The notes beneath the pieces are model-generated. The model was not told the origin of the DNA and made no database searches. It worked only from the letters and a program-made list of their open reading frames with translations. Position numbers and translations under genes: made by a program. A stretch of 64,000 nt of DNA, from positions 34,038 through 98,037 of the forward strand of contig JBAZOT010000002.1 of assembly GCA_041648575.1 (NCBI GenBank). The letters are read 5' to 3'. Positions 1-64,000 of the stretch are shown here, piece by piece (position 1 is the first letter of the stretch; each line of letters starts with the position of its first letter). The DNA is from Patescibacteria group bacterium. Its GTDB lineage: Bacteria > Patescibacteriota > Patescibacteriia > Veblenbacterales > UBA10138.

Positions 1-28
1 AACCCGTGGTTTAACTATAGCTGTTGAA

Positions 29-469
29 ATGAGACGCTACCAGACAATTTATTTAAGCGGCGGTGGCCACGAGCAAGTCTTAGACATCAAAAGAAGAATG
101 GAATTTAAAAATCTACGCAATAAAATTTACCAACTGAAAAGAACACGCTACTTAGTAACTAAAAAAATAGGTAACAGATTAATGGTTAGCCTAACGGCTA
201 AGGGAAAAAAAGAATTGCTTAAATATAAAATTTCCAGCGCTTTACCATATAAAGATAATTTATCAACTATGGTTATATTTGATATACCAGAACAAGCGCG
301 GCAAGGTAGAGATTATTTTAGAAATTTCTTGAGAGAAAATAATTTTAAGCAGATCCAAAAAAGCGTTTGGTTTAGTAAACAAAATGTTACTCAACCGCTG
401 AATGATTTTCTAAAATACTACCGTTTAACAGATTGGGTAAAAGTATTTGAAGCACGAACTATTAAATAG
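29..469 (+). CDS. Winged-helix N-terminal domain fused to a Cas2-like domain (VIFDIPE...R..R..FRNFL...QKSVW pattern); solo, no CRISPR array in window
   Basis: C-terminal half matches the Cas2 core pattern (h-h-x-D-I ... R ... L ... G ... Q-x-SV-F/W). The N-terminal ~80 aa are basic and helix-turn-helix-like. The window starts at 1, so upstream context is not visible. Confidence 0.45.
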   Translation: MRRYQTIYLSGGGHEQVLDIKRRMEFKNLRNKIYQLKRTRYLVTKKIGNRLMVSLTAKGKKELLKYKISSALPYKDNLSTMVIFDIPEQARQGRDYFRNFLRENNFKQIQKSVWFSKQNVTQPLNDFLKYYRLTDWVKVFEARTIK

Positions 470-600
470 AATTATTTGCATTTTTCTAACGATCGTGTGT
501 TTTTTACAAATGTGGTTTTTGTGTTAAATATTATAAATGAGGAAAATAAAAGAGCCGATGTTAAGCTGAATATAGTTTAATCCCCATTTTTTATAAAAAT

Positions 601-1086
601 ATGCGCATTACCTACGATGCAAATCGTGATCTAAAAAATTGGTTTCGGATTAAAGAGAATTATCCTGAAACATTTACTATTATCAAATATTATCCTTTTG
701 ATAAAAATATACCCCTAAACCACGAGAAATTTAATGCTATTGTTAAAACAATTAGCGTAACTGATATTAAAAGCTTTGATGAATTAGCTAATGGTATTAC
801 TCTGGAATGGAAAAAAATAGAGAAAAAAGTTACATCTCAAATTTTTGATTACTTAGGTGGTTTAAAATCTATTAATTTTAAGGTAAATCTAACAACTGCT
901 TACCTTATGCCTTATGACGAGCGTGACAACTGGTTTATGATACCAACACATAAATCAATAACAGAACAATTACGCTGTATTGCTCACGAGCTATTTCATT
1001 TATATCATTATCAAAAAAATCCTTCCGCTTCACAAAAGGAGCGAGAATTGGAAGTACAAAAATTCCTACAATTTTTGGCAATATAG
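601..1086 (+). CDS. Hypothetical protein with HExxH-like motif (IAHELFHLYH), possible metallopeptidase-like fold
   Basis: 161-aa ORF with an HELFH motif near the C-terminus. No other recognisable family signature. Confidence 0.35.
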   Translation: MRITYDANRDLKNWFRIKENYPETFTIIKYYPFDKNIPLNHEKFNAIVKTISVTDIKSFDELANGITLEWKKIEKKVTSQIFDYLGGLKSINFKVNLTTAYLMPYDERDNWFMIPTHKSITEQLRCIAHELFHLYHYQKNPSASQKERELEVQKFLQFLAI

Positions 1087-1146
1087 ACCAAAAACTCTTG
1101 ACCAACTAATAGTATAGTATTATTGTTGAAAATTGGCAAATTAAAA

Positions 1147-1180
1147 ACCCCGAAGTCTTATTGACCTCGGGGTTGTTCTC
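1147..1180 (+). terminator. Imperfect hairpin (ccccgaagtc/gacctcgggg) followed by a T-containing tract, downstream of ORF 601..1086
   Basis: Roughly 10-bp stem with one mismatch and a 5-nt loop. The following T-tract is weak. Confidence 0.3.
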
Positions 1181-1239
1181 ACTCTTTACGCTTACTCTTA
1201 TTTTAAGAGTAACATTTTTTTGATCGCGACTTTGTCGCT

Positions 1240-1440
1240 AGTGCGCAATTGGTAAAAGTACATACCGCTTGGTGCATTACCTGCATTCCATTCCACCAAT
1301 GTGGCTACTTCCTGCCCCAGCAGATTATACACCTTCAGAGTAGTCCAGAGACTGCCGCGCTCACTGCGTTCGCTCGCAGTGACATTGTTGTCATTGTGAG
1401 GCGTAGCGATGAAGTCACCCCTTCGGGAGATCCCGCGTAG
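1240..1440 (-). pseudogene. Orphan T9SS-type C-terminal sorting domain fragment, homologous to the 3' end of gene 2566..4257
   Basis: Minus-strand translation gives ...NDNNVTASERSERGSLWTTLKVYNLLGQEVATLVEWNAGNAPSGMYFYQLRTSDKVAIKKMLLLK*. About 85-90% nucleotide identity to 2613..2810 with internal indels. No plausible start codon or N-terminal body. The plus-strand ORF 1249..1440 is its antisense artefact. Confidence 0.55.
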
Positions 1441-1545
1441 CGGGACAATCTCTTAAGAAAAGTCTAAATATCCAACTTCATAAAATATATCCATTTTGAC
1501 TAACTTTATAAAGTTTGATAATATGATGATATATAGTAAAAATCT

Positions 1546-2472
1546 ATGACTACTCGTCAAAAACTTGAAATTATACAAAAAATGTTGGCACTTACTCAAA
1601 CCAAGTTAGCCGAACGATTTGGCGTGTCTTTTGTCACCTTTAATAGTTGGTGGACAGAAAAGTCTTCGCCTAGGGCAAAAAAACAAGCAGCCATCGACCA
1701 GTTGTTTTTAGAAGTAACGGGGCAAAAAATAGTTCCTGCTAGTACGCTTGCCGCCAAAAAGCAAGCCTTGCGGCAAAAGTCGTCTAAACATAAAAGTATT
1801 ATTGCCACAATTCTGGCCAACCCCGATATCCGTGATCAATTTATTTTAAAACTTACTTATCATAGTAATAGTATTGAGGGTAGCACTCTAACCGAATTGG
1901 ATACGGCCGCTATTTTGTTTGATAATGCCGCCTTGCCGGATAAAAGTTTAACTGAGCATTTGGAAGCAAAAAATCATCAAACCGCTTTGAATTACTTGTT
2001 TGCTCATATTAGTCAAGCTCAAAAAATTGATGAGAGTTTAATATTAAAGCTTCATAGTATTTTAATGAATGGTATTAGATCAGACGCCGGCTCATATCGT
2101 AACCATGCCGTTAGGATTACTGGTGTTAATTTGCCCACCGCTAATTATTTAAGCGTTCCCAAATTAATAGCGGAGGTTATAAGGCGTGCCGTTTCGTCCA
2201 CTAAAGATATTATTGCCTTATCAGCAGGCGTTCATAGTCATTTTGAACAGATTCATCCTTTTTCCGACGGCAACGGTCGCATGGGGAGATTGCTTTTAAA
2301 TGCTATGTTGCTTGGTTCCAATTTTGCTCCTGCTATTATCAACCAAAACCAAAGACAGCTTTATTATACCTATCTTTATAAAGCGCAAACTCAAAATGAT
2401 TTTAGTCAATTGGAAGATTTTTTTTGTGATGCTGTTATTGATGGTTTTAAGGTTTTGGAACGTCTTGATTAA
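1546..2472 (+). CDS. Fic family protein: N-terminal HTH plus Fic/DOC domain with canonical HPFSDGNGRMGR motif and an intramolecular inhibitory (S/T)xxxE(G/N) motif (SNSIEG)
   Basis: The Fic signature HxFx(D/E)GNGRxxR is present exactly. The SxxxEG inhibitory helix motif lies upstream of the Fic core. The N-terminal 45 aa resemble an XRE-type HTH. Confidence 0.8.
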   Translation: MTTRQKLEIIQKMLALTQTKLAERFGVSFVTFNSWWTEKSSPRAKKQAAIDQLFLEVTGQKIVPASTLAAKKQALRQKSSKHKSIIATILANPDIRDQFILKLTYHSNSIEGSTLTELDTAAILFDNAALPDKSLTEHLEAKNHQTALNYLFAHISQAQKIDESLILKLHSILMNGIRSDAGSYRNHAVRITGVNLPTANYLSVPKLIAEVIRRAVSSTKDIIALSAGVHSHFEQIHPFSDGNGRMGRLLLNAMLLGSNFAPAIINQNQRQLYYTYLYKAQTQNDFSQLEDFFCDAVIDGFKVLERLD

Positions 2473-2565
2473 AGTATTGTCACCCTGAACTTGATTCAGG
2501 ATCTATTTATAATAAATAAAAGAGCCGATACTGTTCAGGTATCGGCTTTAAATTACATTTCGGTT

Positions 2566-4257
2566 TTATTTTATTAAAACCATTTTTTTTGTTTCGCAGT
2601 AGCTACCAGCAGTCAAGCGGTAAAAATACATACCACTTGGATTATTGCCAGCGTTCCATTCCACTGAGTGCTTACCCTGTTCTTTTGTTTCATTCACTAG
2701 CGTCGCCACTTCCTGCCCCAGCAGATTGTATACTTTGAGTGTTACGAGACTGCCGCGCTCACTGCGTTCGCTCGCAGTGACATTGTTGTCATTGCGAGGC
2801 ATAGCCGAAGCAATCTCATACTTAATCGTTGTCACCGGATTAAACGGATTCGGATAGTTTTGTTCCAACTGAAACGCAATTGGGATCCCGAGCACTGTCG
2901 AGGGGTCTTGCTCACCATCTGGTGGCGGCGGCGGTAATTCGTCTATATCCACGATATTAATTCGTGAGTATGAGGCTTTCGTCAGCAATGGTATGTTTAG
3001 ATACAGTGTGCCTGCCTCGTTCACTTTGATCCAATATCCATTGCCAGGCCTCAGAGTGTCTTCTGGTAAATAACTTCCATTATAGCCAAAGAATTGGCTT
3101 GTTATCATACCAGGATCTACTAATATATCCGCGCAAGCAATTGGTTCAGTCAGCGAACCAATCATATTCCAGCCTTCAGTTACTGAAATGGTGTTATTAG
3201 TAACAGGTTCACCGTTGATAATAACACTTTGGTCTTCACTGAACTTTAACCAGTAGCCAATTCCACATTTAAGCGTGTCAACATCAACATAATTACCATT
3301 GTAAGCATAGGCAGAAGATATAGCAGTGGGAAAGAGAGAATTTAAGGACATATTATCTGCCTGTCTGGCTATCGATATCATATTCCACCCTTTTTTTACG
3401 GGGTAGTATTCTGCGTTTGGCGAATATTCACCAAAATTTATTCCAGCCCAATGCAGTGTATCACCAATCGTAATAGTTGTTTCGGGAGTAGTGGCTATCC
3501 AACCACCGGCTTTAGTTTCTGGTTTTACAGTATATATTCCTCGTGGAACAGCTAGAAGGGCATAGTTACCTAAGGCATTGGTAGTAGTTGAATCTTGATG
3601 CGTACCGTTAGCATCTAAATATATCTTCCAGTTACTCATACCGTTTTCGCCACTATCAATTATGCTGTTTTGATTTGCGTCATTGAATAATACGCCAGAA
3701 ATAGTGCCTTTTTCACCACCATCATAAAATAAGATTTGTGATACTCCTTGTCCACTAGTAAAATGATCAAAATCACCAATGACAGCACCAAGAACTGACC
3801 ATGGCACATAACATATAATTAACGAAATAGAATCGAAATATGCAAGTGTACCATTCCATGGCCCCAGAAAATCTGTTGTTTGCCAACTAGTATCTCCTGC
3901 TATTCCATCAGCACTCAGAGGATAGACTGTAGTGTCCCCATGGTGTAGAGAAAACGAGAATATATAGATAACACCAGGATGACTCTGATAACCTCGTTGG
4001 TCAATATGAATAAATCCATTAAATGGTGTTAAATCTACTCTTCTTCCATATATCACACTATCTGACAATTGATCACCATTTGCTTCAATCCGTATTGCCC
4101 AGCCAGATCCTCTGCTTCCACCTTGGTGAGTATATATAGAGTCATACATAGTTGAAAGAACACGATTCCATCCATCATTATTTTGCGCATAAACAGCAAT
4201 GGTAAACACCATCGCTATTAATATCGCGATTGCAATATATAAATTTTTAAGTTTCAT
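2566..4257 (-). CDS. Secreted protein with signal peptide and T9SS-type (Por_Secre_tail-like) C-terminal sorting domain carrying an in-frame repeat-derived insertion
   Basis: N-terminal hydrophobic signal (MKLKNLYIAIAILIAMVFTIAVYA). The C-terminus reads NYPNPFNPVTTIKYEI...LVTLKVYNLLGQEVATLVNE...GMYFYRLTAG...KKMVLIK, which is typical of a T9SS C-terminal domain. A 21-aa insert (ASAMPRNDNNVTASERSERGS) is encoded by a palindromic repeat. Confidence 0.7.
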   Translation of the reverse strand: MKLKNLYIAIAILIAMVFTIAVYAQNNDGWNRVLSTMYDSIYTHQGGSRGSGWAIRIEANGDQLSDSVIYGRRVDLTPFNGFIHIDQRGYQSHPGVIYIFSFSLHHGDTTVYPLSADGIAGDTSWQTTDFLGPWNGTLAYFDSISLIICYVPWSVLGAVIGDFDHFTSGQGVSQILFYDGGEKGTISGVLFNDANQNSIIDSGENGMSNWKIYLDANGTHQDSTTTNALGNYALLAVPRGIYTVKPETKAGGWIATTPETTITIGDTLHWAGINFGEYSPNAEYYPVKKGWNMISIARQADNMSLNSLFPTAISSAYAYNGNYVDVDTLKCGIGYWLKFSEDQSVIINGEPVTNNTISVTEGWNMIGSLTEPIACADILVDPGMITSQFFGYNGSYLPEDTLRPGNGYWIKVNEAGTLYLNIPLLTKASYSRINIVDIDELPPPPPDGEQDPSTVLGIPIAFQLEQNYPNPFNPVTTIKYEIASAMPRNDNNVTASERSERGSLVTLKVYNLLGQEVATLVNETKEQGKHSVEWNAGNNPSGMYFYRLTAGSYCETKKMVLIK

Positions 4258-4589
4258 TTTTTAATTCTCCTTTCTAAAGAGAAATTTGTTTTTATTTTTT
4301 GTTTTTAAACTTGTTGGTTTAACAAAACTGATAAACTACTAAAACTAGTGTCTAGGAACTAATTATCAGCTTTGTTAATCCGGCAAATTTGTAAGGGGGT
4401 GCAGGTTTTTTAGAATTTGAAATCCATACTTCTACTATACACCATTAAACACTCCATTATGGACCAAAATGGTATTTTTGTCAATGGCAAAAACCTTAAT
4501 TAACAAAAAATGGCTAATTTTAGCCATTAACCTCTTAAAAAATACTACATGACTATCACTATAACAACTATAACATTTCTACTTTATAA

Positions 4590-7500
4590 TTATAATTTAC
4601 TGCACAAAATATAATATTTACCGACAGTATCGCGTCTCAACCCAACCATATACTCACCACTCCTACAGGCCTTGTTATCAACCCCTGTAAGATTAAGTCC
4701 AATATCTCCAACATCAATTCCACTACCCCCACCTTCTGGAATAACGTTAAACTTAATTGAGGTTTCCGACTCGCCCCAAATATTCTCCCCTGCTTTAATA
4801 TCTTTATTTATTATCAAATTACCACCGGTTGTTTGTTTATCCAAAAATAGTAAAATGTTATTAGTATCACCCACTGCCATAGTGAGTATGTCGGATCCGT
4901 CCGTAATACTGTAAATACCATTAAACGTAGAGTCAATAGATTGTTTATTAAAGTTCTCCCATTGGTTGTTAATTAGTGAACTACCGTTAAACTTCTGCTG
5001 CATAATTTTTCCGTCAACCCCAGCAACACGCACGTAATTATCAGAATTTATGGTCACTGTTCTTCCATTAACCCAATAATAAGGCAGTATTGCGGGTGTT
5101 ACTGACACGGGTGTTATACCAGCACTTGTAATGGTGAGTTGTGTTACTTTAGAGCTCCCGACCGCCACAGCAATAGCTGTCCAAACACCGCTAATCGGAT
5201 CATTCTTCCAGCTGATAACCTTTACGCCGTAGTAAGCGGCGGCATTAACATTACTGTCAACATTACCCGCCAAGGTGTTTATCTGCAACCAGTTAGCTCC
5301 TCCATCTAAGCTAGCCACTATCACCCCTCCAGCATTAGTCACCTTCCTATCTCCGACAGCCACCACCACCGCATTACCACTAATATCAACTGCCCCATCT
5401 ATGGCACGATAGTAGTAAGAAGTTGGCAACGACGGTGCTCCACTATTTGTCCAACTTGCCGTAGTACTACAAGCACTGACAGTCTTAATGTATTTGCCCA
5501 CTGCCCAAACTTTTGTGCTACTCTGGGCCCAAACGCCGTAATTATAACTATCAAGTGTTGCGCTTGTAGCTATCCAGGTACTACCCCCATCAATTGAGCA
5601 AGCGCCAGTAGTGCCGTTACCCACTGCCCACAGTGTGCTATTCGCACCTGTTACTGCATTGTAATAAATATTAGGTGCTCCTCCAGTAGCTCCCACAACG
5701 ATTGGATCACTAAACGTAACTCTAGCCGCAGCGCCAGTACCACTTACATTACCAACTGCAATAATTCCGCTAGTACCGACGACGGCAAATTTTCTTAAAG
5801 AAGCACTACCCCAGACACCGTTGATATTACTGGTACCAACTATAATACTGGCAATATCCAGCTCGCCCTGGGTCCAGGCTGAGTTCGGAAAATTTATGGT
5901 ACCGATATTGCCATCTGGCCCAACCGTCAGCACCTGCTGCAAGCCTGCTGTAGAAAATCCCGCAGCGCCAGCCCATTTTATATCACTCGTGCTCCCAGAA
6001 TATGGTACATATACTCCTCTATAAATTATAGTTTTGTTATCACTATTAATATCCCCCACCATAATTTTATTTGCTATCATCGTAGTAGCCGCGAAGTGCT
6101 TCCCATCAGATGTTAATGACAAATCAGATAACGCTCCATACACTAACGATTTAGTTTCTGTCCAACTATCACCTCCATCTGTTGATAGTACTATATGAGG
6201 TGGGGTCATTCCACCACGTGCTGCAATTATTACTTTGCCATCAAGAGTACCCACCATGTTCTGTAGTATATAAAAGGCCGTTTTACCTTGCGTTGACGGA
6301 ATCACATACCAGTCATATGTTCCACCAAGATTCCTAACTCCTTTAATAATTCCATCATTGTGCGTGGCAAGTATAATTACAGACCCATCGTTGTTTACCC
6401 ACCCAGTCTGTACCCGTTGATACACATCATTTGCCACTAGCCATTCTTTGCTCGGTCCATTAACAATAGTTGACAGTCCTGATTCAAACTTAATCAATGG
6501 CAGGAATGATTCGCCTGTCGGAATCCCCTGTACAACTATTAGGGCAAAGTTGTTGTTACCAATAATATCAACTTTTATGCAGTTTTTGCATATAGTACTC
6601 ACATCTCTCTTTGTCCAGGTTTGAAAATTAGGGCTATCGGTTGAAGTATAAAAAAAATTATTACCAGCATTTATCACAGCGAAACTACTGTTAGGCGCTA
6701 TCCAAACTTGCTTTAATGCCAATTGATTAGCAATCAAATTTTCATCTACATATTTTTTAATAGTTTGAAATTTCCAAGTACCATTAGCAGAGTTAAAAAC
6801 AGCCACTTGCGCATCCCGCTTCACAGCATAAGCACCACCTGGGGAAATAGCCAGCGCCAACGGCCTGGAATCTGGTGCTGGTGTAACCACGGAAGCAATA
6901 TCAACAAAATCAACCCCGGTTGGGAGATTAAGAGGTGCGGAGTTCGCCTGTATCATACCAGGCGCTTTAATATCATTATATACTTCCAAATTACGCTTAA
7001 CCGTAACGTCACCGCCCCCGCCTTGGCTAAGGTTAATATTTTCTATTGGATCATTTGGGTTATTTGGATCGACATACCGCCAAAGTGAGGGATTAGAGTT
7101 GGAACTCAATAATTCCGAACATGATCCATCCGACTTAAGTACACAGATCTGATCAGTAATCATTAGCTTACTTATAAGCAGGCCAGCCCAACCGGATATC
7201 TTATCGCTATAAAGACCAAAATTATCAACATTAGTCCGAAAAACAGCCAGGTTATTATCTACGCCGTCTCCTAGATCATCTTTAGCTACATTCACCACCA
7301 ATGCGTCACGCTGATAGAACGAACTAGTAATACTAGGATCAGGATTAAGCGGGTCGGCCGTTAGACTACTAGGATCTAAACGCAACTGACCAACCACATC
7401 TAGTGTAGTACCAGGCATATCGGTACCTATACCAACATACTGTGTTGCAAAATTTTTAGGGTAAATGGCTTTACCATCAGTTGAAGCTAACCATAAGCTC

Positions 7501-7814
7501 TCGCTACCGCCGCCCAAATCAGCCCACCCCCCCGTACTATTATTATTGACTGCTTGCCACATCCTAAACTTGCCTAAACACTTATTATAATAAATTGCGC
7601 CGTTGGTGGAGCCAACAACAGAAGAAGGGTCTGCCTCCAAACAACCAACTTGGGCTTGGGCAAATGATATGCTAAACGGATCGCCAAAACTAAAATTACC
7701 AAAATGCCCACCGGATAAAAAGGTCCCACCGGTTTGCCATAAAGACAAGCCGAATCCTAGCGCTGCGACCAGCGGCAAAACGATGAGTAGATTAGTGATG
7801 AAACGTTTGGTCAT
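4590..7814 (-). CDS. Large (1074 aa) membrane-anchored/secreted surface protein with BNR/Asp-box (SxDxGxTW) repeats
   Basis: N-terminal TM/signal segment. Asp-box motifs STDGGDSW, SIDGGSTW and SLDGGANW. Glycine/Thr/Asn-rich beta-rich composition. Confidence 0.55.
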   Translation of the reverse strand: MTKRFITNLLIVLPLVAALGFGLSLWQTGGTFLSGGHFGNFSFGDPFSISFAQAQVGCLEADPSSVVGSTNGAIYYNKCLGKFRMWQAVNNNSTGGWADLGGGSESLWLASTDGKAIYPKNFATQYVGIGTDMPGTTLDVVGQLRLDPSSLTADPLNPDPSITSSFYQRDALVVNVAKDDLGDGVDNNLAVFRTNVDNFGLYSDKISGWAGLLISKLMITDQICVLKSDGSCSELLSSNSNPSLWRYVDPNNPNDPIENINLSQGGGGDVTVKRNLEVYNDIKAPGMIQANSAPLNLPTGVDFVDIASVVTPAPDSRPLALAISPGGAYAVKRDAQVAVFNSANGTWKFQTIKKYVDENLIANQLALKQVWIAPNSSFAVINAGNNFFYTSTDSPNFQTWTKRDVSTICKNCIKVDIIGNNNFALIVVQGIPTGESFLPLIKFESGLSTIVNGPSKEWLVANDVYQRVQTGWVNNDGSVIILATHNDGIIKGVRNLGGTYDWYVIPSTQGKTAFYILQNMVGTLDGKVIIAARGGMTPPHIVLSTDGGDSWTETKSLVYGALSDLSLTSDGKHFAATTMIANKIMVGDINSDNKTIIYRGVYVPYSGSTSDIKWAGAAGFSTAGLQQVLTVGPDGNIGTINFPNSAWTQGELDIASIIVGTSNINGVWGSASLRKFAVVGTSGIIAVGNVSGTGAAARVTFSDPIVVGATGGAPNIYYNAVTGANSTLWAVGNGTTGACSIDGGSTWIATSATLDSYNYGVWAQSSTKVWAVGKYIKTVSACSTTASWTNSGAPSLPTSYYYRAIDGAVDISGNAVVVAVGDRKVTNAGGVIVASLDGGANWLQINTLAGNVDSNVNAAAYYGVKVISWKNDPISGVWTAIAVAVGSSKVTQLTITSAGITPVSVTPAILPYYWVNGRTVTINSDNYVRVAGVDGKIMQQKFNGSSLINNQWENFNKQSIDSTFNGIYSITDGSDILTMAVGDTNNILLFLDKQTTGGNLIINKDIKAGENIWGESETSIKFNVIPEGGGSGIDVGDIGLNLTGVDNKACRSGEYMVGLRRDTVGKYYILCSKL

Positions 7815-7892
7815 AATTTACAGAATCAAGAATTATGAATTATGAATACTGAATGGTGAATAATGAATTAAGAATAGAAAATTTGGAATCAA

Positions 7893-7907
7893 GGATTTAG
7901 GATTTAG
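7893..7907. repeat. ATTTAGGATTTA-type motif (left, inverted relative to right-side copies) flanking the HepT/MNT cassette
   Basis: ggatttaggatttag here. Reverse-complement copies taaatcctaaat occur at about 8694, 8763 and 8798. A 15-bp exact direct repeat gttaattgttataat occurs at 8008 and 8823. Confidence 0.4.
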
Positions 7908-8054
7908 CCTGCCTGTCACAGGCAGAGACTTAGAATTTAGGAAGAATGTTATGGTGTTGTAGTTGTTATTGATAATCTAGAATTATGAATAGTGAATGAA
8001 GGCAAAAGTTAATTGTTATAATGTTAGAGTAAGAGATAATGACTAATTTCTGAT

Positions 8055-8396
8055 TTATGAATCTAATGTAAGTAACTGCTTAATCTGTGCTTTGAACTCA
8101 GGTAGACTGATGGTGACTGTATCCCACACGATAGCCAAGTCTATACCAAAGTAGTGGTGGATGAGAATATTTCGTGTGGCCATAGCCTTGTCCCAAGCAA
8201 TGTGGGGGTGTTGAGCTTTGAATCCTTCGGGAAGATTTTTGACGGCCTCCCCCATAATCTCTAACCTTCTCATAATGGCGTCCTGCTTCTCGGGAGACTT
8301 GAGCCAAGCTTCTTCGGAAAGGCCGCGCGCATACTCCTCAATAGCAGCAATACTTTCCATAATATGTTTCAAAAATATCTGATGGTCGTTTTTCAT
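8055..8396 (-). CDS. hepT: HepT-like toxin (DUF86, nucleotidyltransferase-substrate-binding/HEPN RNase) with Rx4HxY motif (RNILIHHY)
   Basis: 113 aa with an RNxxxHxY HEPN motif. Overlaps the upstream MNT gene by 4 nt (ATGA). Local GC is higher than the surroundings. Confidence 0.8.
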   Translation of the reverse strand: MKNDHQIFLKHIMESIAAIEEYARGLSEEAWLKSPEKQDAIMRRLEIMGEAVKNLPEGFKAQHPHIAWDKAMATRNILIHHYFGIDLAIVWDTVTISLPEFKAQIKQLLTLDS

Positions 8397-8686
8397 AAAA
8401 TGCGCACTTGCTCTGTTAAGATGCGATCTTTGAGAAGTGGGTGTAGCGAGCGGTAGGTGACGACATCGATGTTTTTACCGAGCGCTTGCTCCAACTTTAG
8501 TTGCAAGTCGGCCAGATCAAACAGGCTGGTGCCCCGCGGCACCTCAATCAGGAAATCAATATCACTGCCCTCGCCCCCCTCGCCTCGCACATAAGAACCA
8601 AACAGCGAGGAGCGGATAACGCCCGCCTGCCGCAAGATGGGCAGGGCAGTATGTTTAATGGCTTCGATGGTGTAGGAACGAGGCAT
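8393..8686 (-). CDS. mnt: MNT-type nucleotidyltransferase antitoxin (GSxxRG...SDIDxL motif)
   Basis: GSYVRGEGGEGSDIDFLI minimal nucleotidyltransferase motif. 97 aa, immediately upstream of hepT with a 4-nt overlap. Confidence 0.8.
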   Translation of the reverse strand: MPRSYTIEAIKHTALPILRQAGVIRSSLFGSYVRGEGGEGSDIDFLIEVPRGTSLFDLADLQLKLEQALGKNIDVVTYRSLHPLLKDRILTEQVRIL

Positions 8687-9082
8687 AAATATTTAAATCC
8701 TAAATTCTAATGAAAGCTTGGCTTTCACCCCGATCAATATCGGGGTAGTCCGCCATGGCGGACTAAATCCTAAATAATAAATGAAATAATTAATAATTAA
8801 ATCCTAAAATTATAAAATAAATGTTAATTGTTATAATACAGAATTAAGAATAATGAATAAAGAATTATAAATAGTGAATAATGAACATGGGATTTTTTAT
8901 TTATCATCCCGAACCCCTTCCTTTTGTCATTCCGAATTTATTTCGGAATCTATTTTGAGATGCTGAACTAAATTCAACATGACAGTATTCTTTGTTCTTA
9001 CTTAATTAAAGGGCAGGCAGGAATCCTAAACAATAGTTGAAATAATTAATAAGTTAAATTTATGAATTATTGCGCTATAAAA

Positions 9083-12000
9083 TTACTCAATAGCAAAATT
9101 GGCTGTAAAAGTTAAGTTGTTACTAGGCATAGTAAAATTACATGTTGAAACAGTATTATCTCCTCCATCACAAGTAATGCCACTCCAATTTGAAAATGCA
9201 TAAAAATCTGCTGGTACAGCAGTTAAAGAAATAGATGCTCCACTAGCGGCTGATTTTGATATAGTACTACATCTAGTGCCACAAGTGATGCTGGCACTTG
9301 GCAAGCTAATAGAACCACTTACAGAACCTGCTGAAGAAGCTGGCGTTTTACTACCAGTAAGAGTATAGGTAACAACAAAATTAGCTGTGACTGATTTAGG
9401 AGCAGTTCCCATAGTTATAGATACGGGGCTAGTGGTACCACTGGCATCACCACTCCAATTCGAAAATCCATAACCACTATTGGCTGTGGCAGTTAATTGA
9501 ATAACTTCTCCATTAACATATGTATATGAATTAGCAACACAACCTGCGGAGTTGGCCAGACTGACAGCTATGGTACCACCACTTGATGGAAGAACTGACC
9601 TAGTAAGGGCGTAACAGACATTAAACGTTGTTGTCACTGATTTAGCGCTACTCATAGTAACAGTAGTAGGATTGGTTAAATTATTATTAGTACCAGTCCA
9701 ACTGGCGAAAGCATAACCACTAGCTGGTGCAGCTGTTAGTGTCACAGAAGCATTAAGAGTGTATTGCCCTGCTGAACAGCCCGTAGAATTGGCTGGATTG
9801 GCTACAATGGTACCACCGCCAGTAGGACTGACAGAAGTGGTAAGGGTGTAACAAGTAACGGCTGCTGCGCCGGTTACCTGATTTCCTGTGGTTGGGGTTG
9901 ATTTGTAGTTAGTTCCCTGAGCATATCCTGATGTATCTACCGTGCCTTTATATTCGTATACCGCTACATAGTAGGTGGTGCTGGCGGTAAGCCCGGTAAC
10001 TGCTACGCTGGTACCGGTGCCTTTATACATCACGTAATTACCGGTGGTACCAAGCTGCGTGCCACTACCAAATATCGTATTAGCAGTATAAGTAGTATAC
10101 GTGCCGTCTACTGGGTCGGAGTTAACCACCGCGCCTGATTTCATTAATACTATTACTCCGTCGCCGTTGCCGTTGCCGCGAGTCCAATTTACGGTCATAG
10201 TCGTTGAGGTGACAGAAGCAAAACCTACCCCAGTTGCTTGAGTTGATGGCTCGGTATAGAAGCTGCCATCTGAAGAGTAACCTGTACCAGCTGAATTAAT
10301 GGCATATCCTCTATAGTACAAAAGCGTGCCAGCGGTTAATCCTATCCTGGCATCAGTGAAAACGCCAATAGTCCCTGCTCCTTTAGTAGAACAGGTACCA
10401 GTCGTCAGTGTCGGAGCTGGTGCAGTACTCCAGCAGGTTCCATATTGGGTGATAATCGCGCCGCCGGTGGAAGTAATATTGGCGCCTAAGGTAGCTGTGG
10501 TAGAAGTAATAGAAGCGGAGGTAGGTGAACCAATCACAGGAGCGGTAACGGCGGCGGGAGTAGTAGTGAAAGGTTTTACTATGCCGTAATGATAATATGG
10601 CGATAAATTTGGTAAGAACAAATAAGCGCAATAATAGTAAGTTTTATCCGGTTGAAGCGCCAGAGTATCATTACCATCTCCTATTATAGCGTTTTTCTCA
10701 TTAGGTGACTGGCCAAATAACTGATCTCCAATCAAGTTAGCCTTATCAATAACAAGGCTAGGATATGATGAGTGACTTAACGAAGAACAAGAATTATTTA
10801 TACTAGAATACTTAAATTGAGCCGTTGGTGTACCTGAAGCCGCTGGGGTAGTACCATTTAAATTAATTGTACCGCTTAAAGTCACTTGAGTTGATCCTAT
10901 GGTAACAGGATCACCAGTTGTAACAATCGGCGCACCAGGCAACCGGAAAGTAGCAGTAACTGAAGTAGAGCCAGCAACAGTTGTGGTACAAGGGTTAGTA
11001 ATTCCAGTGCAAGCACCTACCCAACCTCCAAAAACAGCTGGGGTAGTCGCGGTGGCGGTTAAGGTTATACTATTACCAAGAGGATAAACATAAGAACAAG
11101 TGCCGGAACTACAATTAACTGTCTGTGGACTATCATTGCTAGTAACTCTACCTGTTCCAGATATAGTTACTGCGAGCGCGCCAGCTTCTGCTTGCCAGCC
11201 GTAGAAAACCATTACACCCTGATTAGTAAAAGCAAAACGATCGGCCGTACCTTGCCACAAGCGCAGTTGGTCTTTATTAGCTACCACCGCATCAGTAGTG
11301 CTGGTGTAAATTCCCCAGTGACTGCTGTCGGAAGTTCCCAAATCAATTTCCGGATTGCCAGTTGATTTAGAAAGATAAATCCTAGGACCCTTGCCAGTCT
11401 CGCCTACTAAACCCAATCTCGTGCCGTCAAAAAAACCAGCAGTACTTGGCGTGGCTGTACCAATGCCCACAATACCAACAAGATTAGCGGAAGTACCTTT
11501 AAAAATATTACTAGTCGTGCCTTCTTGCGTCCACAAGTCACCGGCTCCTATTCCACCCGCGGCCCAGGTTTCAATACAATCAGGGTCGCTACCAGCATCA
11601 GGCCCATCGGGTAAACAATATTTTTTAGCAAAAACGCGTGCATCAAAATAACCAGCCCAAGAAGTAGCATCGGTGGCTAAACCATAAATTGCATAAGCAC
11701 TGGTTTTGTTAGTAGCAGTGCCATAAACAGCATAACTACTGTTAACCCCAGCCACGCCGTAAATTGCATAACTACCAGACCCACTAACCACGCCATACAC
11801 TGCTTTTTCACCAGAGTGGGTTTGAATGGCACTAACTGTCGCATCGCTAATGGGGATTATAGGTGGAACGGCGTTGGAAAAACTACCAGCTGGAGCTAAA
11901 ATATAACTGCCAAAACTCCCAGTTCCCCCAAAACTGCCGCTGCCGGAAATATTTATTTTGCCGTCTTGTAAAACGCCGCTTCCTGTGGGTAATAGCCAAA

Positions 12001-12124
12001 CTGGTCCAGGTAAATTCGGTGTCGGTGGATTTTGGCTTGGATCTTGCCAAGCACCAAATACCCAAGAACCTACCCATAAAAAAGGTAGAGCAATCAAAAA
12101 CGCAATAAATAATCGTTTATTCAT
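9083..12124 (-). CDS. Large (1013 aa) surface protein with N-terminal signal/TM and at least three divergent InlB B-repeat-like domains
   Basis: Repeated ~80-aa units such as CYTLT.SVSP.GGGTI...LTA.PASGYAF..W.G...TNPTTVTM...SVT..F match the InlB B-repeat pattern. Thr/Ser/Gly-rich. Confidence 0.55.
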   Translation of the reverse strand: MNKRLFIAFLIALPFLWVGSWVFGAWQDPSQNPPTPNLPGPVWLLPTGSGVLQDGKINISGSGSFGGTGSFGSYILAPAGSFSNAVPPIIPISDATVSAIQTHSGEKAVYGVVSGSGSYAIYGVAGVNSSYAVYGTATNKTSAYAIYGLATDATSWAGYFDARVFAKKYCLPDGPDAGSDPDCIETWAAGGIGAGDLWTQEGTTSNIFKGTSANLVGIVGIGTATPSTAGFFDGTRLGLVGETGKGPRIYLSKSTGNPEIDLGTSDSSHWGIYTSTTDAVVANKDQLRLWQGTADRFAFTNQGVMVFYGWQAEAGALAVTISGTGRVTSNDSPQTVNCSSGTCSYVYPLGNSITLTATATTPAVFGGWVGACTGITNPCTTTVAGSTSVTATFRLPGAPIVTTGDPVTIGSTQVTLSGTINLNGTTPAASGTPTAQFKYSSINNSCSSLSHSSYPSLVIDKANLIGDQLFGQSPNEKNAIIGDGNDTLALQPDKTYYYCAYLFLPNLSPYYHYGIVKPFTTTPAAVTAPVIGSPTSASITSTTATLGANITSTGGAIITQYGTCWSTAPAPTLTTGTCSTKGAGTIGVFTDARIGLTAGTLLYYRGYAINSAGTGYSSDGSFYTEPSTQATGVGFASVTSTTMTVNWTRGNGNGDGVIVLMKSGAVVNSDPVDGTYTTYTANTIFGSGTQLGTTGNYVMYKGTGTSVAVTGLTASTTYYVAVYEYKGTVDTSGYAQGTNYKSTPTTGNQVTGAAAVTCYTLTTSVSPTGGGTIVANPANSTGCSAGQYTLNASVTLTAAPASGYAFASWTGTNNNLTNPTTVTMSSAKSVTTTFNVCYALTRSVLPSSGGTIAVSLANSAGCVANSYTYVNGEVIQLTATANSGYGFSNWSGDASGTTSPVSITMGTAPKSVTANFVVTYTLTGSKTPASSAGSVSGSISLPSASITCGTRCSTISKSAASGASISLTAVPADFYAFSNWSGITCDGGDNTVSTCNFTMPSNNLTFTANFAIE

Positions 12125-12331
12125 TGTGTATTACAGTTAATTATCATCTAAGATATTAATTCTGCGAATTTTAAGCTAATACTAGACATTATTTAATGCC
12201 TATTTATATTGATTACTTATCTATTATAGCATAAAAATATGCATTAGGCAAGTCTAATTATTAATGTTTTTAGTTTAATAATCTTTTTTTTATGTTATGA
12301 TGTTAATGTATTTACTAACTATAAAAAAATT

Positions 12332-12925
12332 ATGTCTGAATATATCGTTACTAACAAAACCATCGCGCTGATTATTGTGGCAAGTGTTATCATAGCAGCG
12401 ATAGTTGGTTTTATTTGTTATAACCTTGGCTTGTCATATGGTATACAACAAAGGCCAACTGCTAAATCGCAACAACCGCTTGCTGAAATAAACGACTTAC
12501 CCAACCAGCCAGCATCACCAGAAAGCCAGCCAACGGCCGAGCCCAGCGCCGAAGTCGAGGCGGTAGAGATTCCAATTTCCGGAGAACCAGTGGTAAGCGA
12601 AGGTCAAACAATTATCAATGGTAAAGTTAACACCGTAACTGCCAATGGACTAACGGTTGATGTTGATAATGTAACGCTTAATTCCGCAACTGGTAAATAT
12701 ACACAAGCAACTATCACCTATACTGTAACAGTCACTGCTAAAACCAAAATAGTAGAACAGAATTCTACTGTTACTGTTTTACCAGGGCAAGATCCGCAAG
12801 TAACTACCACCTATAAAAATATGAAACTTGGTGATTTACAAGTAGGTGAAAAAATTACTGTTTTTACTGATCAAGAAATTAATACCAAAAGTTTAACAGC
12901 TACTGAAATCCGATTGCTGCCTTAA
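12332..12925 (+). CDS. Hypothetical membrane-anchored protein with Pro/Glu-rich linker and Thr/Val-rich C-terminal domain
   Basis: Single N-terminal TM helix. No recognisable catalytic motif. Confidence 0.35.
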   Translation: MSEYIVTNKTIALIIVASVIIAAIVGFICYNLGLSYGIQQRPTAKSQQPLAEINDLPNQPASPESQPTAEPSAEVEAVEIPISGEPVVSEGQTIINGKVNTVTANGLTVDVDNVTLNSATGKYTQATITYTVTVTAKTKIVEQNSTVTVLPGQDPQVTTTYKNMKLGDLQVGEKITVFTDQEINTKSLTATEIRLLP

Positions 12926-12932
12926 AATATTT

Positions 12933-13022
12933 ATAACACCGTAACACTGTAACAATTTAACACTTTAGCAGTTTGGCACTGTAACAATATAACAGTGTGA
13001 CAATGTAACACTATAACATTAT
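12933..13022. promoter_or_regulatory. Dense array of (T)GTAACA / ATAACA heptamer repeats, with an exact 12-mer cactgtaacaat twice, in the intergenic region upstream of lemA-htpX
   Basis: At least 7 GTAACA/ATAACA/TTAACA occurrences within 90 nt, plus inverted tgtgaca. Located 45-130 nt upstream of the lemA start. Confidence 0.3.
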
Positions 13023-13065
13023 TTATAATTTTATTTTTTAACTTTTAATCTTTAATTTTTATTCT

Positions 13066-13623
13066 ATGACTACACTTTCCTGGATTATACTAATTGTGGT
13101 GGCAATAATTGTTGTTTGGATTATTGCTGCCTACAATCGCTTTATCAGCCTACGCAACCGCTCGCAAGAAGCTTGGAGCGATATTGATGTACAACTAAAA
13201 CGTCGTTACGACTTGATTCCAAATTTAATGGAAACAGTTAAGGGGTATGCTAAGCACGAGGAGGGTGTGTTTACTAAAGTTACTGATGCAAGAACCAAAG
13301 CCATGAGCGCCCAAGGAGCAGCTGCTAAAGGTGAGGCGGAAAACATGTTAACAGAAACTTTAAAGAGTTTATTCGCGGTAGCGGAAAATTATCCCGATCT
13401 TAAGGCCAGCGCCAATTTTGCCAAACTGCAAGACGAACTGTCGGATACGGAAAATAAAATTCAAGCAGCGCGCCGCTTTTACAACGGCCTAGTACGCGAC
13501 TTTAATACCGCGGTGCAAGTCTTTCCTTCTAATATTATTGCCAACTTGTTTCGCTTTACGGCGCGAGAATTCTTTGAGCTGGAAAACGAAGCTGAAAAGC
13601 AAAATGTGAAAGTTGCGTTTTAG
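13066..13623 (+). CDS. lemA: LemA family protein
   Basis: N-terminal TM. LemA-like sequence (…[24 protein letters not shown]…) and the typical pairing with htpX downstream. Confidence 0.75.
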
Positions 13624-13693
13624 AATAAGTAGTTATGAGTAAGGAATCATGAATATTCTTTATTCGTGATTCTTAATTCTTGATTCAGTATTT

Positions 13694-14593
13694 ATGTATA
13701 ACCAAATAGCCAGCAACAAAAGGAAAACTATTCTGCTAATTATTGTGTTTGTGGCAGTAATTTTTGGCTTGGCTTGGGGCTTGGCTGGTTTTTATGGTGA
13801 GGAATATTATATATATTTTCCGCTGGCTATTATAATTTCGGTCGTTATGACTTTGGTTTCATATTTTTCCAGTGACAAGGTTGCTTTAAAAATGTCTGCA
13901 GCTCGGGGTCCGGTTTCTAAAGAAGAAAACGCTTATGTTTATAGAATGGTAGAGAATCTTTGTATTACTGCTGGGCTCCCCTTGCCCAAAATTTATTTAA
14001 TTGACTCCCCGGCTATTAATGCTTTTGCTTGCGGGCGTAATCCCCAGCATTCATCTATTGCTTTAACGCACGGCGCTATAGAAAAGTTAACCAATGAAGA
14101 GCTAGAAGGGGTAATTGCTCATGAATTATCGCATGTAAAAAACTATGACATTTTAGTGATGACCATAATAATTATTTTAGTGGGAATAATAACCATTGTA
14201 ACTGATATTTTTTTTAGATCGCAGTTGTATGGCCGTGGCTTACATCGCAGTAGTAGTAATAATCGCGGCGGTAATCCTTTAATGCTAATCGGCTTTGTTT
14301 TAATGATTCTTTCTCCAATTATTGCCCAACTTATAAAACTCGCTATCTCGCGCAAACGTGAATTTTTAGCTGATGCTTCGGGCTCGCTATTAACGCGCTA
14401 CCCCGAAGGGCTAGCTAGGGCGTTGGAAAAAATCCGCGACGATAGTAACCAGTTAGAAAAAGTTTCAGAAGCCACTGCTCATTTATTTATTTCCAGCCCA
14501 CTAAAAGGCAAAACATTGGCCCGACTTTTTTCCACCCATCCCCCACTCGAAGAAAGAATTCAAGCATTACGTCAAATGGGTAATATAAAATAA
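13694..14593 (+). CDS. htpX: Zinc metalloprotease HtpX (M48 family)
   Basis: HELSH zinc-binding motif (AHELSHVKN), multiple TM segments, ~300 aa. Follows lemA. Confidence 0.85.
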   Translation: MYNQIASNKRKTILLIIVFVAVIFGLAWGLAGFYGEEYYIYFPLAIIISVVMTLVSYFSSDKVALKMSAARGPVSKEENAYVYRMVENLCITAGLPLPKIYLIDSPAINAFACGRNPQHSSIALTHGAIEKLTNEELEGVIAHELSHVKNYDILVMTIIIILVGIITIVTDIFFRSQLYGRGLHRSSSNNRGGNPLMLIGFVLMILSPIIAQLIKLAISRKREFLADASGSLLTRYPEGLARALEKIRDDSNQLEKVSEATAHLFISSPLKGKTLARLFSTHPPLEERIQALRQMGNIK

Positions 14594-14594
14594 T

Positions 14595-15029
14595 ATGCTG
14601 CACGCCAAACTTCCGGTAGCGGTTCATGTTTTTGTTATTAAAAATAATAAGATTCTTTTCATGAAGAGAATAAACACTGCCTGGCAAGATCATAAATGGT
14701 CTGTGCCGGCAGGCAGGGTAAATGCTGGTGAAGCGATAAGTCGTGCGGCTATCAGAGAAGTTAAAGAAGAAGTGGGAATAAAAATTAAAAAACAAAATCT
14801 ATCCAAACCGCTAATTATGCATTTCAACGATAAGAAAAAAGAACGGATCTATATTTTTTTTACCTGCCGATCATACCAAGGAATTCCCCATAATCTAGAA
14901 CCAAAAACTTGTAGTTATATTAAATGGTTTAAACTAAACCAATTACCTCATAAATTATTACCGCGACACATTACTGTTGCCTGGAATGCTATATTAAAAG
15001 GCAACGCGTATTTAGAATTGGGATTTTAA
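14595..15029 (+). CDS. NUDIX hydrolase
   Basis: Nudix box G(x5)E(x7)REVxEExGI is present (GRVNAGEAISRAAIREVKEEVGI). Confidence 0.75.
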   Translation: MLHAKLPVAVHVFVIKNNKILFMKRINTAWQDHKWSVPAGRVNAGEAISRAAIREVKEEVGIKIKKQNLSKPLIMHFNDKKKERIYIFFTCRSYQGIPHNLEPKTCSYIKWFKLNQLPHKLLPRHITVAWNAILKGNAYLELGF

Positions 15030-15062
15030 CCGCACTGTAAAAAATTAACAAAATACTTTATA

Positions 15063-15111
15063 TTAGAGCACTGGAACACTTTAGCACCGAAACACTTGAA
15101 TAAGGTGCTTA
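15063..15111. promoter_or_regulatory. CIRCE-like imperfect inverted repeat (TTAGCACC-N15-GGTGCTTA) plus an upstream TTAGAGCAC half-site in the clpC-like leader
   Basis: Resembles the HrcA operator TTAGCACTC-N9-GAGTGCTAA, but with a longer spacer and one mismatch. Confidence 0.2.
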
Positions 15112-15190
15112 TTTGTTGTACTGTTTTAATGTAATAATACCATAGTAAAAAAGGTTATCGCGAGCAAAACGCGGCGTTCTATTATAAAAA

Positions 15191-15235
15191 AGATTGCTTC
15201 GTTATTCCGCCATCGGTGGAACACCTCGCAATGAC
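15191..15235. repeat. Copy of the small palindromic repeat family (agattgcttcg ... ctcgcaatgac) in the 5' leader of the clpC-like gene
   Basis: Shares both end motifs with the 25929..26013 element in reverse orientation, with a different internal segment. Confidence 0.45.
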
Positions 15236-15243
15236 AAATTCAT

Positions 15244-17751
15244 ATGTCAAATATCCTATCTAAATTTTCCACCCATTATCAAAAAATATTAAACTGGGCT
15301 ATAACTTATGCCCAAAGCACTGGTCGGCAAAAACTGGAAGTGTCTGATTTAATATTGGCACTGGCTTCGGCACGTGGAAGTTTGGCCGCGGAAATTTTGG
15401 AACGCCACGGTTTAACCCCCACTACCTTGCGTGAAAAACTGGGTAGTAACCCGGTAAGTTTGTTGCCAGCGGGAACTACTAAACATTTTGAGCTGCAAGA
15501 AATTTTAACTACACATTTATCTGAGGTTACCAAAAAAGTAATTGAAAAATCAGTGGTAGCAGCCTGGCGCTATCAGCATCATTATGTGGGCACGGAACAT
15601 TTATTAGAAGCATTAGTGACGGAAAATGGTGAGGAAACCACAAAGCTTTGGCAAAAATTAAATATCAATGTAATTAATTTGAAACAAAGCATTAGTTCAG
15701 TTTTAAAAAGCACTTCCAAATTTCCCGATATTACTGAAATGTTTTCTCCATTTGATCTTAAAACCGAAGCTAGAGACGCTGACAATTTACAAGCCTTAGA
15801 ATTTTTTGGCACTAATTTAACCAGTGACGAAGTACAAAATAAAATTGATCCGGTAATCGGCCGCGCCAAGGAAATTACCCGACTAATAAATATCTTAGCC
15901 CGCCGCACCAAAAACAATCCCCTACTTTTGGGTGATCCTGGCGTAGGAAAAACTGCTATTGTGGAAGGATTGGCTAAACGAATTTTAGCCGGTCAAGTAC
16001 CAGATTGGCTAATGGATAAAAAAATTTATGCGCTGGATCTAGGCTTGGTAATTGCCGGCACTATGTACCGAGGCGAATTTGAAAGCCGAATGAAACAAAT
16101 AATTGATGAGATGAAAACCAACCCTGATCTAATTTTATTTATTGACGAAATCCACACTATTGTGGGCACGGGTTCAGCACCAGGTTCACTGGATTTAGCT
16201 AATTTATTAAAACCAGCTTTGGCTAAGGGTTATATTCGCTGTATTGGCGCCACCACTCAAGAGGAATATAAAAAAAATATAGAATCCGACCCCGCTTTAG
16301 AACGCCGCTTTCAAACATTAACGGTTAAAGAAGTTTCTTTAGAAGAGGCTAAGCAAGTATTAATGGGTATTAAGGCAAATTATGAAAAATTTCACAATGT
16401 AACTATTGTTGAAGAAATAATTGACCAAACACTTTACTTAGCCGAACGATATTTACCAGATAAATTTTTGCCAGACAAAGCTATTGATATTTTAGACGAA
16501 GCATCATCTAATTTGCGAACTCAAATAACGCCTTCGCCTGAATTTAAACAACAAAAAGAATTAAACACCAAGCTAAAACAATTAACCGAAGCCAAAGAAC
16601 TGGCAATTGATGAAGAAAATTTTATTTTAGCTACCCAATATAAAGAGGAGGAGACGAAAGTGGAAACTGAATTAACTAAACTGACAGAACAGATACAACG
16701 ACAAAAAATTCCTGCCAATAAACTAACTAGACAAGACATTGCCACTGTAGTTTCACAAATGACTGGCGTAGAAATTACTGAACTATTAGATAATGAAAAA
16801 AGTAAATTAACCCAACTAGAGCAAATCATTGGTAAATATTTAAAAGGACAAAACGAAGCAGTAACTACAGTTAGCCGATTTATTCGCCGCGGCCGGCTAG
16901 GAATTGCCAGTAGTACCAAACCTGTTGGCTCGTTTATGTTTTTAGGGCCATCGGGCGTTGGCAAAACCGAACTGGCAAAAATTCTAGCGCGCGAAGTGTT
17001 TGGTGATGAAAACTCATTAATTAGACTAGATATGTCGGAATTTGCCGAAGCTTTTAATATTTCTAAATTAATTGGCGCACCGGCTGGATATATTGGCTAC
17101 AAGGATTCTAACAAACTTACTGATCAAGTTAAGCGACACCCCGCATCGGTAGTATTGTTTGATGAAATAGAAAAAGCTCATGCTGATGTGTTTAATTTGT
17201 TATTGCAGATTTTAGACGAAGGCCACTTAACTGATGCCGCAGGTAAACAAATTAATTTTAAAAATTGCCTAATTATTTTAACTTCTAACTTAGGCCTAAA
17301 AGAATTGAACCAGCAGGCCACAATTGGCTTTGAAGCGGATTCTGAAGGCGCTAAGAAAAAATTTATCGACCGATTTGCAGCAACCAAAGCTACTATTTTG
17401 GCAGAAGTAAAAAAATTTTTTCGGCCAGAATTTTTAAATCGCTTAGATGCTGTGCTGGTATTTAATCCGCTAGCAGAAAAAGATTTAGAAGAAATTGTAA
17501 AATTACAACTTCAAGAATTAGACGAACGCATTAAACAGCAAAAATTACCAGTAAAAATAAAATTAGGGCGTGGGGCGGCTAGAGTGATTGCTAAAAAAAC
17601 CTGGACACCGGATCAAGGCGCACGTGGTATTCGGCGCTTTATTCAAGAACAAATAGAAAATTTTATCTCGGATAAATTGCTATCTGGCAATAAAGAAAAA
17701 TCTATCACCGTGGCGATTAATGCTAAGGGTAAAGAGGTTGTGGTGGAATAA
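15244..17751 (+). CDS. clpC: Clp/Hsp100 AAA+ chaperone ATPase, ClpC-like (Clp_N repeats, two AAA+ modules)
   Basis: Walker A motifs GDPGVGKTAIVEG and GPSGVGKTELAK. N-terminal Clp_N-like repeats. At 835 aa it lacks the long ClpB middle domain. Confidence 0.8.
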   Translation: MSNILSKFSTHYQKILNWAITYAQSTGRQKLEVSDLILALASARGSLAAEILERHGLTPTTLREKLGSNPVSLLPAGTTKHFELQEILTTHLSEVTKKVIEKSVVAAWRYQHHYVGTEHLLEALVTENGEETTKLWQKLNINVINLKQSISSVLKSTSKFPDITEMFSPFDLKTEARDADNLQALEFFGTNLTSDEVQNKIDPVIGRAKEITRLINILARRTKNNPLLLGDPGVGKTAIVEGLAKRILAGQVPDWLMDKKIYALDLGLVIAGTMYRGEFESRMKQIIDEMKTNPDLILFIDEIHTIVGTGSAPGSLDLANLLKPALAKGYIRCIGATTQEEYKKNIESDPALERRFQTLTVKEVSLEEAKQVLMGIKANYEKFHNVTIVEEIIDQTLYLAERYLPDKFLPDKAIDILDEASSNLRTQITPSPEFKQQKELNTKLKQLTEAKELAIDEENFILATQYKEEETKVETELTKLTEQIQRQKIPANKLTRQDIATVVSQMTGVEITELLDNEKSKLTQLEQIIGKYLKGQNEAVTTVSRFIRRGRLGIASSTKPVGSFMFLGPSGVGKTELAKILAREVFGDENSLIRLDMSEFAEAFNISKLIGAPAGYIGYKDSNKLTDQVKRHPASVVLFDEIEKAHADVFNLLLQILDEGHLTDAAGKQINFKNCLIILTSNLGLKELNQQATIGFEADSEGAKKKFIDRFAATKATILAEVKKFFRPEFLNRLDAVLVFNPLAEKDLEEIVKLQLQELDERIKQQKLPVKIKLGRGAARVIAKKTWTPDQGARGIRRFIQEQIENFISDKLLSGNKEKSITVAINAKGKEVVVE

Positions 17752-17806
17752 TTTAATTACGCCATTTATTTAGAATAAATATTTAAGGTTTTTCTAAAAA
17801 GCAACT

Positions 17807-18672
17807 ATGATTGATTTGCACCTCCATTCTAGTTATTCTGATGGTATTTTGAATATAAAAGAATTATCCAAAAAAATTGTTAACGCTGGTATTTGTTACT
17901 GTTCCATTACGGATCATGATAATATTGATGGCGTTGATGAAATGGCTGATATTTTGCAGAAAAGCAAAGTTTATTTTATTAATGGGGTAGAGCTTTCCAC
18001 GCTGTACAAAAATCAAGAAGTTCATCTATTGATATATAATTTTAATTTACCGGCGGCAAAAAAATTATTCAAGAAAGAAACAGATTGGTTGAGAGCGAAA
18101 AAATTAAAGAATTAAAAGTGGCAATTGAATTATTTAAAAAACAGGGATTTGTGATAGACAATTCATTAATTCCAGAATCTAAAAAACCCATTGGCTTTAC
18201 CGTAGCTAAGAATATCTACCATAACAAAGAAACTCAAAAACTTTTGATTAAAAAACACGGCCACCTTCTCAATAAGCAGGAATTTTTTGATTATTATCAA
18301 GCTAAAGGCAGGCCATGTTACACCCCAAGAAGTGGAGTTAATGTAGCTTGGATACTTAAAAAATTTAACAATATAAGTAAGGACATTATTTTAGCACACC
18401 CTTTTACACCTGTTAGTTTCGTAATAAAACCATTAGAAGATAAGGATATTTATGATTTAATAAAAAAAGGAATTACAGGAATAGAAATTTATTACAAAAA
18501 TACTCCCCCTAAAAAAATTAGACTGCTGGAAAAAATTGTGAAGAAAAACAAACTTTTTTATACTGGCGGATCAGATTCACATGGTAAAAGTAATGATACT
18601 TCATTAGGTTATTATAATAATAATTCTAAAATACCTAGTTTTAGGTTAAGTAATTTAAGCTATAAAATATAA
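17807..18672 (+). CDS. PHP-domain metal-dependent phosphoesterase, split into two overlapping ORFs (17807..18115 and 18085..18672) by an apparent frameshift in an A-run
   Basis: N-terminal ORF has the PHP motif (DLHLHSSYSDG…ITDHDN). The C-terminal ORF has the rest (ILAHPF…GGSDSHG). The frames switch near gcgaaaaaattaaag. This is either a genuine pseudogene or a homopolymer sequencing error. Confidence 0.55.
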
Positions 18673-18730
18673 ATCAAAGGGATAGTGGTGGAGTAACATA
18701 TTTTTCACTACTTTTATTATTTTTTTATTA

Positions 18731-19100
18731 GAGGCAGGGGACTCGGAGTTGCGAAGGCCGTCCCCTACCCCTAACAACTCCACCCCTGCCACGCTATTTT
18801 ATAACGCCTATTCAGCCAAACAAACTTGCTATGCCAAGCGGCCGACACACGCAAGTTCTTGTTGCTTCACTACGGCGTTATTAATAAAAAACTGCCAGCA
18901 TTGCGAAAGGTCAGCTCACGGTGCGGTACCTGAGCGAACGTTAAACTGGCGCGTGTTTTGTCCTTGTAGCATAGCGCCAGTAGTGAGCGAAGGTGGCACT
19001 GTCTGACCTGAAGCACTAGCTGGCGATTCTTTCTGCCATTTCTTTTAAAGAAATGGCAAAGAGTGTTTCTTAAAAAAGGTAACAAAGTACTTTTAATAAA
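18731..19100 (+). ncRNA. Candidate structured non-coding element, copy A; homologous ends and hairpin covariation with copy B at 42203..42470
   Basis: The 5' ~75 nt and 3' ~40 nt are conserved with copy B. A 5' hairpin and an 11-bp 3' hairpin are kept by compensatory substitutions. The 85- and 109-aa ORFs inside have no protein-like features. Strand is not determined. Confidence 0.35.
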
Positions 19101-19134
19101 TGCCAAAAAATAATAAAAATGATAATATAAAAAA

Positions 19135-19878
19135 GTGTTAACTAATACCAAAACATACCAAACAATTAAAACTGGCTGGCAATTTATTTTAGATGCCATT
19201 TTCCCTACTTTTTGCTTAGCCTGCGACCAAGAAGGTCGCGGCTGGTGCTGTGATAAATGCTGGCTAAATATTTCTTTTAACCGAAGTTTATTTTGCCCAG
19301 CTTGCGACCAACAACAAATTTTAGGTAAATTTTGCGATAATTGTAAAAAAGATCAATCACTGACTGGGCTTTGGACAGCGCAAAATTATAGCCAGCCAAC
19401 TATCCGCGCCCTGATTCATGGTTTAAAATACAAAGGCATTACTGAAATTGCACCCCGTTTAGCAGATTTATTAACTATCACTTTAAAAATATTTTCCTTG
19501 CCACCAGCTTGGCACCCAACACCACGCCAACAATGGATTTTGTGTCCCGTTCCTTTAACAGGCAGACGCGAGCGTGAACGAGGTTTTAATCAAGCAGAAC
19601 TGTTGACTCAATTAGTAGTTGAACAAAATAATCTGCTTGGTAAAAATTTATTAATCAGAACCAAATTCAAAAAACCGCAAGTTGATTTACCAACGAGCGA
19701 GCGACACCAAAATGTAGAAAATGCTTTTACTATCTCCAAAGATGCCTCAATTAAAGACCAAACCATTATTTTAGTAGATGATGTTTATACTTCGGGCTCA
19801 ACTATGGAGGCCTGTGCTAAAGTATTAAAATTGTCTGGCGCACGGGAAATTTGGGGATTAGTAGTAGCTAAAGGATAA
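19135..19878 (+). CDS. comFC: ComF family protein (ComFC-like phosphoribosyltransferase with N-terminal double Cys zinc finger)
   Basis: CxxC…CxxC pairs at the N-terminus. PRTase motif IILVDDVYTSGSTM at the C-terminus. Confidence 0.75.
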   Translation: MLTNTKTYQTIKTGWQFILDAIFPTFCLACDQEGRGWCCDKCWLNISFNRSLFCPACDQQQILGKFCDNCKKDQSLTGLWTAQNYSQPTIRALIHGLKYKGITEIAPRLADLLTITLKIFSLPPAWHPTPRQQWILCPVPLTGRRERERGFNQAELLTQLVVEQNNLLGKNLLIRTKFKKPQVDLPTSERHQNVENAFTISKDASIKDQTIILVDDVYTSGSTMEACAKVLKLSGAREIWGLVVAKG

Positions 19879-19978
19879 AATAGTGTTATCAGAGTTGTAA
19901 TGTTATAATATTGTAGTAACTCGCTGTTCTTGACAAAAAAATTATTTAAGATAGAATTATTGGGATCTTTATATTAAT

Positions 19979-20184
19979 GGAGGCGTGCCCGAGTCCCCGA
20001 ACTAGAACATAGTTCAGTACGGGGCATGGGTTGAAGGGGACGGTCTTATCACCCTACGGGTGATCTCCCGAAGGGAGAAAAACATTTACAAAATTCACGG
20101 TGGGGTCGCATAGTGGTTTAGTGCACCGGTCTTGTCACCCTACAGGTGATCTCCCGAAGGGAGAAAAACATTCACAAAATTCAC
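19979..20184 (+). repeat. Array of tRNA 5'-half fragments, each fused to a conserved ~55-nt two-hairpin element; 86-bp tandem period (units at 20042 and 20128)
   Basis: Fragment X1 (19979..~20045) resembles the tRNA-Ser(TGA) 5' half through the anticodon loop, with a 30-nt hairpin inserted in the D-loop. Fragment X2 (20099..~20130) is a type-I tRNA 5' half. Each is followed by (a/g)tcaccctac(g/a)ggtgatctcccgaagggagaaaaacatt(t/c)acaaaattcacgg. No matching 3' halves are present. Confidence 0.5.
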
Positions 20185-20275
20185 GGTGGGGTGGCCGAGC
20201 GGTTGAAGGCGACAGTCTTGAAAACTGTTATACCTCAAAAAGGTATCGCGAGTTCGAATCTCGCCCCCACCGCCA
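20185..20275 (+). tRNA. tRNA-Ser (anticodon TGA), class II with long variable arm, CCA encoded
   Basis: Acceptor stem ggtgggg/ccccacc. Anticodon stem acagt/actgt with loop cttgaaa. T-arm gagttcgaatctc. 3' terminal gcca. Confidence 0.88.
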
Positions 20276-20288
20276 AAAATAAAGATAT

Positions 20289-20378
20289 GGAGAGGTGGCT
20301 GAGCGGTCTAAAGCAACAGGTTGCTAACCTGTGACCCTTTACCGGGTCCCGTGGGTTCGAATCCCACCCTCTCCGCCA
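20289..20378 (+). tRNA. tRNA-Ser (anticodon GCT), class II, CCA encoded
   Basis: Acceptor stem ggagagg/cctctcc. Anticodon stem acagg/cctgt with loop ttgctaa. T-arm gggttcgaatccc. 3' gcca. Confidence 0.88.
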
Positions 20379-20459
20379 TAACAACTTTTTATCGGACAAA
20401 GACCCAGCTACTTCGGCTGGGTCTTACCGTAGATCATATTTACGCCTACTATATAACAT

Positions 20460-21545
20460 ATGGAAAACTTAAGCGAGTCGGTCCAAGAATTTAAAGAGAA
20501 GTACGAGAAAATTGCTCAGAACACCAAGCGCCATCACTGGGTTCCGCAATTTTACTTAAAATTTTTTGCAGCAAACGAAGGCGGCGATCAAATATACATG
20601 TATCAATCAGGAAATAATCCGCTATTGGTTGGTATTGCGAATATTGCCACAAGTAAAGATTTATACACTTTTGAGGAAAAAGATACTGGGCAGAAAACTA
20701 GGGTGATGGAGGGGGTGTTTGCTGAGCACGAGGGGGCTGTAGCCACAGTGCTTGCTGAGGTAATTAGGAGTGGAAATCTACCCACAACAGAAAGAGAACG
20801 TTCTGATATTGCCGCCTTCGTTTCCTTACTGCGGGTGCGGGGGCCATCATTTAATGAATGGCTTCAAAATATGGAGATTGAACATATTAAATTGTTCCAA
20901 CAAATCCAAACTGAACATGCGGATTCCCTTAGAGAGGAATTTAAAAAAGTAGGGGTAACTTTTTCATCTGATGAGGAGTTTGAAGAGATGAGAAAATTTA
21001 TGCATGATCCAAAAAATTATTCCATCAAGATGAGTGGGGGTGAAGGGCATTATTTTAAGCAAGCTATGGACTTGAGTAAGGATTTTTACCAAATTCTAAT
21101 GAGCAAAAAATCATGGCACTTACTTATTGCGCCACATAACCGTCATTTCATTACTTCAGACAATCCTGTCGTAATCCAGGAGCCAGTAGATTGCCCACCA
21201 CACGTAGCTGGAGGTGTTCTAAATGGTACTGTATTATTAACGATTGCACCGAAATTTTGCTTAGCATTTCGGAGAATGCCCCTTAACAGCCAAAATATCC
21301 TACTAACAAGGGAAAACGTAAATCACATTAACCGATCAATAGCTAGCGTCGCTCGTAGACAGATCTATAGTCACCTCAATTCGAAAGATTGGGCTATTCT
21401 ATGTAATGAGTATTTGACTGGCAATGAGAGCAAGGTGACCATAAAGAGGCTGGCACCATTTGCGCCATACTATATGGCACAAAGTGTCCCCCAACTCAAA
21501 GAAGCGGATGGTTTAAAAAATAATTCAGTATTACCACTTAAATAA
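20460..21545 (+). CDS. DUF4238-family protein (HHWVPQFYLKFF N-terminal signature); candidate antiphage effector of the Rst_DUF4238 type
   Basis: The N-terminal motif H-x-V/I-P-Q-F-Y-L-+-x-F is characteristic of DUF4238. 361 aa. Sits immediately 3' of the tRNA-Ser genes and the fragment array. Confidence 0.55.
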   Translation: MENLSESVQEFKEKYEKIAQNTKRHHWVPQFYLKFFAANEGGDQIYMYQSGNNPLLVGIANIATSKDLYTFEEKDTGQKTRVMEGVFAEHEGAVATVLAEVIRSGNLPTTERERSDIAAFVSLLRVRGPSFNEWLQNMEIEHIKLFQQIQTEHADSLREEFKKVGVTFSSDEEFEEMRKFMHDPKNYSIKMSGGEGHYFKQAMDLSKDFYQILMSKKSWHLLIAPHNRHFITSDNPVVIQEPVDCPPHVAGGVLNGTVLLTIAPKFCLAFRRMPLNSQNILLTRENVNHINRSIASVARRQIYSHLNSKDWAILCNEYLTGNESKVTIKRLAPFAPYYMAQSVPQLKEADGLKNNSVLPLK

Positions 21546-21580
21546 ACTGTGTTTAGGGGTATCTAATTCACTTTAAATTT

Positions 21581-22348
21581 ATGCCCACAAAAGAACAATT
21601 AGACTTTTTCCAATCATTATCTGAGCAAAAGAAAATTAGGAGAATTAAAAAAGCCCTTGAGAGTTTGATAAGTGTAAGTAAACGACAACTTTTCCTTTTA
21701 GACAAATATGAAAAATCGGCTCGACAAAAAGAAATGGGATTTGCTTATTTTTTTCGTACACTGAAGTATACGTGGGAGAATGTAGATTTTGCATTAGATT
21801 TAAGTAGAAACAGAAATAGGCGCTTTAATATATATCCAACCCGCCTGATTTGTGAAAACGTGTTTAGGCTAGAGTACTATATAAAACAAAAAAAGAAGGA
21901 ACAAAATGAAATCTGCCTTTGGGAAATGCTTCGGTTAATGAAGAGGTACTATGATGAATATGGCGACCTCTATTATAGGAATTCATATGAAGGAATGGTT
22001 AGAGATTTAGGGGAAAAAGGTACTACCTATCCAAATATTGATGATAAGACTGCATACCATGACCCGTTTCCTTCTATAGAGCAGTTGGTTACTAAGAGTA
22101 ATTTACCATCAACAAAAGGTTTTTATATTCATTATAGGTATTTATGTGAGGGGCACCATGGAAAATTATTAGCTATTTATATAGCTGACAACGAAATTGC
22201 CCAATGCAGGAGAAATCTACTTTTGATAGCTTTATTTTGTAAGTGGCTTTTACTTATCACTGATTCTCATATAGAGCATGCCACAAAAGAAATGGTGGCG
22301 GTTACAATAAAAAAGGCTGATGATATTATATTTTCCATTACAAATTAA
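21581..22348 (+). CDS. Hypothetical protein (255 aa), 35 nt downstream of the DUF4238 gene and probably co-transcribed
   Basis: No recognisable motif. Basic, Tyr/Arg-rich. Same strand as the DUF4238 gene with a short gap. Confidence 0.35.
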   Translation: MPTKEQLDFFQSLSEQKKIRRIKKALESLISVSKRQLFLLDKYEKSARQKEMGFAYFFRTLKYTWENVDFALDLSRNRNRRFNIYPTRLICENVFRLEYYIKQKKKEQNEICLWEMLRLMKRYYDEYGDLYYRNSYEGMVRDLGEKGTTYPNIDDKTAYHDPFPSIEQLVTKSNLPSTKGFYIHYRYLCEGHHGKLLAIYIADNEIAQCRRNLLLIALFCKWLLLITDSHIEHATKEMVAVTIKKADDIIFSITN

Positions 22349-22515
22349 GCTGACCCACGTGCTTAAAATTGCCCTCTATCCGAACGCTCAAAAATCCCTT
22401 ATAATACCTCTGAAACGGTGGTACTAGACCTACACACACCGCTAGAATAAATTATCAGATTGGCCTGTAGACAAAGGTTTTTTTGTTTAAGGAAGAAATT
22501 ATAAATCTAGATTAG

Positions 22516-22545
22516 TTGCCAAAACAAACAAATGCTTTCTATAAT
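22516..22545 (+). promoter_or_regulatory. Sigma70-like promoter (TTGCCA-18nt-TATAAT) ending 6 nt before the greA ATG, which would give a leaderless or near-leaderless transcript
   Basis: -35 TTGCCA at 22516 and -10 TATAAT at 22540, against the annotated ATG at 22552. Confidence 0.3.
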
Positions 22546-22551
22546 GATTAA

Positions 22552-23052
22552 ATGCAAACTCCTATCAGAAAAAGTGGCAAATACACTAATCTAAAATCAG
22601 ATCCTTACTTAACGCCTGATAAATTTAACGAACTTAAAAGCATATTAACTAAGCTTAAAAAAATTACCCGCCCAGCCGCCATGGCCGAAGTTAAAAGACT
22701 AGGCGAAATGGGTGATTTTTCGGAAAACGCCGCCTACTCTATAGCCAAAGGACGTTTAAGATATACAAATGAAAAAATTACTGCTTTACAAAATCATTTG
22801 GAAAACGCAGTTATAATAAAATCAATCAAAAATAAGGATACGGTTCAACTTGGACACAATGTTACTATTGAAAATAATGGCGATCAAAAAACCTATCTGA
22901 TACTAGGATCAATGGAAACTAATCCTCTAGAAAATATTATCTCGCTTCACTCCCCGCTAGGTCTGGCGCTGATAGGACACAAAGTTGGTGATAAAATAAA
23001 AATATCCCTAAAAAATAAAACGGTGGAATATAAAATAATCAATATAAAATGA
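22552..23052 (+). CDS. greA: Transcription elongation factor GreA
   Basis: GreA N-terminal coiled coil with conserved acidic tip (GDFSENAAY). C-terminal FKBP-like domain. Confidence 0.85.
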   Translation: MQTPIRKSGKYTNLKSDPYLTPDKFNELKSILTKLKKITRPAAMAEVKRLGEMGDFSENAAYSIAKGRLRYTNEKITALQNHLENAVIIKSIKNKDTVQLGHNVTIENNGDQKTYLILGSMETNPLENIISLHSPLGLALIGHKVGDKIKISLKNKTVEYKIINIK

Positions 23053-23238
23053 AACTCCACGCCCTTACGGACGTGGTTTCTTTATATTTCAAGCTTCGCT
23101 TGTCCAATAGTTTCTACTATTGGAAGTGCCACTTTATCCACGCCTTAACAGGCGTGGTTTTAGTTAAGGTATTGAAGGTATATAAAAACACTCCCGAATA
23201 ATTTCTCGAGAGTGTTACAGTTTGTGATGTTATTTTAA

Positions 23239-24429
23239 TTAAATCCGACGAGGTGCGTCAGCTGTCCAAGTGATAAAAATAGCAATAAAGGTATAGCCAC
23301 CGCCAAAAGGTAAAAGGAGAATTTTATCTCCAATTTTTAATGTGCCATCTTCCCAAGCTTTAGCTACACCTAGTGGCACAGCAGCGGAAGTGGTATTGCC
23401 AAATTGTTGAATAGTATTGTACATCAAACCTTTGTAACCGCGTTCCCTGAGATTGCTTTCAATATTATCATTAATCCGCAAATTAGCTTGGTGTGGAAAA
23501 ATAATATCAATATTATCCAAACTTATACCAGCCCGGTTAATTGCTTTACCCACCACTATATTATCAGCCGCCTCCTTCGGATTAGATAACAAATTAATGA
23601 CCTCTTTTAGCACCTTTTTGCCATCCTGCCAGAGCATATCCGGACGAAACTTAAATAAATCAGTTTCAGCCTCAACTAAATCTTCCAGGGTAAGTTGATT
23701 AGCTGAACCGCCGGCCCGAGCCATAATATTAAGAGCGCCAGCTGGTTCTGTGCCAGCAAAAAAGGATATCGCACCATACGGAAAAGAGGAATGAGCTGCT
23801 GACACAGACTCCAAAACAAAAGCAACCGCAGCATCACCTAATAATATGGAAAAATTGCGATTGGACATATCAACAGTACTACTCATCTTATCCGCACCAA
23901 CCACCACACCAAATTTATATAGACCACTTTTAATAAGCGAATAGCCCAGTAATAAACCAGCACCAAAACTGGTACAAGCAGAAGATACGTCAACTACTAA
24001 ACAATTTTTTAAGCCCAATTCATCACGCACTAAATTTCCACTGACATTGATTTTACCGACTACTAAAGCAGCGGTCGGGGGCGAATACCGATAATCGGGA
24101 CTAACGGTAGCTACAATAATGAATTCACACTCATCAATTTTACGGCCGCAACTACTGATACCTTTTTGTACTGCCTGTGCAGCCAAATCACTGGTTGACC
24201 CACTAGTAAAATAACGAGATTTGATACCAGTTCTGGACTCTATCCAGTCAGGGGTGGTTAAAAGTTCCTTAACTTCTTTTTCGGTAAGGTCGGTAGAACC
24301 AGAAATTCTAAACTTTTTTTGACGAACAGCTACCTCTATTATATCGGCCATAGTTTGGTTATCTATTTTCTTTTCGCCTAAACAATAACCAACACCGGTT
24401 ATACCAACATCAACCTCCATAATTTTCAT
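23239..24429 (-). CDS. Beta-ketoacyl-ACP synthase III (FabH)-like thiolase-fold condensing enzyme with ~60-aa N-terminal extension
   Basis: Cys-His-Asn triad contexts SSACTSFGAG, FPHQANLRI and GNTTSAAVPLG match KAS III. Confidence 0.65.
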   Translation of the reverse strand: MKIMEVDVGITGVGYCLGEKKIDNQTMADIIEVAVRQKKFRISGSTDLTEKEVKELLTTPDWIESRTGIKSRYFTSGSTSDLAAQAVQKGISSCGRKIDECEFIIVATVSPDYRYSPPTAALVVGKINVSGNLVRDELGLKNCLVVDVSSACTSFGAGLLLGYSLIKSGLYKFGVVVGADKMSSTVDMSNRNFSILLGDAAVAFVLESVSAAHSSFPYGAISFFAGTEPAGALNIMARAGGSANQLTLEDLVEAETDLFKFRPDMLWQDGKKVLKEVINLLSNPKEAADNIVVGKAINRAGISLDNIDIIFPHQANLRINDNIESNLRERGYKGLMYNTIQQFGNTTSAAVPLGVAKAWEDGTLKIGDKILLLPFGGGYTFIAIFITWTADAPRRI

Positions 24430-25002
24430 GATATTCTCCTTTATTTTATTAAGTTGCGATTTATCTATTATTTTATTTTGTAAGTTACTTATAGTTCAAA
24501 TATATTAATTTGTCAATCATATTCACCAAATATGATATTTTTATAATTTTACTATTTTTTACGAGACTGAAATAGGAACACTAAGATTAAAAAAAGAACT
24601 TTAGCAACCAATCAAAAAAATATTTTATGTTTTGAACATTCCATTCACCCTATGACACCAGCTATTATCTGGAAACAGGATTTATAACCAGCCCACCCGC
24701 TTGACCAAAAAATTATTATTTACAATCCTAAACGCGCAACCCAAGGTATAACCACTGCTATAATAAAATTTTTAGAGTAAACAAATTTAATTATAGCTTC
24801 ATCGTAATTCTAGTTCCAATATTTCTACTATATTTTTATTACTTCCCCCTAATGTTGCCGGACTTTAACTAACTCTATCTAAAAGGCAATAAAAAAATAT
24901 TTACTTATGTCCATAATACATACATTTGACTATCTTAACTCAAGTGTTAAAATCTAAGTCATAAGGTCGAAAAATAACTAATAATAATTAAGAAATAAAT
25001 CT

Positions 25003-25845
25003 ATGCTAAAAAAACATTTTATTTTTTCACTAATCTTAGCACTCATAATAACTTTGGTGCCGTTATTTTCTGCAACTCCTAGCCAAGCTGCACCTAATGT
25101 TGATTTGCCAGAACAAGCTGGAATTTATGATATACCAGGAAATCCTCATTTAAAATTAAGGGTATTTGTTCATGCGGCAAATAATCAAAACTATGGTAAA
25201 CCCACTAGTTCCAAGGGAAAACCAACGCCTCCACCGCCCTCTGAAACATGTCGCCCCACCAGTACGGCTGATCCTGATTCTTTGGCAGTTGTCGCGGGCG
25301 CCGGTTGGACATTGCCTTCTACTTGGACTTACAACTTAAATCTCGCTAGCATCCCAGCTACAATTGGTTCAACTAACTTAACTACTATTACTGATAATGC
25401 TTTTGATGTTTGGTTGAGTATACCTACAGTTAACCAAAGTGTAAATATTGTACGTGGTAATGATACTACTGTTGTCAAAGCACAATTTGATAGCAGCAAT
25501 ATTATTGCCTGGGGTAGAACTTCTGGCTCGGCTCTGGCTGTTTCATATATTTGGTACAATACGTTAACTCATGTTGCTACCGAAATTGATACTATTATGA
25601 ACAAAAGCTTTACTTGGTATTGGTCAAACCCTGCCAACTGGCCAGCTGGGCAAACTTGCGCCTACAGCGGCGTTTATGATGCTCAAAATATTCTCACACA
25701 TGAACTCGGACATACTATAGGGCTTGATGATGAATATACTAGTGCCTATATTAATAACACCATGTATGGCTATGGATCAACTGGTGAGACCAAGAAGAAT
25801 ACACTAACTACGGGAGATAAAACTGGCGTAGGAAATTTGTATTAA
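25003..25845 (+). CDS. Secreted zinc metalloprotease, metzincin-like (HELGHTIGLDDEY plus Met-turn NTMYGY)
   Basis: Signal peptide. HExxHxxGxxD zinc motif and a downstream Met-turn. Confidence 0.6.
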   Translation: MLKKHFIFSLILALIITLVPLFSATPSQAAPNVDLPEQAGIYDIPGNPHLKLRVFVHAANNQNYGKPTSSKGKPTPPPPSETCRPTSTADPDSLAVVAGAGWTLPSTWTYNLNLASIPATIGSTNLTTITDNAFDVWLSIPTVNQSVNIVRGNDTTVVKAQFDSSNIIAWGRTSGSALAVSYIWYNTLTHVATEIDTIMNKSFTWYWSNPANWPAGQTCAYSGVYDAQNILTHELGHTIGLDDEYTSAYINNTMYGYGSTGETKKNTLTTGDKTGVGNLY

Positions 25846-25862
25846 TAAATAGACTATCCGCT

Positions 25863-25892
25863 AAAACAGGGCTACAAACCCTGTTTTGTTTT
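25863..25892 (+). terminator. Rho-independent terminator (aaaacagggctacaaaccctgtttt + T-tract); near-identical copy at 32056..32086
   Basis: Perfect 9-bp stem, 6-nt loop and a T-run, immediately after the protease stop. Confidence 0.55.
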
Positions 25893-25928
25893 AAGGCTTT
25901 GTTAATAATGGGACTTACACGGTTAGGT

Positions 25929-26013
25929 GTCATTGCGAGCGCAAGCGAAGCAATCTCTGGTTGATGCTAGTGTTTTATTAAGATTACTTCGTCGCTTGAC
26001 TCCTCGCAATGAC
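25929..26013. repeat. Small palindromic repeat element bounded by inverted 11-mers gtcattgcgag / ctcgcaatgac, with internal cgaagcaatct motif
   Basis: Terminal inverted repeat. Related copies or fragments at 1384..1440, 2745..2817 (in-frame inside the T9SS C-terminal domain) and 15191..15235. Confidence 0.5.
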
Positions 26014-26217
26014 GCAGAGTAGGCCAAACGCGAAAGTCCTAAAATAAATTATTTTTAAAGAAATATATGTGAATTAAAACCTCCACCCCATCCCCTAGTG
26101 TTGCTGGGAGCGCTTGCCTGTTACCCAAAAATAGTAAACTAAACATAATTGATATAAAATAGTATAAGATGATAAGCTACATTAATTCGCTGCTGACTTA
26201 ATTTGAAAACTATCTAA

Positions 26218-26778
26218 ATGCTTAACGATTCTGATATTCAACTTATAACCAATTATTTAAAAAAAGATGATAAATCTTTAGAGATTTTGGTCAACCGCTA
26301 TTTAAAACCAATTTATGGCTTTGTTTATAGATTTACCAATAATCTTCAAGACACCGATGATATAACTCAAGAAGTTTTTGTAAAGATCTGGAAGAATTTA
26401 AAAAAATTTGACCAAACCAAAAATTTCAAAACCTGGCTTTTTACTATAGCCAAAAACACTGCCATTGACTGGCTGCGCCGTCACCAAGACATTTTATTCT
26501 CGGAATTAATAAAAACAGAAGACGGAGAAAGTTTAGAAGATAATATTATTGATGACGCTCCCCTGCCTTCAGAAATTTTTGAACACCAACATCTGGCCCA
26601 AGAGCTTAATTCAGCGGTGCATAAACTACCTGCTATTTATCAAACTGTCTTATCTTTATACTATCAGGAGGGGTTTACTTTTCAAGAAATTTCTGAAATC
26701 TTAGAAAAATCTGTAAATACTGTCAAAAGCCGGCACTGGCGGGCAATTAAAGCCTTGCGAAAAGAGATGCTTATCTAA
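26218..26778 (+). CDS. RNA polymerase sigma factor, ECF (sigma-70 family) type
   Basis: Region 2 (…DDITQEVFVKIWKNLKKFD…) and region 4 HTH (…FQEISEILEKSVNTVKSRHWRAIKALR…). Confidence 0.85.
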   Translation: MLNDSDIQLITNYLKKDDKSLEILVNRYLKPIYGFVYRFTNNLQDTDDITQEVFVKIWKNLKKFDQTKNFKTWLFTIAKNTAIDWLRRHQDILFSELIKTEDGESLEDNIIDDAPLPSEIFEHQHLAQELNSAVHKLPAIYQTVLSLYYQEGFTFQEISEILEKSVNTVKSRHWRAIKALRKEMLI

Positions 26779-26846
26779 AACGCACCCAAATCAGCAATCT
26801 ATACGTATTAATAAATAGAAGGACTTTTCTATTTATTTTTATACAT

Positions 26847-27269
26847 ATGCATCAAGATTACCATAAATTACTTAATTTGCTTGATTCCCCCCAACCCCCA
26901 GAAAATTTATTTAATCTAATACTAAAAAGGGTAGAATTAGAAAAACAACGAACTAAAGCTAAAATTAGATTAGTAATTTTTTCAGTTACTACTGTTATAT
27001 CGCTAGTAGCTTTAATCATAACTTATCAAATTACTAGTTCACATCTATACCAATCTGGTTTTGCTGAAACTTTTTCCTTAATCTTCTCTGATTGGCAGTA
27101 CCTTAGCGGTTATTGGCAGAACTTTACAATGTTTTTATTAGAATCATTACCCGTTACCAGTTTGATTATGTTATTGGTTTCCATGCTATTATTCATCAAT
27201 TCAATTAAAGTTTTAATCAAAAATATAAAATTATCGTTAATACCTTTTAATCATAATTTAGGAGTATAA
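26847..27269 (+). CDS. Putative membrane anti-sigma factor, cognate to the upstream ECF sigma
   Basis: Small protein immediately downstream of the ECF sigma. Cytoplasmic N-terminus followed by TM helices. Assignment is by position and topology only. Confidence 0.35.
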   Translation: MHQDYHKLLNLLDSPQPPENLFNLILKRVELEKQRTKAKIRLVIFSVTTVISLVALIITYQITSSHLYQSGFAETFSLIFSDWQYLSGYWQNFTMFLLESLPVTSLIMLLVSMLLFINSIKVLIKNIKLSLIPFNHNLGV

Positions 27270-27273
27270 ATTT

Positions 27274-27756
27274 ATGGAAATTACCAAATTTTTACAATCA
27301 AAAATATTTCTTACCACTACTTGGATAATTGGCATCATTATTATCTTACTTTGTGTTTTTCAGGTTGGGGTTATGGTAGGCGCTAGAAAAGCCGGCTTTA
27401 CTTATCGCTGGGGAGAAAATTATCACCGTAATTTTGCCGGTCCCCGTAGCGGCTTTCCTTTGCCTGGTTTAGATGACCGAGATTTTATTGAAGCTAATGG
27501 TATAATTGGACAAATCATTAAGCTAGATTCTAACTCTTTGATTATCAAGGGGCGAGATAATGTGGAAAGGGTTGTATTAGTTAATGATCAAACCAATATT
27601 CTACGCTTTAAAGATGAAATTAACTACTCTGACTTAAAAATTGATGATTTTGTCGTGATCATTGGCGAACCTAATGATACTGGCCAAATTGAAGCTAAGT
27701 TTATTAGAATAATGCCACAGCCACCTTTAAGCAATCTACGTTCAAAAATGATGTAA
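27274..27756 (+). CDS. Small membrane-anchored extracytoplasmic protein; paralogous to 31563..32024
   Basis: N-terminal TM. C-terminal domain shares the pattern I.G.I…D..SL.IK.RD…V…DLKI(D/G)D…G…G.I.A…I with the 153-aa protein on the other side of the transporter. Confidence 0.35.
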   Translation: MEITKFLQSKIFLTTTWIIGIIIILLCVFQVGVMVGARKAGFTYRWGENYHRNFAGPRSGFPLPGLDDRDFIEANGIIGQIIKLDSNSLIIKGRDNVERVVLVNDQTNILRFKDEINYSDLKIDDFVVIIGEPNDTGQIEAKFIRIMPQPPLSNLRSKMM

Positions 27757-27778
27757 TAATAAATAACCTATTTCTTTT

Positions 27779-29596
27779 ATGTTTAAGAAAATTTGGAACT
27801 TTATCATAACTAAAAAATTTACCACTGGTATAATTGTTTTATTATTAATAGGCGGTGGCTATTGGGGAATTAAACATTTTACTAACACTGTTGAGCAAAC
27901 AAGCTATATTCTGGGCCAAGTGGTCAAAGGCACTATTATTACTTCGGTTTCTGGCACTGGTCAGGTTGCTGCTTCTAGCCAGGTAGATATAAAACCAAAA
28001 ATTTCAGGAGAGATTGACGCTATTTATATTAAAAAAAATCAAGAAATTAAAACGGGTCAACTACTAGCTAAAATAAATACTAGCGACGCGCAACGGGCAG
28101 TACGTGATGCAGAGATAAATCTAGAAACTGCACAAGTTCAACTAGAAGAATTACTAAAACCGGCTGACGAATTAACAATCCTGCAAGCAGAAAACGCGGT
28201 AGTTAAAGCAAAAGATTCAAAACAAAAAGCCGAAGATAATATTATTCAGGGCTATGAAGATGCTTTTAATGCTGTTACTGACACGTTTTTTGACTTACCA
28301 ACAATCATGACTGGAGTGAACGATGTTTTATATAGTTACAACATTGCTAAAAGTGAAGTCACTATTGATAACAATATATGGAATGTATCAGCTCTAAAAA
28401 ATAATATTAAATATGACGACTTACCAGAACTAGAAAAATTTATAAACTCTGCAGAAAGTAATTACAAAATAGCTAGAGAAAAATACGATGTGAATTTTCA
28501 AAATTATCGAGACAGTAGTCGTTATTCTGAATACAGCGTTACTGAAACGTTATTAGAAGAAACCCTAGAAACTCTTAGAGCAATGGCAGAGGTTATAAAA
28601 AGTGAGGTTAACTTTTTTGATTATTGGGTTGACAGTCGAACCAAATACGATTATCCAATTTTTAGTAAAGTTACTCAATATCAGTCAGATTTAAAATCAT
28701 ATACTTCAAAAACCAACGGCTATCTGACAAGTCTGTTAAGTATTGAACAATCATTTCAAGATAACAGACAAGCTGTAGTGGATGCTGAATATTCAATAAA
28801 AGAAAAAGAGTTATTACTTACTGATTTAAAAGAAGGTGCAACTGATCTTGATATTAGAACTCAAAAAATAGCGATTGAACAAAAACAAGCAAGCTTAGAT
28901 GCTGCTAAAAGCACTACAGCTGATTGCTATATTTATGCTCCTTTTGATGGCGTCATTGCTGTAAAAAATGATGACATTAAAAAAGGAGATTCAGTCTCTC
29001 CCAGCACAGTTTTAGGATCTTTGATTACTAAACAGCATCTGGCGGAAATTACCTTAAACGAATTAGATGTGGCAAAGGTCAAGGTCGAACAAAAAGCCAA
29101 TTTAACTTTTGATGCTATAGAAAATTTGACAGTAACCGGAGAAGTGGCTGATATTGATTCAATTGGCACCGTTAGCCAGGGGGTGGTTACTTATAATGTT
29201 AAAATTGTTTTTGCCACCCAAGAAGACCAAGTTAAATCAGGCATGACTGTATCCGCTTCTATTATTACTGATGTTAAACAGGATGTGCTGTTGGTTCCCA
29301 ATTCTGCTGTTAAATCTGCCAATGGTAATTACTACGTGGAAATGCCGGATGAAGATGTAAGTAATAGCCAATCTGCCAGTACCACCGGCGGTATTTATTT
29401 ACAGAATCCACCTAAAAGACAAACAATTGAAATTGATTTGGCTAATGATACTAGTACCGAGGTAACTAATGGTCTACAACAAGCTGACCAGGTTATAATA
29501 CGAATTGTTAGTTCAACTACCTCCACGACTACCACATCATCGAATCAAGGAAATATATTTACAACCGGAGCCAGTGGACTACGCCCCAGAGACTAA
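27779..29596 (+). CDS. HlyD/MacA-family periplasmic adaptor (membrane fusion protein) with long coiled-coil
   Basis: N-terminal TM. Biotinyl/lipoyl-like hairpin (…ISGEIDAIYIKKNQEIKTGQLLAKIN…). Extended alpha-helical middle and C-terminal beta domain. Confidence 0.7.
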   Translation: MFKKIWNFIITKKFTTGIIVLLLIGGGYWGIKHFTNTVEQTSYILGQVVKGTIITSVSGTGQVAASSQVDIKPKISGEIDAIYIKKNQEIKTGQLLAKINTSDAQRAVRDAEINLETAQVQLEELLKPADELTILQAENAVVKAKDSKQKAEDNIIQGYEDAFNAVTDTFFDLPTIMTGVNDVLYSYNIAKSEVTIDNNIWNVSALKNNIKYDDLPELEKFINSAESNYKIAREKYDVNFQNYRDSSRYSEYSVTETLLEETLETLRAMAEVIKSEVNFFDYWVDSRTKYDYPIFSKVTQYQSDLKSYTSKTNGYLTSLLSIEQSFQDNRQAVVDAEYSIKEKELLLTDLKEGATDLDIRTQKIAIEQKQASLDAAKSTTADCYIYAPFDGVIAVKNDDIKKGDSVSPSTVLGSLITKQHLAEITLNELDVAKVKVEQKANLTFDAIENLTVTGEVADIDSIGTVSQGVVTYNVKIVFATQEDQVKSGMTVSASIITDVKQDVLLVPNSAVKSANGNYYVEMPDEDVSNSQSASTTGGIYLQNPPKRQTIEIDLANDTSTEVTNGLQQADQVIIRIVSSTTSTTTTSSNQGNIFTTGASGLRPRD

Positions 29597-29605
29597 AGTG
29601 GCTTT

Positions 29606-30298
29606 ATGATTGAATGCAAAAATATCAGCAAGGCATACAATACTGGGATCGTGGAAACTATTGTTTTAAAAAATATCTCCTTAACTATTGATGATGGCGA
29701 ATTCGTAGCAATCATTGGCCCCTCTGGTTCAGGTAAATCAACTTTAATGCATATTATCGGCGCTCTGGATACACCAACCAAAGGCGAGTATTTGTTCGAT
29801 GGTAAAAATGTTTCTGAATTAACTGAAGACGAGTTAGCTGAAATTAGAAATAATAAAATTGGTTTTGTTTTTCAATCATTTAATTTACTTCCCCGCACTA
29901 CTGTTCTTCGCAATGTCACTATTCCCCTAATCTATAGCAACATCGCTAAAGAAGAAAGGGAAACAAGGGTAAAAAAAGCTCTGCTTAGTGTAGGTTTGGA
30001 AGAATCACATTTTCATCATTTATCAAATCAACTATCAGGCGGACAAATGCAAAGAGTGGCTATTGCCAGAGCTTTAGTTAATAATCCTTCGTTAATTTTA
30101 GCTGATGAACCAACGGGTAACTTAGATACCAAAACCGGAGAATTGGTCTTGGCAACCTTTAAAAAATTAAACGAGAAGCAACACCATACTATTATTCTTA
30201 TTACGCATGAACATGATGTAGCTATGCATGCCAAACGCGTTATTCATATACGTGATGGCGAAATTGTAGAGGATATTAAAAACCACAGCATTATCTAA
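29606..30298 (+). CDS. ABC transporter ATP-binding protein (MacB/LolD-type)
   Basis: Walker A GPSGSGKST, signature LSGGQMQRVAIARAL, Walker B ILADEPTGNLD. Confidence 0.9.
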   Translation: MIECKNISKAYNTGIVETIVLKNISLTIDDGEFVAIIGPSGSGKSTLMHIIGALDTPTKGEYLFDGKNVSELTEDELAEIRNNKIGFVFQSFNLLPRTTVLRNVTIPLIYSNIAKEERETRVKKALLSVGLEESHFHHLSNQLSGGQMQRVAIARALVNNPSLILADEPTGNLDTKTGELVLATFKKLNEKQHHTIILITHEHDVAMHAKRVIHIRDGEIVEDIKNHSII

Positions 30299-30307
30299 TA
30301 ATGATTT

Positions 30308-31531
30308 ATGAAAACTGCAGATTTATTTGAAGAAACATTTATTGCCCTACTAACTAATAAAGCACGATCAGGATTAACTATTTTAGGTATAGTTATCGGC
30401 ATTAGTTCGGTAATTGCCATGGTAGCGGTGGGTCAGGGTGCTACTGGTTCTATAGAATCAAATATACAGTCGCTGGGTTCTAACTTAATAACTATTAGAC
30501 CAGGTTTTCAACGAGGAGCAGGATATCAGGTAAGTTCTGGTCGGGGCTCAGCCCAATCATTAACTTTGGAAGATGCTAACGCTATTCAACAAGAAATATT
30601 TTTAGTCAAAGCAGTGGCCCCTGAAGTTTCCGGACGATATCAAATTACTGCCAAAGGAACTAACACCAATACTACAGTTACTGGCACCACGGAAAGTTAT
30701 CTGGATATTAGAAATATACAAATTGACCAAGGTGATTTTATCACTGAACAAAATATTAAAAGTGTAAACAAAGTAGCGGTTTTAGGATCAACAACTAGAG
30801 ATGATTTGTTTGGAGAAAATACTGAAGTGGTTGGCCAAACTATCAGAATTAAAGGAATTGAATTTAAAGTAGTAGGAGTAACTGCAACTAAAGGCGGTAC
30901 GGGTTTTGGTAGCCAAGATGACATGGTTTATATTCCTCTTTCCTCTGCTCAACGCTTTTTATCTGGCAGTCAATATTTAAATACCCTTAATGTACAGGCG
31001 GTGGATCAAAATTCCATGACTTTAGCTCAGGAACAAATTACCTCTTTATTACTAGCCCGTCATAATATTACCGACCCACAAAACGCCGATTTTAGTATTA
31101 TGAACCAAGCTGACTTGGCTTCTAGCGCCTCTTCTATTACCCAAACCCTAACTATGTTGCTGGCTGCTATTGCTGGTATCTCTTTAATAGTTGGCGGCAT
31201 CGGCATCATGAATATGATGTTAACTACGGTAACGGAAAGAACCAAAGAAATTGGCTTACGCAAAGCAATCGGCGCCAAAAAAGCAGACATCAACAAACAA
31301 TTTTTAACCGAAGCCATCACCTTAACTTTTACTGGCGGCGTAGTTGGTATAATTTTGGGCTGGTTAATTTCTTTGGTCATACAAAATCTGGCAGGTATAG
31401 CCACCACGGTATCACTACAATCAATTTTATTGGCTTTTGGTGTGGCAACTGTCATTGGTGTAGTGTTTGGTTATTACCCCGCCCGTCGCGCCGCCAACCT
31501 TAACCCGATTGAAGCTTTACGTTACGAATAA
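30308..31531 (+). CDS. ABC transporter permease, FtsX/MacB-type with large extracytoplasmic domain
   Basis: TM1, a ~220-aa periplasmic domain, then three C-terminal TM helices. Typical MacB/FtsX-like architecture. Confidence 0.8.
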   Translation: MKTADLFEETFIALLTNKARSGLTILGIVIGISSVIAMVAVGQGATGSIESNIQSLGSNLITIRPGFQRGAGYQVSSGRGSAQSLTLEDANAIQQEIFLVKAVAPEVSGRYQITAKGTNTNTTVTGTTESYLDIRNIQIDQGDFITEQNIKSVNKVAVLGSTTRDDLFGENTEVVGQTIRIKGIEFKVVGVTATKGGTGFGSQDDMVYIPLSSAQRFLSGSQYLNTLNVQAVDQNSMTLAQEQITSLLLARHNITDPQNADFSIMNQADLASSASSITQTLTMLLAAIAGISLIVGGIGIMNMMLTTVTERTKEIGLRKAIGAKKADINKQFLTEAITLTFTGGVVGIILGWLISLVIQNLAGIATTVSLQSILLAFGVATVIGVVFGYYPARRAANLNPIEALRYE

Positions 31532-31562
31532 TTCACAATTAATAATTAACTAAGATAAACTT

Positions 31563-32024
31563 ATGAAAAAATTATTGCCGATAATAATCTCAGTAATCAT
31601 AGCAGCTGGAGGAGGTTCTTTTTATGGTGGTATGCAATATGCCAACAGTAAAAATAATTCTAATCCAAATTTTAACAATCTTTCAGCTGAACAAAGACAG
31701 CAACGAATGCAACAATTCGGTACCGATAGGCAAACAAATGGACAGGGTGGAGCTGGTTTTATCGCTGGTGAAATTTTAAGCAAGGATGATAAAAGTCTAA
31801 CCATTAAATTAAGAGATGGAGGCTCAAAAATCGTTTTCTTTTCTGCCAGTACAGAAATTACAAAATCAGCTACAGGTACTATGGATGATTTAAAAATAGG
31901 AGATAATATAACAACCAATGGACAAACTAATTCCGATGGTAGTATAACCGCTCAATCTATTAGTTTAAAAAATCTTGATTTACAGTTTCCATCACCAAAT
32001 ACTAACACTCCCCCTAACCAATAA
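31563..32024 (+). CDS. Small membrane-anchored extracytoplasmic protein; paralog of 27274..27756
   Basis: Same domain pattern as the 160-aa protein, plus an N-terminal TM. Confidence 0.35.
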   Translation: MKKLLPIIISVIIAAGGGSFYGGMQYANSKNNSNPNFNNLSAEQRQQRMQQFGTDRQTNGQGGAGFIAGEILSKDDKSLTIKLRDGGSKIVFFSASTEITKSATGTMDDLKIGDNITTNGQTNSDGSITAQSISLKNLDLQFPSPNTNTPPNQ

Positions 32025-32055
32025 TTTTGGTTAGCAACAATTAATATTATGTAGC

Positions 32056-32086
32056 AAAACAGGGCTAATAACCCTGTTTTGTTTTA
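32056..32086 (+). terminator. Rho-independent terminator (aaaacagggctaataaccctgtttt + T-tract), near-identical to 25863..25892
   Basis: Same stem sequence as the terminator after the metalloprotease gene. Confidence 0.55.
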
Positions 32087-32142
32087 ATGTTACTAAATAT
32101 GACCAGTTGCCCAACCAATGCATTGCCTGATAATATAAAGTT

Positions 32143-33819
32143 ATGAAACTTGGTTATTCATCAGCCATTACTTTGGCACTCACCACTGCAGTAATTTCTG
32201 GCACTGCAAATTTTTTAAATAAACTAGCAGTTACGGCAGTTACCAATCCAACGATTTTTACTTTTATTAAAAATGGCTTGGTGGCTATTCTGCTAATAGG
32301 AATAATCCTAGCGTTTAAAAAATGGCCCGAATTAAAACAATTAACCAGGAGAGATTGGTTAAAATTGATATTGATCGGTGTTGTGGGCGGTAGTTTGCCA
32401 TTTATTTTATTTTTTAAAGGTTTAAGTTTAACCTCTGCTTTGAATGCTGCGTTAATTCACAAAACATTATTTGTTTGGGTGGCATTTTTAGCCATACCAC
32501 TACTTAAAGAAAAAATAAGCTGGATTCAAGGTGCGGCGCTAGTGTTGCTGATCGCTGGAAATTTTGTTTTGGGCGGCTGGCAAAACTTTACTTTTGGTCA
32601 CGGCGAAATAATGATTTTTATTGCTACTTTGTTATGGGCAATGGAAACTATTATTGCCAAAAAAACACTTCAACATGTATCCAGCTTAGTTACTGCTAGC
32701 TCTCGTATGGTATTTGGCTCAATAATTTTGCTGGTTGTGGTAAGTTGGCAATACCAGCTGCCGGCGTTAACAAATTTAACCCCTGCTCAATGGGGGTGGC
32801 TGATATTACCAAGCTTACTGCTTTTAGGTTATGTGCTTTCTTGGTACAGCGCGCTAAAACAGGCGTCGGCTATTTTAGTAACCAGTTTATTAGTGCCAGC
32901 CACAATTGTTACTAATCTGCTATCAGCAGTTTTTATAACACATTCATTAGCAGCAAAAGAAATTTTAAGTGCCACACTATTAGTTGCTGGAATTACCCTA
33001 TTTATTATCGCTATTAAAAAAATAAAACCAGATAACTATCAGCCAGCTATTAGCAACTCTACTATAGCCACGCCTAAAATCGGCTTGATGGACGGTATAC
33101 TGCGTTGCAGCCGCTATGCTTTTGGGCCCAATCGCCTTCATTATTGCGGTCCAGATGCAAATTCAGAAATTGCCTCTTACATCAAAGAAGGAATCAGCGA
33201 TCCGGGGCTTGAACATTTGCTTAAACAATTCAAAACTATGTATCCATATTTAAACCACATTGCCGAAGCTAATAAAATTGCCAACCCGTTTGACGAGCGC
33301 GTAGTAGAGGCATATTGGATTGGCAATGAACTATTAGAAACTATTGAAAAAAAGAAGTTTTATCGCCACTTAATCGAGGATCAACAAATCAAAAAACGTG
33401 TTGGCGCCAAAGAATTTGAACTGGTTAGTAATAAATTAAAACAAGGGGCAGTGCCGCATCACTCTTTCCATGTTTTGGATATTTGGCTGCGAACTGGAAA
33501 TTTGGAACGTGAACACACTTTAGAAAGTATGGACGAATGCCGAGTTAGTTGGGGAAGAGTAACAGCTATTGATGGGCCAAATATTAATGTGCTAACCAGA
33601 CCGCTACTTTATGCACAAAAAAAATTGTTTCTGGGCGACCCAACAAACAAAAAAATAACACGCCGACTAGAATCAACTTATGATATTGAGCAATTAGCAG
33701 TGGGCGATATTGTGTCTATTCACTGGAGCGTTCCTTGTGAAGTCATCACCCAGCAACAAGCGGGTCAGCTTGAAAAATACACCCTACAGCATATTACCTT
33801 TGCTAATCAAACTATTTAA
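32143..33819 (+). CDS. Fusion protein: N-terminal EamA/DMT-type 10-TM transporter domain plus C-terminal ~270-aa Cys-containing soluble domain of unknown function
   Basis: Two EamA-like 5-TM halves (residues 1-290) followed by a hydrophilic domain (CSRYAFGPNRLHYCGPD…). Start is 5 nt upstream of the hydrogenase maturation protease gene. Confidence 0.55.
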   Translation: MKLGYSSAITLALTTAVISGTANFLNKLAVTAVTNPTIFTFIKNGLVAILLIGIILAFKKWPELKQLTRRDWLKLILIGVVGGSLPFILFFKGLSLTSALNAALIHKTLFVWVAFLAIPLLKEKISWIQGAALVLLIAGNFVLGGWQNFTFGHGEIMIFIATLLWAMETIIAKKTLQHVSSLVTASSRMVFGSIILLVVVSWQYQLPALTNLTPAQWGWLILPSLLLLGYVLSWYSALKQASAILVTSLLVPATIVTNLLSAVFITHSLAAKEILSATLLVAGITLFIIAIKKIKPDNYQPAISNSTIATPKIGLMDGILRCSRYAFGPNRLHYCGPDANSEIASYIKEGISDPGLEHLLKQFKTMYPYLNHIAEANKIANPFDERVVEAYWIGNELLETIEKKKFYRHLIEDQQIKKRVGAKEFELVSNKLKQGAVPHHSFHVLDIWLRTGNLEREHTLESMDECRVSWGRVTAIDGPNINVLTRPLLYAQKKLFLGDPTNKKITRRLESTYDIEQLAVGDIVSIHWSVPCEVITQQQAGQLEKYTLQHITFANQTI

Positions 33820-33824
33820 ATACT

Positions 33825-34202
33825 ATGGAAGTTTGGGTATTTGGCAATCCAGATTTGGCCCAAGATGCTTTACCAATTAAATTATTGCCTGAATTAAAAA
33901 AACAATTTCCTAAAATAACTTTCGTGGTAAAAGATCCTAATGAGGAGTGGCTGTTACCAAAAAAACTTTATATTATAGATACAGTTCAGGACCTGAATCA
34001 GGTCAAAGTATTTACTTCTTTAGATTATTTTACCAAACAGCCAGCTATTACTATGCATGATTTTGATTTGGGAACGCAATTACAATTTTTAAAAAAACTA
34101 GAACAGTTGCCGCCCTTGGTAATTTTTGGTATTCCCATGAATATCTCGACAGCTGATGTGCTGCGTGAGCTGCTACCTAAGTTGCGTCAATATTTAGTTT
34201 AA
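33825..34202 (+). CDS. Putative hydrogenase maturation endopeptidase (HycI/HoxW-like)
   Basis: 125 aa. N-terminal (V)FGNPDLAQD… and mid-protein MHDFDLG resemble the conserved acidic and His metal-binding positions of hydrogenase maturation proteases. It converges on and overlaps the [NiFe] large-subunit gene. Confidence 0.45.
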   Translation: MEVWVFGNPDLAQDALPIKLLPELKKQFPKITFVVKDPNEEWLLPKKLYIIDTVQDLNQVKVFTSLDYFTKQPAITMHDFDLGTQLQFLKKLEQLPPLVIFGIPMNISTADVLRELLPKLRQYLV

Positions 34203-35490
34203 GAAAATGTGATGCACAGCTCATGCACGGATCATAAGCTCTAATTAATTTTTCTAATTCTTGCTGCAATTCGTCAGCTGATGGATTGGTAGGTAACAAT
34301 TCTTCCACTAATCTGGCCATGTCTTGCTCAATATTAATTTGGTTCTGGCCAGTAGGCACCACGATTTCACCTTCGGTTACTACACCTTGTTTATCTATTA
34401 TCACTTTGTGATACAAAGTACCGCGTGGCGCTTCAATCACACCAATCCCCACCCCTTCAATCTGCGTTGGAGGTACTGGTTGTTCTTGATTAAACGAGTA
34501 ATTTTCAAGAATTTCTACAGAGTGGTCAAGGCAATGCAAAATTTCAATAGCTTGAGCTAAATTATTATCAAAAATATTAGTAGAAGGAAAACGTTTTAAC
34601 ACCTCTGTTAAACTTGCTTTAGTCTTAGTGTGTAAACTGTCTTTAGCTAAATTTATACGCGCCAAGGCACCTACCATATAAGTTTCTCCAGAAAAAGTAT
34701 AACCCGAAGCTTGAGAATAAGGTATTACTTTATGCTGCAGATGATTATGAAAATCCGCTTCCTCGATACTGTCGCCTTTGTCGCTGATTATTTTTCCTTC
34801 CAAATAACTAAAAGGGTTGGCGACCAAAGCCATAAAATGCGTTTGACGGTCAAAAGAAAATTTACAGTTAGCAAATCGCTCAACTGTGCGCAAAACCGCT
34901 GATCGTGCAGCTGTTAATTTTTTTATAGCTTGCTTTATTTCTTCGGCTGTAGGAATTTTTAGCCAACCGCCAATAGCGGGATTAACGGCGTGGACACTGC
35001 GTCCGGCAATAATTATAGAAAGATAATTGCCAGCGGCTTTGATTTCAAAAGCATCATGCAATATTTGATGTTGTTCTGGATCGTTTTCATCTAATGACAG
35101 AAAAGAATCTTTACCATACATATCAGGCATGACAAATAAATACAAATGCAAAGCATGATCGCGAATATTCAAGCCGTACATGGTTAATTTTTTCATTAAT
35201 TGGGTTTGCTGCGACGGCTTAATTCCCAATGCATGCTCGCAAGCTTCAATACTGCATAACAAATGAGCATTAGAACAAGTACCACAAATGCGCGCCAATA
35301 AAGCCGGCAAAGTTTTATACGGTTTGCCGCGCATGGCCTGAGTATAAAAACGCTTGTATTCAGTAATACCAAAACGGCAATGTTCTATTTTTCCCTTGGT
35401 TATTTTAATATCCAAAACAGCCGAGCCTTCTACTTTGGTTAATTCTTTGTTTAAAGTAAGATCAACCTGGTGCATATCACTCGGTAACAA
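34177..35490 (-). CDS. [NiFe]-hydrogenase large subunit (cytosolic group 3-like)
   Basis: N-terminal Ni-binding motif RICGTCS and C-terminal DPCMSCASH (DPCxxCxxH). 437 aa. Confidence 0.85.
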   Translation of the reverse strand: MLPSDMHQVDLTLNKELTKVEGSAVLDIKITKGKIEHCRFGITEYKRFYTQAMRGKPYKTLPALLARICGTCSNAHLLCSIEACEHALGIKPSQQTQLMKKLTMYGLNIRDHALHLYLFVMPDMYGKDSFLSLDENDPEQHQILHDAFEIKAAGNYLSIIIAGRSVHAVNPAIGGWLKIPTAEEIKQAIKKLTAARSAVLRTVERFANCKFSFDRQTHFMALVANPFSYLEGKIISDKGDSIEEADFHNHLQHKVIPYSQASGYTFSGETYMVGALARINLAKDSLHTKTKASLTEVLKRFPSTNIFDNNLAQAIEILHCLDHSVEILENYSFNQEQPVPPTQIEGVGIGVIEAPRGTLYHKVIIDKQGVVTEGEIVVPTGQNQINIEQDMARLVEELLPTNPSADELQQELEKLIRAYDPCMSCASHFLKLNIDAT

Positions 35491-35992
35491 TATTAAATTC
35501 TTTAAGCATTTGATTTAAAACTTGTAAAAATTTTTTCTCGTCCATAGGACAACCGGGCACTTGGGCATCAACTGTTATAACATCAGATAATTTTTGAACA
35601 TGATCCATATAGGAAAAACGAGATAAAATATGCTCAATTTCTTCTAAACGTTCTGGGTCAAATTTATTGCGCTGAGCCGAGGGCAGACCCATTACCGCGC
35701 AGGCACCGATGGCTACAATTTTTTTTGATTTTCTTCTAATCTCTTTGATTTTTTCCACGTGTTCAGGCGAAGCCAACGCACCTTCTACAAAAGCTACATC
35801 TAATTCATCAAGTACATTTTTAGACTGCAGCACGCGAGCATAGCGAATATCCAACAATTTTTTCCATTCTTGCCAATGATCGTTTAACAACTCAGTAAAC
35901 AAAACAGTGCTATCTTCGCAACAGCTAAAAGTAAACCAGCCAATGCGTAGCTTCTTAGTTGTTATTTTGCCCGTTGATATTTTATCTGACAT
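35477..35992 (-). CDS. [NiFe]-hydrogenase small subunit (NuoB-like, proximal-cluster only)
   Basis: CC…GxCxxxG…GCPP pattern (FSCCED…IGACAVMG…VPGCPMD). Overlaps the large-subunit gene by 14 nt. Confidence 0.75.
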   Translation of the reverse strand: MSDKISTGKITTKKLRIGWFTFSCCEDSTVLFTELLNDHWQEWKKLLDIRYARVLQSKNVLDELDVAFVEGALASPEHVEKIKEIRRKSKKIVAIGACAVMGLPSAQRNKFDPERLEEIEHILSRFSYMDHVQKLSDVITVDAQVPGCPMDEKKFLQVLNQMLKEFNIVTE

Positions 35993-36120
35993 AAAAACTA
36001 TAAACTAATTATATCAAATAGCTGGGCAGTTAAAAAGGTTGACAAAAAGATTGAACAATTATAAGCTAGCAACAAAGTGAAAAACAAATAACAATCCATT
36101 CAATCAAAATAGGAGTCATT

Positions 36121-36357
36121 ATGAAAAATATTGATCTGAAAATTGAAATTACCATTACGGATGATTCTGGTTTGTCTGAAAACGCAAGCAAGGTGAATAG
36201 GCATATTAGGGAATTAATCAAAAAAGAAATTATATTTCCAGGACCACAATTACCACCTACCTACACCGTGACTATTAAAAATGGTGATGACAGAGACATC
36301 CTACTTCTTATAGAAGCGGGATATCAGGTTAATAAAGTACATAACGTCGTTGTTTAA
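36121..36357 (+). CDS. Hypothetical small protein (78 aa) with strong RBS
   Basis: AGGAG 7 nt upstream of the ATG. No recognisable motif. Confidence 0.3.
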   Translation: MKNIDLKIEITITDDSGLSENASKVNRHIRELIKKEIIFPGPQLPPTYTVTIKNGDDRDILLLIEAGYQVNKVHNVVV

Positions 36358-36407
36358 AAATACAATGCGTTATTAACACCGCTACGCGAAATAATGTAGC
36401 GGTGTCT

Positions 36408-36863
36408 TTATTTTCCAAAAATATTCTGCGCCCAATTATTCCAAGTTTCCCCCTGGTCATCTTGCTGTTTTTGCCAAAGCTGCCAAAACTCGCTGGGTTT
36501 AATTATTTTTATTTGCTGAAAATTTTCCAAATCTAACAAATGCTTATCTTCAGTAATTAAATAATCAGCTCTACCACCTACTGCCGCTGCTAATAATTTA
36601 AGATCTTGCTCATCTTCTAAATGTATATTAACCACAGCCGGCCGAATTTCTTGACAGTTATCTAAAAATAAACCAAGATCACGCTTTAAAGATTCATCTT
36701 TAACCAACCTATTAACTATTAACAAATTTTCCCGCTTTACTTGATCTGATATTACTGCTTTAATTTTCTGTTGTAGAACCAGATCCAAAATGCGACGCCC
36801 AAAACTACCCGCGCCCCGCTCGGCAGTTATTAAAACATTAGTATCTAAAACTACTTTAATCAT
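36408..36863 (-). CDS. PIN-domain protein (VapC-like ribonuclease fold), no adjacent antitoxin ORF
   Basis: N-terminus IKVVLDTNVLI and acidic residues spaced as in PIN domains (…EDEQD…TED…). Confidence 0.65.
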   Translation of the reverse strand: MIKVVLDTNVLITAERGAGSFGRRILDLVLQQKIKAVISDQVKRENLLIVNRLVKDESLKRDLGLFLDNCQEIRPAVVNIHLEDEQDLKLLAAAVGGRADYLITEDKHLLDLENFQQIKIIKPSEFWQLWQKQQDDQGETWNNWAQNIFGK

Positions 36864-36974
36864 ACCTTAAATCTTAACATAGCTAGACTGAATTTAAAAA
36901 ATATTGTAAAGTGTAATGAGTTTACAGAATCTTGAATCAAGAATCATAAATAATGATATATTAATATTTACTTA

Positions 36975-38078
36975 TTGATTCTTAGTTCATTATTTATTAT
37001 TCATAATTTTAACAACATGTCCTTTCAAGTGGGAATTGTTGGTTTACCCAATGTGGGAAAATCAACCTTATTCAAAGCCTTAACTAGAAAATCAGTACTG
37101 ATTGAAAATTATCCTTTTGCCACTATTGACCCTAATGTGGGGGTAGTGGAAGTTCCAGATGAACGTTTGGCAAAATTAACCAATATTTCTAAATCGGAAA
37201 AAACTGTTCCAACCACTATTGAATTTGTAGATATTGCCGGCTTGGTTAAAAATGCTCACCAGGGCGAGGGTTTGGGTAATCAATTTTTAGCCAACATCCG
37301 CGAGGTGGATGCTATTGTTCAAGTAGTTAGAAATTTTAAAGACCCTAATATTATCCATGTCTCGGGAACGGTTAATCCCCAATCTGATGCTGAAGTAGTA
37401 AATGTGGAATTGGCCATGGCAGATTTATCTACTGTGGAAAAACGGCTGCAGGCCTTAAAACCCAAACTTAAAACTGGACAGGATAAAGAAATAATAAAAC
37501 AAATTGAAATCTTGAAAAAACTGCAACCACAATTGAATAGCGGCTTACCAGCGCGTCTGATTAAATTTGCTGATGACGAACAGCAATTTTTAAAAGAACT
37601 GCAACTATTAACTGCCAAACCATTGCTATATGTAATTAATACTGACGAAGCTACCCCAAACATTGACACCAATTTAAAACCAAATATTACTATTTCTGCC
37701 AAACTAGAAGCAGAACTGGCTGATCTGACTATTGCTGAAGCTAAAGTTTACCAGCAAGAATTGGGTCTAACTGAAAGTGGATTAGAAAAACTAATCCGCG
37801 CTAGCTATGAGCTGCTTCATTTAATCACTTTTTTTACTTCAGGACCAAAAGAATCCAAAGCTTGGACTGTTCGGGAAAACACAAAAGCACCCCAAGCCGC
37901 TGGAGTGATTCATACTGATTTTGAAAAAGGTTTTATTCGCGCCGAAGTTATTGCGTATACGGATTTTGTTGCTTTAGCAGGTGAAGCTGGCGCACGTGAA
38001 TCAGGAAAAATGCGTTTGGAAGGTAAGGAGTATGTAATTCAAGATGGTGATGTTTGTCACTTTAGGTTTAGTGTGTAA
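36975..38078 (+). CDS. ychF: Ribosome-binding ATPase YchF
   Basis: G1 motif GIVGLPNVGKST. C-terminal TGS domain. ~365 aa. Confidence 0.9.
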   Translation: MILSSLFIIHNFNNMSFQVGIVGLPNVGKSTLFKALTRKSVLIENYPFATIDPNVGVVEVPDERLAKLTNISKSEKTVPTTIEFVDIAGLVKNAHQGEGLGNQFLANIREVDAIVQVVRNFKDPNIIHVSGTVNPQSDAEVVNVELAMADLSTVEKRLQALKPKLKTGQDKEIIKQIEILKKLQPQLNSGLPARLIKFADDEQQFLKELQLLTAKPLLYVINTDEATPNIDTNLKPNITISAKLEAELADLTIAEAKVYQQELGLTESGLEKLIRASYELLHLITFFTSGPKESKAWTVRENTKAPQAAGVIHTDFEKGFIRAEVIAYTDFVALAGEAGARESGKMRLEGKEYVIQDGDVCHFRFSV

Positions 38079-38829
38079 AAATAAACTTATGCCTTATCAA
38101 TTGGAAGATTTAAAACAATACTCTAGCTTAATACACGCCTTTTCCACTAAAGAAGATGGCAATATGTCATTTAAATGGGGGGAAGAAAAAGAAGTAGTGG
38201 CTAATCGTAAAAAATTTCTACATGAATTAAAACTTGAACCAACCAAGGGTATAACAACTGAATTAGTGCATGGCGACACAATTTTACGCGTAGGGAAAAA
38301 GCAAACTGGGCAAGGAATATTAAAACCACCAACCTTAAAATCCGACGGTTTAATTACTAATGAGCCAGGTATTTTCCTTTTTCATGTAGTGGCGGATTGT
38401 TTATCACTGCTATTTTATGATCCAGAAAATGAGGCAATTGGATTAGCGCATGCTGGCTGGCAAGGAACCGACCAACAAATTGCCAAAAAAATGGTGGAAA
38501 AATTTATAACAGAATTTAAAACTAAACCAGAAAATTTAGTAATAGGATTAGGGCCTTCGATTCATCGCTGCTGTTATGTTACCACCGAGCCAATAAAAGG
38601 GTCTTGGCAGACTTGGCAACCTTTTTTAACTAAAGGTAAAGATAACGATATTCATAGCAATGTTGTTGGTTTTAATATTTATCAACTTTCAGAGGCTGGA
38701 GTAGAGCATGAAAACATTTTTATCAGCGAATTCTGCACTGCGCATTCAGGAAAATTTTTCTCGCATTACCAAGATGTTCAGGACAAAAAACCCGAAGCGC
38801 GTTTTGCCGCGCTAATCGGGTTAAAGTAG
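38044..38829 (+). CDS. pgeF: Peptidoglycan editing factor PgeF / YfiH-family laccase-domain protein
   Basis: Conserved …DGLITNEPG…ADCLSLLFYDP… and His/Cys positions typical of YfiH (DUF152). Confidence 0.75.
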   Translation: MVMFVTLGLVCKNKLMPYQLEDLKQYSSLIHAFSTKEDGNMSFKWGEEKEVVANRKKFLHELKLEPTKGITTELVHGDTILRVGKKQTGQGILKPPTLKSDGLITNEPGIFLFHVVADCLSLLFYDPENEAIGLAHAGWQGTDQQIAKKMVEKFITEFKTKPENLVIGLGPSIHRCCYVTTEPIKGSWQTWQPFLTKGKDNDIHSNVVGFNIYQLSEAGVEHENIFISEFCTAHSGKFFSHYQDVQDKKPEARFAALIGLK

Positions 38830-38844
38830 TAATAATTTTAACTT

Positions 38845-40896
38845 TTACTTACTCAAATCAAGCTCATTGATTTTCAACCAGGTATTTTCATTAAGCACTA
38901 CTAGTTTTTCATTACCCACAATATACAAATAATCATTTAAATACAGCGCGCGGCGAGCGGTAATTTCACTAACAGCTGTGGTTAAAGCTAATTTGTCATC
39001 CTGGTAAGAAAAAACATAACCGCCCTTGCCACCCGGCATAAAAAATACATTATGCTTAGCATCCTGCAAAAAAGCATGATGAGTTTGTGATACTTCAGAC
39101 CAATAATCATCCAAAGAGTATTTATCTTTTTCTACTGGATTAGTAGGATCGCTAACATCAAACAGCGACAACTTAACCTTACCTGATTCTTGCCCCACTC
39201 CTAAAATTCTATTTGTGCCTAAAGGATGGAGATACGAAGAAAATCCAGGAATTTTTAATTCGCCTTTGAGCTCTGGCTTTTGAGGATTGGATAAATCCAG
39301 CACATAAAAAGGATCAGTTTGTCTAAAAGTTACCAGATAGCCTTGATCGCCTACAAACCGCACAGAATAAATTCGCTCGCCTTGTCCCATTTCTTTTACT
39401 GAACCTGTAACCTTTAAGGCGTTATCTAAAATATAAACATCGCTAGCGCTGTCACTGCCTAAACCCCCAAAACCACTAAACATACCAGAACCAACAGTAA
39501 TGGCAATACGTAAATGATTATTATATTCATCCAAAGAAAATTGATTTAAAGGCTGGCCCGGCACGCTACCAGTGGCTTGAACTGATAAATCGGTAGATTT
39601 TATTTTAACAATTCCCGTAACTTCCAGCTCGCGCTTATGCTCTACGGCATATTTTTCCATACGATTTTCCATTTCATTTTCAATTTTTAATTCCTCATCC
39701 GAGCTTAAACCACTCATCCACTGTTCTCCTAGTGCAGTAAATTCCATCATCTTAGCTTGTAGACTAATATCATAACTGCGCAACTTTTCCACTTTTTCAA
39801 TAAACCAATCAGGGAAAATATCACTATTAGCTTTCATCATGTTATAAAAGAAGCCAATCAAGTCACCCGGATAGGAATAAGTTACATAAATATTATCACC
39901 CGACATATAAACTATAGAAGTGCTAGAAGAACCAATAAAAGAATTGGTTTTTTTAATTTCTCCGGTTGCTGGATCAATAACTGAAACGGTATAAGTTATA
40001 TCTGTGGGTACATAGGTTTTGGGATGATAAATGCCAGTGCAAGGAACAGAAATTGAATTATTGTTTAAAGAAAAAGGTTCCAATGGACAAGGACGATCAT
40101 AAGAAACTCTGGTGCTAGTTATTAAATACACTTGACTATCATAAAGCCGGGCGCTGACTAGTTGGCTGCGGTCGCTATATTTTAATTCCCATTGTTGTTT
40201 GGGGTTTTGTGGATCACCAACTTCATAACCAACCAACTTATCATAAGTAAAAACCAATAAATTATTCTTAAGTAATAATAAATCTCCGGTAGTATCTATA
40301 TTGCTTATAACTGCTAATTCTGCAGGCGGCCAAGCTTTAATAGTTTTAATTCCGCCTTGGGGTTGAGGGATTGGTAAAATACTATCCTCCATCATGGGCA
40401 TTATCCCTCGCGTACCATAATAATATTGCGGTTGAGAAACATAAATTTGTTTACCGTCGGTTTTTACAACATCTGGCTCATCTATACCTAATACCTGTAC
40501 ATTGGTTTCAGAAACTCGCTCCGGACCAAAATCCATAGGCATGCCCAAATTTGCATCACCAGTAAGTTCTTTTAATCCACCCATTTCGCCACTTATTTCA
40601 GGTGCTACCAAAGCACCAGTTGATTGCCTCATTCCCAAACTACCAAAACTATCACCATAAACATTTTCTGCTTTAGTTAGATAATCTTTAAACTCCTGCT
40701 CGGAAGTAAATTTAGCCACTGAAAAATCCCCCGCTACTATTACTCCACCACCATTTTGGTTATCAGGAGATTGTGGTCCATTGATTATCGGTGCGATTAT
40801 TTCCTGGTGAGTATACAAAAAAACGCCAGCTACTACCAATACAATCACTGGAATAAATACCATTAATAATTTTTTAATAGTCAGCTGTTCTAACAT
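38845..40896 (-). CDS. Secreted/membrane-anchored beta-propeller domain protein (683 aa)
   Basis: N-terminal TM. Composition and repeat spacing fit a beta-propeller surface protein. No catalytic motif. Confidence 0.4.
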   Translation of the reverse strand: MLEQLTIKKLLMVFIPVIVLVVAGVFLYTHQEIIAPIINGPQSPDNQNGGGVIVAGDFSVAKFTSEQEFKDYLTKAENVYGDSFGSLGMRQSTGALVAPEISGEMGGLKELTGDANLGMPMDFGPERVSETNVQVLGIDEPDVVKTDGKQIYVSQPQYYYGTRGIMPMMEDSILPIPQPQGGIKTIKAWPPAELAVISNIDTTGDLLLLKNNLLVFTYDKLVGYEVGDPQNPKQQWELKYSDRSQLVSARLYDSQVYLITSTRVSYDRPCPLEPFSLNNNSISVPCTGIYHPKTYVPTDITYTVSVIDPATGEIKKTNSFIGSSSTSIVYMSGDNIYVTYSYPGDLIGFFYNMMKANSDIFPDWFIEKVEKLRSYDISLQAKMMEFTALGEQWMSGLSSDEELKIENEMENRMEKYAVEHKRELEVTGIVKIKSTDLSVQATGSVPGQPLNQFSLDEYNNHLRIAITVGSGMFSGFGGLGSDSASDVYILDNALKVTGSVKEMGQGERIYSVRFVGDQGYLVTFRQTDPFYVLDLSNPQKPELKGELKIPGFSSYLHPLGTNRILGVGQESGKVKLSLFDVSDPTNPVEKDKYSLDDYWSEVSQTHHAFLQDAKHNVFFMPGGKGGYVFSYQDDKLALTTAVSEITARRALYLNDYLYIVGNEKLVVLNENTWLKINELDLSK

Positions 40897-40965
40897 AATA
40901 TTAGTGCTTAATGCTTAATGATTAATGATTAATGATTATAGTATATCAAATTTAAATTTTATTGA

Positions 40966-42150
40966 CTATTTGCCAAGCACAATAATTTCTCTGGCTATTT
41001 TTTGACCAGGTCGATGATAAAACAAGGTACCACGGGGAGACAGCCACTCTTTGGGCAAAAAATCAGGAATAATATCTACAACTTTCAACCCCGCCTGCTT
41101 TAGCACATCCATTAATGGCAACAAAATAAAATCATTGCTTTTAACTATGGCTGGCCAAACCATGACTAAACGGCCATCACTGGTTAAAAAATTTGACAAC
41201 AATTTTAGCCAGCGACTATAACTTAACATTAAATCATTAACTATCAATTGCAGCTCCCGTTCTTTTTCCCTACCAGTCATTGGTTTACCTAAAAAAGGTT
41301 CGCAAACAATAGTTGAAAATTTTTGTTTTACCATATTTACCAAGGATTCAAGTGGTGAATGAAGAATATTAAACTCCGGAGTGATGTTTGGGTTTTTTTT
41401 CTGCAGCCATTGTAAATTGGTTTTAGTTCGCTCCACTGCCTCCGCGCTTGAATCACTGCCCACTAATTTTTTTATACCGAGGAGCGCCGCTTCTTGTAAA
41501 ATTGTTCCTGACCCGCAAAACGGATCTAATAAATTATCGCTGTTGGCTGATAAATTTATCATCATCCGCGCTAATTTTGGCGGCAGCATACCAACATAGG
41601 AATCGCGCGACGGCCTATCAAAATCGCGCTGTGAAAATTCAGCAAATGGCTGAACAGTAATAGTTCGACCCACTATCATTTTACTTTGATTAGGCATAAA
41701 AACAAATTCATACCCCATAGGCGGTAATAAATGATTTTTTTGTACTGTTACGGAAGATAAAATTTTGTCGCGCGATATTACATACCGCACCTTACCCTGC
41801 CCTTTAACCATTTTTTTTACTTCTAAGCCTAATGCGTTAATCCATTTTGGCAATGCTCCATACCAACTAAAGCCAAAATATAATTGTGGAGCTGGTTTAA
41901 TAACTTGTTTGATTTTTAAAACGAGCTCCTCCTTGGCTATTTCCCAACTGCCAATTATTTCGCCAATTTTTATTACTCCACCCAGCCGTTCTTGCCACCA
42001 AGCTACGTCCAAATTATCTGCCTCAACTATTAAAAATTCACGTGTTAATAATACTTCGGTCAATTTAATATTAAAATTCTTTGCCACTTGCCAGATTTCT
42101 GCTACCGATAACTCCGGCTCTCGGCCTAAAATAAAAAAATATTGGAGCAT
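40966..42150 (-). CDS. Putative RNA (guanine-N2) methyltransferase of the Trm11/RlmL (UPF0020) type
   Basis: SAM-binding motif DPFCGSGTILQEAAL and a downstream …CEPFLG… in place of (D/N)PPY. The N-terminal domain is THUMP-like. Confidence 0.5.
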   Translation of the reverse strand: MLQYFFILGREPELSVAEIWQVAKNFNIKLTEVLLTREFLIVEADNLDVAWWQERLGGVIKIGEIIGSWEIAKEELVLKIKQVIKPAPQLYFGFSWYGALPKWINALGLEVKKMVKGQGKVRYVISRDKILSSVTVQKNHLLPPMGYEFVFMPNQSKMIVGRTITVQPFAEFSQRDFDRPSRDSYVGMLPPKLARMMINLSANSDNLLDPFCGSGTILQEAALLGIKKLVGSDSSAEAVERTKTNLQWLQKKNPNITPEFNILHSPLESLVNMVKQKFSTIVCEPFLGKPMTGREKERELQLIVNDLMLSYSRWLKLLSNFLTSDGRLVMVWPAIVKSNDFILLPLMDVLKQAGLKVVDIIPDFLPKEWLSPRGTLFYHRPGQKIAREIIVLGK

Positions 42151-42202
42151 ACGTTAAGTATAACATATTCTTTTATTATTTTTTTATAACAATCTTTTAT
42201 TA

Positions 42203-42470
42203 GGGGTAGAGGGCTCAGAGTTGCGAAGCCCGCCCTCTACCCCTAACAACCCCACACCTGGCACGCTATTTACAAAAATGCCACCATCGCAAGGATCAGT
42301 AAGCGGCACGGAAGGGTGGCGAATGACTGGGCTCGCCCGTGTTTTGGTCCTCTGCGCATGGGGCGAGCCAATGAGCCACCCGAGTACCACCTAATCCGAA
42401 GCGTCTGTGTGGCGACTTTTTGGTTACCTTTTCTTAGAAAAGGTAACAAAGTATTTCTAAAATAAATATA
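42203..42470 (+). ncRNA. Candidate structured non-coding element, copy B (homolog of 18731..19100), in the region upstream of rpsF
   Basis: 5' hairpin ggggtagagggc…gccctctacccc and 3' hairpin gttaccttttc-tta-gaaaaggtaac. The ends are conserved with copy A and the middle is divergent. The 68-aa ORF inside has no protein-like features. Confidence 0.35.
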
Positions 42471-42657
42471 ACTACTTGCTTTATTTTTACCTATTTGCTA
42501 AGATACTAATACTTAAAAGCGCCCAATTTAGAGGCGCGCCATACCCCGACTTATCGGGGTTCCTATCAGTCCTACTTGGGCATAGATAGGAGCTAAACTA
42601 AATATCGGACGCTATTTTGTTTATGACTAACTTAACTTTTTAATCACCAAATTTCAT

Positions 42658-43125
42658 ATGAATCATTACGAATTACTATATATCATACCGCTGAAAATGG
42701 AGAGTGACTCTATTGATCCTACTGCAGAAAAAGTTAATTCTTTGTTAAAACAACTAGGTGCTACTATAACTTTGCAGGATAATTTAGGCAAACGAAAGTT
42801 GGCTTATCCAATCAAACATGTTCGTTATGGTTATTATGTTTTAACTGAATTTGATCTTGATAGTGAACCACTAAAAAAACTAGAACGAGAATTAACATTA
42901 TCTACCGATGTTTTACGTTATCAAATTCTTAGAAAGAAAATAAAGTCTCAAGAAAGGTTAGCGGAAGAAAAAGCACTACAAGACAAATTAAAATCCCAGC
43001 ATTTACGCGAGGAAACAAAAATGGCAGAAACAGAAGCTAAAGTGGTAAGTAAAGAAACAACCACTAAAATTGATGATTTGGATAAAAAACTAGAAGAAAT
43101 TTTAGAGAATGAAATAGTAAAATAA
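42658..43125 (+). CDS. rpsF: 30S ribosomal protein S6 (with acidic/Lys-rich C-terminal extension)
   Basis: S6 core (MNHYELLYII…GKRKLAYPIKH…GYYVL…). Operon rpsF-ssb-rpsR. Confidence 0.88.
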   Translation: MNHYELLYIIPLKMESDSIDPTAEKVNSLLKQLGATITLQDNLGKRKLAYPIKHVRYGYYVLTEFDLDSEPLKKLERELTLSTDVLRYQILRKKIKSQERLAEEKALQDKLKSQHLREETKMAETEAKVVSKETTTKIDDLDKKLEEILENEIVK

Positions 43126-43172
43126 TTTTCATTAATCTGTCGGATATCCGACAGTCAAAGGAGAATAAATTT

Positions 43173-43592
43173 ATGAATCTAAATAAAGCTATGATTATCG
43201 GCAACATTACTCGCGACCCTGAAAGCCGCACTACACCCAATGGAACAACAGTAACCAGCTTTAGTGTGGCAACTAACTTGCGCTGGACTGATAAATCCGG
43301 TCAAAAACAAGACAAAGCGGAATTTCATAATATTGTTGCTTGGAGAAAATTAGGAGAAATCTGCGCTCAATATTTAAAAAAGGGTAGTAAAATTTATATT
43401 GAAGGTCGTATTCAAACCAGATCGTGGCAAGATCAGCAAGGACAAAAACATTGGCGCACTGAAATTGTTGCTGAAAACATGATTATGTTGGATAAAATCG
43501 GCAATAGCCAACCAGAAACAACACCAACACAACCTGCTGAAGATATTGCCCCAGCTGATGATACTATTAATGTAGAGGAAATCCCTTTTTAA
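43173..43592 (+). CDS. ssb: Single-stranded DNA-binding protein
   Basis: OB-fold SSB sequence and an acidic C-terminal tip ending in …EEIPF. Confidence 0.9.
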   Translation: MNLNKAMIIGNITRDPESRTTPNGTTVTSFSVATNLRWTDKSGQKQDKAEFHNIVAWRKLGEICAQYLKKGSKIYIEGRIQTRSWQDQQGQKHWRTEIVAENMIMLDKIGNSQPETTPTQPAEDIAPADDTINVEEIPF

Positions 43593-43611
43593 AAAATAAT
43601 AAATTACTAAT

Positions 43612-43845
43612 ATGCACAAAAGGCAAGTAACTACTTTCACCAAACCAAAAGATTGCTACTTTTGCATTAGCGGATTTAATGATATTGATTATAAAGATAC
43701 TAGAATTTTGCAAAAATTTCTTTCTGGTTATGCCAAAATTTTACCATCTAAACGCAGTGGCTTATGTTTAAAGCACCAACGAAAATTTTCCCTAGCAGTT
43801 AGGCGTGCTAGAATTATGGCTTTAATTCCCTTTGTGAATAAATAA
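43612..43845 (+). CDS. rpsR: 30S ribosomal protein S18
   Basis: Conserved CYFC…IDYKD…LQKFLS…RRARIMALIPF. Confidence 0.9.
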   Translation: MHKRQVTTFTKPKDCYFCISGFNDIDYKDTRILQKFLSGYAKILPSKRSGLCLKHQRKFSLAVRRARIMALIPFVNK

Positions 43846-43884
43846 TTTAGTTCCTCGTTCCTAGCCACTAGTTCCTAGAAAGAT

Positions 43885-44448
43885 ATGTCTATACTACCTT
43901 CATTAAATTCCATAAAAATCGGTTTAAATATTTTAGTTAACAATGAGCCTTATCAAGTACTAGAGGCTTCGTTTATGCGCACGGCTCAAAGAAAACCAGT
44001 AATGCGAACTAAATTAAGAAACCTGCTTAATGGCAAAGTGTTAGAACAATCATTTAAACCGGGTGATAAAGTGGAACAAGCCGATATGTCTAAAATCAAG
44101 GCCAATTTTCTTTATGCGGATAATCAATGCCATTTTATGAATCAGGAGACCTTTGAACAATTTGATTTTCCTATAGAAAAAATTAACGAGGGTGTTAAGT
44201 TTTTAAAAGAAGGTTTAGAAGTAAGTATTCTTAATTTTAACAGCGAGCCAGTAGGCGTGGAATTACCGAAGAAAGTAATCTTAAAAGTAACTGAAAGCCC
44301 GCCTGGGGTAAAAGGCGATACTGCTGGCAATGTAACCAAACAAATTACTTTGGAAACTGGGCTACAAGTAAACGCTCCCCTTTTTATTAAAGAAGGCGAG
44401 GAAGTAATTATCAACACCGATACCGGCCAATACGTAGAACGGGCTTAA
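43885..44448 (+). CDS. efp: Elongation factor P
   Basis: 187 aa. EF-P N-terminal KOW-like region (…RKPVMRTKLRNLLNGKV…) and OB domains. Confidence 0.88.
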   Translation: MSILPSLNSIKIGLNILVNNEPYQVLEASFMRTAQRKPVMRTKLRNLLNGKVLEQSFKPGDKVEQADMSKIKANFLYADNQCHFMNQETFEQFDFPIEKINEGVKFLKEGLEVSILNFNSEPVGVELPKKVILKVTESPPGVKGDTAGNVTKQITLETGLQVNAPLFIKEGEEVIINTDTGQYVERA

Positions 44449-44449
44449 G
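44407..44449 (+). repeat. Direct repeat 1 (efp 3' terminus, encodes IINTDTGQYVERA*); pairs with 46560..46602
   Basis: 35/43 identity with a displaced copy 2.1 kb downstream that encodes IVNTETGQYVERA* and is followed by a rho-independent terminator. Confidence 0.55.
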
Positions 44450-44613
44450 ATAATTTGATTTTAACAAATCACCTCTGATGTTTTTCAACTCGGCGGCGAT
44501 TTTTGGCTGCTCCTTAGCCCCTTGCCAAAAACCTTGACAAGATTAGAGCCAAAGCTTAAGATAATCACAAACTAAACTAATTCAAAATTGTTCAATAAAA
44601 ATAGGAGTTTATC

Positions 44614-45291
44614 ATGTCATTTGTAACTTATTTACTTGTGCTTGGGGCAGTGTCGGCCATTGTCTGGCCTATCTCTTGGTTTATTTTCAGGTGGAAAAAG
44701 ATCTGCGCGCCGGGATTTCGTGGTTTTTTCATGTGGCCTGCAACTTGGTTTGTACTTTATTTGACTAACTGGGCTTGGTTAATTGATGTGCCTGGGGCTA
44801 ATACAATGCTAGTTGAAAACGGAAAAATTGTCCGAGTCTTTCCGGAATCAATTATTATGTGGCAAGGCGCTATTAATATAGATAGCTTGGTTTCCTACGC
44901 TGCTTTTACAAAAGCTATTGAGCTGACCCTACCATTTGATCAATCTCTGGTGTTAAAGGGCCAAGCTATGGACGCAGAGTTGGATACGCTCGCGAAAAAA
45001 GTAACCTGGCGATTATTTTTGACAATCGGCGGCTCGCCTGAAGAAATGCTTAAATTCAGGAAAATTATCGGAATTCCAGGAGATAGTCTGGCAATAGTAG
45101 CGTATATTATGGGCCCTCTAAAGAATGGGATTAACTACGATCGCGAGAAATTGTTAACTGCGTACGATTTATTTTACGAAGAAAATAATGAACTACCTTG
45201 TTATGAACTAGTAAAATCTTATCTGTTACCAACCCTCTCTAACGCTGACATGAAACTTAAAACTGCAACGTTAAAATTTAGTTCATCATAA
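44614..45291 (+). CDS. Hypothetical membrane protein (2 N-terminal TM helices + soluble domain), cargo of the efp islet
   Basis: Strong RBS (aggagtttatcATG). Trp-rich TM segments. No known motif. Confidence 0.4.
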   Translation: MSFVTYLLVLGAVSAIVWPISWFIFRWKKICAPGFRGFFMWPATWFVLYLTNWAWLIDVPGANTMLVENGKIVRVFPESIIMWQGAINIDSLVSYAAFTKAIELTLPFDQSLVLKGQAMDAELDTLAKKVTWRLFLTIGGSPEEMLKFRKIIGIPGDSLAIVAYIMGPLKNGINYDREKLLTAYDLFYEENNELPCYELVKSYLLPTLSNADMKLKTATLKFSSS

Positions 45292-45416
45292 GATAACCAG
45301 CTAATGATAAAACCGACTGTTTAAAAACAGCAGTCGGCTCTTTTATTTTATAAAATTACTTTTCTTCGGCTCTGGCCTGCTTCATTTTTCCCCAAACCGT
45401 TTGTCTTGTTTATCCT

Positions 45417-46505
45417 CTATTTAACCGCGTAATTTTGGGCGGCAAAATTATACTGCGTGATGAATATTTTCTTAAACGGCACAATTGAATTTAATTCATA
45501 AAATACCAGCATCGCTTCACGATAATCATTTTCATCAACACTGCGATACGACAGAGGCGCCGAGCCATGCGCCAATAACAAAGCGTTGGCCATCAGTCGG
45601 CTGGTTCTTTTATTGCCATCCTCAAACGGCTGAATATAACCAATACCCAAAAGAGCAATCAACGCTTTAGCATAGGGCGTTGACATTTGTGATACAGCCG
45701 CGCCAAGATCATTAATTGCTTCAGTAATTTGATAAATATTATCTAACGGTCGGTAAACTGATCCAACTACGCCGACTGGTTTTTCACGCAAACCCAAATC
45801 CACGCTTAAATCTTTAACCAAAATAGCATGCAGTTCTTCTAAATTTGGCTGCGTAATTGTTTTAAATTGCGAAGTATATTCGCGAACAAAATTAAAAGCA
45901 TCTTTATGGTTCAAAATCATTTGTGTCTCTTGTTGTGTCTTACCGAGCGCTGCTTTGTTCTCTAGAATTAACTTTTCCGTATCCAAAAGAGTATAGGTAT
46001 TGCCCTCAATTTTTGATGACTTCCAAGACAGCTCAATAATAAGCCGCTCTAATTCTTTTCTTTGAATAGTCGTTGGTAAATCTCTTGTTCTTTTTTTATA
46101 TTCAGAGGTTGCGCTATCCAAAATTTTCAACTCATCGGTTGTAAAAATATCTGATTTTAAACCAGGCAGTAAATCAAAATTATACCGGTTTAGACCGTAA
46201 CGTTTATCTGGTTCAAGGGAACAATATTTATGGGCATCAACTTCGGCAAATATTCTGCCCAGCGAGCTTATATCATAGCTGGTGGATCGCCCAGAACCTG
46301 CCGCAACCAAAACACCAACACTCGCCATTTCGGACAAAGCTCTTTTTATTGTAACCAAAGAAATATCCTCCCCTTGTTTAACTATCTCGGCATACACGGC
46401 CGATGACTGCATTTTTCCTTTCTCAAGGATAATGGCAGTTATTTTTTGTTGTTTTGTAATTAATTTAATCATTTTCGTATCATTTATATACTTTAATCGT
46501 ATCAT
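45417..46505 (-). CDS. Fic-fold protein with N-terminal winged-helix domain and degenerate active-site motif (QPFEDGNKRTSR; catalytic His replaced by Gln)
   Basis: The Fic core pattern xPFxDGNxR is present with Gln at the His position and Lys in place of the second Gly. Inhibitory-type motif SSKIEGN upstream. N-terminal wHTH (…SLVTIKRALSEM…). Confidence 0.65.
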   Translation of the reverse strand: MIRLKYINDTKMIKLITKQQKITAIILEKGKMQSSAVYAEIVKQGEDISLVTIKRALSEMASVGVLVAAGSGRSTSYDISSLGRIFAEVDAHKYCSLEPDKRYGLNRYNFDLLPGLKSDIFTTDELKILDSATSEYKKRTRDLPTTIQRKELERLIIELSWKSSKIEGNTYTLLDTEKLILENKAALGKTQQETQMILNHKDAFNFVREYTSQFKTITQPNLEELHAILVKDLSVDLGLREKPVGVVGSVYRPLDNIYQITEAINDLGAAVSQMSTPYAKALIALLGIGYIQPFEDGNKRTSRLMANALLLAHGSAPLSYRSVDENDYREAMLVFYELNSIVPFKKIFITQYNFAAQNYAVK

Positions 46506-46559
46506 ATTGATACGATTAAAACAAAGCCTTAAAACTTAACCAAAAACGGAGAAGATATA

Positions 46560-46602
46560 ATCGTTAACACCGAAACCGGGCAGTACGTAGAACGAGCTTA
46601 AA
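46560..46602 (+). repeat. Direct repeat 2: displaced original efp 3' terminus (…IVNTETGQYVERA*), followed by terminator at 46616..46642
   Basis: In-frame remnant with TAA at 46598..46600. Hairpin agccg…cggct + TTTTTT immediately downstream. Confidence 0.55.
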
Positions 46603-46670
46603 ATTAACTAAGATAAAAGCCGCCAGATAGCGGCTTTTTTAATTCTTATGCGAAGCCAATAACAATGCGA

Positions 46671-47435
46671 TTAATTACAAACCACATTTTCTTGCGTTAC
46701 TCCAGGTACAGGGGCCTCGGGCACTAATCCTCCTCCCATAAATATAATGCCGGTCATGCCAAAGCTCTTGAAAAATTTTACACCCGGATGTGCTTGCTCG
46801 CTTTGACTATATGCCCAATCAATCAACCTTTTACTAAAGGCGCAAGTAACTGGCACCCCGTATCCAAGGGGCCCCTTAGGTCCAGACACTAAACATAAAT
46901 CACCTTGTTTACCAATAATTTTAAATTCTATAGCTGGAATTGAAGTAGGTTGAAGTGGTGGAGAGTTACCCTCAACAGGAAAGGGGGGTGCAAATTGAGC
47001 CTTTAGCAAAGCTGGATTACATGCCTGTAAATTATCAGTAAAGCACTCCCACGCTTTTATAGTTTCAACAGCAGCGTCAACTTTATTATTATCCAAAAAT
47101 CCAATAAAACCAGCAGTACCACAATTAATGGTATTTATCTGTGTGATAGCCGGCTGGTTTTGGATATTATTTAACTGGTTTACTGATCCTTGTGTTGTCG
47201 GTGCCGGCCGTAACCAATACCAATATACTGCCCCAGCCATCACCAACACGATAACAACAACTGTGGTAATTATTAATCCCTTATACTTACTGACAGAAGT
47301 GGGGCTATCTGTTTGCATCGCCGCTTTAACATCTGTAGCATCCCAACCTACATTAATCAATGCTGTATTTATTTGATCATCAGAAAGACCATTCTGACGA
47401 GCAGAGGTTATATAATCAATAAGTTTTTGATCCAT
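46671..47435 (-). CDS. Hypothetical membrane-anchored protein with Cys-containing C-terminal domain
   Basis: N-terminal soluble segment, a single TM (LIITTVVVIVLVMAGAVYWYW) and a ~170-aa extracytoplasmic domain. Confidence 0.35.
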   Translation of the reverse strand: MDQKLIDYITSARQNGLSDDQINTALINVGWDATDVKAAMQTDSPTSVSKYKGLIITTVVVIVLVMAGAVYWYWLRPAPTTQGSVNQLNNIQNQPAITQINTINCGTAGFIGFLDNNKVDAAVETIKAWECFTDNLQACNPALLKAQFAPPFPVEGNSPPLQPTSIPAIEFKIIGKQGDLCLVSGPKGPLGYGVPVTCAFSKRLIDWAYSQSEQAHPGVKFFKSFGMTGIIFMGGGLVPEAPVPGVTQENVVCN

Positions 47436-47474
47436 AAATGCCCAATTTAATGATTAACTCTCTTTTATAATAAT

Positions 47475-48503
47475 TTACTTCTCCGCCGCTCTTTGTTCTT
47501 TTACTTTCTGCCAAATTTGCTCTCCAATCTCTTTTCCAATTTTAGGATTCTCGCGTAAAAATTGTTTGGCTTGTTCACGCCCCACTCCTAATTTAGTTTC
47601 ACCAAACGATAAAGTGTTGCCGCTCTTGATTAAAATATCATATTGCATGCCCGCATCAATTAAATCACCAGCTAGGGAAATTCCTTCGTTGTACATAATA
47701 TCAAATTCCGCCACTTGAAACGGCGGCGCTACTTTATTTTTTACCACCTTAGCCCGCACACGGCTGCCTAATATTTTATCGCCTTGTTTAATCTGGCCAA
47801 TTCGCCTCACTTCTATCCGCACCGAAGAATAAAATTTTAAGGCCATACCACCGGTAGTTGTTTCAGGGTTACCAAAAAATACGCCGATTTTCATGCGCGT
47901 CTGATTTAAAAAGATTACTACAGTTTTAGATTTAGAAATAATGGCTGTTAATTTTCTTAAAGCCTGGCTCATTAACCGCGCCTGCAATCCCATATGACTA
48001 TCTCCCATATCACCTTCTATTTCCGCTTTGGGGGTAAGGGCCGCTACTGAATCAATAACAACAACATCAATGCCATTGGAACGCACCAGAGTTTCCACAA
48101 TTTCCAAAGCCTGTTCACCTGTGTCGGGTTGAGAAATTAACAAGTCATCAATTTTCACGCCAATTTTTTTAGCATAAACCGGGTCTAGAGCATGTTCGGC
48201 ATCTACAAACGCTGCCAAACCGCCTATTTTTTGCAACTCGGCAATAACATGAAGAGTTAAAGTAGTTTTGCCAGAAGCTTCAGCGCCAAAAATTTCTACC
48301 ACTCTGCCCCGTGGCACGCCCCCAACTCCCAAAGCGATATCTAAACTTAAACAACCCGTAGAAATCGCATCCACTGCCATAGCATGCGCTTCACCCAACT
48401 TCATAATTGCTCCCTCGCCAAAACGTTCTTTAATTTGCTCAACGGCTAAATCCGCAGCTTTAGCGCGTTCAGTTTTTTCTTCATTTTTATTAGCTGTCGT
48501 CAT
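47475..48503 (-). CDS. recA: Recombinase RecA
   Basis: Walker [15 protein letters not shown]1/L2 loop regions. …[14 protein letters not shown]…. Confidence 0.95.
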
Positions 48504-48538
48504 ATATAAAAATTTAATAATAACTATACTTTATCATA

Positions 48539-49213
48539 TCAAGGATTATCCTCTGAGGGAAGGGTTTGTGCCAACACCTGCCTAGTAATCACTACTGGTT
48601 TGCTATAAGTTGAGGCGGCTGACACAGTAATAGTATTTAAACCAGGTTGCAACAAAACTTCCTGAGAAAACTCTCCTTGGTCGCTTACCGGAACCTGTTC
48701 TCCATTTAAAGTAATTTGTGTTCCTGGGGAAGTTTTACCTTTGACTTGAATTTGCAATTCATTAACCACTATATCGGAAGGTGGGTTGATTAATTCCACT
48801 TGCGGTGATAAAAAAAGATTGCGCGCCTCCCATCCTAAGTAAACAACCAAAGTCAAAAACAATATACTTAATACCAACCAACTTAATCGGAACCATGATC
48901 GCATCTTTGTTTTTTTTGGCGGTATCGCCGTTTTGCCTTTAATCATATAGGATTGTACCTCATCATATTCTTTAAGCAATATCTCAACAGGTAAATTCAA
49001 ATAATTAGCGTATTCACGTAAAAAATGACGACCATAACTACCAGCTGGTAAAATTTTTATATTTTCATCTTCTAGCGCTCGTAAATAGCTCTCTAAAATC
49101 TTAGTTTGAAAACTTACTTGTTTAAAAGTAAAACCCTGCTGCTCTCGTGCCTGACGTAATGTATTACCAAATGATATTTGGACTACTATTTTTTTAGTAT
49201 TAAAACGGGGCAT
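48539..49213 (-). CDS. RodZ-like protein (XRE-type HTH + TM + C-terminal DUF4115-like domain)
   Basis: N-terminal HTH (NTLRQAREQQGFTFKQVS), a single TM and a C-terminal beta-rich domain. This is the RodZ architecture. Confidence 0.55.
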   Translation of the reverse strand: MPRFNTKKIVVQISFGNTLRQAREQQGFTFKQVSFQTKILESYLRALEDENIKILPAGSYGRHFLREYANYLNLPVEILLKEYDEVQSYMIKGKTAIPPKKTKMRSWFRLSWLVLSILFLTLVVYLGWEARNLFLSPQVELINPPSDIVVNELQIQVKGKTSPGTQITLNGEQVPVSDQGEFSQEVLLQPGLNTITVSAASTYSKPVVITRQVLAQTLPSEDNP

Positions 49214-49284
49214 AATTTTAATATAAACTTACTTTTAGGTTGGTTGGCCTAAAAAGTATTGGAAAATTTAAACTTTAAAAAAAT

Positions 49285-51543
49285 TTATTTATTTATTTCT
49301 TCGTCTTCATTTTCACCTAAAGCAACTTGATCATCTTGCTCTATCTCCCCGTTGCTAAAATCATCAGCCACGGGCTTGCTAGATAAATTATCAGTTACTT
49401 GTGATTCAAAAGTTTCCCGATCGATTAATACCTCACGCGGTTTGGCCCCTTCTCCTGGGCCAATTATTCCTTGCTCTTCTAATAAATCCAACAACCTAGC
49501 AGCACGCGCATAACCAACCCTCAATCGCCGCTGTAATAAAGAAGCTGATGCCTTACCAGCCCGTACAATTACTGCCTTCGCTTCATCAAACAACTCATCA
49601 CTGTCTGATGACCAACCACTAACAATATTAGTAGATTTTGCCGTTATTTGTGAATCAAACTTTGGTTTTTCTTGGCCACCAATATAACTCATGACACGTT
49701 CAATTTCTTCATCGCTAACTAAAGCGCATTGCAACCTTTTTGGTTTAGTAAGTTGGGGGGATAAATATAAACAATCACCGCGACCTAATAATTTTTCAGC
49801 ACCGCTGGCATCTAAAATTGTTCTAGAATCAACACTCGATGCCACGGCAAAAGCAATACGATTAGTAATGTTAGCTTTTATTAAACCAGTAATTACATCA
49901 ACCGACGGTCGTTGGGTCGCTACAATTAAATGAATACCCACTGCTCGCGCCATTTGTGCCAGACGAATAATTGCTGTTTCAACCTCGTGCGCTGCCACCG
50001 CCATTAAATCCGCCAACTCATCAATCACTACAATAATATAAGGCATCTGACCGCCATTCTGATTAAAGGCCTGAATATTCCGCTTGCCTTCAGCGGCTAG
50101 GGTTTGATAACGTCTATCCATTTCTGCTACCACCCACTTGAGTGCGGCAATAGTTTTATCAATCTCGATAATTACTGGAGTTAATAAATGCGGAATTTGA
50201 TTATAAGCCGCTAGCTCCACGCGCTTAGGATCAATAATAATAAATTTCAAATCATCAGGTGAATTAGTATACAACAAAGAAATCAACATACTATTAATAC
50301 AAACAGATTTGCCCGAACCAGTAGCACCAGCAATTAACAAATGTGGCATGTTTTCTAAATCAGCTATCCAAGCTCTACCAGCAACATCTTTACCTAAAGC
50401 AACAGATAAATTAGATTTTCTTTTTTTAAATTGTTCACTAATTAAAATTTCTTTTAATCCCACTGTTGCTACTGCCTGATTAGGGACTTCAACGCCCACT
50501 AGTGCTTTCCCAGGTATTGGCGCCTCAATACGGATAGGATGAGCTGCCAGCGCTAACGCTAGATCATTAGCCAGGGCCGTAATATGAACCAACTTTACTC
50601 CTTCTGCTGGTTTTAACGTATATTGAGTAACGGTAGGTCCAACTGAAATTTCACCCATTTCAACTTCTATACCAAAATTAGCTAAGGTTTTTTGAATTTT
50701 TTCTTTTTGTAATTCAATATCACCGCTAGTTGGTTTACTAGAAATAGTTTTTAACAATTCTAAAGGTATATCAATTTTCCGATGACTTGGCTTTATTTCT
50801 ATTAATGGTTCCTGGACCGGAACAGTTGTTTTATCTGCACGCGGTTTAAAAGTTGGAATTAATTTGGTCAATTGCTTAACTGACATTCTTGGCTCTGAAT
50901 CTACCTCTTGCTCTGGCACTTCCTCATCAAAAGTTTGGTTGGAAGAATCTACAATTTCCTCGTTAGATTTTTGAAATGGTCGCTTAATAATTTTTCCTAC
51001 AAAAAAAACAGGGCTTAAAAGTCGTTTGATGGTAGTTTCAAACAATACTAAAATTCCGCCAATAATTAACGCCACTAACAATATGATACTAGCCCATAAC
51101 CCCAAAATATTATAAAGCGGCAACAAGGCCAAAAAACCTAGCATTCCTCCGCCAGTACCCTGCCAAATATTTTTCCAACCAATGTTTAAATCTTCACCAA
51201 TTTGCAGTAAACCTGTTATTCCTAAAACAATCATAATTAAACCTATCCAGTGATGCATTCTAATTTTAAATTCCGATTGCATCATAGCAAAAGCAAAGGC
51301 AATTAAGATAAAAGGTAGTAACCAACCGGCTGAACCACCAAATACTAATAAACCATGTTCTAACCAACGACCAGCTGGACCGGCAAAATTGGCCAAAGAT
51401 AATAATAAAATAAAACTAAAGACAAATAAAAATGACACCACTAAATCATGCTTGGTATCTTTATTTAAACCACGATGTTTATGCCGATCATCGCTAACTT
51501 TAATTCTAATTTTTCTGTCCTTTTTACTAAATAAACTTGCCAT
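49285..51543 (-). CDS. ftsK: DNA translocase FtsK/SpoIIIE
   Basis: N-terminal 4-TM domain, linker, motor domain with Walker A GATGSGKS, and a C-terminal gamma winged helix. Confidence 0.9.
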   Translation of the reverse strand: MASLFSKKDRKIRIKVSDDRHKHRGLNKDTKHDLVVSFLFVFSFILLLSLANFAGPAGRWLEHGLLVFGGSAGWLLPFILIAFAFAMMQSEFKIRMHHWIGLIMIVLGITGLLQIGEDLNIGWKNIWQGTGGGMLGFLALLPLYNILGLWASIILLVALIIGGILVLFETTIKRLLSPVFFVGKIIKRPFQKSNEEIVDSSNQTFDEEVPEQEVDSEPRMSVKQLTKLIPTFKPRADKTTVPVQEPLIEIKPSHRKIDIPLELLKTISSKPTSGDIELQKEKIQKTLANFGIEVEMGEISVGPTVTQYTLKPAEGVKLVHITALANDLALALAAHPIRIEAPIPGKALVGVEVPNQAVATVGLKEILISEQFKKRKSNLSVALGKDVAGRAWIADLENMPHLLIAGATGSGKSVCINSMLISLLYTNSPDDLKFIIIDPKRVELAAYNQIPHLLTPVIIEIDKTIAALKWVVAEMDRRYQTLAAEGKRNIQAFNQNGGQMPYIIVVIDELADLMAVAAHEVETAIIRLAQMARAVGIHLIVATQRPSVDVITGLIKANITNRIAFAVASSVDSRTILDASGAEKLLGRGDCLYLSPQLTKPKRLQCALVSDEEIERVMSYIGGQEKPKFDSQITAKSTNIVSGWSSDSDELFDEAKAVIVRAGKASASLLQRRLRVGYARAARLLDLLEEQGIIGPGEGAKPREVLIDRETFESQVTDNLSSKPVADDFSNGEIEQDDQVALGENEDEEINK

Positions 51544-51580
51544 AAAGCATGGTAATTATAGCAAAAAAATCAGTTGATTA

Positions 51581-52918
51581 CTAATTACCCGAACGATGCA
51601 AATGCTTTACCACTGGCACTACACTAATTGTTTCTTGATGATAACGGCTGTAAAAATAAAAGCCCCCTAAAGCTAGCAGCAAAGCCAGCGAAGCAAATAA
51701 AATATAAGAAAAACTAATTCCATACCAAGCTGCTATCCAACCGACTATTAAGGGCGCCGCAACCGTGGCTAATTTTTCTGCAAATTTAGTAATCGCCGCA
51801 GTTTCACCTTCCAAATGATTTGGCGACAAAGAAAATATTACTGGCCGAACTGTTAAATTAAGTATAGCCAAGGCCGAAGAAATAAAAAAACTTACTACAA
51901 AAAAAATAACTTGCGAATGAATATAGAAAAAAGTAAACATTAAAATACTAATCAAACTGAAAAATAAGAGAATAATGTATTTTTTTGCCCAATGTGCCAG
52001 CAAGGTAGCGTAATAGACTGACAAAAAAATTGGAATTTGAAAAAAAATCGACACCAAACCTATTTGGATTAAACTTAGTTTCTGCTCAATGCCAAACAGC
52101 GGCAAAAAAATCATAAATCCAAACTGAATAAATAGTAGTGAGAACACGGCTAAAATTTGTACATAAAAAAAGATACTGTAATTAGGCAGGGCTTTGATAG
52201 CGCGGCTTAAAAACTTACTGCTGAACAAATCTTTAAAAATTGTCCCTAGTGGCGCGGGTTTGGTAGAAGTTGGCGGCAAACGTCTTTCAATGAGTAAAGT
52301 TAATAATATAAATAAAGCGACCACTAAAAAGCCGTAATACAACGGCCACCAAGCTACCACTGCTAATACTGCCAATGTTCCTACCAGGTATCCCAAAGCG
52401 TCCAGCGAAATATAAAATGAATAATTAAAAGATTTATCACCCTCATAGTGATTATCAACATACGCCTGACTGGTTTCATACATAATTATGGAACTAATAC
52501 CATTAACCAGCACAGCCATTACTAGTAAGGGTATAGAATTTAAATAACCAGCAGCAAAATATAAACTCGCTACTGCCAAATACATTACCAGTGAAGCGCG
52601 AATAATGGTTTTGTGATCAAACCGGTCAATTACTTGTCCCAAGGGCAAAGTAAGCAGTAAACCAGATAAACTAAACAAGGAAATCACCACGCCAGTGATA
52701 AACAAATTATTAGTTATTTTTTCAATATAAATTGCCCACCATGGGTCAATAAAACCAAAACCAAATTCAAAAAAGAACATTACCACTGCCATTATTTTAA
52801 TCGGCCGCGGCACCTTGTTAATTAAGTTTCTAAAACTATAAGGTTTAGTTATCAGTTGATTCATATTAAAATTATAACATAATATTACTATTAGCCCATT
52901 ATTATTGCCGTAACACAA
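51581..52918 (-). CDS. MFS-family transporter
   Basis: 12 predicted TM helices, 445 aa, with characteristic loop motifs. Confidence 0.65.
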   Translation of the reverse strand: MCYGNNNGLIVILCYNFNMNQLITKPYSFRNLINKVPRPIKIMAVVMFFFEFGFGFIDPWWAIYIEKITNNLFITGVVISLFSLSGLLLTLPLGQVIDRFDHKTIIRASLVMYLAVASLYFAAGYLNSIPLLVMAVLVNGISSIIMYETSQAYVDNHYEGDKSFNYSFYISLDALGYLVGTLAVLAVVAWWPLYYGFLVVALFILLTLLIERRLPPTSTKPAPLGTIFKDLFSSKFLSRAIKALPNYSIFFYVQILAVFSLLFIQFGFMIFLPLFGIEQKLSLIQIGLVSIFFQIPIFLSVYYATLLAHWAKKYIILLFFSLISILMFTFFYIHSQVIFFVVSFFISSALAILNLTVRPVIFSLSPNHLEGETAAITKFAEKLATVAAPLIVGWIAAWYGISFSYILFASLALLLALGGFYFYSRYHQETISVVPVVKHLHRSGN

Positions 52919-53006
52919 AACTTGACTAAATTATTTACATGATGTAAAGTCTTATCAAATAAATACTAATAAACCAAATATTAACAACTAAATATAGAGG
53001 TCAAAA

Positions 53007-53720
53007 ATGAACAAACAACTTTTTTTGATTAGTAGCTCTAAGTGTGAAGGCGGAAGTTACCTTGCACATTGCGCTGAAGCTATAAAAGCATTCTTAGGGA
53101 CAATGCAACCCAACGAACAGATAGCTTTTATCCCCTATGCCCTAAAAGACCACGACGGTTATACTAAGGTAGCTCAAGCAGCTTTTAAAGCTATGGGATA
53201 CAATTTAACATCAGTACACCGCTTCAAAAATCCAGACAATTTGATAAGAAACCATTTAATAAAAGCTGTTTTTGTTGGCGGTGGAAATACTTTTCGACTC
53301 TTAAGTACACTCCAGGAAAAAGGTCTTGTGGGTCTCATAAGGGGCTGTGTAGAAGAGAAAGGAATCAAGTATATTGGATCTAGTGCTGGCTCAAATATGG
53401 CCTGCCCCACCATCAAAACGACTAACGATATGCCCATAGTGCAACCTCGAGCTTTCAACGCCTTAAGATTGATTAATTTCCAAATCAATCCGCACTTCGT
53501 GCCAGGGAGTTTAGTTCCAGGACATATGGGCGAAACTAGGGAAGAACGAATTAAGCAGTTTCACGAAGAAAACGACACACCGGTCATTGGCTTAACAGAA
53601 ACCAATTGGCTCACCGTTGATGGAGAGAAAACTGTGCTACACGGAAAAAAAGAGGCGTTCGTCTTCGAACGAGGCAAAGAGCTAAGGATGTGGCCGCCGG
53701 AAACTGTGTTGATGCTATAA
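53007..53720 (+). CDS. pepE: Peptidase E-like (S51 family alpha-aspartyl dipeptidase)
   Basis: …VFVGGGNTF… and nucleophile context …IGSSAGSNM…. ~235 aa. Confidence 0.65.
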   Translation: MNKQLFLISSSKCEGGSYLAHCAEAIKAFLGTMQPNEQIAFIPYALKDHDGYTKVAQAAFKAMGYNLTSVHRFKNPDNLIRNHLIKAVFVGGGNTFRLLSTLQEKGLVGLIRGCVEEKGIKYIGSSAGSNMACPTIKTTNDMPIVQPRAFNALRLINFQINPHFVPGSLVPGHMGETREERIKQFHEENDTPVIGLTETNWLTVDGEKTVLHGKKEAFVFERGKELRMWPPETVLML

Positions 53721-53947
53721 ACAAAAATATGCAACATATCTAATGGGATTTTAGTAAAACAAAATCCCATTTTTATTTACTAAAAAATCAGCCTTCGCTA
53801 ACCGGTGAGGATTATTAAAATTATAATATTACCTGCATTTCATTATTCATTAAATCTTAACAAAAAAACTATTGACTTTATTTTTCAAATGTAGTAAGTT
53901 TATTTAAAATAAATCATCAAAAAAATCAACAACAAAAGGAACTAACA

Positions 53948-54442
53948 ATGACACATTCAAAAATAGTATACATATCTGGGACTTTAACCGATCTGACAGA
54001 AGAAGAACGAATTAAATTACGGCAGTTCTATGAAGACCTAGGTAGTATCTGTTCAAAGTTCGGTTTTACACCTTATATTCCACACTTCCACAGCGATCCA
54101 CTCCATACTCTCACTCAACGCAATTTCGATCGTATTGAACGCCTGGCTGTTACACAATCATACTTGGTTATAGCATACGTTGGGATCGATTCAACAAAAG
54201 TAGGTATCATTATTGAGATGGCCTACCATGCCAATAAACCAACTGTCCTGATATATAAAAGAAAACAACGAGATGGCTTAATTTCCCAGTCAGTTTGTGG
54301 AAACCCCGGTGTTGTTCATCAAATAGAATTTGACGAAGAAGTTGGTGGTTTTGAAAACGCAAAAAAACAGTTGAGTAAATTTTTACATGAATTTCGTAGC
54401 TCAAACGTTGCAGATGGTCTACCAAATATAATTTCACTATAA
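53948..54442 (+). CDS. Hypothetical protein with nucleoside 2-deoxyribosyltransferase-like / flavodoxin-like fold signature (low confidence)
   Basis: Pattern KIVYISG…(acidic)…YIPH…IIIEMAYH…KPTVLIY resembles the NDT/DNPH1-like superfamily. Strong RBS. Confidence 0.3.
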   Translation: MTHSKIVYISGTLTDLTEEERIKLRQFYEDLGSICSKFGFTPYIPHFHSDPLHTLTQRNFDRIERLAVTQSYLVIAYVGIDSTKVGIIIEMAYHANKPTVLIYKRKQRDGLISQSVCGNPGVVHQIEFDEEVGGFENAKKQLSKFLHEFRSSNVADGLPNIISL

Positions 54443-54614
54443 AACAAACGATTCTAAAATAAAAATTAAACACAATAATACCCGCCGACCACCGATATGC
54501 AATAATGCTGAGGTGGTTTTTTATTTTATAATTACTTAAAGTAGTCATTTTTTTAGTAAAAAAACCAGCCCTCACTAACCAGCGGGGTATGAATAAATTT
54601 TTAGTTAACAAATT

Positions 54615-57600
54615 TTATTCCTCAACAATCGGAGCGGGGGTAGCAGTTATATCTACTGGGTCAGCAACCTGGACCGCCAACTCGGCCATCATGGCTCGCG
54701 CTTGTTCGGCCAGCGCTTGCTGTTCTACTTCTCTCTTGGCACGTTCTGCTTCGCGCTGCTTATTAATTATGACCATATCTTTAACAATACGTTCATGATA
54801 ATCACCATAACCAGTGCCAGCTGGAATCAATCGCCCAATAATCACATTTTCTTTTAAGCCACGTAGATAATCAACCTTGCCGGTTACAGCAGCATCAATC
54901 AGCACCCGCGCTGTTTCTTGAAAAGAAGCAGCAGATAAAAAGCTATCGGCCGATAATGAAGCTTTGGTTACTCCCAATAAAATCTGGTCGCCTTGAGCAA
55001 TGGTACCATTCTTTCTTACTTTTTCATTAGCTTCTTCAAACTGCGCTGTGGTAACAATTTCTCCGGGCAATAATTCAGTATCACCGGCATCATTAATATA
55101 CATCCGTGAAAACATTTGGCGAATAATAATCTCTATGTGTTTGTCATTTAATTTCTGCCCCTGAACAGAATAAATGTTTTGAATTTCTTTAAGAATATAT
55201 TTTTGCACCGCCTCAATATTTCTTAAACTATAAAGACTCGCTAAATCAATTGGCCCTTCGCTTAACTGCTGGCCGCGCGTTACCTGATCGCCGTCTTTTA
55301 TCCAACAGGCAAAACCCATAGGCACTAAAACTTCTTTATCCAGCTCACCTGGTCCTGAAACAATAATTTGCTTATCAGTAACTTCTACCACTCCTGCCAA
55401 ACCGGCCTTTATCTCGCCACCATCAACTGTTTTAATTAGCGGAGTATTAGCTGTTACCTTGCTTCCTGTTTTAACCAATACCTTAGCCTCGGGATAACGC
55501 TGCAAATTAATAACCTCTTGCTTATCGCCTTGATAATGTAAAATAATAACTTTTTGCCGACCACGAGTTAACACTTCTGCTTTACCATCAAATTCAGCTA
55601 ACACGGCAGGTTTTTTAATAGGTCTGGCTTCAAAAATTTCTTCTACCCGCGGTAAACCTTGGGTAATATCTTCTACCGATGCCACGCCTCCGGTATGGAA
55701 AGTACGCATGGTTAATTGGGTTCCTGGCTCGCCAATAGACTGAGCAGCAATAATACCAACTGCTGTACCAATGGACACTACTGAATTGAAACCCAAATCC
55801 CAACCATAACATTTTTGGCATAAACCTCGACCAACTTTACAAGTTAAACTAGAACGAATATGAATAGTAGATACTTCAGAACTATCTATTAACTTAGCTT
55901 GATCATTAGTTATCAATTCTCCTTTTTTAACAATAGTTTCTCCATTTTTCGGATCAACCACCGCTTCAATCACAAATCTACCTTTAACTCTTTCCCCTAG
56001 TCTATCACCTGCTTCACTGCTTTCATTTCTTTGCCAAACCAAACCCTGTTTGTCACCGCAATCTTCCTCGCGTATTACCATGTCTTGTGCAACATCTATT
56101 AAACGGCGAGTTAAATAACCAGCATTAGAAGTACGTAAAGCTGTATCGCTTAAACCTTTTCTGGTGCCGTGAGTGGAAATAAAATATTCCAAAACCTCAA
56201 AACCTTCTTTAAAATTTCCTTTAACCGGCAGTTCAATGGTTTCGCCGGCCGGATTAGTAACCAACCCTTTCATACCCATCATTTGGGTTAGCTGTGCCCA
56301 AGAACCTCTTGCTCCAGATTCAATCATGGCATACACTGGACTTTTTGGATCCAAAGCTTTCCGGCATAACTTGGTAACCTGCTCTTTAACGTGCGCCCAT
56401 ATTTCCACAATCTTGATATGTCGTTCTTCAGCAGTCAGTAAACCTTGTTGATATTGTTCTTCAATTACTGTAATTTGTGTATCTGCTTCTTGATAAAGTT
56501 GACCTCTTTCATTAAGTTCGGGTAAATCCGCCATACCCCATGACAAACCAGATTCAGTTAAATATTTAAATGCTAATTCTTTAATATTATCGGCCAACAC
56601 AGCGGTTGTATCTGTACTATTTTTTTCCAAACATAACGCCATTAAAGCCCTTAGACTTTTGGCGGTCATGGTTTCATTGATATACTGCAAATTTTCCGGC
56701 AAAATATTATTAAATAAAATTCTACCGACACAAGTTTCAATATGCTTATTGCTAATTCTTACGTTTATTTGTTCTGATACAGTAATATAACCTCCTTGAA
56801 AAGCCATAATTGCTTCATCGGTATCAACAAACATTTTTACCTGACCCCGCGCTGGGGTTTGGCTAGTCATGTAATAGCAACCCAACACCATGTCTTGGGT
56901 GGGTGATACTATTGGCTGGCCAGTTGCCGGTTTAAGTAAATTTTTAGCCGACAGCATTATTTCTCGGGCTTCCCATTTAGCCTCTTCGGTAATCGGCACA
57001 TGAACAGCCATTTGGTCACCATCAAAATCAGCATTAAAAGCTGGACAGATTAATGGATGAATTTGAATAGCTTTTCCTTCAATCAAAACTGGCTGAAAGG
57101 CTTGAATACCCAAACGATGTAGCGTTGGAGCGCGATTTAATAACACATGGGCGCCTTTAACAACTTCTTCCAATATATCCCACACTTCAGTAGTTTTTGA
57201 CTCTATCATACGGTTGGCGCTTCGCACATTATGCACGTACTCCCGTTCAATCAATTTAGAAATAACAAACGGCTTGAATAATTCCAACGCCATCATTTTA
57301 GGCAAACCGCACTGATTAAGTTCCAACTTTGGCCCGACCACAATCACGCTACGGCCAGAATAATCAGTTCTTTTACCCAACAAATTCTGCCTAAAACGGC
57401 CTTGTTTGCCTTTTAAAATATCAGCAATTGATTTAAGCATGCGCCGCTGCCCAGTAGAGGCAGTTACGGTTTTACCGTGTCTAGCGCCATTATCAATTAA
57501 AGCATCCACCGCTTCTTGCAACATGCGTTTTTCATTGCGGCAAATTACCTCTGGCGCATTTAGTTCCACTAAACGTTTTAATCGATTATTTCGATTAATA

Positions 57601-58604
57601 ATACGACGATACAAATCATTAAGATCTGAAGTAGCAAACCGTCCGCCATCTAATTGCACCATTGGTCGAAGATCTGGCGGAATAACTGGTAAGCTGGTTA
57701 TGATCATCCAAGCAGGACGCAAGCGTACCGACTTTAAATGATTAAATAGTTTGAGCCGCCGTACCAATTTTTTATTTTTGGCTACTTCCGGATCACTTAA
57801 TTCTTTTCTTAAATGATTTATTTCTTTATCTAAATCAACAGCCAATAACAATTGATGAATTGCTTCGGCGCCAATACCGGCTTCAAATACTTGCCCATAC
57901 TTTAATGATAAATCCTGATACTGGCTTTCAGAAATAATTTTAAATGGCTTTAATTCTTTTAATTCCCGCTTGGCAATTTCTAGTGCCTCTTCTAATTTTT
58001 CCAAACGCTCTTCCCTTAAGGTATTGCTACTTTTTACTGCTGCTGTTTCTTTGGCAGTAGGTTTAGTAGACTGACTGGTAACTTTTTGATGCTCTGCTTC
58101 AATTGCTTTTTTCTTAGATTTGTATTCTTCAGTTACTTGATCAAATAATGCTTTCTTTTTTTCTTCATCCACTGTAATAATAATAAAAGCGGCAAAATAT
58201 ATAACTTTTTCTAAATCCTGAACTGATAATCCTAATACCAAACCTATTTTTGATGGCACGCCGCGTAAAAACCAAATATGAGAAACCGGTGCAGCCAACT
58301 TAATATGTCCAAAACGTTCGCGCCTCACTGCCGCACGAGTAACCTCAACACCACATTTGTCACAAATAATGCCGCGATGGCGAATGCGTTTGTATTTGCC
58401 GCAATAACATTCCCAATCTTTAGTTGGTCCAAATATCCGTTCATCAAATAAACCTTCTTTTTCTGGTTTTTGGGTGCGGTAATTGATAGTCTCTGGTTTA
58501 GTTACTTCACCATAAGACCAAGCCTCAATTTCTTGAGGCGAAGCCAGCCTTAATCTAATGGCATCAAAATCATTAGCTTGATATTGGTCTTTATCAGGAA
58601 ACAT
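54615..58604 (-). CDS. rpoC: DNA-directed RNA polymerase subunit beta'
   Basis: Zn-binding CxxC…CxxC near the N-terminus. NADFDGD catalytic motif. 1329 aa, directly downstream of rpoB. Confidence 0.97.
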   Translation of the reverse strand: MFPDKDQYQANDFDAIRLRLASPQEIEAWSYGEVTKPETINYRTQKPEKEGLFDERIFGPTKDWECYCGKYKRIRHRGIICDKCGVEVTRAAVRRERFGHIKLAAPVSHIWFLRGVPSKIGLVLGLSVQDLEKVIYFAAFIIITVDEEKKKALFDQVTEEYKSKKKAIEAEHQKVTSQSTKPTAKETAAVKSSNTLREERLEKLEEALEIAKRELKELKPFKIISESQYQDLSLKYGQVFEAGIGAEAIHQLLLAVDLDKEINHLRKELSDPEVAKNKKLVRRLKLFNHLKSVRLRPAWMIITSLPVIPPDLRPMVQLDGGRFATSDLNDLYRRIINRNNRLKRLVELNAPEVICRNEKRMLQEAVDALIDNGARHGKTVTASTGQRRMLKSIADILKGKQGRFRQNLLGKRTDYSGRSVIVVGPKLELNQCGLPKMMALELFKPFVISKLIEREYVHNVRSANRMIESKTTEVWDILEEVVKGAHVLLNRAPTLHRLGIQAFQPVLIEGKAIQIHPLICPAFNADFDGDQMAVHVPITEEAKWEAREIMLSAKNLLKPATGQPIVSPTQDMVLGCYYMTSQTPARGQVKMFVDTDEAIMAFQGGYITVSEQINVRISNKHIETCVGRILFNNILPENLQYINETMTAKSLRALMALCLEKNSTDTTAVLADNIKELAFKYLTESGLSWGMADLPELNERGQLYQEADTQITVIEEQYQQGLLTAEERHIKIVEIWAHVKEQVTKLCRKALDPKSPVYAMIESGARGSWAQLTQMMGMKGLVTNPAGETIELPVKGNFKEGFEVLEYFISTHGTRKGLSDTALRTSNAGYLTRRLIDVAQDMVIREEDCGDKQGLVWQRNESSEAGDRLGERVKGRFVIEAVVDPKNGETIVKKGELITNDQAKLIDSSEVSTIHIRSSLTCKVGRGLCQKCYGWDLGFNSVVSIGTAVGIIAAQSIGEPGTQLTMRTFHTGGVASVEDITQGLPRVEEIFEARPIKKPAVLAEFDGKAEVLTRGRQKVIILHYQGDKQEVINLQRYPEAKVLVKTGSKVTANTPLIKTVDGGEIKAGLAGVVEVTDKQIIVSGPGELDKEVLVPMGFACWIKDGDQVTRGQQLSEGPIDLASLYSLRNIEAVQKYILKEIQNIYSVQGQKLNDKHIEIIIRQMFSRMYINDAGDTELLPGEIVTTAQFEEANEKVRKNGTIAQGDQILLGVTKASLSADSFLSAASFQETARVLIDAAVTGKVDYLRGLKENVIIGRLIPAGTGYGDYHERIVKDMVIINKQREAERAKREVEQQALAEQARAMMAELAVQVADPVDITATPAPIVEE

Positions 58605-58609
58605 AAAAA

Positions 58610-61600
58610 TTAAATATTTTCTTTAGGCCGATTTTCATCGCTACCTGGTTTAGCCTTGCTCATTGGCTTACCACCTTTTAATAACTCTACTTCTAAACCC
58701 AATCCTTTAAGTTCTCTTACCAGCACGTTAAATGATTCAGGTATATTTAATTTGCGAATTGGCTCGCCTTTTATAATTGATTCGTATGCTTTAGAGCGTC
58801 CTGGCACATCGTCAGACTTGATAGTTAAAATTTCCTGCAAGGTGTGAGCTGCACCATATGCCTCCAGTGCCCATACTTCCATTTCACCAAACCGCTGTCC
58901 GCCAAATTGTGCTTTTCCTCCCAAAGGCTGCTGGGTAACTAACGAATACGGCCCAATGGAACGTTGATGAATTTTATCTTCCACCATGTGATTAAGTTTT
59001 AACATATACGACCAACCAACTGTAACTTTATTAGCAAACGGCTCGCCGGTTCGACCATGATAAAGAGCCACTTTTCCATCGGCCGATAAATTAGCGCGCT
59101 CTAATTCTTGCTTAATAACTTCTTCTGGCACCCCATCCAAAGCCGGCGTGGCCACATAATAACCCAAAGCTTTGGCAGCTAAACCTAAATGCGTTTCTAA
59201 AATTTGTCCAATATTCATACGCGACGCTACACCCAAAGGGTTTAAGATAATATCCACAGGTGTACCATCGGCAAAAAATGGCATATCTTCTACTGGCACA
59301 ATTTTGGAAACCACACCTTTATTGCCATGACGGCCAGCCATTTTATCACCCACTTGAATTTTACGTAATTGCGCTACCGCCACCTGAATAGTTTTAATTA
59401 CCCCACTAGGTAAACGATCGCCATTAGCGCGCGAGAAAATTTTAATATCCACCACTTTGCCATGTTCACCATGCTCTAAATACAAAGATGAGTCACGAAC
59501 ATCTTTAGCTTTCTCGCCAAAAATGGCGCGCAATAATTTTTCTTCGGCTGACAATTCGGTTTCGCCCTTGGGGGTTATTTTTCCCACCAAAATATCGCCC
59601 GAAGAAACTTCAGCACCCACCATAATAATACCTTCGCCATCTAAATATTTCAGTTTTTCCTCACCCACATTAGGAATATCGCGAGTAACAATTTCCGGTC
59701 CTAATTTAGTATCGCGTACATCAATGGAATAATTTTCAATATGAATAGAGGTATAAGCATCTTCCCTGACTAATTTTTCCGAAATCAAAATAGCGTCTTC
59801 ATAGTTACCACCTTCCCAAGGCATATAAGCTACCAAAACATTATGCCCTAACGACAGCTCGCCTTGATCAGTAGCAGCGCCATCGGCGATGGGATCACCA
59901 GCCTTAACTGTTTGGCCTTTATCAACTATCGGCCGCTGATTCATACAAGTAGAAGCATTGGAACGAACGAATTTTCCCAAATTATAAACACGATCGCCTT
60001 CAGCGCCTTGAATGATAATGCGATCAGATTGTACATCAGTAACTGTGCCGTCAATATCAGATAGTACTACTTGCCCCGAATCACAAGCTGCCTTAAATTC
60101 CACGCCTGTACCAATAATCGGCGCTTGAGGACTAATACAAGGAACGGCCTGGCGTTGCATGTTGGTACCCATTAAAGCACGCACTGCATCATCGTGTTCC
60201 AAAAACGGAATTAAAGAAGTAGTAATAGAAACAATTTGTTTTGGCGACACATCCATATAATCAATTTTCCAAACAAAATCATAAGTCGGCTCGCCCCATT
60301 CCCGCACTTCAGCTCGATCATTTATAAAATATCCCTGCTCACTAATAACTGTGGTGGCAGCGGTAGTAACATGACGCTCTTCTTCAAAAGCGTCCAACCA
60401 CACTACCTCATCAGTTACCCGAGGTTTAACTGGCACTTGAGTAAGAGCTAGGGCTTTAATAATTTTAGCTAATTCAGCTGATATTTTGGTATTAGCTTGA
60501 GCCACTACTTCACCTGCTTCATTAGTTATATCTTCACGTAAAATTTCACCCTCCAAACTTTTAGGATCATTAGGTAAATCATGAATAACTTTGCGGAAGG
60601 GAGTTTCAATAAAACCATAACTATTAACCCGACCGTATGAAGCCAAATGTCCTACCAAACCAATATTAGGTCCTTCGGGCGTAGCAATTGGACAAATGCG
60701 GCCATAGTGCGTACGGTGCACATCTCTAACATCAAAACCTGCTCGCTCTCGCGATAATCCGCCCGGACCCATGGCTGACAAACGACGTTTATGTTCTAAC
60801 TCGGATAACGGATTAGTTTGGTCCATAAATTGCGACAGTTGTGATGACATAAAAAATTCCTTAATCGAGCCAATAATCGGACGAGCATTAATCAACTGGT
60901 TCGGTGTAAGGGTGGTAATATCCAAAGTAGACATACGGTCTTTGATAATTCTTTCCAAGCGCGCTAAACCAACACGGAATTTGTTTTGCACTAACTCACC
61001 TACGGCCCTAACTCGACGATTACCCAAGTGATCAATATCGTCTGCTTCAATTTGTGAATTATTTAAAGTAACTATTTCCTTAATAATCATTACCAAATCC
61101 TCGGGTCTTAAAATTCTGGTTTCTTTGGTTATGGCAATGTTAAAATTAAATCTTTTGTTTAATTTGTATCTACCTACTCTGCCAAAATCATATCGTGCAA
61201 AATTAAAAAACATGTTGTGAATTAATTGCCGAGCATTATCAACGGTTGCCAAGTCACCCGGTCGAATGCGTTTATATACCTCTTTTAAACCCTCACCTTC
61301 ATTATGAGAAATATCTTTAGCCAAAGTTGACTCAATATATTTATTTTCCGGGTGAGTATCAATGTCTTTAAATAATTCTTTAATGGTTTCATCGCCGTCA
61401 AAACCAAAAGAGCGCAATAGCGCCGTCACTGCCACTTTGCGTTTACGATCAATTTTAACCCAGATAACATTATTAGTATCAGTTTCAAATTCCAACCAGG
61501 CGCCACGGTTGGGAATTATTTTAGCACCATAATAACGCCGTCCCCGGGCTTGCTCTGAAGTAAAAAATACTCCAGCAGAACGAATTAACTGGGACACTAC

Positions 61601-61996
61601 CACGCGCTCAATACCATTTATCACAAAAGTGCCACGCGCCGTCATAATAGGAAAATCACCTAAGTACACTTCTTGTTCTTTAATTTCTCCAGTTCGTTTA
61701 TTTACTAAACGCGTTTTTACTCTCAAAGCTGCTTCGTAAGTAATATTCTTAGCATGAGCCGAAACTTCATCAAACTTAGGTTCGTCTAAATAATAATCCA
61801 AAAAATACAATTCTAAATCGCGCCCAATAAAATCCCGAATGGGTGAAATCTCTTCAAATAATTCTTTTAATCCCTCAGCAAAAAACCATTGATAAGAATC
61901 TTTTTGAATGGATATTAAATCCGGTAATGCCAAAGCATCCCTTACTTTAGTAAAGTATTTTCTTTCTCGTAAAGTGGTTGATGATTTATTAGACAC
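58610..61996 (-). CDS. rpoB: DNA-directed RNA polymerase subunit beta
   Basis: Conserved beta-subunit blocks (…GPNIGL…, …MNQRPIV…, …[18 protein letters not shown]…). 1128 aa. Confidence 0.97.
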
Positions 61997-62316
61997 AAAA
62001 AATGCTCCTTCCTGAATGTTTTTAAATAGGAAAGAGTTTATTTATTTCTACTTAGAGCGGAGGGTAGCTTCCCGCAAATAAATATAACTCAAAATAGAGT
62101 TTAAAATATTAATCTCAAGTTAATTCGCCTGTGCTTTAAGGTAAATGTTATTTATAAAAATAGTATCTGGAGTGTAACAACAATTTTTAACGTTGTCAAG
62201 TTTTAAGCTCAATTATATATATTTTAGAAATTTTTAGCTAATACTAGCTAAAAATATTAAATTTTTTTTAATATACAAAAAGTTATCCACAATTACTATA
62301 ATATCTACTCATATTA

Positions 62317-63642
62317 TTAAAGATTATTAGTAATTTTTTTTAATTCCTGTTTTACTATTTGACGATCATCCCAAGGAATTTTACCTTGTTTAGTGACTAA
62401 CCACTGTTCTGAACCTTTACCAGTAATAATCACAGTGTCGCCAGCAACTGCTAATTTTAATGCTTTGGCTATTGCTTGCCGACGATCCATAACTTGCCAA
62501 AGATTTTTTCCTAGTTGCTTGCCTATATTTTTTGCGCCCAAAACTACAGCTTCAATAATTACTTGTGGATCTTCATCATAAGGATCTTCATTAGTCACTA
62601 TTACTTGATCAGCAAATTGGCCAGCTAATTTACCTAAAACCGGCCGCTTGGCTTTGTCCCGCCCACCGCCACAAGAACCTAACACTGCAATAAGTTTGCC
62701 TATTTTTTTTTGTGTTAAAGTTTTATAAACTTCTTCAAGCGATTCCGGGGTGTGGGCATAATCAACCACTACTTGAAAACTTTGCCCGGCATTAATAAAT
62801 TCCATTCGCCCTGGCGCACCAGCAAAATCTTTCATACTCTCGCTAATCTGCTTTAAGGAAAAATCTTGACTTAATAAATAAGCTATGGAAGCTAATGCAT
62901 TATAAACATTAAATTTCCCACCCACAGGTAAAGTAAATAAAATACTGTCAACTGTAAAACTTATTTTCCGTTCCTCAACCTTAACTTGCTCGGCTATAAT
63001 TTGACTAGCGCCACTAAATTGATTGGATTGTAAACCGTAAATGTATTTTTCATCAGCTGGATAATTTAAAAATATTTGAGCAGCTGAATCATCACCGTTA
63101 ACCACGCTGACTTTGATAATTTTATGTCCAGCAATAATCTTAACATGCTGATTTAACACTTGCCATAACTTTTCTTTAGACTGCTGATATTTGGTAAAAC
63201 TGCCATGAGTTTCAATATGTTCAGGGGTAAGATTAGTAAACACCGCCGCATCATATCTAATACCCCAATGCCGCCATTGGGCGATGCCTTCGGAGGATGT
63301 TTCTACCACCGCATATTTATGCCCCGCCTGAACCATTTGCCGCAGATATTTTTGTAGCGTCAAACGCCCGGGCATGGTCATTTTTAAATCATTCAGCCAC
63401 TCTTGCTTGCCAATTTTTATCATGGCAGTTGAAATTAAGCCGCAACTTAATCCCAACTTATTTAAGCTGTGACAAATCATCGCCGCCACAGTTGATTTAC
63501 CTTTAGTGCCAGTAACACCTGCCACAATTAACTTACCTGTCGGAAAATTATACACTAAATTGCCTAAAATCGCCCAAACCAAATGATAACAACTTAAAAG
63601 CCATCTAGGTATAAACCTTCTGATTAAGGTTTTGTTTAACAT
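62317..63642 (-). CDS. Mur ligase family protein (MurE-like UDP-MurNAc-tripeptide synthetase lacking the N-terminal domain)
   Basis: ATP-binding GVTGTKGKST. …TNLTPEHIETHG… and …DYAHTPESL… are Mur ligase middle-domain motifs. Confidence 0.65.
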   Translation of the reverse strand: MLNKTLIRRFIPRWLLSCYHLVWAILGNLVYNFPTGKLIVAGVTGTKGKSTVAAMICHSLNKLGLSCGLISTAMIKIGKQEWLNDLKMTMPGRLTLQKYLRQMVQAGHKYAVVETSSEGIAQWRHWGIRYDAAVFTNLTPEHIETHGSFTKYQQSKEKLWQVLNQHVKIIAGHKIIKVSVVNGDDSAAQIFLNYPADEKYIYGLQSNQFSGASQIIAEQVKVEERKISFTVDSILFTLPVGGKFNVYNALASIAYLLSQDFSLKQISESMKDFAGAPGRMEFINAGQSFQVVVDYAHTPESLEEVYKTLTQKKIGKLIAVLGSCGGGRDKAKRPVLGKLAGQFADQVIVTNEDPYDEDPQVIIEAVVLGAKNIGKQLGKNLWQVMDRRQAIAKALKLAVAGDTVIITGKGSEQWLVTKQGKIPWDDRQIVKQELKKITNNL

Positions 63643-63662
63643 AACATTAATCCAACCAAGAT

Positions 63663-64000
63663 TTATTTAAACATCTTGGTAAAATTTCGCCGCTTTCTTT
63701 TTTTCCAATCACCTTGATGATAAGCATAACTCGCCAATAGTGGTAATACTGATCCTGCTTCGGCAAAAACCATTTGCTCATAAGTAGTATCCACCTTACC
63801 CCAAGAGGAAGCTTCTTTTAAAGTAGAGCTAGAGCATGCACCATCCCTAACATCAGCCACCGTAATCTGAATCGCATATTTATGCATTGGAACTTCTTTT
63901 CCTAACACTTCTGCGCAGACTACAGTATCCTGAACAAAATTCTTAGGTACCCCGCCGCCAATCATTAATAAGCCCGAAGTTTTAGCTTTCATTTTAATCC
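63663..64000 (-). CDS. Deoxyhypusine synthase-like protein, C-terminal part (gene continues beyond the window end)
   Basis: IGGGVPKNF motif and downstream region typical of the DHS C-terminus. The ORF runs off the window edge. Confidence 0.45.
   Translation of the reverse strand, partial: IKMKAKTSGLLMIGGGVPKNFVQDTVVCAEVLGKEVPMHKYAIQITVADVRDGACSSSTLKEASSWGKVDTTYEQMVFAEAGSVLPLLASYAYHQGDWKKRKRRNFTKMFK

Follow-up and report, generated by a model that had tools for sequence, protein, structure and literature searches.

A stranded efp terminus marks foreign DNA spliced between efp and recA in a Patescibacteria genome and may be the scar of integrase-free recombination

The gene for elongation factor P (efp) ends twice in the genome of the uncultured member of the Patescibacteria studied here, once where the working gene stops and again 2.1 kb downstream, beyond two further genes. 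How did the second end come to lie there? We analyzed a 64-kb stretch of this metagenome-assembled genome (the window) together with its relatives among the Candidatus Veblenbacteria (given L-numbers here). In the window, efp closes an rpsF-ssb-rpsR-efp block, the synteny of which is kept in all relatives, and its product is a full-length member of TIGR00038 (residues 7-187; 211.8 bits, cutoff 185.8). The initial annotation had read the DNA between the two ends as an islet integrated at the 3′ end of efp, probably a decayed or satellite-like element that supplied the gene with a replacement terminus. The features of the locus are collected in Table 1.

Table 1. Features of the efp-recA region, in positions of the window
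Feature	Position	Strand	Remarks
efp (elongation factor P), 187 aa, intact	43885..44448	+	TIGR00038; three Pfam EF-P domains
Copy 1, working efp terminus, KEGEEVIINTDTGQYVERA then stop	44389..44448	+	
Promoter-like TTGACA-17-TAAGAT, 5′ of the TM225 gene	44534..44562	+	
TM225, small membrane protein, cargo	44614..45291	+	
Terminator T1, 9-bp stem then T run	45313..45337	+	Between the TM225 gene and the recA relic
recA 3′-terminus relic, 13 codons + stop, VWGKMKQARAEEK then stop	45356..45397	-	
Fic-domain cargo gene, 351 aa, N-terminal winged helix + Fic	45417..46472	-	Pfam
Palindrome AATCGTATCATATTGATACGATT upstream of fic	46495..46517	.	Six contexts
Junction microhomology CAAAAAC	46541..46547	+	Three-way alignment
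Copy 2, stranded efp terminus, KNGEDIIVNTETGQYVERA then stop	46542..46601	+	
Bidirectional terminator T2	46615..46638	.	13 nt past the copy 2 stop
P254, single-pass membrane protein, third cargo gene	46671..47435	-	Outside the efp repeats
recA, convergent with efp, the hotspot's other conserved anchor	47475..48503	-	

The duplicated end is real. The two stretches lie where an imperfect 43-bp duplication had been reported and agree at 35 of 43 nt, against a maximum of 28 in 200 shuffled windows; the second-best 43-mer match in the whole 64-kb window, on both strands, is 26/43. The homology claimed for the last 13 codons plus stop holds, but the repeat is longer than that: 19 codons plus the stop align in frame, with 47 of 60 nt identical between the working terminus (copy 1) and the distal one (copy 2). 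An independent repeat search placed 44389-44451 and 46542-46604 (63 nt, 78%) first among the direct repeats here, and a profile built from 22 Veblenbacteria efp termini found copy 2 with E = 3e-12 and had no other match across 52 kb of efp-recA gap DNA. The longest block common to both copies measures 11 nt (TACGTAGAACG); across all relatives, no part of efp is better conserved. Copy 2 cannot be translated because an in-frame stop codon at 46530-46532 is followed by no start codon.

The DNA between the two ends had been described as GC-richer and as closed by the only good terminator in the region; neither description survived. GC content is 0.379 in the islet and 0.378 in the window, and the islet seems GC-rich only because it is contrasted with the adjacent AT-rich ribosomal-protein genes. 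A second good terminator, T1, follows the TM225 gene, its hairpin being partially conserved in the sister genome L052, and the interval from efp to the TM225 gene contains none. The supposed two-segment membrane protein, TM225, is a membrane protein, but a hydropathy scan (threshold 1.6) shows one clear transmembrane segment only (residues 1-26), the second candidate being weaker and aromatic-rich. The Fic-fold assignment of the other gene was confirmed (Pfam Fic, 2.6e-12), and family searches of the islet genes agreed with the initial annotation that none is an integrase.

All three cargo genes of the locus, including that for P254, are younger than the divergence of their hosts. Measured against L052, dS is 0.60 for TM225, 0.43 for Fic, and 0.54 for P254, compared with 1.32 for S6 and for SSB, 1.76 for S18, 1.81 for EF-P (the whole gene), and 1.08 for RecA. 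P254, which lies outside the efp repeats, matches the two enclosed genes in age; some of the young DNA thus falls beyond the bracket that the repeats form. TM225 is an orphan family found in the window and L052 only (tblastn match in L052, 55% amino acid identity): a search of 5.8 billion proteins returned the self match alone, and Pfam, NCBIfam, PADLOC, and PHROG gave no match. The P254 family has three known members. Homologues of the Fic gene, at 70-89% identity, number more than 7900 across Patescibacteria.

The Fic protein departs from the AMP-transferase motif HxFx(D/E)GNGRxxR. Its motif reads QPFEDGNKRTSR, with Gln for the catalytic His and Lys for the motif Gly in all 120 homologues examined, and an inhibitory-helix motif, SxxxEG(N), is present. 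The best match among solved structures was FICD (3e-12), a class II Fic AMP-transferase, and PADLOC returned SoFic (6e-17), a single-gene anti-phage system. These likenesses concern the cargo Fic gene only, which differs from both in its Gln and Lys motif changes, its N-terminal winged helix, and a conserved palindromic predicted operator. The palindrome is kept in six unrelated genomic contexts of the window's Fic family and is probably an operator for the protein's own DNA-binding domain. The ends of the Fic module agree within about 2 nt between the window and L052 despite different flanking relics, which hints at a discrete cassette. A rarer alternative is that this 1.15-kb module, its ends shared by two genomes, represents a new kind of mobile cassette without a recombinase.

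The two efp ends were compared with L052. L052 carries the same cargo at efp (membrane protein, Fic, and P254), and its real efp end encodes exactly the copy 2 peptide. Copy 2 is identical to that end at 54 of 60 nt (33 of the first 36), and all six differences are synonymous, an outcome with P ~ 1e-4 under neutrality. Copy 2 is a foreign, L052-type allele changed only at synonymous sites; it diverged within a functional gene, still under selection, rather than by drift of a duplicate. The simple displacement of the native efp terminus is not supported. Copy 1 is itself a mosaic relative to L052: its first 36 nt match at 24 positions, its last 24 nt at all 24, and the next 40 nt downstream at 35, with the spacer at 44447-44624 showing 82-90% identity. 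The window's efp peptide has the KEGEE-type end common to its closest relatives (L003, L006, L063, and L064). Neither alignment nor the efp-terminus profile found an efp relic in L052.

A three-way alignment placed CAAAAAC, a 7-nt microhomology present in both inferred parents, at the inner edge of copy 2. To its left the window tracks the sequence upstream of fic in L052, to its right the 3′ end of L052 efp, which marks the edge as a site of illegitimate recombination rather than as an att arm. Most relatives have a terminator directly 3′ of efp, in the layout of copy 2 and T2, so that 'efp end - T2 - P254 - recA' reads as one contiguous donor segment. No such contiguous donor was found among 49 genome loci, 75 metagenome loci, and the three P254-family members.

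The other conserved gene, recA, has left ends in the gap as well. The window holds one recA relic (E 2.9e-4; nhmmer profile E 0.0016, 45357-45399), with T1 abutting its 3′ side and the 3′ flank of the Fic gene its 5′ side. Its allele type differs from that of the window's own recA end, and it is 90.7% identical over 43 nt to a 28-codon recA relic of L052. It interleaves with the efp relic in the order efp ... recA′ ... efp′ ... recA. Two recA relics each are present in L052 (28 and about 9 codons), L130 (11 codons), and L063 (9 and 9 codons); a candidate in L006 is weaker (9 residues, E 0.10, stop codon lost, missed by the profile search). In L063, L006, and L130, successive recA termini lie 12-95 nt apart with no gene between them, and a mobile element is therefore no explanation for them. 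In L052 and L130, recA termini lie on either side of P254. Along recA, the fraction of synonymous differences from L052 is 0.36-0.50 and then 0.24 in the last 38 codons (small counts, 9/37 codons), a drop to cargo-level divergence that is expected if crossovers fall inside recA.

In all loci with both genes on one contig, including those as distant as 56% EF-P identity, efp and recA are convergent. The gap between them measures 9 to 4183 nt across related Veblenbacteria and holds unrelated, patchily shared cargo, elsewhere including 2-hydroxyacid dehydrogenase, ferric-reductase-like, RnfD-like, MOSC, GH1, and DUF4190 genes. The initial annotation had suggested looking for unoccupied efp sites in relatives, and these exist, with gaps of 167 nt in L005, 59 nt in L070, and 9 nt in L071. 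Such differing cargo between the same converging genes identifies the site as an insertion hotspot. No integrase, transposase, or recombinase Pfam family was found among the called genes of the window from ~3.7 to 64 kb (about 60 kb), and no recombinase family among the genes of L052 or the 20 cargo ORFs of 13 other efp-recA gap versions. Viral contigs contained neither a match to the efp-terminus pattern nor a close relative of the Fic protein.

We conclude that the stranded efp end is a genuine scar, left where foreign DNA was spliced between efp and recA. Most likely, recombination following DNA uptake produced it, rather than a mobile element with its own integrase. On a more specific reading, to which we give about even chances, the scar records recombination in an integrase-free exchange hotspot, anchored in efp or recA and closed by an illegitimate far join ("3′-terminus displacement"). 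The DNA in the gap would repeatedly be replaced or extended from related lineages. Imported DNA, most plausibly arriving by natural transformation, would pair in efp or recA for RecA-dependent homologous recombination, and its far end would be joined illegitimately at a microhomology of a few bases, that is, by homology-facilitated illegitimate recombination (HFIR). Where the import or the joint reached the 3′ end of efp or recA, one end would stay on the working gene and a second would be stranded by older cargo, and repeated events would displace termini one after another. In the window, an earlier event would have stranded the recA end beside fic, and the last one would have joined 'efp 3′ end (L052-like allele) - T2 - P254 - recA' upstream of the fic promoter at CAAAAAC. 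We infer this direction and order from the aligned sequences; transformation would be the route, and host recombination or repair, with no dedicated enzyme, would make the joins.

Several observations bear on HFIR and terminus displacement. One joint sits on a microhomology within the 3-10 nt expected of HFIR, and both efp and recA, as working genes, are followed by truncated 3′ ends of their own in the same orientation. At the other end, where a mosaic allele would be expected, the switch in efp copy 1 is sharp and recA may show its synonymous drop, on small counts. The recA gene is present in the window. Natural competence and Com/RecA-dependent integration have been shown experimentally in Patescibacteria, competence having been shown for Saccharibacteria and com genes reported to be widespread in the phylum (PMC10633639). 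It counts against HFIR that the two-copy pattern also fits a single reciprocal crossover, whereas HFIR does not require a hybrid pattern and needs an extra event for the mosaic of copy 1. The matching ends of the Fic module and the failure to find a contiguous donor also speak against it. In addition, HFIR is rare in experiments, and recombination at ~80% identity is inefficient.

Much of the original picture stands: an insertion at the 3′ end of efp, an intact efp terminus, a second terminus and terminator 2.1 kb away, empty sites, and no integrase. Its attribution to an att-site element ranks below a recombination scar, and we consider it unlikely. A small integrative element made of TM225 and Fic would have inserted site-specifically into the efp 3′ end, its integrase lost or acting in trans (a satellite). 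Its attP would hold an efp-like 60-nt segment, attL would complete efp, and attR would be the stranded copy. Indeed, att-like direct repeats derived from the target gene flank the islet (60-63 nt, 78%, with the identical 11-nt core), and the copies are reciprocal hybrids as for attL and attR, copy 1 passing from native-type sequence to the L052-identical 24 nt and the similar DNA beyond, copy 2 from 36 nt of L052 type to a terminator resembling those that follow efp in relatives. Empty sites and the youth of the cargo also agree with an element, and e14 in icd is a precedent for an att site in a protein-gene 3′ end with a replacement terminus (PMC6379469).

Other evidence speaks against a decayed or satellite element. 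An integrase is absent from about 60 kb of the window, from L052, and from the other gap versions examined, and neither the efp-like segment nor the window's Fic gene was found on viral contigs. TM225 occurs in two genomes only, and we saw no recurrence of the element with the same ends and no excised form: L052, the only other carrier, has both islet genes at efp and lacks an attR. The supposed P arm reaches its outer limit at the 7-nt microhomology. Foreign DNA is not confined between the repeats, P254 outside them being equally young, and copy 2 is a foreign allele. Finally, the neighboring recA relics are of differing lengths, some of them with no gene beside them.

Next in probability, and rather doubtful, is an integrase-free, Campbell-type insertion. 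A circle from an L052-like genome, 'efp last 58 nt - membrane protein - T1 - recA relic - Fic - promoter', would have formed by illegitimate recombination between two CAAAAAC copies 2.2 kb apart and entered the window's ancestor by a single homologous crossover in the conserved last ~25 nt of efp. L052 has both CAAAAAC copies in the right order and orientation, and the predicted circle junction is the exact sequence at 46536-46560 of the window. One event would yield both hybrid copies and account for the interleaved order of efp and recA ends. Against this, the insertion requires a double-stranded circle moving between lineages and a RecA crossover within about 24 nt of identity, and it leaves unexplained the young P254, the young recA end, and the gene-free nested recA relics of other genomes.

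A local tandem duplication of the efp 3′ end in the window's lineage, with subsequent drift and, later, genes inserted between the two copies, would give a direct repeat that keeps orientation and frame, but is very improbable: copy 2 matches the allele of another species, also over the 36 nt where the copies differ most, departs from that allele at synonymous sites only, and faces a copy 1 that is itself mosaic. Least probable of all is chance similarity or a chimeric assembly of two strains, for which the window's origin in a metagenome-assembled genome speaks, given the shuffle and profile scores above, a critical junction with 7 nt in common (well under any assembler k-mer), an 88-kb ENA contig (L001) with efp, cargo, and relic identical in sequence, a 103,748-nt contig on which the same TM225 and P254 proteins are recorded, and a separate Logan assembly that reproduces efp-TM225-Fic.

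With less confidence than for the single scar, we tentatively suggest that in these bacteria, with their tiny genomes, the ends of efp and recA are landing pads for integrase-free exchange, at which homology-anchored, microhomology-closed imports add or swap cargo and leave a layered record of termini. Were this to hold generally, Patescibacteria would have in transformation, coupled to homology-anchored illegitimate recombination, one of their main ways of acquiring genes, and 'C-terminal displacement' would extend beyond polymorphic toxin loci. Candidate Phyla Radiation bacteria are poor in classical mobile elements yet possess DNA-uptake genes, and the efp-recA locus offers a sequence-level example of how they may gain genes without mobile-element machinery. 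Stranded gene ends serve here as fossils that reveal the origins of alleles and a microhomology joint. For annotation, they advise caution: a duplicated terminus beside a conserved gene is by itself no proof of an integrative element. In addition, the efp-recA gap offers a natural "neutral site" of potential use in the genetic engineering of these organisms; a neutral site between convergent genes is already in use in Saccharibacteria (PMC10633639).

Among known systems, the closest in mechanism is HFIR after natural transformation, described in Acinetobacter, Streptococcus pneumoniae, and Pseudomonas stutzeri and defined from experiments on competent bacteria (PMC3240628). As in HFIR, one end lies in a conserved homologous gene and the other on a few-base microhomology (here of 7 nt), the process needs no dedicated recombinase, and inserts range from tens of bases to kilobases. 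Unlike in those experiments, the efp-recA case comes from comparative sequence alone, and donor and recipient, at about 80% identity, are more divergent than in most of them. A further difference concerns the far joint, which here is located within the 3′ terminus of a second housekeeping gene and has left behind a gene-end relic, in frame.

In layout, the locus resembles the rhs, CDI, and T6SS effector loci with their C-terminal displacement and orphan 3′ ends, for which sequential displacement by HFIR has been proposed at T6SS and rhs loci (PMC5361080; for rhs, Jackson et al. 2009, as cited there). In both cases a conserved gene still has a functional 3′ end, older ends lie downstream in the same orientation and in layers, and integrase-free HFIR is the proposed cause. 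However, efp and recA are essential housekeeping genes whose new and old ends have the same function. The displaced ends encode conserved EF-P and RecA C-termini, not variable toxin tips with immunity genes, and the cargo, which includes neither a toxin tip nor an immunity pair, has no relation to the gene. Unlike at the toxin loci, relics of two genes interleave, because two converging genes share one hotspot.

The insertion of e14 or phage 21 into icd of E. coli, a site-specific integration with a replacement terminus (PMC6379469; Hill et al. 1989, as cited there), is similar in that an imperfect 3′-end duplication brackets the insert, the gene stays intact, and the copies differ by conservative or synonymous changes. 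In contrast to those elements, the efp islet has no integrase or other phage or element genes, its repeats leave young DNA outside, the sister genome has the cargo without a second copy, and a microhomology joint forms the inner edge. A last comparison is with the integration hotspots and flexible genomic islets of comparative genomics, a general concept in which different accessory genes occupy a fixed position between two core genes and are exchanged by way of homologous flanks. The efp-recA gap likewise is a fixed core position with differing accessory genes in relatives, but unlike in the usual hotspots the flanking genes' own ends are duplicated, and they thereby provide a readable record of imprecise events.

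Alignment, shuffling and profile searches showed that the efp-end repeat proposed in the initial annotation is real. The stretches at 44407-44449 and 46560-46602 are identical at 35 of 43 nucleotides; the second-best 43-mer match in the whole window reached 26 of 43, and no match in 200 shuffled windows exceeded 28. A profile made from 22 efp termini of Veblenbacteria recovered 46542-46601 at E = 3e-12, with no other match in 52 kb of comparable DNA. The duplication was present as claimed, its extent being 60 nucleotides rather than 43: a repeat search placed 44389-44451 against 46542-46604 (63 nt, 78%) first among the region's direct repeats, and the two ends are similar in frame over 19 codons plus stop (KEGEEVIINTDTGQYVERA in the working gene, copy 1; KNGEDIIVNTETGQYVERA in the distal copy, copy 2). 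An in-frame stop immediately 5' and the lack of a start codon make the distal copy a relic, not a gene. Searches by peptide regular expression, tblastn and nhmmer found no efp relic in any other relative.

Features of the efp-recA interval in the window, and recA-end relics in related loci
Locus	Feature	Position	Strand
Window	efp, in the rpsF-ssb-rpsR-efp block	43885-44448	+
Window	promoter-like site	44534-44562	
Window	TM225, orphan membrane protein	44614-45291	+
Window	terminator T1	45313-45337	
Window	recA 3'-end relic, VWGKMKQARAEEK*	45356-45397	-
Window	fic gene	45417-46472	-
Window	palindrome upstream of fic	46495-46517	
Window	efp relic	46542-46601	+
Window	bidirectional terminator T2	46615-46638	
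Window	P254, single-pass membrane protein	46671-47435	-
Window	recA	47475-48503	-
L052	28-codon KQARAEEK-type recA relic between fic and P254 homologue; short decayed relic beyond fic		
L130	recA termini either side of the third P254-family member, plus an additional decayed terminus	1-207 and 970-1013	
L063	two recA relics within 160 nt of own recA stop, no gene between	3933-4088	
L006	weak candidate VKEQRAVEK (stop lost, E 0.10, missed by profile), 95 nt from recA stop, no gene between	2587-2613	

Most relatives carry a hairpin terminator 10-25 nt after the efp stop, and in the window it is the relic, rather than the working efp, that such a terminator follows. T2 had been described as the sole good terminator; T1 is a second. 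The islet had also been called GC-richer, which we could not reproduce: its GC content (0.379) equals that of the window (0.378) and the GC3 of its genes lies within ~1-2 sd of other genes, so there is no compositional signal. With no tRNA or tmRNA at 40-50 kb of the window and no Rfam match at E <= 0.1 between 43 and 48 kb, we rejected the idea that an RNA gene of a known kind provides the true att site. The motif CCAAAAAC, considered as an uptake or recombination signal, was not enriched (9 copies versus 5.7 +/- 2.3 expected).

We found efp and recA to be convergent in every related locus, from genomes or metagenomes, that has both genes on the contig, down to 56% EF-P identity. Between the two genes lie 9 to 4183 nt. 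This gap holds unrelated cargo in other relatives (2-hydroxyacid dehydrogenase, ferric-reductase-like, RnfD-like, MOSC, GH1 and DUF4190 genes), shared patchily and without a recombinase, and is effectively empty in three loci (L005, 167 nt; L070, 59 nt; L071, 9 nt). The counter-evidence named in the initial annotation, a lack of empty sites, was thus not borne out. Variable gaps, unrelated cargo and near-empty sites together indicate, on comparative sequence grounds, that the efp-recA site is an insertion hotspot. When every ORF end in 1.2 Mb, comprising the window and all loci, was compared with stop-anchored peptides downstream of it (criterion 8/12), the only cases apart from repetitive or paralogous hits in L043 and L083 were efp in the window, the same efp in L001, a contig of identical sequence, and recA in the sister genome L052; efp was the sole case in the 64-kb window. 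Gene-end duplication is thus local to the hotspot, and we rejected a general habit. The L043 hit is a ~900-nt unit in tandem with identical ORF ends (~2944-5044).

The sister genome L052 (GCA_043806155.1) contains the entire cargo of the window in the same order and orientation, with amino acid identities of 55% for TM225, 88% for Fic by tblastn (89% for the 351-aa protein) and 72% for P254 (tblastn), and lacks the efp relic. Its real EF-P ends in ...KNGEDIIVNTETGQYVERA*, the exact peptide of the window's relic. The relic matches the L052 efp end at 54 of 60 nucleotides, and all six differences are synonymous (chance ~1e-4 if neutral). The identical peptide and exclusively synonymous differences argue that the relic diverged within the working efp of an L052-like lineage, and it has barely decayed since. 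The window's own working efp end is of the KEGEE type, as in its closest relatives L003, L006, L063 and L064, and is a mosaic relative to L052 (24/36 identical, then 24/24, then 35/40 past the stop). Over the last 24 nt, both copies and all relatives are mutually identical at 20-21 positions, and either copy may be the native one there. In a three-way alignment the window tracks the L052 fic-upstream region through ...AACCAAAAAC and, from CAAAAAC on, the L052 efp (ATCAAAAACGGAGAAG...), the two parents overlapping by 7 nt (46541-46547). Identity to L003, the closest efp relative, falls to random right past the efp stop; a recent recombination tract common to L003 and the window was rejected, since L003 is uniformly ~80-85% identical through S6-efp.

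The interval also contains stranded ends of recA. The relic between T1 and fic is a recA end of another allele type, KQARAEEK (tblastn 2.9e-4, profile 0.0016), giving the order efp ... recA' ... efp' ... recA, in which two duplications interleave. The nested recA-end relics of L063, L130 (SRR26275509) and, weakly, L006 comprise 9-11 codons each, are of differing allele types, and lie 12-95 nt from each other or from the recA stop, with no intervening gene.

Synonymous divergence from L052 separates host genes (dS 1.32 for S6, 1.32 for SSB, 1.76 for S18, 1.81 for EF-P and 1.08 for RecA) from cargo (0.60 for TM225, 0.43 for Fic and 0.54 for P254). The three cargo genes, among them P254 although it lies beyond the repeats, therefore have a more recent common ancestry than the host genes, indicating horizontal transfer. 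Over the last 38 codons of recA, synonymous differences drop to the cargo level (a fraction of 0.24, from small counts), which is suggestive of a crossover inside the gene.

The absence of an integrase held up, as no integrase, transposase or recombinase Pfam domain was found among the genes of the window (~3.7-64 kb), in L052, or among 20 cargo ORFs elsewhere. A phage or plasmid origin of the islet was rejected: the efp-terminus pattern does not occur on IMG/VR viral contigs, Fic relatives there are only 26-29% identical, and no islet gene has a PHROG function. We found no relevant paper that reports efp as an attachment gene. Elsewhere the window encodes a HepT-like/MNT nucleotidyltransferase toxin-antitoxin pair (PF01934; PF01909, PF18765; ~8055-8686, minus strand), as called on the matching contig, and, in a small Patescibacteria genome, NiFe hydrogenase large and small subunits (PF00374, PF01058; 34177-35992, minus strand).

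Fic belongs to a family with >7900 matches (70-89% identical) in Patescibacteria, found in unrelated genomic contexts and related to FICD and the SoFic defence model. Its motif is non-canonical (QPFEDGNKRTxR): QPF[EDNA]DGNKRTxR occurs in 120 of 120 fetched homologues (P0002-P0121), with the catalytic His replaced by Gln and the second Gly by Lys, and the class-II inhibitory motif SSKIEGN is retained. This is a strongly conserved, probably non-AMPylating subfamily that is widespread among Patescibacteria. About 35 nt 5' of the fic start, a palindrome, AATCGTATCA(A/T)AT(A/T)TGATACGAT, is embedded in otherwise unrelated DNA in every context examined (window, L052, L053, L131, L134 and L135); the N-terminal winged-helix domain of Fic itself probably uses it as an operator. 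The fic gene with its 24-nt 3' flank, promoter and operator forms a module whose ends agree within ~2 nt between the window (45393-46547) and, as reverse complement, L052 (~5976-7131). Its flanks differ, as it lies between relics of recA and efp in the window and between two recA relics in L052, and the module could be a discrete cassette; visual inspection for terminal inverted repeats showed no more than a weak GTTT..T..T similarity. Fic does not always arrive with a gene-end duplication: in L053 (4260-6558), from another patescibacterium, the same gene separates the sigma-70 gene from its next neighbour in a sigma70-P140-P160-YknX-ABC-MacB operon, which is uninterrupted in the window (26218-31531), the sigma70 end is not duplicated, and the other contexts are unrelated. 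TM225 and P254 are orphan membrane proteins, for which a defence or surface role is a guess.

The best-supported account, in which we have moderate confidence, is recombination-driven turnover of the efp-recA gap. DNA imported from related lineages would pair in efp or recA, its far end would be joined illegitimately, and gene ends would be left stranded where fragments or joints reach into efp or recA. In the simplest version for the window, a fragment running from an L052-like efp 3' end through T2 and P254 to recA would have been anchored in recA, with CAAAAAC as the joint between its other end and the DNA 5' of the fic promoter, in a recipient already carrying efp-TM225-T1-recA relic-fic. 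We infer in what direction and sequence the events took place, what part transformation played and which enzymes acted. Such import would account for the microhomology at CAAAAAC, for a relic-T2-P254 segment that looks natural, for the young age of P254 and of the recA end, for the absence of a recombinase, and for the recA relics of other loci, which vary in length and can be gene-free. An additional event must be assumed for the copy-1 mosaic, and no donor arrangement for the fragment was found among the loci examined.

The initial annotation had read the islet as a decayed integrative element bounded by att sites. The scar it recognised stands; its mechanism is probably wrong and its implied boundaries are wrong. 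A site-specific element whose integrase was lost or acted in trans would fit the reciprocal hybrid pattern of the two efp copies and has a precedent in e14/icd (PMC6379469), but we consider it unlikely, as L052 has the cargo without an efp relic, the relic is an L052-like allele that begins on a 7-nt microhomology, the recA relics and the age pattern (P254, outside the repeats, is equally young) conflict with it, and no mobility gene was found in the DNA searched. An integrase-free circle formed between the two CAAAAAC copies and inserted by a single crossover within the final ~25 nt of efp seems more doubtful still. Local duplication of the efp end is contradicted by the allele evidence and very improbable, and chance or misassembly is scarcely credible given the repeat statistics, the 7-nt junction and the identity of a second contig, L001, across the relic. 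A small residue of probability belongs to histories beyond these five readings.

Natural competence has been shown experimentally in the phylum (PMC10633639), and genomic surveys report frequent gene exchange in Patescibacteria (PMC12455944). The efp-recA scar would document cleanly, in nature, how Candidate Phyla Radiation bacteria gain genes at the ends of essential genes without an integrase. It shares its topology with the att duplications of integrative elements, and lacks three of the six membership features tested. For a fourth, an identical crossover core, the longest block common to both efp copies is 11 nt, a stretch that is also the best-conserved part of efp across relatives. It appears to work like homology-facilitated illegitimate recombination (one homologous anchor, one microhomology joint; PMC3240628), and like the sequential "C-terminal displacement" proposed for rhs/T6SS loci (PMC5361080). 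What sets it apart is that it involves housekeeping genes, functionally equivalent ends and two converging genes in one hotspot.

Follow-up and report, generated by a model that had tools for sequence, protein, structure and literature searches.

A predicted class II Fic protein with a Gln/Lys active-site motif and a conserved palindrome at its promoter in Patescibacteria

The window, a 64,000-nucleotide stretch of the genome of a Patescibacteria group bacterium, encodes a Fic-fold protein in which Gln takes the place of the catalytic His of the Fic motif and Lys that of its second Gly. The protein also has an N-terminal winged helix-turn-helix (wHTH), and we refer to it as the wHTH-Fic(Q/K) protein. 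The locus is best read as a compact, self-contained module of ~1.1 kb that is made up of a promoter-operator and one gene. With moderate confidence, we suggest that it is a self-repressing mobile single-gene module in which the Fic domain would be the output and act on a docked target. The gene and its parts, together with a second Fic gene in the window, are:

45417..46505, minus strand: the listed open reading frame (ORF), 362 aa
45417..46472, minus strand: the most likely coding sequence of the wHTH-Fic(Q/K) protein, 351 aa plus stop
46473..46505, minus strand: 11 spurious codons at the 5' end of the listed ORF, a translation of operator and leader
46266..46457, minus strand: N-terminal winged helix-turn-helix, residues 17-80, with the recognition helix S49-LVTIKRAL (AF2 and profiles)
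45999..46073, minus strand: inhibitory helix, residues 145-169, which ends in S163-S-K-I-E167-G-N, a class II (S/T)xxxE(G/N) motif (FICD alignment)
45576..45854, minus strand: Fic core domain, Pfam PF02661, residues 218-310 (Pfam and Foldseek)
45738..45785, minus strand: flap region, residues 241-256, EKPVGVVGSVYRPLDN, corresponding to the target-docking hairpin of Fic enzymes (FICD flap alignment)
45597..45632, minus strand: variant Fic motif Q292-P-F-E-D296-G-N298-K299-R300-T-S-R303, translated as QPFEDGNKRTSR
1546..2472, plus strand: canonical HTH-Fic for comparison, motif HPFSDGNGRMGR

Residue numbers follow the 362-aa numbering of the listed ORF. The true start of the gene is most likely the ATG at 46472 (M12 of the listed ORF), because homologues are usually 351 aa long, residues 1-12 of the 362-aa ORF have pLDDT values below 50 in the AF2 model, and the listed ATG at 46505 lies inside the palindrome spacer, 5' of the predicted -10 element. 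The apparent tblastn similarity of other loci to residues 1-11 coincides with the conserved palindrome (7991-8009 of those loci).

The original prediction for this gene, a Fic-fold protein in which the His has become Gln and the second Gly has become Lys, is borne out by Pfam, phmmer, AF2 and Foldseek alike. Both findings that it named as contrary to this, an intact His motif elsewhere in the protein and membership in a non-Fic family, were checked: the protein has a single, unambiguously aligned motif and no second, His-containing one, and residues 218-310 match PF02661 (Fic/DOC) with 47.8 bits (cut-off 24, E 2.6e-12). The motif aligns column for column with HPFIDGNGRTSR of human FICD (phmmer). 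The AF2 model has a pLDDT of 90.6 and a pTM of 0.90, and its top Foldseek matches are FICD (E 1e-9, rmsd 2.6 Å, 243 columns) and other class II Fic proteins. Searched against the PDB, the family profile finds FICD at E 8.5e-22, and Doc entries are absent among its matches. A motif-only search of the PDB for a structure with the Q/K motif returned only His/Gly Fic proteins.

Class II Fic proteins carry an intramolecular N-terminal inhibitory helix, and a classification of Fic proteins that includes class II was reportedly set out by Engel et al. in 2012. The inhibitory-type SxxxEG motif that had been predicted is present: the translation of 46002..46019 (minus strand) is SSKIEG, and phmmer pairs SSKIEGN with TVAIEGN of the inhibitory Glu234 helix of FICD. 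In the AF2 model, a helix of residues 145-166 carries S163-SKI-E167-G168, aligned on T-VAI-E234-G of FICD as in class II proteins. FICD (HYPE) is the best match in both sequence and structure, with the inhibitory helix, the flap (V316 opposite V247), the core helices and the loop Asp, Asn, Arg and Arg all aligned; it differs in having a TPR domain and membrane anchor instead of a winged helix. By fold and sequence, the wHTH-Fic(Q/K) protein is a class II Fic protein and not a Doc protein, and it is closest to FICD and to the Fic protein encoded at 1546..2472. The Fic gene at 1546..2472, which the original prediction had described as canonical, is indeed so. The alignment with its product covers 171 aa at 33% identity, and in it Q and K face H and G, respectively.

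The residues of the canonical AMPylating motif are divided between those kept and those lost. Asp (Mg2+), Asn and both motif Arg are present (D296, N298, R300 and R303); the roles of the Mg2+- and phosphate-binding Fic residues are taken from Bunney 2014 (PMC4342408). In contrast, Gln292 lies opposite His363 of FICD, Lys299 occupies the place of the second Gly of the GNG anion hole (G370), the adenosine-contacting N407 is replaced by a Tyr that is invariant in the family (Y336 here), and V360 corresponds to G/S289. Because the general-base His, the anion-hole Gly and the adenosine-contacting Asn are all replaced, the domain is predicted to be unable to act as a canonical AMP-transferase; the phosphate and Mg site appears to be kept. 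It is improbable that the protein instead has weak but real AMP-transferase (or de-AMPylase) activity, with Gln and the inhibitory Glu doing the work of His. Such an activity would be consistent with the retention of D, N, R, R and the inhibitory Glu, a residue that supports de-AMPylation in FICD, EfFic and SoFic (for SoFic, bioRxiv 10.64898/2026.07.09.737422), and Khater & Mohanty (PMC4454073) argue for residual activity from IbpA His-to-Ala and from an ADH His-to-Gln mutant. However, the replacements at Asn407 and Val360 argue against it, as does the Lys at the anion-hole Gly, which in Doc is reported to block the canonical ATP pose and to force an inverted one, making Doc an EF-Tu kinase (PMC4177925), and reversion to His occurs in no family member.

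The variant motif is a property of a large family. Gln and Lys are found together in 353 of 361 motif-bearing relatives and His in none of the 361. The pattern QPFxDGNKRxxR occurs in all 120 closest relatives (69-100% identity) and in 109 of the best 150 cluster representatives; longer proteobacterial relatives have QPFxD[VL]NKR. Across 74 members with a mean identity of 37%, E167, G168, Q292, D296, G297, N298, K299, R300 and R303 are invariant, and the flap residues V244, G245, G248, Y251, P253, L254, D255 and N256 are at least 90% conserved in the family. As the Q/K motif is kept in nearly all relatives and His in none, the substitutions cannot be attributed to decay or chance, and the possibility that the gene is a decayed copy was rejected on the invariance of the motif variant. 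The Fic(Q/K) domain appears to be under selection of the grade expected for an active site.

The family is very large. Clustered at 90% identity it exceeds 7,700 clusters, and the members with E<=1e-30 fall into 316 clusters when the identity threshold is 50%. The N-terminal winged helix is present throughout the retrieved members, and no informative domain fusions were found in the longer ones. Carriage by phages was considered and rejected: only ~11 close relatives were found in 2.9 M viral contigs, and matches in the phage database are HYPE-like proteins with 26-31% identity. Searches with PHROG and PADLOC gave generic Fic matches only. The PADLOC scores of the wHTH-Fic(Q/K) protein (SoFic, 60 bits, E 5e-17; PDC-S04, 52 bits) reflect weak, generic Fic similarity, and PDC-S04 scores 146 bits on the canonical Fic of the window.

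The N-terminal winged helix of the original prediction is recovered in the AF2 model, with helices at 17-29, 34-43 and 50-62 and strands at 66-69 and 76-79. Profile matches to the FUR and PerR type are weak (Pfam FUR-type winged helix, residues 15-79), and the PDB winged helices matched by the family profile are AspA, AdcR/ZitR and BlaI.

What is new here is a conserved palindrome with a third half-site that overlaps the -35 and extended -10 elements directly 5' of the gene. The elements in the window are:

46492..46520, no strand: perfect 13+13 bp inverted repeat with a 3-nt spacer, TTTAATCGTATCA-ATA-TGATACGATTAAA, a candidate operator for a wHTH dimer
46475..46482, minus strand: third half-site TGATACGA, 22 nt 3' of the right arm and 2 nt before the ATG
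46519..46524, minus strand: weak -35-like hexamer TTGTTT (TTGACA, TTGACG or TTGCC in homologues)
46496..46504, minus strand: extended -10-like TGaTACGAT, coinciding with the right palindrome arm, a putative promoter element

A palindrome of this quality was reached in none of 200 shuffles, and it is unique in the window, where no second site was found. Its core lies ~20-25 nt 5' of the homologous gene in 33 of the aligned loci, and a family gene adjoins the palindrome in 86 of 120 independent metagenome matches, at a median of 24 nt. Throughout 1.14 Mb of fetched DNA, all copies are at family-gene promoters except one weak match with two mismatches. The consensus of 131 unique promoters keeps the third half-site as AAATGATACGA and the arrangement of a -35 element, 17 nt and TGnTACGAT, and ~70 of the 131 have TTG at -9 from the palindrome core. 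A promoter scan found TTGACA or TTGACG, then 17 nt, then TG-n-TACGAT in two loci (L017 and L014); the promoter of the window itself, with its weak -35, falls below the scan threshold. Some loci have a fourth, outer half-site 5' of the -35.

The half-sites vary in concert. In the variant loci L035, L041, L045 and L055 the third half-site changes with the palindrome arms, and all half-sites within one locus co-vary and track the class of the recognition helix, a covariation that follows clades and is for this reason not phylogenetically independent. Of 34 helices of the form xL[VIL]T[VIT][KR]R, 31 are paired with TCGTATCA half-sites, and the AGCTCA half-site occurs only with the AT[LVIM][KR]R helix class. 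Variants of the half-site in the family include TCCTATCA as well as AGCTCA. Together, this strong comparative evidence suggests that the wHTH-Fic(Q/K) protein represses its own promoter through the palindrome, which favours the DNA-binding regulator among the functions first proposed for it.

The palindrome might instead act at the RNA level, as a hairpin or attenuator of the 5' leader in which the left arm would pair with the right arm or with the third half-site. The perfect stem, its compensatory changes and the ability of the third copy to pair with the left arm are what such a structure would show. We nevertheless regard it as improbable: with the -35 and extended -10 beside or within the repeat, most of the palindrome would stay untranscribed, the outer fourth half-site lies 5' of the -35, and the stem is not followed by a U-tract. 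In addition, the half-site type tracks the recognition helix of the adjacent winged helix, and protein binding has precedents in CccR and SoFic. Rfam and tRNA scans of the region found nothing.

Binding of the palindrome by the protein could also be its main function. All Fic and Doc enzymes characterised so far depend on the catalytic His (CccR with H192A is non-toxic, PMC9755527, as is Doc with the motif His mutated, Kinch 2009), and a non-catalytic role of the Fic(Q/K) domain is therefore entirely possible. In its strict form, this would make the protein a pseudo-enzyme transcription factor whose Fic(Q/K) domain serves ligand sensing or oligomerisation and tunes the winged helix, with a trans regulon, for example of conflict-type genes, in addition to its own gene. 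Beyond the loss of the general base, it finds support in a minority of palindromes on metagenome contigs that lie, with full promoter architecture, 5' of other, non-Fic(Q) genes (Bro-N, RhuM/Doc-type Fic, AbiEii, MNT nucleotidyltransferase and DUF6155), and non-catalytic Fic domains are known, e.g. BepC (PMC7842960). Several of these orphan palindromes, however, look like remnants because they adjoin Fic(Q) gene fragments or contig ends. The window has no second site, the lone off-family site in 1.14 Mb of flanks is the weak match mentioned above, and Q, K, the Mg/phosphate residues and the flap are all conserved, beyond the usual needs of a sensor. We consider a pure transcription factor possible but doubtful. 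Of the other functions in the original prediction, action on a different substrate and a pseudo-enzyme are both possible.

The wHTH-Fic(Q/K) gene is separated from its neighbours on both sides:

45313..45337, no strand: terminator-like hairpin in the gap between the Fic gene and the membrane-protein gene, which are convergent
46615..46638, no strand: terminator-like hairpin that belongs to the upstream gene 46671..47435 and sets the Fic transcription unit apart from it

DNA similarity between loci spans only the palindrome to the stop codon, and other genomes place the homologous gene in unrelated contexts. When ORFs of 84 loci were clustered, no conserved partner gene was found among them; the best neighbour cluster (ABC-F) is present in 7 of the 84 loci, and AbiEii, epimerase and glycosyltransferase neighbours in at most five each. 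By eye, the ~130 immediate neighbours are a mixture of housekeeping genes and mobile or defence-type genes. The gene had been described as the cargo of an efp islet, with the adjacent membrane protein as an antitoxin-like or target partner. Neither idea is supported, because no neighbouring gene is conserved; moreover, the gene is convergent with that of the membrane protein, with a terminator between them. An islet of foreign DNA was likewise rejected, as GC is flat (0.33-0.42) across the region and a compositional anomaly is absent.

These observations bear on whether the protein could be a kinase toxin of the Doc type in a two-gene toxin-antitoxin system, with 44614..45291 or 46671..47435 as its antitoxin or target. 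The GNKR sub-motif is Doc-like, as Doc of phage P1 (Phd-Doc) has Lys at the same motif position 8 (GNKR/ANKR), and the motif has been placed among Doc proteins as 'clade D2', Qx[F/Y]x[D/E][G/V]NKR, in an in silico study that assigned it no function (Khater & Mohanty 2015, Sci Rep 5:10804, PMC4454073). Clade D2 and the family described here share an identical motif variant (QPFEDGNKR in the window), and both are bacterial. They differ in that clade D2 comprised 45 'usually single-domain' sequences in a Doc sub-clade, whereas the present family has thousands of clusters, its members always combine an N-terminal winged helix with a class II inhibitory helix, and it resembles FICD-type Fic much more closely than Doc; the promoter-operator is absent from the 2015 description. 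That study is the sole description of the motif that we found in full-text literature, where no experimental work on any Gln-type Fic was found. The original prediction had missed this catalogued variant, the Doc-type nature of the Lys, and the operator in the first 11 codons.

Doc itself keeps the essential His of HxFx(D/N)(A/G)NKR but has neither the final Arg nor an inhibitory helix. Its small core of ~126 aa consists of six helices and is completed by Phd, the antitoxin that Doc needs and that a separate gene of the operon encodes. In contrast, the wHTH-Fic(Q/K) protein has the Lys without the His, an invariant final Arg, 351 aa with a full class II core and its own inhibitory helix, and no conserved neighbour. 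Its hhalign probability to P1 Doc is just 26% (the Doc query sequence may deviate from the deposited one), its PDB profile matches favour FICD and lack Doc, and both flanking genes lie behind terminator-like hairpins, one of them convergent. A two-gene Doc-type pair is very improbable and is largely refuted because a conserved neighbour is lacking.

The closest functional parallels may be single-gene HTH-Fic modules. CccR of Yersinia pseudotuberculosis (PDB 7XUX) represses its own promoter via palindromes at -35/-10 (PMC9755527) and is detectably related to the wHTH-Fic(Q/K) protein in sequence and fold. Like it, CccR is a class II protein with an inhibitory S-x-x-x-E-G helix, an HTH fusion and a single-gene organization; it differs in its canonical H192PFGNGNGRTVR203 motif, in its His-dependent target AMPylation and a toxicity that needs His192, and in being a T6SS-secreted effector with a C-terminal HTH, whereas the winged helix is N-terminal here and a secretion context is absent. 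SoFic of Shewanella oneidensis (SO_4266, PDB 3EQX/3ZCN), a single-gene defence model in PADLOC, also combines a class II Fic domain and a winged helix in a stand-alone gene, but has a canonical His/Gly motif and a C-terminal winged helix. The SoFic dimer binds its own promoter, and SoFic AMPylates and de-AMPylates EF-Tu (bioRxiv 10.64898/2026.07.09.737422). Known targets of AMPylation by such CccR/SoFic-type modules, which is His-dependent, are FtsZ and EF-Tu.

For the self-repressing single-gene module that we favour, we hypothesize that the winged helix most likely binds the palindrome as a dimer and that further subunits may occupy the auxiliary half-sites. Given that the palindrome occupies the spacer and extended -10 of the promoter, binding would repress transcription, and this autorepression would keep the protein at a low, buffered level. 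The active-site loop could be held by an intramolecular Glu167-Arg303 latch of the inhibitory helix; both the latch and the pocket geometry are deduced from the alignment, not from model distances. The Fic(Q/K) domain might bind a phosphate-bearing ligand, potentially a nucleotide whose pose would be non-canonical and perhaps inverted as in Doc. It would then act on a conserved target, of the cell or of an invader, that docks on the conserved flap. The module could thus be a latent effector, comparable with CccR and SoFic as fused toxin-antitoxin or single-gene HTH-Fic proteins.

More tentatively, the protein may be a neo-functionalised enzyme with His-independent chemistry, in a widespread self-repressing, single-gene addiction or defence element that spreads horizontally with its own operator. 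Such chemistry could rely on a Doc-like inverted nucleotide and transfer to an acceptor that requires no deprotonation (for example a phosphate, a carboxylate or the end of a nucleic acid), or the conserved Glu could drive a hydrolysis. Patescibacteria would be particularly rich in the element.

The catalytic His is the defining feature of Fic enzymes, and here a very large, conserved family has exchanged it for Gln and added a Doc-type Lys. This points either to Fic chemistry that is still unexplored or to pseudo-Fic regulators of a new, nucleotide-sensing class. The conserved operator, a defined 29-bp site with predictable specificity variants, provides a testable handle, and genetics and biochemistry should be feasible without culture of members of the Patescibacteria (CPR) because relatives are also plasmid-borne in cultivable bacteria of the genera Bacteroides (B. 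finegoldii), Sulfitobacter, Rhizobium and Comamonas (C. endophytica). The family is among the commoner stand-alone genes of the CPR, bacteria in which regulation and conflict systems are almost unstudied.

The open reading frame of the Fic(Q/K) protein, named for Gln replacing the catalytic His and Lys replacing the second Gly of HxFx(D/E)GNGRxxR, was confirmed in the window at 45417..46505 on the minus strand (362 aa; residues are numbered from this listed start). Translation locates its two signature motifs:

45597..45632, minus strand: variant Fic motif QPFEDGNKRTSR, residues 292-303
46002..46019, minus strand: inhibitory motif SSKIEG, residues 163-168

Residues 218-310 match the Pfam Fic/DOC profile at 47.8 bits (cut-off 24), and residues 15-79 weakly match a FUR-type winged helix. 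In a phmmer search of PDB sequences, QPFEDGNKRTSR aligns exactly on HPFIDGNGRTSR of FICD, the human class II Fic, and SSKIEGN on the FICD inhibitory helix TVAIE234GN. No alternative His-containing Fic motif was found elsewhere in the protein. Translation, Pfam and the alignment to FICD thus bear out the original prediction of a Fic protein with Gln for His and an inhibitory-type SxxxEG motif, and the finding is real.

That prediction had also proposed structural modeling. An AlphaFold2 model built with a 150-sequence alignment (pLDDT 90.6, pTM 0.90) gives a winged helix (helices 17-29, 34-43 and 50-62, and two strands), linker helices and a Fic core nearest to FICD-type Fic proteins; a long helix, 145-166, ends in the SSKIEG motif. 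FICD is among the top PDB fold matches in Foldseek (E 1e-9, rmsd 2.6 Å over 243 columns), together with BT_2513, C. elegans Fic-1, CccR (7XUX; the HTH-Fic of Yersinia pseudotuberculosis) and SoFic (the wHTH-Fic of Shewanella oneidensis). The family profile matches FICD at E 8.5e-22, its N-terminal part matches the AspA, AdcR/ZitR and BlaI winged helices, and no Doc entry occurs among its listed PDB matches. An hhalign comparison with P1 Doc gave only 26% probability. On these grounds the protein belongs to class II, the Fic proteins inhibited by an intramolecular N-terminal helix, and has a wHTH fused at its N-terminus. Its motif is that of the in-silico "clade D2", Qx[F/Y]x[D/E][G/V]NKR, a group of 45 sequences described as usually single-domain Doc relatives whose function was only speculated (Khater & Mohanty 2015, PMC4454073). 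Doc identity, as implied by that survey's Doc-clade placement, is ruled out by the class II fold and the FICD-nearest profile. The protein differs from Doc in the His, size and partner, and from canonical AMPylating Fic proteins in the His and the Gly.

Residue equivalences were taken from the phmmer alignment to FICD.

Active-site residues of FICD and their equivalents (roles, other than that of R371, from PMC4342408)
D367, Mg2+: D296, kept
N369, loop scaffold: N298, kept
R371, motif Arg: R300, kept
R374, ribose and gamma-phosphate: R303, kept
E234, inhibitory Glu competing with R374: E167, kept
F365, loop anchor: F294, kept
H363, general base: Q292, changed
G370, anion hole: K299, changed
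N407, adenosine contact: Y336 (invariant), changed
V360, adenosine pocket: G/S289, changed
L403, adenosine pocket: M332, changed

Because the new residues are invariant beside an intact phosphate/Mg site, the active site looks re-tooled rather than dead and drifting. A Lys in place of this Gly is characteristic of Doc, where it makes ATP bind in an inverted orientation and turns the enzyme into a kinase (PMC4177925); unlike Doc, the family retains the last Arg and the inhibitory Glu.

Judged from its sequences, the family is large and conserved, and the protein is not a decayed copy. With sequences clustered at 90% identity, a word-indexed search returned over 7,900 clusters. QPFxDGNKRxxR is present in all of the best 120 (69-100% identical), which derive from Patescibacteria MAGs wherever the source names the organism. 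Among 50%-identity representatives, which were searched exhaustively, 3,331 match at E<=1e-3 and 316 at E<=1e-30. The Q…K motif occurs in 109 of the best 150 representatives; most of the others are truncated fragments or 385-492-aa relatives with QPFxD[VL]NKRxxR, and a few have degenerate motifs. Across all 390 retrieved proteins, Q…K accounts for 353 of 361 motif matches and His for none. W161, E167, G168, L179, H226, R240, P253, Q292, D296, G297, N298, K299, R300 and R303 are invariant among 74 diverse members (mean column identity 37%), and the flap VG[IV]xG[ST]xYxPLDN is strongly conserved. Patescibacteria are the commonest hosts; members also occur in Bacteroidota, Pseudomonadota, Gastranaerophilaceae and one Ruminococcus gnavus assembly, plasmid-borne relatives are found in cultured Bacteroides finegoldii, Sulfitobacter, Rhizobium, Cereibacter and Comamonas, and the family is rare among viral contigs.

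The gene has its own candidate promoter-operator, directly upstream of ATG 46472:

46492..46520: perfect palindrome of 13+13 bp with a 3-nt spacer, TTTAATCGTATCA-ATA-TGATACGATTAAA
46475..46482: third half-site, TGATACGA

No second copy of the palindrome occurs within the 64-kb window. In loci of many Patescibacteria lineages the core ATCGTATCA-N3-TGATACGAT precedes the homologous gene by ~20-25 nt, and the consensus of 131 unique promoters is TTGc-N2-TAATCGTATCA-N3-TGATACGATTA-N~11-AAATGATACGA-N2-3-ATG. A -35-like hexamer precedes the palindrome, and the right arm, TGnTACGAT, reads as an extended -10 exactly 17 nt on. A promoter scan recovered TTGACA or TTGACG, 17 nt, then TACGAT with TG in two homologous loci (L017 and L014); TTGTTT, the -35 in the window, is weaker and was missed by the scan. 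The listed start is probably incorrect, since most homologues have 351 aa and start at the position matching M12, residues 1-12 have pLDDT <50 in the model, and ATG 46505 falls inside the palindrome spacer, upstream of the predicted -10. The coding sequence is most likely 45417..46472. Other genomes show apparent protein-level matches to residues 1-11; these fall on the conserved palindrome and so reflect DNA conservation.

In 1.14 Mb of fetched loci, all palindromes with at most two mismatches lie at family gene promoters, except for one weak match. As an independent check, an exact-pattern scan of contigs found the palindrome abutting a family gene in 86 of 120 metagenome stretches (median 24 nt); beyond these, in L207 it leads into a family winged-helix ORF that the end of the contig truncates. 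Where the operator varies, every half-site of the locus changes in a symmetrical manner (TCCTATCA/TGATAGGA, TTGTATCA/TGATACAA, TTCGTGCCA/TGGCACGAA, AGCTCA/TGAGCT), and the variants accompany different recognition-helix classes: TCGTATCA is paired with 31 of 34 xL[VIL]T[VIT][KR]R helices, and AGCTCA only with AT[LVIM][KR]R helices. This covariation tracks clades, and is therefore supportive and not independent proof. Very probably, the wHTH binds the palindrome and represses its own gene; a dimer covering the spacer and -10 would block access of RNA polymerase, as in classical negative autoregulation.

A Gastranaerophilaceae MAG locus (L042, 7673..7968) has three successive TCGTATCA/TTGTATCA-type palindromes upstream of the family gene, where one plus half-sites is usual. 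Analogous ATCTTGTCA repeats and a palindrome also precede the homologue on a Comamonas plasmid, NZ_CP106883.1 of Comamonas endophytica (L090). This 457-aa proteobacterial relative, with LQPFADGNKRTSR and an extra ~90-aa C-terminal region, is encoded between genes for a restriction endonuclease and for integrases; upstream of 3989 are TAATCTTGTCAT direct repeats and the palindrome ATCTTATCAGCTGACAAGAT, which suggests that the operator logic extends to cultivable bacteria.

Palindrome and gene form a self-contained unit. In 30-odd loci whose neighbours differ, the DNA resembles that of the window only over the interval between the palindrome (~46518) and the stop codon (~45417-45430), with synteny beyond this unit only in the near-identical relative L004. 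When all ORFs of 84 loci were clustered, no neighbour gene recurred in more than seven loci. Proteins 70-78% identical occur in several Patescibacteria lineages (e.g. Wildermuthbacteria, Andersenbacteria, Saccharibacteria, Paceibacterota) in differing contexts, from which we infer horizontal spread of the 1.1-kb unit. Downstream, the membrane-protein gene converges on the Fic(Q/K) gene, the GC content of the region is unremarkable, and terminator-like hairpins stand on either side:

46615..46638: terminator-like hairpin, one side of the gene
45313..45337: terminator-like hairpin, other side of the gene

PilM/FtsA-like type IV pilus assembly genes adjoin the Fic(Q) gene in three loci (L005, L006 and L007) encoding two distinct homologues, P0031 and P0046, with L006 and L007 sharing one protein; this neighbourhood is not consistent in other loci. 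In L005, an AbiEii gene also lies two genes upstream. Elsewhere in the window, a 507-nt ORF-free stretch (42151..42657), flanked by rpsF and a UPF0020 methyltransferase gene, folds much better than shuffled sequence on either strand (z -8.4 plus, -6.5 minus). It contains a ~230-nt GC-rich insert, roughly 42190..42420, absent from L004, and gave no Rfam or tRNA/tmRNA match; it could be a structured RNA or a small mobile insertion.

In the main rival explanation, the protein would be purely a sensing transcription factor that controls a regulon in trans; this reading draws support from metagenome loci in which the ATCGTATCA-N3-TGATACGAT promoter-operator precedes other conflict-type genes, with no Fic(Q) gene:

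L091, L117: upstream of Bro-N proteins
L110: upstream of a RhuM protein with a Doc-type Fic domain, HPFNDGNKR
L155: upstream of an AbiEii toxin gene
L197: upstream of an MNT nucleotidyltransferase
L185: upstream of a DUF6155 gene

These orphan operators could mark genes that the Fic(Q) repressor controls in trans, as the rival holds, or promoter cassettes remaining after gene replacement. Several other orphan palindromes, however, lie beside Fic(Q) fragments or at contig ends and look like remnants. Five metagenome loci (L115, L155, L209, L124 and L200) hold promoter-operator "fossils", in which a complete palindrome and third half-site lead into Fic(Q) fragments or sequence diverging right after the start codon, suggesting repeated gene loss or truncation with the operator retained.

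Since no regulatory target other than the gene itself is detectable, the Fic(Q/K) domain would have to be the functional output of the module. It may bind a phosphate-bearing ligand in a non-canonical pose, be latched by the aligned Glu167-Arg303 pair, and act on a target docked on the flap. It would do so either catalytically, by a His-independent chemistry, or through ligand-dependent binding or sensing, each at rather less than an even chance.

The second Fic of the window (1546..2472, plus strand), predicted to be canonical, proved so: it is class II, with motif HPFSDGNGRMGR and inhibitory SNSIEG. It is 33% identical to the Fic(Q/K) protein across 171 residues, its H and G aligning with the latter's Q and K, has an N-terminal XRE-type HTH (weak RstR/DicA-like matches), and strongly matches the PADLOC candidate defence family PDC-S04 (E 2.8e-43). 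The window therefore holds two different HTH-Fic single-gene modules.

In architecture and regulation, the Fic(Q/K) protein appears to resemble the HTH-Fic autoregulators. CccR combines a class II inhibitory helix with palindromes at the -35/-10 of its own gene, and its toxicity depends on His192 (PMC9755527); the SoFic dimer binds its own promoter, and SoFic AMPylates EF-Tu (bioRxiv 10.64898/2026.07.09.737422). Unlike in both, the domain order is reversed, with the wHTH first, and the catalytic loop is Q/K. Full-text literature searches found no experimental work on any Gln-type Fic protein. The motif variant was already in the literature, which lowers novelty; new here are the family size, the correct classification and the conserved candidate self-operator, which makes the family experimentally tractable.
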